A program made the position numbers and the translations under genes. DNA of 26,154 bases, taken from a virus (Duplodnaviria; Caudoviricetes). The notes under the pieces are model-generated. The model did no database searches, was not told the origin of the DNA, and worked only from the letters and a program-made list of their open reading frames with translations. Within the stretch, counting starts at the first letter, position 1. Each line of letters begins with the position of its first letter. Location of the stretch: positions 1 to 26,154 of the IMG/VR virus record IMGVR_UViG_3300033475_000490; one strand, 5' to 3'. Shown here piece after piece: positions 1 to 26,154 of the stretch.

Positions 1-2
1 AG

Positions 3-1919
3 AACACGTTCACCATGGACTACGAGACGAAGATGTCTCACATGCTGCGCCAGTTCGGAGCGTTCTTCGGTGCCCAGCAGGAGAGCTGGAATCGCTGGGC
101 TCGGATCATCTCCGACAAGCCTGACATACTCCCCCGCATTGCTCAGGTATACGGCGCGCCCGCACGCGCCGGTATCGTCACCGACTCTTCTGGTAACAGG
201 GTCGCTCCCGACGGAACGGTCACCGATCCGATAACAGGAGAGAAGCGGCTGGTCGACTATTCCGACAGGCACATCACCGTGCAGGTGCCGGAGTATCTCG
301 GCGGCAAGGCCATCTCCAAGTTTCTCGGGACCGGCGGTAAGGTCGCCAAGCTTGACCCGACTACTGGAGAGCCGATGCGGGACAAGAACGGTAAGGTGAT
401 CTATGAGCAGGAGGGCGCCAGGTTCGACATTCCGATGTCCACGGCCGAGATCATCCTGAACCATGGTGACGGGCCGCTTCCGGTAGGGGCAGGACCTTAC
501 GTACAGATCGCGGCCAATCATCTGCCGTTTACCGCGCTGGACGCTAACGGCGATCCGAAGATCGCCGACATGTATACCCAGCTTGGTATTCTGCCGTTCG
601 GCCCCACTGAGTCCATCCTTGACACCTTCAAGCCCAATTGGTGGCGCAAGGCCGAGGCCGGTACAGACAAGACCTCGGATGCATACCAGAAGAACTTGTG
701 GTACATCATGCAGGCCGAGCACTACAAGTGGACTCAGGGGCTACGCAAGAGCCAGCCGACTTGGAAGGAGATTGATCAGCGAGCCCAGAAGCAGGCATGG
801 ATGCGGACATGGTTTGCTGCCACGCTCCCCATCTCCATGTCGGCAAAGGACCCGTACGACTTCTTCCGGAAGCAGTACAAGCAGATGCAGGATCTTGACT
901 ACGAGAACGCGGACAAGAACTTCTACGACAAGTACGGCGACTCTGCTTTTATTTTTGCTCAGTCCATGAGCAAGAACAACAGCGGACTGAAGCCGACCGA
1001 CAACGCCGTGAAGATGTCTAAGTACTATCAGGACCTGATCAGCAAGGTGGGTCCGGAGTGGGCCGGTCTGGTTGTCGGAGCCGAAGGAGAGGGCGCCTAC
1101 TCCAATGGAGCCTTCTACTACCAGAAGACTCACAGCATAGATCCTGCTACAGGCGAGACGGGCCGCACTCAGCTCAGCGCCCGCGAGGCGCTGGATCAGG
1201 CCGACCTTGGTCGCGGGTGGCAGCAGTACAAGTCGTACATGAACGGCCTGTATGCGGAGTTGTTCAACCGTGGGCTCAAGTCGTTCGACGATGATGGTGC
1301 AGAGGACCTGAAGGCCGAGAAAAGGGCCCTCGTGGAAACTCTCTCCGATCCTCAGACCATGGACGAAAACGGCAATATGGTGAGCAATCCTTACTACAAT
1401 GCCGCCTGGTCCAAGGCGTACAATTCGTTCGATCTGAATTACTACGACAGGGCGGCGGCGAGCCTTCGCCAGATCGTGAACGATCCTGAGATATGGAGCA
1501 AGGCCGTCAACCCTGACGGCTCTCTGGGCATACGCTCTGATATAGCGATGCTCAAGACCTATCTCCAGTATCGTGACTCTGTGAAGGCTGCGCTGATCAT
1601 GAGGAACGATTCCGGAGGATCCAAGGATATCAACGCTCAGTCCAACGCTGACATCAAGCAGCAATGGAACGCGCTGGTGATTCAGATGATCGAAAAGGAT
1701 CTCAAGTTCGGCGACCTGTTCAACCACTACCTGTCCCGAGACATGGGCTTCGATCAAGATACCGTGGCCCAGGAGCAGCAGCAGGGGCTACTGCCTCAGT
1801 TTGAGGGCAGCGTTCAGAGTTTCCAGGATCAGAACGCATTTGATGTCCTCGGACAGCAGAGTGGAGAGACTGGCTCTATGCCGACCGGTCAGCCTACGTT
1901 TGGTCAAGGAGGGTTCTGA
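3..1919 (+). CDS. C-terminal part of a large putative internal virion (ejection) protein; 5' end probably outside the window
   Basis: Frame open from the window edge (AAC ACG TTC ACC ATG); at least 634 aa, helical/charged; TGA overlaps next ATG; heads the block containing virion hydrolases. Function inferred from position. Confidence 0.6.
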   Translation, partial: NTFTMDYETKMSHMLRQFGAFFGAQQESWNRWARIISDKPDILPRIAQVYGAPARAGIVTDSSGNRVAPDGTVTDPITGEKRLVDYSDRHITVQVPEYLGGKAISKFLGTGGKVAKLDPTTGEPMRDKNGKVIYEQEGARFDIPMSTAEIILNHGDGPLPVGAGPYVQIAANHLPFTALDANGDPKIADMYTQLGILPFGPTESILDTFKPNWWRKAEAGTDKTSDAYQKNLWYIMQAEHYKWTQGLRKSQPTWKEIDQRAQKQAWMRTWFAATLPISMSAKDPYDFFRKQYKQMQDLDYENADKNFYDKYGDSAFIFAQSMSKNNSGLKPTDNAVKMSKYYQDLISKVGPEWAGLVVGAEGEGAYSNGAFYYQKTHSIDPATGETGRTQLSAREALDQADLGRGWQQYKSYMNGLYAELFNRGLKSFDDDGAEDLKAEKRALVETLSDPQTMDENGNMVSNPYYNAAWSKAYNSFDLNYYDRAAASLRQIVNDPEIWSKAVNPDGSLGIRSDIAMLKTYLQYRDSVKAALIMRNDSGGSKDINAQSNADIKQQWNALVIQMIEKDLKFGDLFNHYLSRDMGFDQDTVAQEQQQGLLPQFEGSVQSFQDQNAFDVLGQQSGETGSMPTGQPTFGQGGF

Positions 1920-2788
1920 TGACTACGCCTACGGGTGGCGGTAACGCTGGTGGTGGCGCTGGTGGAATGGGTGGGCTGTCGCCCAGGCAGCAGCAGCAAC
2001 AGAACGAGTTCGGTGCTGCCGTCGAACGACGGAGCAGGACTGGTGGGTCCGTAGGTGGAGCAGCCGGGGGTTTGGCCCCCGGCATGATCGATATCTACGG
2101 AACGCACACCAAGACCGACACGGGTCATGGTTCGGCCAAGGCTCCGATCGTCTATCTGGGTACTGGCCCAGGCTCGAATATCGCGTACATGGGCGTCGAC
2201 GACGCCATCAATATGTACTACAAGTGGGACACCAAGACCAAGAACCGGTATCTGTCTCAGCTTAGCCTGGCCGGATATGACACCGGTTCCATGAAGGATG
2301 ACGAGCTTGCGTCTGTCTGGGCCAAGTATGTCACTTCGGCGGCGAGGTACAGCCTCGCCGGTAAGTGGGCGTCTCCATGGGAGATCATGGGCAAGGATAT
2401 CGCCCAGCGGGAAGCGGCAGCCAAGACACCCAAGACGATCACCCAGACGGCGAAGTCCTACAACATCAGCACAGCCGCCGACGCTCAGGCACTGTTCCAG
2501 GGGGCAGCCCAAACGCTCTTGGGCAGGGACCCGACCAAGTCGGAGATCTCCAGGTTCAAGAGCGTACTCAACAAGTACGAGCAGGCCAACCCATCGGTCA
2601 CGACCACCACGTCAAACTATATTGGATCTGACCTCCAGAGCCAGACCAGTAAGACGACGGGCGGCGTGAGCGCCGCCTCGCAGCAACTGATGGCGCAGGA
2701 GCAGGCCAAGAAGAATCCTGAGTATGGAGCCTACCAGGCCGCTACTAACGGCATGAACTGGCTCATGGAGATGATCGGGGGTGGCTGA
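1919..2788 (+). CDS. hypothetical protein, probable internal virion protein (289 aa, Gly-rich N-terminus)
   Basis: TGATG overlaps at both ends; GGAGG upstream; phage-like codon usage. Confidence 0.7.
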   Translation: MTTPTGGGNAGGGAGGMGGLSPRQQQQQNEFGAAVERRSRTGGSVGGAAGGLAPGMIDIYGTHTKTDTGHGSAKAPIVYLGTGPGSNIAYMGVDDAINMYYKWDTKTKNRYLSQLSLAGYDTGSMKDDELASVWAKYVTSAARYSLAGKWASPWEIMGKDIAQREAAAKTPKTITQTAKSYNISTAADAQALFQGAAQTLLGRDPTKSEISRFKSVLNKYEQANPSVTTTTSNYIGSDLQSQTSKTTGGVSAASQQLMAQEQAKKNPEYGAYQAATNGMNWLMEMIGGG

Positions 2789-4086
2789 TGCCTGTCAACG
2801 GCTCCGACATCGCTAACTTCGCCAAGCAGTTCATAGGCACTCCGTACAAGTGGGGCGGCACTAACCTGAAGAGCGGGGTCGACTGCTCAGGCCTGGTTAC
2901 CCAGGTCTACGCAAACTTCGGCCTCGCTCTTCCCCGCACAACGTACGACATGATCGGCGTAGGCGCTGGCGTCAAGATGAACAACCTTCAAGCCGGTGAC
3001 ATCATCTTCTTTGACACGGACCGCTCCACGGGCGGTCCGGATCATGTCGGCATCTACTTGGGTGACGGCAAGTTTATCCACGCACCGAGACCTGGGAAGG
3101 GGGTGGAAATCGATGACCTTAAGTCAGGCTACTACCAGGACACATTCACCGGAGCGAGGCGCGTTAGCGGCGTTACAGGCGGAGGACCTTCGGGCGAGTG
3201 GGACCCTTCAGGCGGTACGGCCGAAGCTAAGCTATCGCCCGAAGAGCTTGCTGCCGAATACGGATTTGCGTATTCGTTTCTGAATTCCATCCCTGAGCTG
3301 AAGACCCTGTTCGGTAAGTACGTCAACGAGAACTGGTCCAAGGACAAGTTCATGGCGGAGGTACGGAACACCAAGTGGTGGCAGGAGAACTCGCAGACTC
3401 AGCGACAGATCCAGCAAATGAAAAAGACGGATCCTGCAACCTATCAGGCCCAGCTTGGTGCAACCAGGGTTCAGGTTCAGCAGATGGCTGCGGAGATCGG
3501 CGCTTCCATCCCGCCCGCCAAGCTGGGCAAGATAGCCCAGCAGGCTCTTGAGACTGGAGCCTCTGAGGACATTCTCCGTAACACTCTCGGGAAGTACGTG
3601 ACCTTCCAGAAGGGAACGTTGCGGGGAGAAGCCGGGGCGTACAGCAACTCGATCAAGAAGTTCGCGTATGAGCAGGGCGTCACCCTGGACAATCAGGCAG
3701 TCAAGAATCAGGCTGCACTGATCTCCAGGAAGTTGGCCACCGAATCCGACTTCCAGAATCAGATCGTTCAACAGGCGGTCTCCGCTTATCCCGGTTACAA
3801 GGATCAGCTGGAAGCCGGGCAGACGATGATGGATATCGCTCAGCCCTATATACAGACGATGGCCCAAGAGCTGGACATCAATCCTGAGTCGATAACCCTG
3901 AATGACCCTCTGGTCAAGCAAGCCCTGAACGGCGTGGATGCTAAGGGCAGGCCTATGGGGATGGATCAGACGGCCTTCCTGGGTCGTCTGAGGAATGATC
4001 CCCGGTGGGGCCAGACCAAGGACACTCAGGACAAGGTGATGAATGTTGGGCTCAACGTTCTCAAGTCTATGGGGCTACGCAGCTAA
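2788..4086 (+). CDS. NlpC/P60 peptidoglycan endopeptidase fused to a helical C-terminal domain (432 aa)
   Basis: GTPYKWGG, DCSG (catalytic Cys), DHVGIY (His) and IHA motifs in the first ~125 aa; Gly/Ser linker; C-terminal domain paralogous to next gene. Confidence 0.9.
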   Translation: MPVNGSDIANFAKQFIGTPYKWGGTNLKSGVDCSGLVTQVYANFGLALPRTTYDMIGVGAGVKMNNLQAGDIIFFDTDRSTGGPDHVGIYLGDGKFIHAPRPGKGVEIDDLKSGYYQDTFTGARRVSGVTGGGPSGEWDPSGGTAEAKLSPEELAAEYGFAYSFLNSIPELKTLFGKYVNENWSKDKFMAEVRNTKWWQENSQTQRQIQQMKKTDPATYQAQLGATRVQVQQMAAEIGASIPPAKLGKIAQQALETGASEDILRNTLGKYVTFQKGTLRGEAGAYSNSIKKFAYEQGVTLDNQAVKNQAALISRKLATESDFQNQIVQQAVSAYPGYKDQLEAGQTMMDIAQPYIQTMAQELDINPESITLNDPLVKQALNGVDAKGRPMGMDQTAFLGRLRNDPRWGQTKDTQDKVMNVGLNVLKSMGLRS

Positions 4087-4123
4087 GGCCCTTCTTGTCG
4101 CTATGCTGCACCTAGGAGGTGGC

Positions 4124-5422
4124 GTGTCTCAGCCGTCGTTTGAAGCCTTTATGTATGGCATCTCTATCCAGGAGAGCGGAGGCAGCTACCACGCAGTTAA
4201 CAGGCAGTCTGGCGCCCTTGGCAAGTATCAGGTAATGCCAAGCAATGTAGCCGGGTGGTCCCGACAGGTGTTGGGGTACTCGATCTCTCCAAGCGCGTTC
4301 CTGAACTCTCCTTCGCTTCAGGAGAAGATTGTCACAGGGATCCTCAGAGGGTACTACAACAGGTGGGGCGCTCGAGGCGCCGCTGCCGCTTGGTACGCAG
4401 GTCCTGGGAATCACAACCTCGACATGTCTACCCGCTCCCAGTGGGGCGGGCCTAGCATCAAGAAGTATGTTGACAGCGTCATCAATCACTCTAGCGGCTA
4501 TTCGGGTCAGACCTACTCGGGTGGCTCAGGGATGGGTGATCCGGTGAAGGCCAAGCTTTCCGACAAGGAGCTTGCTGAGAAGTACGGCTTTACTCTGGAC
4601 TTCCTGAACGCCAATCCTGAGCTTCACAGGTTGTTCAGGAAGATGGTGTCTGAGGGTTGGTCCAAGGACATGTTCGACGCCAAGCTCCGAGAGACCAAGT
4701 GGTGGAAGACGCACTCCGACAAGGAGCGTCAATACCTCACCCAGATGTTCACTGATCCTGCTAGCGCAAGGCAGTCTCTCTCTCAGGCCAAGATTACGGT
4801 TCGCCAGATGGCGAACCAGCTTGGTATCAAGGAGACCGACTTCACTATGAAGAGGATCAATGAGGCTGCGTACAACATGGTAGCTAAGGGGTGGAACGAA
4901 GGTCAGATCAGGTATTACCTCGGCCAGTACGTCTACTTCGATGGCGGGAAGATGCAGGGACAGGGGGCTGATGTTCAAAACGAACTACGCTCCTACGCCT
5001 ACAGCATGGGCGTGACCATGTCCGGTAAGTGGTACGCCGACAACACCCGGAAGGTGTTGCGCGGCCTGGCTACTACTTCCGACTTTAAGAACGACATGCT
5101 TCGCCAGGCCAAGGCAATGTTTCCCCAGTTCTCCAAGCAGCTCGACGGAGGGCAGACGGTCGCCGATATAGCGGCTCCCTACATGCAATCCATGGCGCAG
5201 ATTCTAGAGCTGCCTGTGGGCAGCGTCAACCTGTTCGATTCCACGATCAAGAAGGCGCTGCAATACAAGAATCCCACTACGCTTCAGACCCAGTCAAAGC
5301 CACTGTGGCAGTTCGAGAACGATCTTCGGAATGATCCGAGGTGGAAGAAAACAAAGAACGCTCAGGATTCTCTGTTCCAGGTTGGCCATCAGGTGCTGTC
5401 CGACTTCGGGTTTAAATACTAA
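4124..5422 (+). CDS. lytic transglycosylase (SLT/lysozyme-like) fused to a paralogous helical C-terminal domain (432 aa)
   Basis: Start moved to GTG 4124 behind AGGAGG (4114-4119); QESGG (catalytic Glu), ALGKYQVMP and AAAAWYAGPG motifs. Confidence 0.85.
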   Translation: MSQPSFEAFMYGISIQESGGSYHAVNRQSGALGKYQVMPSNVAGWSRQVLGYSISPSAFLNSPSLQEKIVTGILRGYYNRWGARGAAAAWYAGPGNHNLDMSTRSQWGGPSIKKYVDSVINHSSGYSGQTYSGGSGMGDPVKAKLSDKELAEKYGFTLDFLNANPELHRLFRKMVSEGWSKDMFDAKLRETKWWKTHSDKERQYLTQMFTDPASARQSLSQAKITVRQMANQLGIKETDFTMKRINEAAYNMVAKGWNEGQIRYYLGQYVYFDGGKMQGQGADVQNELRSYAYSMGVTMSGKWYADNTRKVLRGLATTSDFKNDMLRQAKAMFPQFSKQLDGGQTVADIAAPYMQSMAQILELPVGSVNLFDSTIKKALQYKNPTTLQTQSKPLWQFENDLRNDPRWKKTKNAQDSLFQVGHQVLSDFGFKY

Positions 5423-5431
5423 GGAGGTACG

Positions 5432-6535
5432 GTGGCTACCACTTCTCCCGCTGGTAACACGCTGACCGAAGAGCAGCGCTATAAGATTCAGTCGAAGCTT
5501 TGGCAGGAGCGACTGAGGAGGACCCAGAACCAGGTAAGGTCTCTGACTGCCGAAGCTGAGCGGCTCAAGGGTCGGAAGGACAAGCGGAGCCAGCAAACGC
5601 TGGCTCGCGTTCAGGCTAGCCTGAAGTCTGCTCAGGCAAGTCTGGGCGATATCAATAAGAACATTACCAGCCTCAACAATAAGCATTACGAGGCAACCGG
5701 CCAGTACGACAAGCTCCTGAGTGGGGCTAACCGAGATGCCTTCATGGCTCTTCAGTCGCTGTTCAAGACCTACGGTCTGGAGAGCCTTGCGGGAAAGATC
5801 TACGAGTACGTCAAGAACGGCTACGGCTCGGACACGATCAGCATTCTGCTCCAGGATACGCCGGAGTACAAGCAGCGGTTTGCCGCCAACCAGCAGCGGC
5901 TCAAGGATGGCCTACCTGTTCTTTCCCCCGCCGAGTATATCGATACCGAGAACTCGTATCGCGCTCTGCTACGGCAGAGCGGATTGCCCGGTGGATTCTA
6001 TGACAGCAACGACGACTTCACCAACTGGATAGCCAAGGGAGTCAGCCCGACCGAGGCGCAATCCAGGGTCGACCTGGCCACCCAGGCTACGGCCCTGGCT
6101 AATCCCTTTTACAAGCAGGCGCTGAATCAGCTCGGCATCGACGATGGCCACCTGGCTGCATACTTCCTTGATCCCGACAGGGCCCTCCCCCTGATCCAGA
6201 AGGCTGCCGCCACGGCTCAGATTGGCTCTGCCGCCCTGGCTCAGGGACTTACGTTCGACAAGACGTTCGCCGAGCAGTTGGCCACCAGTGGAGTTACGGC
6301 AGCCCAGGCTCAGCAGGGCTACCAGCAGGTTGCTGGAGAGCTGGGGACTATGCAGTCCCTCGCCTCTGTCTACGGAACCACTTGGACTCAGGCTCAGTCA
6401 GAGCAGGCCGCGTTCGGCACGAACGCTGCCGCTGGTGCGCAGAAGGCTAGCATCGTAGGACAGGAAAAGGGCGCGTTCTCCGGAGGCGCCGGAGGCGGCC
6501 GTGCTGGCCTGAGCCAGTCCCAGCCTCAGCAGTAA
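5432..6535 (+). CDS. hypothetical protein, probable internal virion protein (367 aa, N-terminal coiled coil, Ala/Gln-rich C-terminus)
   Basis: AAGGAGG then GTG; operon position. Confidence 0.7.
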   Translation: MATTSPAGNTLTEEQRYKIQSKLWQERLRRTQNQVRSLTAEAERLKGRKDKRSQQTLARVQASLKSAQASLGDINKNITSLNNKHYEATGQYDKLLSGANRDAFMALQSLFKTYGLESLAGKIYEYVKNGYGSDTISILLQDTPEYKQRFAANQQRLKDGLPVLSPAEYIDTENSYRALLRQSGLPGGFYDSNDDFTNWIAKGVSPTEAQSRVDLATQATALANPFYKQALNQLGIDDGHLAAYFLDPDRALPLIQKAAATAQIGSAALAQGLTFDKTFAEQLATSGVTAAQAQQGYQQVAGELGTMQSLASVYGTTWTQAQSEQAAFGTNAAAGAQKASIVGQEKGAFSGGAGGGRAGLSQSQPQQ

Positions 6536-6541
6536 CATTCA

Positions 6542-6603
6542 GGGTAGATGGCCATTGGGATGGCCCCAGTTATGACCCGGGTTCGATTCCCGGCTGCCCA
6601 CCA
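6542..6603 (+). ncRNA. tRNA-like RNA lacking an anticodon arm (62 nt, encoded CCA)
   Basis: GGGTAG/CTGCCC acceptor stem + A + CCA; T arm CCGGG-TTCGATT-CCCGG; 6-bp hairpin GGCCAT-TGGG-ATGGCC at the D-arm position; only 11 unpaired nt where anticodon and variable arms should be. Confidence 0.65.
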
Positions 6604-6710
6604 GTAGCGGACCTACCGGCACCAGCTACTTGTATCAAGTCCGGCAATCATAATGAGGAGCTGGACACGCCTCCCCGGGCGTGCCTATGGCCTCACAACT
6701 AATGGGAGGG
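6603..6710 (+). promoter_or_regulatory. structured 5' leader of the scaffold gene (stem-loops, possible pseudoknots, anti-SD)
   Basis: AGTAGC/GCTACT (6603-6608/6625-6630); TGAGG/CCTCA (6654-6658/6691-6695) enclosing CACGCC-TCCCCG-GGCGTG; CCTCCC (6670-6675) complementary to RBS GGGAGG (6704-6709). Confidence 0.5.
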
Positions 6711-6715
6711 ACAAC

Positions 6716-7195
6716 ATGTCCAACTGGGGTTTTGAGAACAGCGACGCTAACGACCTGGGCAACGGCACCGAAGGTAACGGCCCCAAGGCACTTCGTGATG
6801 CGTACGAGGCCATGAAGAAGCAGAACGACGAGCTGAGCCAGAAGCTGACGAGCTTTCTGGAAGAGCAGGCTCAGCAGAAGATGGCCACCGTTTTTGAGTC
6901 CCTCGGGGTTCCGGGCGCACAGGCTGCGTACCAGGGTCCCAACGATCCGGCGAAGGCCAAGGAATGGGTCGACCAGATGCGTTCCGTCTTCGGCGGCGGA
7001 CAGCCCCCGGCTGTCGAACAGCCCACAACGCCCACACTTCCTCCGTCCATGCAGGCTCAGTATGAGCGCATGAACGCTGCGGGGAGTGAGGGGACGCCGC
7101 TGGGCAATGTGGAAGCTGCACAGGCAGCTGTTAATGATGCTACAGACGTCAACGCTCTCATCAATGCCTTCAAGAATGGGCAGTTTGGGAGCTGA
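6716..7195 (+). CDS. capsid scaffolding protein (159 aa)
   Basis: Start moved to ATG 6716 after GGGAGG; acidic N-terminus, coiled coil, Pro-rich linker; directly upstream of the capsid gene. Confidence 0.75.
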   Translation: MSNWGFENSDANDLGNGTEGNGPKALRDAYEAMKKQNDELSQKLTSFLEEQAQQKMATVFESLGVPGAQAAYQGPNDPAKAKEWVDQMRSVFGGGQPPAVEQPTTPTLPPSMQAQYERMNAAGSEGTPLGNVEAAQAAVNDATDVNALINAFKNGQFGS

Positions 7196-7215
7196 TTCCC
7201 ATAAAGGAGTGAGAC

Positions 7216-8202
7216 ATGGCTAACGCCTTTACCGGCACTACTGCCATGGCGAACCTCGTTCAGGCCGCGTATGACCGCGCTCTTGAGTTCGCCCTTCGTA
7301 AGCAGCCTCTGTTTCGTACGGTCGCCGATAAGCGGCCGGTTCAGCAGGCTATGCCTGGTTCCTCGGTTGTCTTTGAGCTGTACCAGGACCTGGCTCAGCA
7401 GGTCACCCCGCTGAACGAGCTGGTCGACCCGGACGCCGTCGCGGCCGGTAACCCGACCCCGGTTACGGTTACCCTCAACGAGTACGGTAACGCGATTCTC
7501 GTCAGCAACAAGCTGGACCTGTTCAGCTTTACCGACGTGACTGCCGGTCTCGTCAACCAGGTGGCCTGGAACCTGGTCGACTCTGTCGACCTTCTGGTTC
7601 AGAACGTCCTTGCCAACGGTACTCAGACCCTGCGTACCGACGGCACGACCAAGGCTGCATATGGCTTCGGCACCACGCCTACCAACCCGATCGCCCTTAC
7701 GGCGATCGACTCCGACTCCGTGTTCAATAGCGACATGGCTCGGTTTGCCACCACTCAGCTGCGGACGAACGCGGTTCACCCGAACCGCGACTCGTACTAC
7801 ACCGCCTACATCCACCCGCAGGTCTCTTACGACCTTCGGCGAGAGACTGGCGCTGCGGCCTGGCGTGACCCGCACAACTACTCCGCTGCGGGTAACATCT
7901 GGGCGGGCGAGATCGGCGAGTACGAAGGTGCTTGCTACATCGAAACCCCGCGTGCCCAGAACGTTCAGTCTGGTGCCGGTGCTGGCGCGACCCAGACTCG
8001 CGTGTTTAACACCTACTACACCGGTCAGCAGGCTCTCGCTGAGGCTGTTGCCGAGGAGTTCCACACGGTTCGCGGTCCGGTTGTCGACAAGCTTACCCGT
8101 TTCCAGCCGCTCGGCTGGTACGGTGTCGCGGGCTGGTCTCTGTACCGTCCCGAGGCCCTGATCGTCGCCCAGTCCACCTCTTCGGCCCGCAACGCTGCCT
8201 GA
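7216..8202 (+). CDS. major capsid protein (328 aa)
   Basis: AAGGAG RBS; highly biased codon usage; capsid-like segments (VTLNEYGN, YTAYIHPQV, GEIGEYEG, DKLTRFQPLGWY); follows scaffold. Confidence 0.9.
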   Translation: MANAFTGTTAMANLVQAAYDRALEFALRKQPLFRTVADKRPVQQAMPGSSVVFELYQDLAQQVTPLNELVDPDAVAAGNPTPVTVTLNEYGNAILVSNKLDLFSFTDVTAGLVNQVAWNLVDSVDLLVQNVLANGTQTLRTDGTTKAAYGFGTTPTNPIALTAIDSDSVFNSDMARFATTQLRTNAVHPNRDSYYTAYIHPQVSYDLRRETGAAAWRDPHNYSAAGNIWAGEIGEYEGACYIETPRAQNVQSGAGAGATQTRVFNTYYTGQQALAEAVAEEFHTVRGPVVDKLTRFQPLGWYGVAGWSLYRPEALIVAQSTSSARNAA

Positions 8203-8206
8203 TCTC

Positions 8207-8228
8207 GGGAGGCCCTTCGGGGCCTCCT
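8207..8228 (+). terminator. GC-rich UUCG hairpin after capsid gene (attenuator or mRNA stabiliser, no U-tract)
   Basis: GGAGGCCC-TTCG-GGGCCTCC, 5 nt after the stop. Confidence 0.6.
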
Positions 8229-8246
8229 CCTATCTAAGGAGGAAAT

Positions 8247-8561
8247 GTGTCCGGATTGGACAATACGTCAGAGACTGTGCGCGCCGTTACGGCAACCACG
8301 ACTCTTACGAACAACGACTATGTTGTTCTCTGCGACCCTGCCGGTGGTGCCATCACGGTCAACCTTCCGGCCGTTGCCACCGTGCAGCCCGGACGTACCT
8401 ATTGGATTCGCTCCACGGGTACGACCAACGCTGTCACGATCGATGGGTCCGGTGCGGAGACGATCGACGGTGGTGCCACTAAGTCCCTGGCTTCCGCTGC
8501 CGTCCATGCTGTAAAGATCGTCTCTGACGGCACTGCCTGGTTCACAGTCAGTTCGTTCTGA
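8247..8561 (+). CDS. small beta-rich virion protein, possible capsid decoration protein (104 aa)
   Basis: AAGGAGG RBS, GTG start; Thr/Ala/Val-rich (ITVNLPA, TIDGSGAETIDG, IVSDGTAWF). Confidence 0.7.
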   Translation: MSGLDNTSETVRAVTATTTLTNNDYVVLCDPAGGAITVNLPAVATVQPGRTYWIRSTGTTNAVTIDGSGAETIDGGATKSLASAAVHAVKIVSDGTAWFTVSSF

Positions 8562-8576
8562 TAAGGAGGGGCCTCC

Positions 8577-8963
8577 GTGGCTTGCTGGACTTTCACGACA
8601 CCTACGGTTGCGGAGGCTCCCTTCGCCTGGAACCCTCTTATGGAGCGGTTCCGGATGGACCGGGCAGTATCGATTGTAGAAGTATCTCCTGGGGTTTACC
8701 AACAGGTCAGGTATGACGCATACACCAATGAGATCGGCGCTACGAACTTGCCGGTAAACCCCAACGAGCAGGACACCGCCTTCTGGCCAGCCGCTAGGGC
8801 TGGCCTGCATTACTTCCGGGGCGGATATGAGCACATGGTTGACGACACTGTGAAGGCGGACATCATCGCCTCCGGTGTCGCCACGGAAGCTAACTTCACC
8901 TATTGCGCTGGTGGCTTCGGGATTGGGCCGTTTGGCGTCGGACCGTTCGGAGGTCTCCATTGA
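8577..8963 (+). CDS. hypothetical virion protein (128 aa, C-terminal GFGIGPFGVGPFGG)
   Basis: AAGGAGG RBS, GTG start; TTGA overlap with next gene. Confidence 0.7.
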   Translation: MACWTFTTPTVAEAPFAWNPLMERFRMDRAVSIVEVSPGVYQQVRYDAYTNEIGATNLPVNPNEQDTAFWPAARAGLHYFRGGYEHMVDDTVKADIIASGVATEANFTYCAGGFGIGPFGVGPFGGLH

Positions 8964-10972
8964 GCTATACCTCTATCCCCAAGGGTACCGACCCTTGGGA
9001 TGTTCAGGTCAATGCGGCATTCGCCGATCAGGATCTGCGCATCTCCACCAACACCACGGACATCGCAACCAGCGCAGCCAACATCTCTACCAACTCTGGG
9101 CAGATCTCCAGCTTGCAAGCCCAGGTGACCACCAATCTCGACAACCTGGTCTACAAGGTAGACAATCATGGCGCCGTAGGTGACGGCACCACGAACGACC
9201 AGCCTGCTATCCAGGCCCTGATCAACTCGGTGCCCAGGGGTGCGACAGTCAAGTTTGGAGCCAAGCGCTACGCCATCAGTGACACCCTCACCCTTCCCCC
9301 GTATGTCCGGGTGGAAGGCGCCTTCTATGATCGTGATGCCGCTCAGGCTGACGGCTATCCCGCCATCGTTCCGCTTGCCGGTTTCGTCGGAGCGTCCGTG
9401 TTTACACTGGTGGACAAGGCGACTGGTGGCTATGCCACCGAGAACCGTGATGCGATGATCACAAACCTGGTTATCGATGGCGTCAACCTGACCACCGAAA
9501 CGGTAAGCGGTATCAGTGCCACAGGGTTCGTTCACTCTACCCAGATCTTTCAGGTCACCATCACGGGCATGACCAATCACTTCATCACTCAGGCCAGCAA
9601 CGGGTCGGGTAATCCGTACTCGTGGCGGATGTCTGATATCCAGCTTCTGGGCACAGGATCTGGCACGGCCTGGAATGGCTTTAATCTGATCGGCACCGAC
9701 CATCAGCTGACCAGCTGCCGCACGCTGAACATCCGAGGAAACGGGTATCAGCTGAATGGCGGGGCGAACAACCAGATAGACAACTGCCGCGCCGAGTGGT
9801 CGGCGCTCTCCGGGCTGTACATCACGGGTTCCTGGGGGACAGGCACCGGCTCTGGTGGCTGCATCGTCAACGGATTCTCCACCGACAGAAACTCCAGTTA
9901 TGGAGTCCTGGTCGACTCCACAGGCAACGCATCGCACCTTATCTCTGGCCTGATGGCCAGGCGTGATGGACGCAACGGATTCCCCGGCACCGGTGGAGGT
10001 GGGTTCGCAGGGCTGCGCGTGTCCTCCGCCACCACCCCTGTGATTGTCTCCGGCATCACGGTCTATCCGGGTGTCAACGATGACGGCACGGGCGTCAACT
10101 CTCCTGAACGTGGGATCTCGGTAGCCAACTCTACGTATGTCTCTATCGAGAACGGCTACCTCCATGCGGACACCACTCCCTGGCACGACGGAGCAGGCAA
10201 CACAGCCCTCTATCGCGGTCCCCTCGTAGGGACCGCTACAGGAACCACAGCAGCGCCCACGAGAAGCCTTGTCGGAGCCAACTCCATGCCGGGGCCCTTC
10301 AACCTTACGCAGGGCGGTTACACGGCCACCAGGGGCGCGTCAGGCAATACTCTACTGAACGGCAACGTCACTGGGGACACGCAGCAGAGACTGGCTGTCA
10401 CCGCGAATGGCGACATGACCTGGGGATCGGGTGCTGGTGCGGGCGACGTGGTTCTCAAGCGGTCTGGTGCTGGCGTTCTTCAGGTCACCACCGGAACGCT
10501 GGATCTCAACTCCAAGAAGATCACCGGCCTTGCCAACGGCACGGCCGCTACCGATGCGGTGGCCTTCAACCAGATTACCATCGCGAGAACGGTGACATCG
10601 AACGAGACGAACAGCACCACAACCCAGCAGGCCAGCACTCAGCTGATTCTTCCGGTGGTAGCCACTGGCACCTACCTCATGCGGGCGGAGCTGGTATGGA
10701 ATACCCCGAACGCCGTTAACTTTGTCCACTCGTGGACTGGTCCGGCTGGCGCCACGCTTACATGGACCGACAGTACGGCTACGTCGATGGCAACCATTGG
10801 AGCCACTGACACGTGGAGCAGCACGGGCGTGGACAAGGCGGCTTACTTCTTTGGGACGCTCGCCACGACTGGTACGGCAGGGAACTTCACCCTCACCTTC
10901 GCTTCGGGCACGGCAGCCAACACGGCCACCCTGAAGATCAACAGTAACGTAACGCTCTACAGGATCTCTTAA
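8960..10972 (+). CDS. tailspike / receptor-binding protein with right-handed beta-helix (pectate lyase-like), 670 aa
   Basis: Start moved to TTG 8960 behind GGAGG; short coiled coil then VDNHGAVGDGTTNDQPAIQALIN, the typical beta-helix cap; Asn/Gly-rich rungs; KKITGLANGTAATDAVAFNQ neck-like motif. Confidence 0.85.
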   Translation: MSYTSIPKGTDPWDVQVNAAFADQDLRISTNTTDIATSAANISTNSGQISSLQAQVTTNLDNLVYKVDNHGAVGDGTTNDQPAIQALINSVPRGATVKFGAKRYAISDTLTLPPYVRVEGAFYDRDAAQADGYPAIVPLAGFVGASVFTLVDKATGGYATENRDAMITNLVIDGVNLTTETVSGISATGFVHSTQIFQVTITGMTNHFITQASNGSGNPYSWRMSDIQLLGTGSGTAWNGFNLIGTDHQLTSCRTLNIRGNGYQLNGGANNQIDNCRAEWSALSGLYITGSWGTGTGSGGCIVNGFSTDRNSSYGVLVDSTGNASHLISGLMARRDGRNGFPGTGGGGFAGLRVSSATTPVIVSGITVYPGVNDDGTGVNSPERGISVANSTYVSIENGYLHADTTPWHDGAGNTALYRGPLVGTATGTTAAPTRSLVGANSMPGPFNLTQGGYTATRGASGNTLLNGNVTGDTQQRLAVTANGDMTWGSGAGAGDVVLKRSGAGVLQVTTGTLDLNSKKITGLANGTAATDAVAFNQITIARTVTSNETNSTTTQQASTQLILPVVATGTYLMRAELVWNTPNAVNFVHSWTGPAGATLTWTDSTATSMATIGATDTWSSTGVDKAAYFFGTLATTGTAGNFTLTFASGTAANTATLKINSNVTLYRIS

Positions 10973-10980
10973 GGAGAGTC

Positions 10981-11157
10981 ATGGCTAAGCCGAACAAGAA
11001 GGCCCCTCTCGGTCAGGGTGGGCGCTTTGCCGCCGTCGCCAAGGCGGCAGGTGGCGGAGAGAAGGGCAAGCGTATTGCCGCTGCCGCAGGCCGCAAGAAG
11101 TATGGTGCCACCAAGATGGCGAAGATGGCAGCCAAGGGAAGGAAGGGATCGAAGTGA
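10981..11157 (+). CDS. very basic 58-aa Lys/Ala/Gly-rich protein (not in ORF track)
   Basis: AAGGAG RBS, ATG; MAKPNKKAPLGQGGRFAAVAKAAGGGEKGKRIAAAAGRKKYGATKMAKMAAKGRKGSK; GTGA overlap with next gene. Confidence 0.85.
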   Translation: MAKPNKKAPLGQGGRFAAVAKAAGGGEKGKRIAAAAGRKKYGATKMAKMAAKGRKGSK

Positions 11158-11423
11158 GCGATCTTTACAAGAACCCTCAGACTCAGCCGCAGGATCGCGA
11201 GCTTGAGAAGAGGCTGGACGATCACATGGACTGGGGCGGTGCCCGGATGAATCCGGTCGGCCCCGCTGGCACCACGATCCACGTCAACCAGAACGAAAAG
11301 GGCATCCTCGAAGACGGCCTGTTCGAGGCGATGAGGATGCACCAGGCATCGGAGCTTGGGTCGGACCACGATCGCTACGCTCAGGGGATCTACGGTGACA
11401 CCGGCGACAAGTACTCCGACTAA
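11154..11423 (+). CDS. hypothetical acidic protein (89 aa)
   Basis: GTGA coupling to previous gene; purine-rich RBS. Confidence 0.75.
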   Translation: MSDLYKNPQTQPQDRELEKRLDDHMDWGGARMNPVGPAGTTIHVNQNEKGILEDGLFEAMRMHQASELGSDHDRYAQGIYGDTGDKYSD

Positions 11424-11589
11424 TACGAATATGGCTGCGGCGGTCCTCGGGACCGCCAAGCCGCAGGCCAATACCTACCAGTCATCGGCTGCCGTAAGCA
11501 GCCGGGCTATCAAGACACAGACAGCGATGAGCGGACACAATGTGTTCCGTCCTGATGTCTATCGAGTCAGCGAAGGAACCGTAATCTGA
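11395..11589 (+). CDS. hypothetical protein (about 52-64 aa; start GTG 11395 or ATG 11431)
   Basis: Fills the gap; AGGGG upstream of GTG 11395; TGATG overlap with next gene. Confidence 0.5.
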   Translation: MTPATSTPTNTNMAAAVLGTAKPQANTYQSSAAVSSRAIKTQTAMSGHNVFRPDVYRVSEGTVI

Positions 11590-11816
11590 TGGCAGCTCCA
11601 CGCAAGACCACCACTACCGTCGAGACTGAGCCCTTCCTCAAGAAGGGCCAGCTTATCAATGTGGACCGAGGTGGGCGCACTCTTCACAACCTGGAAGTCC
11701 TCGACTTCGACGACAGGTACATCAAGGTTCGCTGGGATATGAACGTCTCCCCGCAGACCGAGGTCGTTCTCGTTCCGATCGGTGATGCGATCATCGGTCT
11801 AGTGGGTGAGCGATGA
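11589..11816 (+). CDS. hypothetical protein (75 aa, small beta-rich domain)
   Basis: AAGGA RBS; stop/start overlaps at both ends. Confidence 0.75.
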   Translation: MAAPRKTTTTVETEPFLKKGQLINVDRGGRTLHNLEVLDFDDRYIKVRWDMNVSPQTEVVLVPIGDAIIGLVGER

Positions 11817-11959
11817 GGAATACCTCCTGGCCGAACATCCCAAGCGAGCCTAAGTGTCCGAATTGCGGATGCCCTGCTACCACCTGCCAGTGCGGCAAGC
11901 TCGATTGGGGGTGTCCTCGCTGTGGCAAGACGTTTGAAGACTGCACCTGCGTTGGGTGA
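11813..11959 (+). CDS. 48-aa Cys-rich miniprotein with two CPxCG-x5-CxC units (not in ORF track)
   Basis: ATGA overlap; MRNTSWPNIPSEPKCPNCGCPATTCQCGKLDWGCPRCGKTFEDCTCVG, 9 Cys. Confidence 0.65.
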   Translation: MRNTSWPNIPSEPKCPNCGCPATTCQCGKLDWGCPRCGKTFEDCTCVG

Positions 11960-12188
11960 GCGGTGCTCGTCGTCCTGTCGAACGAAGGACCACAGGAGCT
12001 GGGGGGAGTGCGTGAGGTCCAAGGGCCTCCAGCTTTCCCCCGCTATCAACGATACCTACGGGACCAGGCAGAAGGCCTGGGACCGAGAGCTTGACAATTT
12101 TGAGTCAGCAACCCGGCAGGGCTTGGACCCTGCCGGTACAAAGCAGCATCACATAGACGCTGCGATCAGGGAGGCAGACAGTGGCTGA
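11922..12188 (+). CDS. hypothetical protein with C-x3-C-x4-H-x5-C putative metal site (up to 88 aa; start uncertain)
   Basis: CSSSCRTKDHRSWGEC; overlaps next gene by 8 nt; alternative TTG start at 11952. Confidence 0.7.
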   Translation: MARRLKTAPALGERCSSSCRTKDHRSWGECVRSKGLQLSPAINDTYGTRQKAWDRELDNFESATRQGLDPAGTKQHHIDAAIREADSG

Positions 12189-12483
12189 AGCCAAATTCGC
12201 TGTCGAGTTCGCCAGTCAGCCCAAGGCTGCCCTGGCGAATGTATCCGGCAGTGCCAGTAGCGTGACCCTGTTCGCCAAGAACACTGACGCTCAGGCGCGG
12301 GCCGTCTACAACGACAGCACCGCAACTCTCTATCTGAAGTTCGGTGCCACAGCATCCACGACCAGCTACACCGTACAGCTCGCCGCCGGTGCCTACTACG
12401 AATTCCCTCAGCCGCTCTACACGGGTGTGGTGGACGGTATCTGGTCAGCTGCCGCAGGGGCAGCCCGCACCACGGAGTGGTGA
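12181..12483 (+). CDS. hypothetical virion-associated beta-sandwich protein (100 aa)
   Basis: GGGAGG RBS, GTG start; beta-strand pattern. Confidence 0.75.
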   Translation: MAEAKFAVEFASQPKAALANVSGSASSVTLFAKNTDAQARAVYNDSTATLYLKFGATASTTSYTVQLAAGAYYEFPQPLYTGVVDGIWSAAAGAARTTEW

Positions 12484-12487
12484 TCAT

Positions 12488-13075
12488 ATGCCTCTCTACT
12501 TCGGGGACGGAACGTTCTCCAACATCAGCATCACGGGCAACACCGACGGTATGGCGACGCCCTCCAATCACAACCTTGCGGCATGGGCATATGACCCACT
12601 CATGGGCGTTGCCAACCTGAACCTGACCAACGGGCAGCCGAGAGCGGCTGCCATCTATGTCGCCAAGTCGGTCAGCATCACGAAGATCTACTGGTGGGTT
12701 TCCACGGTGGGCGTCACTCCGACGGCAGGGCAGAATCACGTAGGCATCTACGACTCGGCTGGCAACAAGCTGGCGAGCGTGGGCGTAGATGCCGACTACG
12801 GAACTACCGGCCTGAAGACGGCTACCATCTCATCCACCGCACTAACTGCTGGACAGTTCTACTGGTGTGCCATCGTGGCCAACGCCGCAACGCCTCCAGG
12901 CGTGGCAGCCAACACCAGCGTCATTGGCGCGGCTGCCCCGATCAACGTCGGCCTTCCTGCCTCCGCCATGAGATTCGGCGTTCTTGGTGGTCTGAGCACC
13001 CAGACGACGCTACCCGCCACTATCACTCCGGCGAACAATGCCATTTCTAGCGGTGCCTGGTTCGCCGTGGCGTAA
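12488..13075 (+). CDS. minor virion / carbohydrate-binding-like protein (195 aa)
   Basis: Start moved to ATG 12488 (track start overlaps the previous gene); HVGIYDSAGNKLAS, LTAGQFYWCAI beta-sandwich pattern. Confidence 0.65.
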   Translation: MPLYFGDGTFSNISITGNTDGMATPSNHNLAAWAYDPLMGVANLNLTNGQPRAAAIYVAKSVSITKIYWWVSTVGVTPTAGQNHVGIYDSAGNKLASVGVDADYGTTGLKTATISSTALTAGQFYWCAIVANAATPPGVAANTSVIGAAAPINVGLPASAMRFGVLGGLSTQTTLPATITPANNAISSGAWFAVA

Positions 13076-13084
13076 GGAGAAATC

Positions 13085-14017
13085 ATGGCTACGAGTTTCG
13101 ATCAGCTTGTCTCACGAATCAAGCAGCAGCTTCTTGGGTACACGAGGGATCAGGCGTCGATCTCTAGCCTGGCGGCCGATATGACGGCCGCCGATACAAC
13201 CTTCATGGTGGACCCGGAGACGGTTACAAACCTGTCCAAGGGACTCATTGAGATCGGCGATGAGATGATCCTGGTCAAGAAGTTTGACCGGTCGACCGGC
13301 ACGGTTAACGTAATGGGTGGAGCGAATGGGCGGGGCGCGGAGGGGACCACCGCAGCTGCTCATTCCACCAACGATATCGTGACCGATGACCCCATGTATC
13401 CCCGGGCGCGCATCAAGGAAGCTATTAACGACACGATCAACGCCACCTTCCCAGACCTGTGGGTATTCGGAGAGTACGAGTTTCCGAAGATCGCTGCCAG
13501 ATACGAGTATCCGATACCGGCTGACGTGGAAGATGTGTACAAGGTCACGGTCAACACAATCGGGCCTTCGGCCGTCTGGTTCCCGCTCTCGTCCTGGCGG
13601 TTCAACCCGTCGGCTTCCACCACATCCGGCCAAGTCAAGCCTACGCCAACACCTACCGGCAAGAGCATCCAGATCATGAGGGACTTCATCGTCCCTGGCA
13701 GGAATATACGAGTGGAGTACATCAAACGACCGACCACCCTGACGAACGGGTCGGACGACTTCACCACGACTACCGGCTATCCCGAGCGATACATAGACCT
13801 GATCACCTATGGGTCTATGTGGCGCCTGCTTCCCGCGTACGAGTCTGCACGCCTGCAACAGCAGGCGATAGAGGCCACTGAGAGGGCTCCACTGGTGCCT
13901 ACAGGGGCTGGCAGCAACGCGTCCAAGTACTACATGGCCCTGTATCAGCAGAGGCTTGCAGAGGAGCGCACACGGCTTCAGCGCCTGTTCGATTCCTATC
14001 AGACCTATAACGGATGA
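13085..14017 (+). CDS. putative head-tail adaptor (tail tubular protein A-like), 310 aa
   Basis: AAGGAG RBS; adaptor-like layout (helical N-terminus, IKEAINDTI, EYPIPADV, LITYGSMWRL, helical C-terminus); position before fibre and nozzle. Function inferred. Confidence 0.6.
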   Translation: MATSFDQLVSRIKQQLLGYTRDQASISSLAADMTAADTTFMVDPETVTNLSKGLIEIGDEMILVKKFDRSTGTVNVMGGANGRGAEGTTAAAHSTNDIVTDDPMYPRARIKEAINDTINATFPDLWVFGEYEFPKIAARYEYPIPADVEDVYKVTVNTIGPSAVWFPLSSWRFNPSASTTSGQVKPTPTPTGKSIQIMRDFIVPGRNIRVEYIKRPTTLTNGSDDFTTTTGYPERYIDLITYGSMWRLLPAYESARLQQQAIEATERAPLVPTGAGSNASKYYMALYQQRLAEERTRLQRLFDSYQTYNG

Positions 14018-14023
14018 GGTGCC

Positions 14024-15340
14024 ATGGCTAACGCACGCTTCTATTCCTCGATCGCCGCTGTCACTACACTTCAGGTGACTGCCGCTCCATCCGATGCGAG
14101 CATCCAGGTAACCAGCTCGTCCGGCTTCCCCGGCTCGTTCCCGTTCACCCTCTCGCTGGACTATGGATCAGCTGGAGAAGAGCTGGTCGACGTCACTGCC
14201 GGTGGCCCGAACATCTTTACGGTGACACGTGCCGTGGACGGCACGTCAGCTACCACACACAATGCTGGGGCTGTGGTCAGGCATGTCTCTTCCGCCCGCG
14301 ACTTTACCGAGTCTCGCACCCATGAGGCTGCCACGACTGGTGTCCACGGCATCTCCGGCTCGTTCGTCGACACCACCTCTGTTCAGTCGATATCGAACAA
14401 GACGTTCACCAGCTCTACCTTCAGCGGTGGAACGGTTAGCGGTTCAGCCCTGGCGGGGACCCTCACGGGGTCCCCTACCTTTTCCGGCAACCCTACCTTC
14501 TCCGGGACTCCCGTCATCTCGGGAGCCCTCCAGTTCACCACCAGCGCAGCTGGTGTGGCGGTTGAAGGCATCAAGGTTACTGCCGACACCAACGACAGGT
14601 ATCGGATTCAGGGCGATGGCACCATGCTGTGGGGTCCCGGTAACGCTACACAGGACACTAACCTGTATCGCGATGCCGCCAACTCCCTGAAGACCGATGA
14701 TGCGCTCACCGTTATCGGTGAGCTTAAGCCTCAAAACCTGGTGCGGGCGCAGAGGAACTCCGCCTCGGACAGCCAGTACGAGACCAGGGTGAACGCAGAC
14801 ACTGTCGCCCGCTGGTTCATGCAGGCTGACGGAAGGCAGTGGTGGGGCCCTGGAAACGCTGCGGTCGATACCAACCTCTATCGGTCGACAGCAAACGTTC
14901 TGGCTACCGACGACTCTTTCAGCGTGGGCGGAGACCTTACGGTCACCGACACCACATGGCAAACCTTCACCCCTAGCTGGACGATTGGTGGCTCTCCGGC
15001 CACCAATACCAATGTGGGCTGGTACAAGAAGATAGGTAAGATCGTCTTCTTCGAGGTATACACAGTCTGGTCTGCCGGTGGTACGGGAAGCACGCAGATC
15101 TCTTATCAGCTTCCGTCTACCCCGTTCCGGGCTGGCAATGGGCCAGCCACCACGAGACAGAGTCCGGCCACCGGCTGGTCGTCGTCCAGCCCGACCACCG
15201 GCATGCTTGTGAGTGAGGTCCTGGCTGGCGGATCCGCCGCTACGGCGGTTGTCTCACTGTATGACAACACTCCGTACCAGAGTGCAGACATCGTCAACGG
15301 TGCCATTATCACTCTGCAAGGCTGGTATAGGGAGGCGTAA
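14024..15340 (+). CDS. tail fibre / minor tail protein (438 aa)
   Basis: GAGG RBS; TVTRAVDGTSATTHNAGAVV, QSISNKT, PTFSG repeats, two DTNLYR repeats, C-terminal WQTFTPSW...GWYKKIGKIVF receptor-binding-like domain. Confidence 0.8.
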   Translation: MANARFYSSIAAVTTLQVTAAPSDASIQVTSSSGFPGSFPFTLSLDYGSAGEELVDVTAGGPNIFTVTRAVDGTSATTHNAGAVVRHVSSARDFTESRTHEAATTGVHGISGSFVDTTSVQSISNKTFTSSTFSGGTVSGSALAGTLTGSPTFSGNPTFSGTPVISGALQFTTSAAGVAVEGIKVTADTNDRYRIQGDGTMLWGPGNATQDTNLYRDAANSLKTDDALTVIGELKPQNLVRAQRNSASDSQYETRVNADTVARWFMQADGRQWWGPGNAAVDTNLYRSTANVLATDDSFSVGGDLTVTDTTWQTFTPSWTIGGSPATNTNVGWYKKIGKIVFFEVYTVWSAGGTGSTQISYQLPSTPFRAGNGPATTRQSPATGWSSSSPTTGMLVSEVLAGGSAATAVVSLYDNTPYQSADIVNGAIITLQGWYREA

Positions 15341-15343
15341 CAT

Positions 15344-17296
15344 ATGGACGTCGTCCACGAGATCCCATGGCAGCTATCCAACTTTCTGCCTGGCACGCCG
15401 AACTCTGGTGGCTATGCGCTCAAGGACTACAACTTCGACTATGCGCTTGGTGGCATTCCGTTTCTGTCTGCCACCCGCGACCAGTGGCCATACTCCGAAG
15501 GAATGGCCGAGATCAGAAAGCAGCAATTTGACAGTTCGGCCGAGCCTGGCGAACAGTCCATCTTCGGATGGTGGCTCCGGTCTCAGAATAGCTGGACGTC
15601 CGGTGCGGGCCTGGTCTACCAGGATCCGGATGTAGTCAACCCGTACACCAGATCGTTCGACCTGAGATTCGAAGATAGCCTCGGCGTGGACAACTGGACT
15701 CCGAACCAGTTGTCTCTGCTCAGGCAGCCTGACCTCAAGTACACGCTGGCCAGCACCACCACACAAGTCAGGGGATACGTCGACCCTTCAGGGGTCGACG
15801 CTGCGTTCCTGCTCGAAGGCAACGCCCTCTCCAAGATGACAGATTCTGCCCGCACGGCTATCGTCACCGGCTCTGCCGGTACGGCTTTCGCCATAGCCAA
15901 CGCGGGGACGAGATGGTTTCTGATCGCAACCGATGGCATCTGGTCTGGAGTGGATACCGGAGCTGGTGCAAAGATCTGGAACAACCCGGCAGGCGTGCTC
16001 ACCAGCGGAATGATCGAGTACACCAAGCAGCGTTTGTGCGCCGCCTGGAACAACGTGATCTATCTACTGGACATAGTCGGAACTGGTGGCCCTGCGCTGC
16101 CTGGAGCAGCGCCAGGTTTGGTGATGACGCATCCTGATACCACTTGGGTGTGGACGTCGGCCACCGAGGGGCCGACTGCTATCTATGCGTCTGGCAGGAA
16201 CAACACTGACTCCATGATCTACAGGTTCAACCCGGATCTGTCGTCAACGACCGAAGTGTTCATCCCCACAGTGACGGCGACTATGCCCAAGGGCGAGTCG
16301 GTCAGGACTGTCTACTCGTACGTGGGTACGTACCTGGGCATCGCCACCTCGAAGGGCTTCAGGGTCGGCGAACTGGACGCTGGTGGCGACATCAGCTATG
16401 GGCCGCTTCTGTTCCAGCCGACTGGCGGATGCCAGTCGCTGTGTGGGTTCGATCGCTTCATGTACGTAGGGTCCAAGAACGCCCACGATGGCGCTACAGG
16501 CGTCTTCAGGGTGGACTTGGGCACCGCGTACCAGGAGCAGTCCACGAACGTTCTCAGGTACGCCTACGCCCGTGATATCTACGCTCCTGCGCACACCGGC
16601 ACAGTCCAATCCGTGTCTATCCTGGGCGCCTCCGGGCGCCTGGTATTCACAGTCAGCAATGACTCTGTCTGGATCCAGTCGGCTACCGTCCTGTACCCGT
16701 CAGGCTATCTACAGACAGGGCGAATCAGGTTCAACACAGAAGAGCCCAAGCTCTACAAGTTCATGTCCGTCTCAACGCCGAATCCACTTCAGGGCAACCT
16801 CGACCTGTCGGTCATTGATATCCAGGGAACCGTCTGGCCATCGCTGACATACACCCCGACGCTCAATCCGGGGACGACTGACGTCACAATCTCTCAGCCG
16901 TCAGGCAGGCAGAAGTGGATCAAGCTGAAGTTCACTCTCAATAGGGGGACCGACACCGCCAAGGGGGCCATCCTTAACGGATGGCAGGTGAAGGCCCTTC
17001 CAGGCTCCATACGCCAACGCATGATCAGTCATACGTTCCTTCTGTTCGATGAAGAGAAGGACAAGTCGAACCAGCGTATGGGAACCGATGGCTACGCCCG
17101 CTCCCGCTTCGATGCCTTCTTGAGCCTCGCTCGGGCCGGTGACGTGGTCGTGTTTCAAGAGCTGCACGATGACACCAGCATCCTTGTTGTCATAGATGAC
17201 TGGAAGTACACGCAGCTAGCGCCACCAGGCCCAGGAGGTACCACGCTTGGTGGCTACCTCACCGTTATGTTGAGGACTGTGGCCGAGTCCGTGTAA
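15344..17296 (+). CDS. putative tail nozzle (tail tubular protein B-like, beta-propeller), 650 aa
   Basis: GGGAGG RBS; long beta-rich protein; GYLQTGRIRFNTEEPKLYK near C-terminus; last large virion gene. Function inferred. Confidence 0.6.
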   Translation: MDVVHEIPWQLSNFLPGTPNSGGYALKDYNFDYALGGIPFLSATRDQWPYSEGMAEIRKQQFDSSAEPGEQSIFGWWLRSQNSWTSGAGLVYQDPDVVNPYTRSFDLRFEDSLGVDNWTPNQLSLLRQPDLKYTLASTTTQVRGYVDPSGVDAAFLLEGNALSKMTDSARTAIVTGSAGTAFAIANAGTRWFLIATDGIWSGVDTGAGAKIWNNPAGVLTSGMIEYTKQRLCAAWNNVIYLLDIVGTGGPALPGAAPGLVMTHPDTTWVWTSATEGPTAIYASGRNNTDSMIYRFNPDLSSTTEVFIPTVTATMPKGESVRTVYSYVGTYLGIATSKGFRVGELDAGGDISYGPLLFQPTGGCQSLCGFDRFMYVGSKNAHDGATGVFRVDLGTAYQEQSTNVLRYAYARDIYAPAHTGTVQSVSILGASGRLVFTVSNDSVWIQSATVLYPSGYLQTGRIRFNTEEPKLYKFMSVSTPNPLQGNLDLSVIDIQGTVWPSLTYTPTLNPGTTDVTISQPSGRQKWIKLKFTLNRGTDTAKGAILNGWQVKALPGSIRQRMISHTFLLFDEEKDKSNQRMGTDGYARSRFDAFLSLARAGDVVVFQELHDDTSILVVIDDWKYTQLAPPGPGGTTLGGYLTVMLRTVAESV

Positions 17297-17304
17297 CCCA
17301 AGGG

Positions 17305-17628
17305 GTGGGGAATGTGATTGATGGAACCATACTGTCGACCGCTATTCTGAGTATCGGAACAGGGCTGGGAGGCTACCTCGGCGGCCGCGTTACCGGCCGC
17401 ACAGCGTTTTCTCAGATAGCCAACGACACGGTTGAGATGCTTCAGGCGCAGGTCGACAGCCTGAGGAACGACAAGGACACCAAGGATCTTGAGATCCTCG
17501 ACCTACGTACCAGGGTGACAGTCCTCGAAGGACTGGTCACTCAGCGGGCAGAGGTGGAGGAGCTGAGTGATAAGGTTGACCTTGTCAAGGGAACAGTCGA
17601 CCGTATCGCCGTGAAGGTAGGCGCATGA
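17305..17628 (+). CDS. membrane protein, single N-terminal hydrophobic helix plus coiled coil (lysis-associated)
   Basis: ILSTAILSIGTGLGGYLGG then heptad-rich region; ATGA overlap. Confidence 0.7.
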   Translation: MGNVIDGTILSTAILSIGTGLGGYLGGRVTGRTAFSQIANDTVEMLQAQVDSLRNDKDTKDLEILDLRTRVTVLEGLVTQRAEVEELSDKVDLVKGTVDRIAVKVGA

Positions 17629-17900
17629 TGGAAGCACATCTCAGCCACGATTTCCCGGACCCCACTCCGGCATGGTACAAGGAACAGCCCCACAGTCCGT
17701 ACCAAGTATATGATGAAGACACGATCCGCGACATTCAGCGCACACTGTCCTGCCCAGAGACTGGCGTGATGGACCTGAACACGGTAAACCACATCAAGGG
17801 TCTACAGTACGCGATGGGTATCACGGCCACCGGAAGACTGGACCGTGAAACGGCGGTTCAGATTCAGCGTCTACGAGACAGATACCACCTGGGAGCTTAG
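17625..17900 (+). CDS. stand-alone peptidoglycan-binding-domain protein (91 aa)
   Basis: IRDIQRTL..TGVMDLNTVNHIKGLQYAMGITATGRLDRET matches the PG_binding_1 pattern; GAGG-like RBS. Confidence 0.7.
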   Translation: MMEAHLSHDFPDPTPAWYKEQPHSPYQVYDEDTIRDIQRTLSCPETGVMDLNTVNHIKGLQYAMGITATGRLDRETAVQIQRLRDRYHLGA

Positions 17901-17901
17901 G

Positions 17902-18054
17902 ATGCCCTTCGCAAGTGAAGCGCAGCGCAAGTATTTGTACGCAAAGAAGCCTGACGTAGCAAAGAAGTTTGCCATCCATGAGGCAAAGAAGGGGCGTGCT
18001 CTTCCGAGCACGGCAGCGGACTACATCAGAGGGAAGACGAGGAACAACGTATGA
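17902..18054 (+). CDS. small basic hypothetical protein (50 aa, MPFASEAQRKYLY...)
   Basis: GGGAG RBS before ATG 17902; ATGA overlap with holin. Confidence 0.7.
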   Translation: MPFASEAQRKYLYAKKPDVAKKFAIHEAKKGRALPSTAADYIRGKTRNNV

Positions 18055-18224
18055 GTAAGAGTCTTGTCGACGTAGCAGAGCGAACGGCAGCCACGTTCGC
18101 ATTCGCATTCCTGTCGGCGTACAGCTTCAGTAACCTGAGCGGCTGGCATGATGCGGCTATCGCAGGAGTGGCAGCGGCTGCGACTGTAGTCAAGTCCTCG
18201 CTGGTGAACTACCTGAGCAAGTAA
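18051..18224 (+). CDS. putative holin, r1t-like (57 aa; not in ORF track)
   Basis: GAGGA RBS; MSKSLVDVAERTAATFAFAFLSAYSFSNLSGWHDAAIAGVAAAATVVKSSLVNYLSK: ERxxxTF motif and two hydrophobic segments. Confidence 0.75.
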   Translation: MSKSLVDVAERTAATFAFAFLSAYSFSNLSGWHDAAIAGVAAAATVVKSSLVNYLSK

Positions 18225-18235
18225 GAGCATGACAA

Positions 18236-18267
18236 AGGGCGGGCCTTCGGGCCCGCCCTCTTTTTTT
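18236..18267 (+). terminator. intrinsic terminator between convergent arms, possibly bidirectional
   Basis: AGGGCGGGCC-TTCG-GGCCCGCCCT followed by C and T7. Confidence 0.9.
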
Positions 18268-18270
18268 GTG

Positions 18271-18522
18271 TCAGGACTCGGGAGAGTCGATAAACTCGTT
18301 CCACGTCGCGTTGGAGACGGCTTCCGCCTGCTGAGCGTCGGCCTCTGCCTGCTTGATGGCCTTCTGGTCCCCGCCGATCAGCTCCGCCTGAAGCCGAGTG
18401 CGGGCCATGGTCTCAGCCTGAGCTGCCTTTTCGTATGCGTCGTACTTCTTTCCCACTCCATGCTCCTCGATCCGAAGGGAGAGGGCTCCATCGGGAGCCC
18501 TCGTTACTACTACCCGCCTCAC
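18271..18522 (-). CDS. hypothetical protein (83 aa)
   Basis: GTGA overlap with thyX stop; ends at the terminator. Confidence 0.7.
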
Positions 18523-19250
18523 ACCTGATACTCGATATCGTCGAACACGTCCGGGTACAGGGCGTACAGGTTGGCGAAGATCTCCTCCGCTACTTCCTGC
18601 ATTTCAGCGTCGGCGTGAGCCGACCACCTCTTCTTGAGAACGTCTCGCCATGCCCGAAGGTTCCCGGAGACCACAAGCTTGGTCTCCATGCCCGCAGGAA
18701 GGCCGTACCTGGCTGCCTCCCGGGCTTGCTTGCGGCTCCAGCCCTCTCCCCTCAGTCGGGAGACGAACACGGCGTAGCGGCCCTTGTGGGCCTCTGAGAG
18801 AGGCTCTGTCCCACCGCCCGTAGCGGGGGGCAAGACGACGTTCCGATCCTCCATGTCGACGAACCGCTGACTCAGCTCGGAGAAGGAGAGATGCCGATGC
18901 CGGATCAGCTCGTGCGTCAGGTTGCGGCTGACGCCCTCGATGTAGAAGGTGACTGAGACGTGCTCCAGCACAGACTCATGGCCCTGGCTGATGATGTTCT
19001 TGACGTACTTGGAGTTGGTCTCCGTGTCCTCGTTGGGCAGATCGAACGACTCGTAGCACAGTCGACCGGCGAACTCGATCAGGGCCTGTCCGTCCTGCCG
19101 GTCGACAGTCCGGATGACGCCGTCCTTGTGCCCTTCCTTGTAGCGCTTCTCGAACTCGCTGCCCTCGGCCTTGCCGGGCATACGGTGCCGACTGCCCTCC
19201 TGGTAGGGGAACAGGTCGACCTCAGTCTTGCCGATCACAAGAACCTTCAC
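18519..19250 (-). CDS. thyX: flavin-dependent thymidylate synthase
   Basis: [14 protein letters not shown] signature, [21 protein letters not shown]. Confidence 0.95.
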
Positions 19251-19405
19251 TCTTCCACCTTCTCGATCGTGCCGGGCACCACGTGCAGGCTGAAGTCCTG
19301 ATGCTTGTCGCCGTAGTAGAAGGCGTGCAGATCCAGGTAGTCCTCGTCGGGAAACCTGTCATCCCCGTCCGGGAGCCAGATGATCGCCTCGAACCTGTAC
19401 TTCAC
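19247..19405 (-). CDS. hypothetical protein (52 aa, MKYRFEAIIWLPDG...; not in ORF track)
   Basis: GTG start, GTGA overlap with thyX; fills the gap. Confidence 0.65.
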   Translation of the reverse strand: MKYRFEAIIWLPDGDDRFPDEDYLDLHAFYYGDKHQDFSLHVVPGTIEKVEE

Positions 19406-19426
19406 TTGTTGACCCTGACCATGTTC

Positions 19427-19834
19427 TCAGGCTTCTTCTTGCCCACGGACTACTACCCTTCCGATCCTGTACTTCTCAATTTTGTTGGTGCACTGTTGGC
19501 ACGGCTTGTGGTTCACATAGATTGTGGCCCCCTCCAGGGCCACCTTCCCGAACGCCTCCAGCGCCACCTCAATGGCGTTGTCCTCGGCATGAATGGCGTG
19601 ACATGGGAACTGGTTGTAGTCCGCATCTGGAGGTACCACCGAGTAGTCCATCTGTCCGCGAGGACAGCCGCCGTCGATGCAATGACGCTTACCGGAGGTG
19701 ACCCCATTGTAACCCTGCCCGATCACCTGCTTGTCCTTGACCACCACGGCCCCCACCTGACGGCGGGAGCACGTGGATCGCGCGGACCAGAAGATGGCTA
19801 GGTCGCTGAAGAAGTCATCCCAACCGGGACGCAC
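19427..19834 (-). CDS. dCMP deaminase (135 aa)
   Basis: Start moved to GTG 19834 after GGAG (MRPGWDDFF); STCSRRQVGAVVV, GYNG, HAE and PCQQC zinc motifs. Confidence 0.92.
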   Translation of the reverse strand: MRPGWDDFFSDLAIFWSARSTCSRRQVGAVVVKDKQVIGQGYNGVTSGKRHCIDGGCPRGQMDYSVVPPDADYNQFPCHAIHAEDNAIEVALEAFGKVALEGATIYVNHKPCQQCTNKIEKYRIGRVVVRGQEEA

Positions 19835-20114
19835 TCGGGTACTCCATCCTGATCTTGTTCCAGGCCTCAGGCGTCGGACCCATCTCGCCGAGTGATTCAC
19901 GGCCGATGATCAGGACCGACCAACCCGATGACACCTTGCGCCACGCGTACTCCATGGTCTTGGAGTCGCGGTTGTACTCCTTCTCGCAGGTCTCAATCAT
20001 CGGGAGACCGTCGGCGTTGAACGAGTAAACTCGGCCAATCTTGTGCCGACCCTGCCCGGAGGCGGAGACGATGACGTCTCCGACCTCCACGGTAACGCCG
20101 AGCATGTCCTTCAT
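19815..20114 (-). CDS. hypothetical protein (99 aa, SH3-like/YopX-type N-terminus MKDMLGVTVEVGDVIV)
   Basis: GGAGG RBS; ATG. Confidence 0.75.
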   Translation of the reverse strand: MKDMLGVTVEVGDVIVSASGQGRHKIGRVYSFNADGLPMIETCEKEYNRDSKTMEYAWRKVSSGWSVLIIGRESLGEMGPTPEAWNKIRMEYPSASRLG

Positions 20115-20166
20115 TTGTCATCCTCCGGATGAGGTTAGGGCTTCTCGTCGTAACGGTTCGGCATGG

Positions 20167-20325
20167 TCACTTGCGGTGCTTGCCCTTCCGGCCCTCAACA
20201 GACCCTCGAGCCTTGTTGTTGTTCTGGGCGTACTGCTCGTCGAACTCCCGCGCCTTACGCGCGGGGTCCAGCGTGGGATCAAACGGCTTCTGGTTGTAGT
20301 CCTCGGTCTTCTTGTGCTTAGCCAC
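20167..20325 (-). CDS. hypothetical basic protein (52 aa, MAKHKKTEDY...KGKHRK; not in ORF track)
   Basis: GGAG RBS, GTG start overlapping previous gene end. Confidence 0.65.
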   Translation of the reverse strand: MAKHKKTEDYNQKPFDPTLDPARKAREFDEQYAQNNNKARGSVEGRKGKHRK

Positions 20326-20554
20326 GGTTCAACTCCAGGATGTAGTATTCCTCGTACTGGAGGTACTGCTTGTGGTCCTCCAGTACGAAATTAGTGTCAT
20401 CGGGGTGCAGGTCCACGTCGTAGGCGACAGCGATGTCACGAAGCGCGACCCACGCGTCCTGCTCGGATTCGAAATACTTGCAGTCGACCACTTCGCAGCC
20501 GGTGCTGTTGTCGACGCTGGTCCACTCGTTGACGATGACGAACACAGTGCTCAC
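20318..20554 (-). CDS. hypothetical acidic protein (78 aa)
   Basis: AGGAG RBS; GTG start. Confidence 0.75.
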   Translation of the reverse strand: MSTVFVIVNEWTSVDNSTGCEVVDCKYFESEQDAWVALRDIAVAYDVDLHPDDTNFVLEDHKQYLQYEEYYILELNRG

Positions 20555-20616
20555 TTGTCGAACTCCTGAATGGTGTAGTCCTCGCGGAAGAGCATGCTGT
20601 GAGGCAGATCACTCAC
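20551..20616 (-). CDS. 21-aa micro-ORF (MSDLPHSMLFREDYTIQEFDK)
   Basis: GTGA overlaps with both neighbours; AAGGA upstream. Confidence 0.45.
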   Translation of the reverse strand: MSDLPHSMLFREDYTIQEFDK

Positions 20617-21260
20617 TTCTTGATCCTTCCGAGAAGGTAGTCCTTGCCCCGCTTGAGGTACATGCTGTTCGTGTCCTCGCCGTCCGGCATCCTCATACGG
20701 ACGACCATGGTATTACTCTGGTCGATGTGCTCAGACATCGCGACCCACAGGTCCTTGCCTGCACCGTCTCCGTCTTCAGCCAAGTATACACGACTGAAGT
20801 CTTCCAGCAGGTTGGCCCAGTAGGGCATCCAGTTCTCGGCCCCCGGCACCGCAAGTGCCGGGACACCAATTTGCTGCCAGATCAGGGCATCGATCTCGCC
20901 CTCGGTCACGACGATCCAATCTTCAGCCCAGGCTACGGACTGCACGCCGTACATGTTGACTGGAGATCCCCTGCGCTTCCAGTACTTGGAGTGGTTGGGG
21001 ATCTCCTTGCAGTTGTGGTCCTGCATGCAGCGGAAGTTGAAGTTGACCGGACCCTTGTTGGTCAGGTACGGAATGGCCAGGTATCCAGAGGCTGGCTCAT
21101 GACCCGGAAGGGCGTTGCGGACGACGCCAAGTCCTCTTGTCCTCGCGAACTCCAGACCGATGCCGCGTGCCTCCAGCCATCCTGCCGCGTCTTCCAGATG
21201 CGGACTGTAGGTTTCCCAGGCTCGCTCCAGATATTGCCTCTGCTCTTTCGACAGCTTCAC
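20613..21260 (-). CDS. DNA primase, catalytic TOPRIM part
   Basis: YLAIPY, FNFRC, VVTEGEIDAL, AEDGDGAG, GEDTNS motifs. Confidence 0.9.
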   Translation of the reverse strand: MKLSKEQRQYLERAWETYSPHLEDAAGWLEARGIGLEFARTRGLGVVRNALPGHEPASGYLAIPYLTNKGPVNFNFRCMQDHNCKEIPNHSKYWKRRGSPVNMYGVQSVAWAEDWIVVTEGEIDALIWQQIGVPALAVPGAENWMPYWANLLEDFSRVYLAEDGDGAGKDLWVAMSEHIDQSNTMVVRMRMPDGEDTNSMYLKRGKDYLLGRIKK

Positions 21261-21555
21261 GGTAGGTCAGTCGCTCCCATTGCATCAGAACTTGAACCGC
21301 CGTGCCCTTCGGGCAGTCGGCCGCGTGACAGTTGAAGACCTGCTTTTCCGAGTTGACTGATCCGGAGGCGTCTCGGTCGTTGTGGAACGGACATCGGTAG
21401 GGCTTCCATCCGAGGCCCTCAACCACAGGCTGTCCACCGAATGACTCCAGGACCGGCCCGATGGGGTAGACCGGAAACTCATTCGGAACTTCTCGGGAAC
21501 GGCCTGCTCGCATGCGCTTCAGTTCCCTTCTCTGGGTGACGATGGCATCGGCCAT
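21097..21555 (-). CDS. DNA primase, zinc-binding (CHC2) part; start ATG 21555 or 21513
   Basis: CPFHNDRDASGSV...FNCHAADC motif; 164-nt overlap with the TOPRIM ORF. Confidence 0.85.
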   Translation of the reverse strand: MADAIVTQRRELKRMRAGRSREVPNEFPVYPIGPVLESFGGQPVVEGLGWKPYRCPFHNDRDASGSVNSEKQVFNCHAADCPKGTAVQVLMQWERLTYREAVERAEAISGASLGNLQSASGRRGRMAGGTRHRSGVREDKRTWRRPQRPSGS

Positions 21556-21652
21556 CGTCCTTACCGTGCACCGTACTCGCTGGCTTCATTGAGATGCCGC
21601 AGCGGCAGGCGGGGCCCTGCGGGTTGCCGCCCCTCAGCGGATCACCCGCCAT
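21479..21652 (-). CDS. hypothetical 57-aa protein with CRC...CHRH (not in ORF track)
   Basis: GAAGGGGTG RBS before ATG; MAGDPLRGGNPQGPACRCGISMKPASTVHGKDDGRCHRH...; overlaps primase ZBD start. Confidence 0.45.
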   Translation of the reverse strand: MAGDPLRGGNPQGPACRCGISMKPASTVHGKDDGRCHRHPEKGTEAHASRPFPRSSE

Positions 21653-21785
21653 CTACGTCCACCCCTTCCATTTCGATCAGGTGCAGGGACACGAAACGCG
21701 TCCCCGTTTCGTAGCAGTCACTGTCTTCCAGCGATCCTATGATATAGACCTTGCCATCCAGGATGACCCAACCTCGATCACTCAC
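21642..21785 (-). CDS. hypothetical protein (47 aa, MSDRGWVILDGKVYIIG...; not in ORF track)
   Basis: GTGA overlap with resolvase stop; fills the gap. Confidence 0.6.
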   Translation of the reverse strand: MSDRGWVILDGKVYIIGSLEDSDCYETGTRFVSLHLIEMEGVDVDGG

Positions 21786-22162
21786 CTGGCTTCACCCTTC
21801 CGACCGCCATAGCCTGCTTCCTTCAGCAGATCCTTCAGGGTGTCTACTCGCATGCAGACCACCCACTCTCCGATGTTCGCCTCGCCCTGCCCGTTCATAC
21901 GGAGTACGGCGACGGGGAGGTCAGGCTGTGCCCGCGCCCATTCCTCGTAAGGCATGGACTCTGCGTGCGCCTGCTTCAGCGCAGCCTGAGGATTGAATCC
22001 AGCCCGAGCCTTCAGCTCGAACCAGACTCCTGGCGTTCCCAGGATGTCACGCCCCTGGCGTCCGGCGCCAGTGGGCTCAGCGTAGGGGAAGATGTCCCGA
22101 ACGTACTCAGCAAACACCTTCTGGGTGCGGTAGCCCCGGTGCTTCCGGCTCTGACTCGTCAC
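21782..22162 (-). CDS. Holliday junction resolvase-like PD-(D/E)XK nuclease (126 aa)
   Basis: SRKHRG N-terminus, GRDILG, WFELKAR; GAGGAG RBS. Confidence 0.75.
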   Translation of the reverse strand: MTSQSRKHRGYRTQKVFAEYVRDIFPYAEPTGAGRQGRDILGTPGVWFELKARAGFNPQAALKQAHAESMPYEEWARAQPDLPVAVLRMNGQGEANIGEWVVCMRVDTLKDLLKEAGYGGRKGEAR

Positions 22163-22183
22163 GTTCGTGCTCCTCGGGATTCA

Positions 22184-22276
22184 TCACGTTGCCGTGAATG
22201 TCTGACAGTTCGTACACTTGAGACCGTACTGCCCGCCCTCCCAGGCGGGCACCAGGCACGGCTTGTCACAGCACAT
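22184..22276 (-). CDS. 30-aa Cys-rich micro-ORF (MCCDKPCLVPAWEGGQYGLKCTNCQTFTAT)
   Basis: TGATG overlap with helicase stop; GGGGG upstream; CC...CxxC zinc-ribbon pattern; double stop. Confidence 0.55.
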   Translation of the reverse strand: MCCDKPCLVPAWEGGQYGLKCTNCQTFTAT

Positions 22277-23136
22277 CAGTCCCCCCATTCGTTGATCTTG
22301 TCTTCCTGGTCTACCTGCGGCCCATCCTTGAACAGCAGGGGAACCTCTTGGGGCTGATCCATCTCGTCGATGAGGCAGACTCCAGGCTGCGCGCTCATCT
22401 TGAAATACCTCTTGCCCATCGGATCCTGAGGACCGAAGCGGTTCTTCACTGTCGCCACGTCCAGAGTTCCAGCATGAGCGTCACCCCACAGCGTGAGAAT
22501 GAGAGCCGGAAGCTGGTTGGCCTTACCCATGATGGCAGATCGAGGAGGAGGACTACCCGCCTTGGCCGACTCACTGGTGTGATGAACAATAGTGATAGCT
22601 GTCTCTTGCTCACGGGCCATGTCCTTCAGTTCGGCCATCAGCGCCCAGTAGTTCTGCTCACCCGCACCCTCATAATCGATGTCCATCATGATGTCAATGA
22701 TGGTGTGGTGCGGGTACTCGCCGTGAAGCTCGGCGAACGCCTCGGCCTCTCGCCACATGTGCTCAATGGTCGGAGAGGACCGGAACGACCACCGAACATG
22801 GTCCATGTCCTTGAGCGTCTCATAGGCCAAGTTCTTCTGGGCCATCACCCACAGCTCTGTTTCGTCCGTGGGTGTACCTGTCAGCATGGACAGGGAGCGA
22901 GACGCCATAGTGAAGTCGTCGGAGTCCGATGAATGGTAGAGGGTCGGCACGGCCGACCCCATCCGGCGGACGATGTTGAGAGCCATGACTGTCTTCATCG
23001 ATCCGGGCGGACCGGCGATCATGCTGATGGCTCCTCGCCGGATATGCATCTTGTTCTCTTCGAAGACCGGCCACGGGGATGGCAGGGGTTCGCCTGCACT
23101 TACCCCCCGCTTGACCTGGCGCGCGAGTGTCTTGAT
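22276..23136 (-). CDS. DnaB/RecA-like replicative helicase (286 aa from ATC 23136; 257 aa from ATG 23049)
   Basis: Walker A variant AGPPGSMKT, Walker B TIID, IVHHT, TVKNRFG; upstream in-frame segment IKTLARQVKRGVSAGEPLPSPW lies behind RBS GGGGAG. Confidence 0.85.
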   Translation of the reverse strand: MKTLARQVKRGVSAGEPLPSPWPVFEENKMHIRRGAISMIAGPPGSMKTVMALNIVRRMGSAVPTLYHSSDSDDFTMASRSLSMLTGTPTDETELWVMAQKNLAYETLKDMDHVRWSFRSSPTIEHMWREAEAFAELHGEYPHHTIIDIMMDIDYEGAGEQNYWALMAELKDMAREQETAITIVHHTSESAKAGSPPPRSAIMGKANQLPALILTLWGDAHAGTLDVATVKNRFGPQDPMGKRYFKMSAQPGVCLIDEMDQPQEVPLLFKDGPQVDQEDKINEWGD

Positions 23137-23139
23137 GGC

Positions 23140-23478
23140 TCACTCCCCAATCCGATGGATGCCATACTGATTGGCGTGCTTGCGAGTCTTGCGGTTCGCC
23201 TCGCGCTCACGTCGAATGTTCTCGACTTGAGTCACTGGGTCCAGGTGGCCAGGATTTACGCACACCTTGTTGCGGCATGTGTGATCCAGCACCAGTTCAC
23301 CAGGGTCGCCAACCAGCATCATGTAAGAAGCCTTGTGCGCCAAGATGGACAGACCCTTGTTCTTGCCGCTACCAAACTGGCCGTAACCATTCGGCAGAGT
23401 GGGGCCCGTCCACTCCCAACACTCATCCGTCCAGCCTGTATCAACCCTTGGCCAGAACAGCTCTGCTGCCGTCTTCAC
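23140..23478 (-). CDS. HNH homing endonuclease (112 aa)
   Basis: CWEWTG, GYG, AHKASY, LDHTCRNKVCVNPGHL, ENIR motifs. Confidence 0.9.
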   Translation of the reverse strand: MKTAAELFWPRVDTGWTDECWEWTGPTLPNGYGQFGSGKNKGLSILAHKASYMMLVGDPGELVLDHTCRNKVCVNPGHLDPVTQVENIRREREANRKTRKHANQYGIHRIGE

Positions 23479-23576
23479 TTGCCCCCCTTCGTGTCCTTGA
23501 ACCGCTTCGCCATCTCGTCCAGCTCCTTCTTTTGCTCCTCGGTCAGGCTCGCTTCGCGCATGTCAGAGATTGCCAT
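23475..23576 (-). CDS. 33-aa helical micro-protein (MAISDMREASLTEEQKKELDEMAKRFKDTKGGK; not in ORF track)
   Basis: Perfect TAAGGAGG RBS; GTGA overlap with HNH. Confidence 0.7.
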   Translation of the reverse strand: MAISDMREASLTEEQKKELDEMAKRFKDTKGGK

Positions 23577-23594
23577 GCTCGCCTCCTTAGTGCG

Positions 23595-23676
23595 TGGACC
23601 TGCGGGGATTCGAACCCCGGTGCGTCAGCCCTCCGTATGCCTACGGTTCAAGCCGACGACGAATCCAACCAGGCCC
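23595..23676 (-). ncRNA. miniature tmRNA-like RNA: tRNA-like domain only, alanine identity, no tag ORF
   Basis: GGGCCTG/CAGGTCC-A acceptor with G3.U70 and A73; stemless D-loop GTTGGATTCGT; helix CGTCGGCTT/GGGCTGACG capped by CCGTA-GGCA-TACGG; 3-nt linker; T arm CGGGG-TTCGAAT-CCCCG. Confidence 0.75.
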
Positions 23677-23681
23677 TAACA

Positions 23682-23701
23682 GGCGCCCCCGAAGGGGCGC
23701 C
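23682..23701 (-). terminator. UUCG hairpin between SSB-like gene and the tmRNA-like RNA
   Basis: GGCGCCCC-TTCG-GGGGCGCC followed by TGTTA; weak U-tract. Confidence 0.6.
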
Positions 23702-23707
23702 CTTGGT

Positions 23708-24166
23708 TCAGCTAGCCTTGATGACCTTCACCTCGTGGAACTTCCGGTTACCGTCCCGCCGAAGCAGCTTCTTGCCGACAGTGTCGCCTTCGAGGATCTC
23801 GCCACCCACGGCGATGACCGCCTCCTTGAACCGGTCCCGCTCGTCCTTCGAGCCGAACACCAGGCGGGCCTCTTCACCGACACCCTCCATGTTAGTCCCG
23901 GTCACCTTGATGTGCAGCTCCAGCTGGTGGACCGGATTGAGGCCAGCACGCTCCGCCTCATCCTTGGCAACACCCTTCGGCTTGCCGTCGACCCAGAACT
24001 TCTGAAGACCGGGACGGTTGTTGACAGCGTCCCACTCCTGAACGATGCCCTCCCGGTTGATCAGGGTGATAACGCCCTTCACGAAGTCGCCAGGGTTCTT
24101 GGGGTTGGCAACCTTCGGACCGAAGGAGCCGCCCTTGCCGCCGAACAGATCGTCGAGAGTAGCCAT
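23708..24166 (-). CDS. putative ssDNA-binding / recombination protein (152 aa)
   Basis: Start moved to ATG 24166 (MATLDDLFGG) after AAGGAG and an A/C-rich leader; beta-rich; lies between exonuclease and helicase. Function inferred from context only. Confidence 0.5.
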   Translation of the reverse strand: MATLDDLFGGKGGSFGPKVANPKNPGDFVKGVITLINREGIVQEWDAVNNRPGLQKFWVDGKPKGVAKDEAERAGLNPVHQLELHIKVTGTNMEGVGEEARLVFGSKDERDRFKEAVIAVGGEILEGDTVGKKLLRRDGNRKFHEVKVIKAS

Positions 24167-24219
24167 GTGTTCTGTGTTCTCCTTGTTTTGTTTCGATTGT
24201 TTGCTTGTTGCTGTACGGC

Positions 24220-24654
24220 CTACCAGGCCGCGTCGAGCACAGCCGGGGCCGTAACTCCAGTCTCCCACGGCTTGACCTTGGCGTCAACCGCAGGAGCCTC
24301 CCAGGGGGGAGTCTCTGTGTCGGTGGACTCGACCTCGGTGGTCGGACCCAGCTCGTTCTCAATGACCTGCTTGGCCATCTCGTTGGCCTCGTCCACCGTG
24401 CGAGGCTTCTCGCCAGCAGCCACCCTGTCGGCTGCCGCCTTCGGGTCTCCGGGAGGGCCCTCGACCTTCACGTCGGCCACCACATCGAGTGCAGCGCCCT
24501 GCTTCCACCCCTGAGTGAACAGGTTCAGGTAGACCGCTGTGGCGGCGCCGACTGCGGCGGCGTCTCCCGGGTCGGCGCCCAGCTCCTCGGGATTCAGCCT
24601 GACCTTGACGTTGCCGTACTGCACGGTCGGCAGGGTCATCTCGATCTCAGCCAT
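24220..24654 (-). CDS. hypothetical acidic protein (144 aa; C-terminal PPWE..KPWE..AAW)
   Basis: Start moved to ATG 24654 after GAGGAG. Confidence 0.75.
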   Translation of the reverse strand: MAEIEMTLPTVQYGNVKVRLNPEELGADPGDAAAVGAATAVYLNLFTQGWKQGAALDVVADVKVEGPPGDPKAAADRVAAGEKPRTVDEANEMAKQVIENELGPTTEVESTDTETPPWEAPAVDAKVKPWETGVTAPAVLDAAW

Positions 24655-24814
24655 ACTTGACGATCTCCTCGAACTCGTTGAGGTCTTCACAGATGAGGCA
24701 GATCCACTCTGCCTCATCGCCATCGTAGTACATCTCGTCACCGCCGTGGTCCTCACACTCCGGGTCGCCGGAGTACTTGTTGTTCCAGTAGTCGTCGTCA
24801 GAACGGGATCCCAT
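24647..24814 (-). CDS. 55-aa acidic zinc-ribbon protein (CEDH...CLIC)
   Basis: GAGG RBS, ATG 24814; overlaps both neighbours. Confidence 0.65.
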   Translation of the reverse strand: MGSRSDDDYWNNKYSGDPECEDHGGDEMYYDGDEAEWICLICEDLNEFEEIVKYG

Positions 24815-25598
24815 CCGCCTCACTCTTGTCATAGTACAGACTCCTCGGTGTCATGCCCTTGTTGGCCAGACAGTTCTCTGCCTGGAAGCAGAACTGACAG
24901 TCGAAGCCAGTGTTGGCCTTGTAAATCTTGGCCTGCATCCGATCGTACACGGCCTGGTACTTGGCTCCAACCTCGGCGGGGTCAACCGCCGAGAGGTCTA
25001 CATACCTGGTGTTGGCTGAGCCGGGGGCCAGCATGACATACCGGCCCTTAACGTCTCCGTACAGCTTGTCCGAATGGCTCAGTAGTGCCGCATACGTCTC
25101 AAGCTGGAAGTTGCCGGGCTTGGTACTGCCAGTCTTCCAGTCGAGAATGACTGGACCCTTCTTCTTGTGCTCACCAATGATGTCGACGAACGCCTTCACT
25201 GGAACCGAAAGCCCTGGAAGGCTGCCTGAGGCGTCGTACTCCACCTCCCAGACGTCCAGTTCACCCAAGTACTGTTCGGCCCTCTCGGAGCACTCCAGGG
25301 CCCTCTGAAGGGCCCTCTCGTGGGTGATGGGGTCAGCCTTGGGGCCACCAGCCAACCACTGGGACAGGTCAGGCTCGATCTGCATCTGAGCTTCAACTAG
25401 AGCGTAGAACCTGCGAGTCAGATCGAACGGCTCGCCCCGAAGGCGAGCCTCAATGGACTCATGGACAGAGGTACCTATAGGAATGTACCAACTCTGCCTC
25501 TCCTCCCCGCCCCGAAGGCGGGCTAGATACCAGGAGCGGGGGCAGGAAGTGTACGCAGACCACTGCGAATAACTGATATGAGCGGGGAGAGATACCAT
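24798..25598 (-). CDS. Cas4/RecB-like PD-(D/E)XK exonuclease (266 aa)
   Basis: ISYSQ..CPRSWY, GTSVH, FVDII, ILDWKTG, QLETY, CQFC-x5-C Fe-S ligands. Confidence 0.9.
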   Translation of the reverse strand: MVSLPAHISYSQWSAYTSCPRSWYLARLRGGEERQSWYIPIGTSVHESIEARLRGEPFDLTRRFYALVEAQMQIEPDLSQWLAGGPKADPITHERALQRALECSERAEQYLGELDVWEVEYDASGSLPGLSVPVKAFVDIIGEHKKKGPVILDWKTGSTKPGNFQLETYAALLSHSDKLYGDVKGRYVMLAPGSANTRYVDLSAVDPAEVGAKYQAVYDRMQAKIYKANTGFDCQFCFQAENCLANKGMTPRSLYYDKSEADGIPF

Positions 25599-25613
25599 AC
25601 CCCTAGTATATCA
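25599..25613 (-). promoter_or_regulatory. extended -10 promoter, probably giving a leaderless exonuclease mRNA
   Basis: TGA-TATACT-AGGGGT-ATG on the minus strand. Confidence 0.55.
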
Positions 25614-26108
25614 GTCAACTGCTGTCTGTCGCTTGCGCAACTTGCGCTTCTGCCAGTCTGAGGCATTGTCCTCACGCCTACAGGTCTTGCACCTGCGCTT
25701 CCCGCGCTTGTCTATAGCGGTCCAGTCATCGTGTCCCCGCTTACAGAACTTAACTCTCTTACGCTCCGGGCCTTCGCCCGGAGCATGTCCATTGATCACT
25801 CTTGCGAGCTTGATCTTAGGTACCTGAGCCTCTGGGAACAGCCCCTCCGGGGGCTGTCCACCTCTAATAGTCCAGTATCTATCCTGCTCTGAAGAGTTGT
25901 TCTTGCAGGCTGCCCTTACGGGGCAGCCTGAGCAGATCTTCAATCCTTCAGCTATCAGCTCTTCCTGTTGCTCAAAAGTAATGCAGTCTAGATCTTGCAG
26001 CTCGAAGAGCTGCGGATCAAGCCCATTACATAGAGCATCAAGAGTCCAGTCGTCTACTGTCACGCCCCACCCTGAGGTGGGGCGGTACAGGTTGTTAGCT
26101 CTGACCAC
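25611..26108 (-). CDS. WhiB-family regulator fused to a C-terminal CxxGH...CxxC zinc-finger-like module; start uncertain
   Basis: WTLDALC..DPQLF..KICSGCPVRAAC..TIRGG (four WhiB Cys); FCKRGH...RRCKTC; frame open to the window edge, alternative GTG at 26063. Confidence 0.75.
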   Translation of the reverse strand: MVRANNLYRPTSGWGVTVDDWTLDALCNGLDPQLFELQDLDCITFEQQEELIAEGLKICSGCPVRAACKNNSSEQDRYWTIRGGQPPEGLFPEAQVPKIKLARVINGHAPGEGPERKRVKFCKRGHDDWTAIDKRGKRRCKTCRREDNASDWQKRKLRKRQTAVD

Positions 26109-26154
26109 GCAGCTCTCCCAGTGCTTCCGTACCTCTACCTTCTGGGCCCTCCCT

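Follow-up and report, generated by a model that had tools for sequence, protein, structure and literature searches.

The early genes of bacteriophage T7 are separated by RNase III sites that split the polycistronic RNA, and mascRNA/menRNA (Rfam RF01684), which belong to vertebrate lncRNAs, are small tRNA-like elements directing the cleavage of a longer RNA. In plant mitochondria, the t-elements described for Arabidopsis cox1, rps4, ccmFN1, ccmC and nad6 resemble tRNAs but do not decode; they contain a conserved GGTTCRANYCC arm, and their ends fall on the mapped ends of mRNAs. In this role, full tRNAs and mimics are equivalent there, and some of the elements overlap the upstream stop codon (PMC1920247). 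The Y RNA YrlA, found in actinobacteria and some mycobacteriophages, contains an anticodon-less tRNA mimic with D, T and acceptor features; it also has a Ro60-binding module and accompanies a Ro60 gene (PMC4201824). Phages of cluster BF carry an array of 20-24 tRNAs in the slot before their scaffold gene (PMC9753666), and the GP20-type RNA motifs (PMC10690425), as well as phage P22, have a structured leader with a hidden ribosome-binding site directly upstream of a scaffolding gene.

The locus compared here lies in a 26,154-nucleotide stretch of viral DNA (IMG/VR record IMGVR_UViG_3300033475_000490), hereafter called the window. As in the case of the t-elements, its element has a non-canonical cloverleaf with a conserved T-arm motif at a gene boundary, and is interchangeable with true tRNAs in its slot. 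The phage mimics differ from the organellar forms, whose ends are mapped, in being 11-bp top halves of tRNA, present gene by gene in up to 15 copies, each followed by a hairpin or pseudoknot. They resemble the T7 sites as repeated intergenic structures in phage RNA for a host nuclease, proposed in our case, but the T7 sites are long double-stranded hairpins, whereas the mimics present a T loop, an acceptor and a discriminator-C geometry. The array tRNAs of BF phages share the identical slot, the T-arm sequence and the R73-C74 end, whereas the mimic lacks the anticodon arm, has a 6-bp acceptor and cannot decode. Y RNA models gave no match to the element at E up to 1, and the Immanuel3 annotation contains no Ro60 gene. 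Against RF01684, only a second mimic in the window scored, at 29.9 bits, below the threshold of 42.5. The scaffold leader of the window, unlike the GP20-type motifs and P22, starts at a tRNA 3' end, and it matched no Rfam family at E up to 1.

The armless element and the scaffold leader

Sequence comparison places the window among the cluster-BF-like phages (Beephvirinae), relatives of Streptomyces viruses, from which its host is presumed; it is a genome fragment, about 58% complete, that does not contain the early arm. In seven named BF genomes, about 115 nt separate the end of the tRNA array from the scaffold gene; in Immanuel3, all 22 array tRNAs follow the homologue of the upstream gene block and precede the scaffold gene. 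By the same comparison, the window mimic occupies this array slot (Table 1).

Table 1. Features of the window discussed in the text
Feature	Position	Strand	Remarks
Upstream gene, end of putative internal-virion (ejection) gene block	5432..6535	+	PHROG 8424, unknown function; block label presumed
Armless tRNA mimic	6542..6600	+	acceptor of 6 bp, D-like hairpin, linker, T arm with 5-bp stem and loop, A6600 as discriminator
Predicted cleavage site, A73|C74 or shifted by one base downstream	6600..6602	+	suggested by C74 conservation
Leader domain 1	6603..6645	+	helix P1 6603-6608/6625-6630, pseudoknot 6616-6619/6641-6644
Leader domain 2	6655..6715	+	stem 6655-6661/6689-6694, hairpin 6666-6683 with C-rich loop
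Scaffolding-protein gene	6716..7195	+	conserved start 6716, not ORF start 6653
Major capsid protein gene	7216..8202	+	73-75% identical to cluster BF phages
Second tRNA mimic, tmRNA tRNA-like-domain-like	23592..23676	-	after putative SSB-like gene; A73 at 23595

The mimic begins six bases after the TAA (6533-6535) that ends the upstream gene. Its acceptor strands (6542-6547/6594-6599) form six base pairs, one of them G-U, which add up to 11 bp with the T stem (6577-6581/6589-6593, loop TTCGATT); a hairpin at 6550-6565 and an 11-nt linker lie between them, and A6600 is followed by CCA. In a context of 230 nt, the pair probabilities were 0.94-0.98 for the acceptor and T stems and 0.74-0.92 for the hairpin. 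By inspection, the hairpin can also be taken for a D stem of 4 bp whose 8-nt loop contains the D-loop GG. The sequence and three stems are thus as the sequence-only reading of this DNA had described them, and the tRNA finder that it named, ARAGORN, made no call on the element, which also gave no Rfam match at E up to 1. By canonical tRNA criteria the anticodon arm is missing and the acceptor has 6 rather than 7 bp. The element had further been credited with a CCA end; CCA is encoded at 6601-6603, but the transcript does not present it as a free end: A6603 is paired with U6630 in the following helix at a probability of 0.92, and only 53 of 113 relatives retain A76.

Folding energy did not set the mimic apart from chance (z -1.13), and 22% of shuffles reached an acceptor match as good as its own (p 0.22), so the case for the mimic rests on its relatives. 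A 43.6-kb contig from another study covers positions 6000-7400 gap-free with 18 substitutions, and its single change inside the mimic, C6566T, affects a linker base that is not paired. The same change occurs in another sample from that study, which covers 6097-6594, whereas runs X5 and X6 had no coverage of the element. The gap-free contig rules out an assembly error as the origin of the missing arm, and the armless tRNA look-alike is real and conserved. As for a tRNA fragment of an attP site, the stems of the relatives are alike in structure and not in sequence, and the Immanuel3 annotation contains no integrase.

The mimic is followed by a double-pseudoknot leader of about 115 nt (6601-6715 of the window, + strand), which was present in all 114 distinct relatives and whose structure, seen in an alignment of 85 of the 114, begins at tRNA positions 75-79, in the window at position 76. 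Nine leader pairs that MAFFT aligned with no fitting were paired in 93.8% of cells, with two-sided changes in eight of the nine; neither this pairing level nor the covariation score was reached by any shuffle or slid control. The C-rich loop of domain 2 covaries with the Shine-Dalgarno sequence at 6704-6709: loop CCCTA and TAGGAG occurred together in 31 relatives, were discordant in 1 and 3, both missing in 77 and unparsed in 2, a co-occurrence that largely follows clades of non-independent kin. This loop-SD pairing forms the second pseudoknot and probably controls translation of the scaffold gene as a distinct mechanism. The scaffold gene of P22 is autoregulated, and by analogy the scaffold protein is perhaps the effector here as well. 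HDV-like theta ribozymes sit at tRNA 3' ends; such a ribozyme was rejected for the leader, which in the alignment has only a few bases between the P2 5' strand and the P1 3' strand, where the nested P3/L3 hairpin would be needed, and matched no ribozyme in Rfam. In one relative (L014:2300-2480), a hairpin of about 60 nt is inserted within domain 2.

Occupants of the slot in relatives

To compare the slot, 213 loci were collected, and the scaffold start could be located in 199; after loci with under 190 nt upstream were dropped and duplicates merged, 114 distinct leaders were obtained. A T-arm/acceptor end precedes the leader in 113 of them (109 by rule, 4 by eye), and N73 lies 109-130 nt from the scaffold start codon in 112 of the 113. 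Sorted by eye, the occupants were 82 full tRNAs, 26 armless forms and 5 degenerate cloverleaves, and one slot held none. The full tRNAs had 13 identities, ranging from a Val that ends arrays of 20 tRNAs to a lone Met, Asn, Pro or Trp. Among the 32 slots in which ARAGORN found no tRNA, 28 keep a strict T arm with an RC end, compared with 2 of 633 control windows of coding DNA, the test window having been placed after the data were seen. In one relative (L014), a tRNA-Met and an armless mimic both occupy the slot; in another (L078:195-280), the lone occupant is a gene that ARAGORN calls tRNA-SeC(tca)-like, which may act as a suppressor of UGA or represent a degenerate tRNA.

The single empty slot (L150) carries the leader without a mimic, and the mimic is thus dispensable there. 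This relative keeps A-C-T-C before P1, a retention that would fit an RNase E site.

On a FastTree phylogeny of the scaffold and capsid proteins with 111 rows (three of the 114 were omitted for short or interrupted capsid sequence), the armless state required 18 changes, at least 11 of them forced by well-supported branches. Phages with near-identical proteins differ in their occupant (L044/L045/L047, L034 versus L036, L031 versus L032, and L011 versus L186). The acceptors of the 26 mimics formed 142 pairs, compared with a shuffle mean of 99 and a maximum of 119, although kin among them are not independent, and in four relatives (L036, L107, L108 and L045) the acceptor 5' strand overlaps the upstream stop codon. 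Since the slot shows free exchange of occupants, paired acceptors and kept T arms, it is the top half of the tRNA that is kept and not the anticodon. The sequence-only reading would have counted complete tRNAs at this site in relatives against a role for the element; such tRNAs are carried by most relatives, but they do not refute a function, because 26 of the 114 slots are armless and the state changed at least 11 times. Furthermore, eight of the 26 slot mimics bear the linker-to-T-loop signature of the compact family described below, one of them with a compensatory tertiary pair.

Compact mimics and a second site in the window

Three of five complete relatives contain runs of a T-loop motif, 300-700 nt apart and on one strand. 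These belong to a compact mimic of 45 nt, in which an A precedes an acceptor of 5 bp, a GG-containing linker of 11 nt leads to a T stem of 6 bp with its T loop, and R73-C74 closes the element. Ten copies were found in Streptomyces phage Caliburn, 12 strong and 3 weak copies in the 40.7 kb examined of mycobacteriophage Papyrus, and one copy in 8 kb of a Microbacterium phage; most of the copies also served to train the model, R1. The copies lie on the sense strand between early genes in Caliburn, Papyrus and BF-like relatives (L449:41040-48599, - strand; L450:8258-15820, + strand; L280, L282 and L284). The stop codon precedes the copy by 8-39 nt for nine Caliburn copies and by 6-16 nt for 11 of 13 Papyrus copies; 2 of the 13 overlap an annotated start. 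Over 43 copies, 99.3% of cells were paired and 10 of 14 pairs covaried; the GG and the T-loop C were invariant, the first acceptor pair was G-C in 42, and a linker base covaried with T-loop position 60 (AU 31, GC 7, CG 2, UA 1). Promoter repeats acting at the DNA level were rejected as an account of the family, since covariation in the stems and in the T-loop pairs points to RNA.

To a wider set, 109 of 172 loci contributed 162 distinct copies, some of which may be unrelated tRNA fragments. In this set, a hairpin of at least 6 bp began at positions 75-79 in 77 of 162 copies, compared with 337 of 3240 controls, and a Shine-Dalgarno sequence plus start codon followed within 90 nt in 121 of 162. 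The window element shares the compact geometry, with 11 bp from the T loop to R73-C74, an A before the stem and a helix at 75-79. Against R1, only its T arm matched, at E 0.43, the element having 6+5 bp and a 29-nt insert and lacking the compact linker, and it is tied to the compact family through the common slot and the 11-bp geometry.

The family was not found in Immanuel3, Manuel, G003, G008 or G009, the last three being two complete relatives and one 62% complete; the early arm of Immanuel3 has hairpins and no mimics. It gave no Rfam match at E up to 1, and the strict pattern had no match in 185,579 bacterial genomes, in which a second pattern matched six loci. Our literature search, with most subscription papers beyond reach, found no prior description of these elements, and either this motif or the leader may be present, unnamed, among the 10,006 candidates of PMC10690425.

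Several related arrangements were observed as well. Five tandem compact mimics lie upstream of one gene on an Amycolatopsis antarctica contig (L456:1499-2000, - strand), and tandem mimics also occur in L452:1400-1540 (+ strand) and L454, with GGCAW-rich spacers of 5-nt period between them; spacers resembling these were seen in a Gordonia MAG. Longer structures with several T loops, followed by a shared hairpin motif, lie upstream of the early arm in L281:100-310, L282:6760-6870 and L287 (close to the contig end, on the minus strand).

The second mimic of the window scored 52 bits against the tRNA-like domain of tmRNA, with 8 nt replacing 294 model positions. A tmRNA gene was rejected at this site, which has no tag reading frame and no ARAGORN call. 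When 33 loci and the window were reduced to 24 distinct relatives, all 24 kept the T arm, in tmRNA-like, tRNA-like or minimal form. In 9 of the 24, a homologous small ORF starts with GTG or ATG at position 75 without a Shine-Dalgarno sequence; 13 others have a Shine-Dalgarno sequence and no position-75 start, and 2 have neither. Leaderless translation occurs in Streptomyces. The position-75 starts without a Shine-Dalgarno sequence are the strongest sign of a 5' end made at 74-75 and of a leaderless mRNA. Many second-site forms are tmRNA-like, perhaps for SmpB binding. In the window, a small acidic/basic ORF with an LTEEQ...KGGK motif (23467-23574, - strand), of a length below that of the listed ORFs, is conserved behind the second mimic.

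The 3' end and the proposed function

With the register fixed, the last-position full slot tRNAs (82) had C74 in 81, CC in 72 and CCA in 39, and the internal array tRNAs (437) had C74 in 403 and CC in 66. The conserved feature is R73-C74 and not CCA, because C74 is near-universal, CC and CCA vary, and A6603 is paired. In the two host genomes sampled, of Amycolatopsis and Jiangella and not of Streptomyces (L458-L517; 60 regions taken from 98 tRNA matches), C74 was encoded in 69 of 71 tRNAs, including 35 of the 37 without CC. The encoding of C74 without CCA fits a tRNA 3' maturation by a cut 5' of C, and the near-universal C74 points at how actinobacteria form their tRNA 3' ends.

The element is a reduced tRNA top half, consisting of an acceptor stem, a T arm and the D-loop GG. 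We consider it probable, from the comparison of sequences, that it marks a processing site in the mRNA, where a host nuclease acting on tRNA 3' ends would cut just 3' of the element and yield a 5'-protected scaffold-capsid mRNA. The host nuclease would recognise the top half and cut the late transcript at A6600|C6601. Candidates are RNase Z, which is reported to cleave after the discriminator (PMC10673834), and RNase E, of which the mycobacterial enzyme is reported to cleave 5' of cytidines (PMC10641625). Either specificity would place the downstream 5' end at C6601. The RNase Z of B. subtilis is inhibited when a C follows the discriminator, and this would speak against RNase Z here. Protection from 5'-end-dependent decay usually comes from a helix that lies one to three bases from the 5' end. 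The released scaffold-capsid mRNA would begin with about two unpaired bases and a pseudoknot, which would slow such decay and let this mRNA accumulate above the upstream one, and through its stability scaffold and capsid, both of high copy number, would be uncoupled from the upstream proteins of low copy number. The mimic would remain as the structured 3' end of the upstream mRNA, or be freed by RNase P; elsewhere, the released downstream mRNA would start with a protective helix or a start codon. A processing signal had been suggested by the sequence-only reading as well, with ends at 6542 and, with CCA, at 6603. The comparison supports the signal well, as a prediction, and favours a 3'-side cut near 6601 over RNase P cutting at 6542.

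The main event could instead be RNase P cleavage at 6541|6542, such that the mimic caps the 5' end of the scaffold-capsid mRNA or leaves as a small RNA. The enrichment of CC at 74-75 in the last element over the internal tRNAs and the G-C first acceptor pair of the compact copies are in favour of it, and RNase P is described as cleaving non-tRNA substrates and mRNAs (PMC11143913). Nevertheless, such a cut would remove the upstream stop codon in the four relatives whose acceptor overlaps it, and would leave the position-75 start codons and the hairpins at 75-79 unexplained. Because of this overlap and the short acceptor, RNase P cutting is doubtful, a 7-bp stem having been called a major determinant for the enzyme (PMC4201824), and we regard it as unlikely to be the main event. 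An uncut tRNA elbow, bound by a protein of the phage or the host and controlling elongation, termination or translation of the next gene in cis, would agree with the D/T elbow features being the most conserved part and with the five tandem Amycolatopsis copies, which lie in one non-coding stretch rather than one per gene. Starts exactly at position 75 without a Shine-Dalgarno sequence, however, require a 5' end, C74 is conserved as in true tRNAs, and any full tRNA can replace the mimic, so that we find an uncut elbow quite unlikely.

The proposal that a released RNA acts as a decoy, sequestering tRNA-binding or tRNA-targeting host proteins, had also been made in the sequence-only reading. The mimic has no anticodon loop and hence nothing to cut, some phages hold 6-15 copies, and the second-site elements resemble the tRNA-like domain of tmRNA. 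The idea did not hold up against the 82 of 114 relatives with an ordinary tRNA in the slot, the poor conservation of A76 (53/113) and a position fixed to the gene boundary and leader, which a trans-acting RNA would not need; a decoy role is unlikely, and the probability we give it is very low. Lower still is that of a neutral relic of a shrinking tRNA array, arisen by deletion or recombination at T arms. The mimic is indeed located exactly at the former array site, its own fold is not above shuffles, and L150 has lost it. But the element is absent from only 1 of 114 slots, unrelated acceptor sequences re-pair above chance, the stems carry compensatory changes, and eight slots hold a compact family that is known elsewhere between genes.

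With the 3'-side processing mark as the preferred reading, the window element probably belongs to a so far undescribed system by which actinophages punctuate their mRNAs with tRNA mimics. A wider proposal, which we put forward tentatively and at somewhat less than even chance, is that at least three unrelated actinophage groups (BF-like podoviruses, R4-like siphoviruses such as Caliburn, and Papyrus-type mycobacteriophages) run a mitochondria-style tRNA punctuation, in which 11-bp elbows, too short for RNase P, are cut 3' only by the host's tRNA 3'-end nuclease; each mRNA so formed would be monocistronic, capped at its 3' end by a tRNA-like structure and, at its 5' end, either leaderless or headed by a hairpin. 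If true, the single tRNA genes of many such phages would be retained as cut sites and not for decoding. Conservation in this slot is confined to the top half and the anticodon plays no part, which suggests a testable reason for the retention of tRNA genes by phages, and a processing role would extend tRNA punctuation from organelles to bacteriophages. The two RNA families defined here and absent from Rfam, the 45-nt minimal tRNA elbow and the double-pseudoknot scaffold leader, can both be tested in cultured phages (Caliburn, Papyrus and cluster BF) grown on laboratory hosts, and a portable cut signal of 45 nt would serve as an expression part for Streptomyces and M. smegmatis.

Within 6300-6800 of the window, a scan that is weak for Streptomyces found no sigma-70-type promoter and no U-tailed terminator. 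In the lineage of L061 (2245-2275) and L062, a TTGACA-17-TATAAA promoter match lies just upstream of the lone slot tRNA-Pro, and therefore new initiation can also feed these genes.
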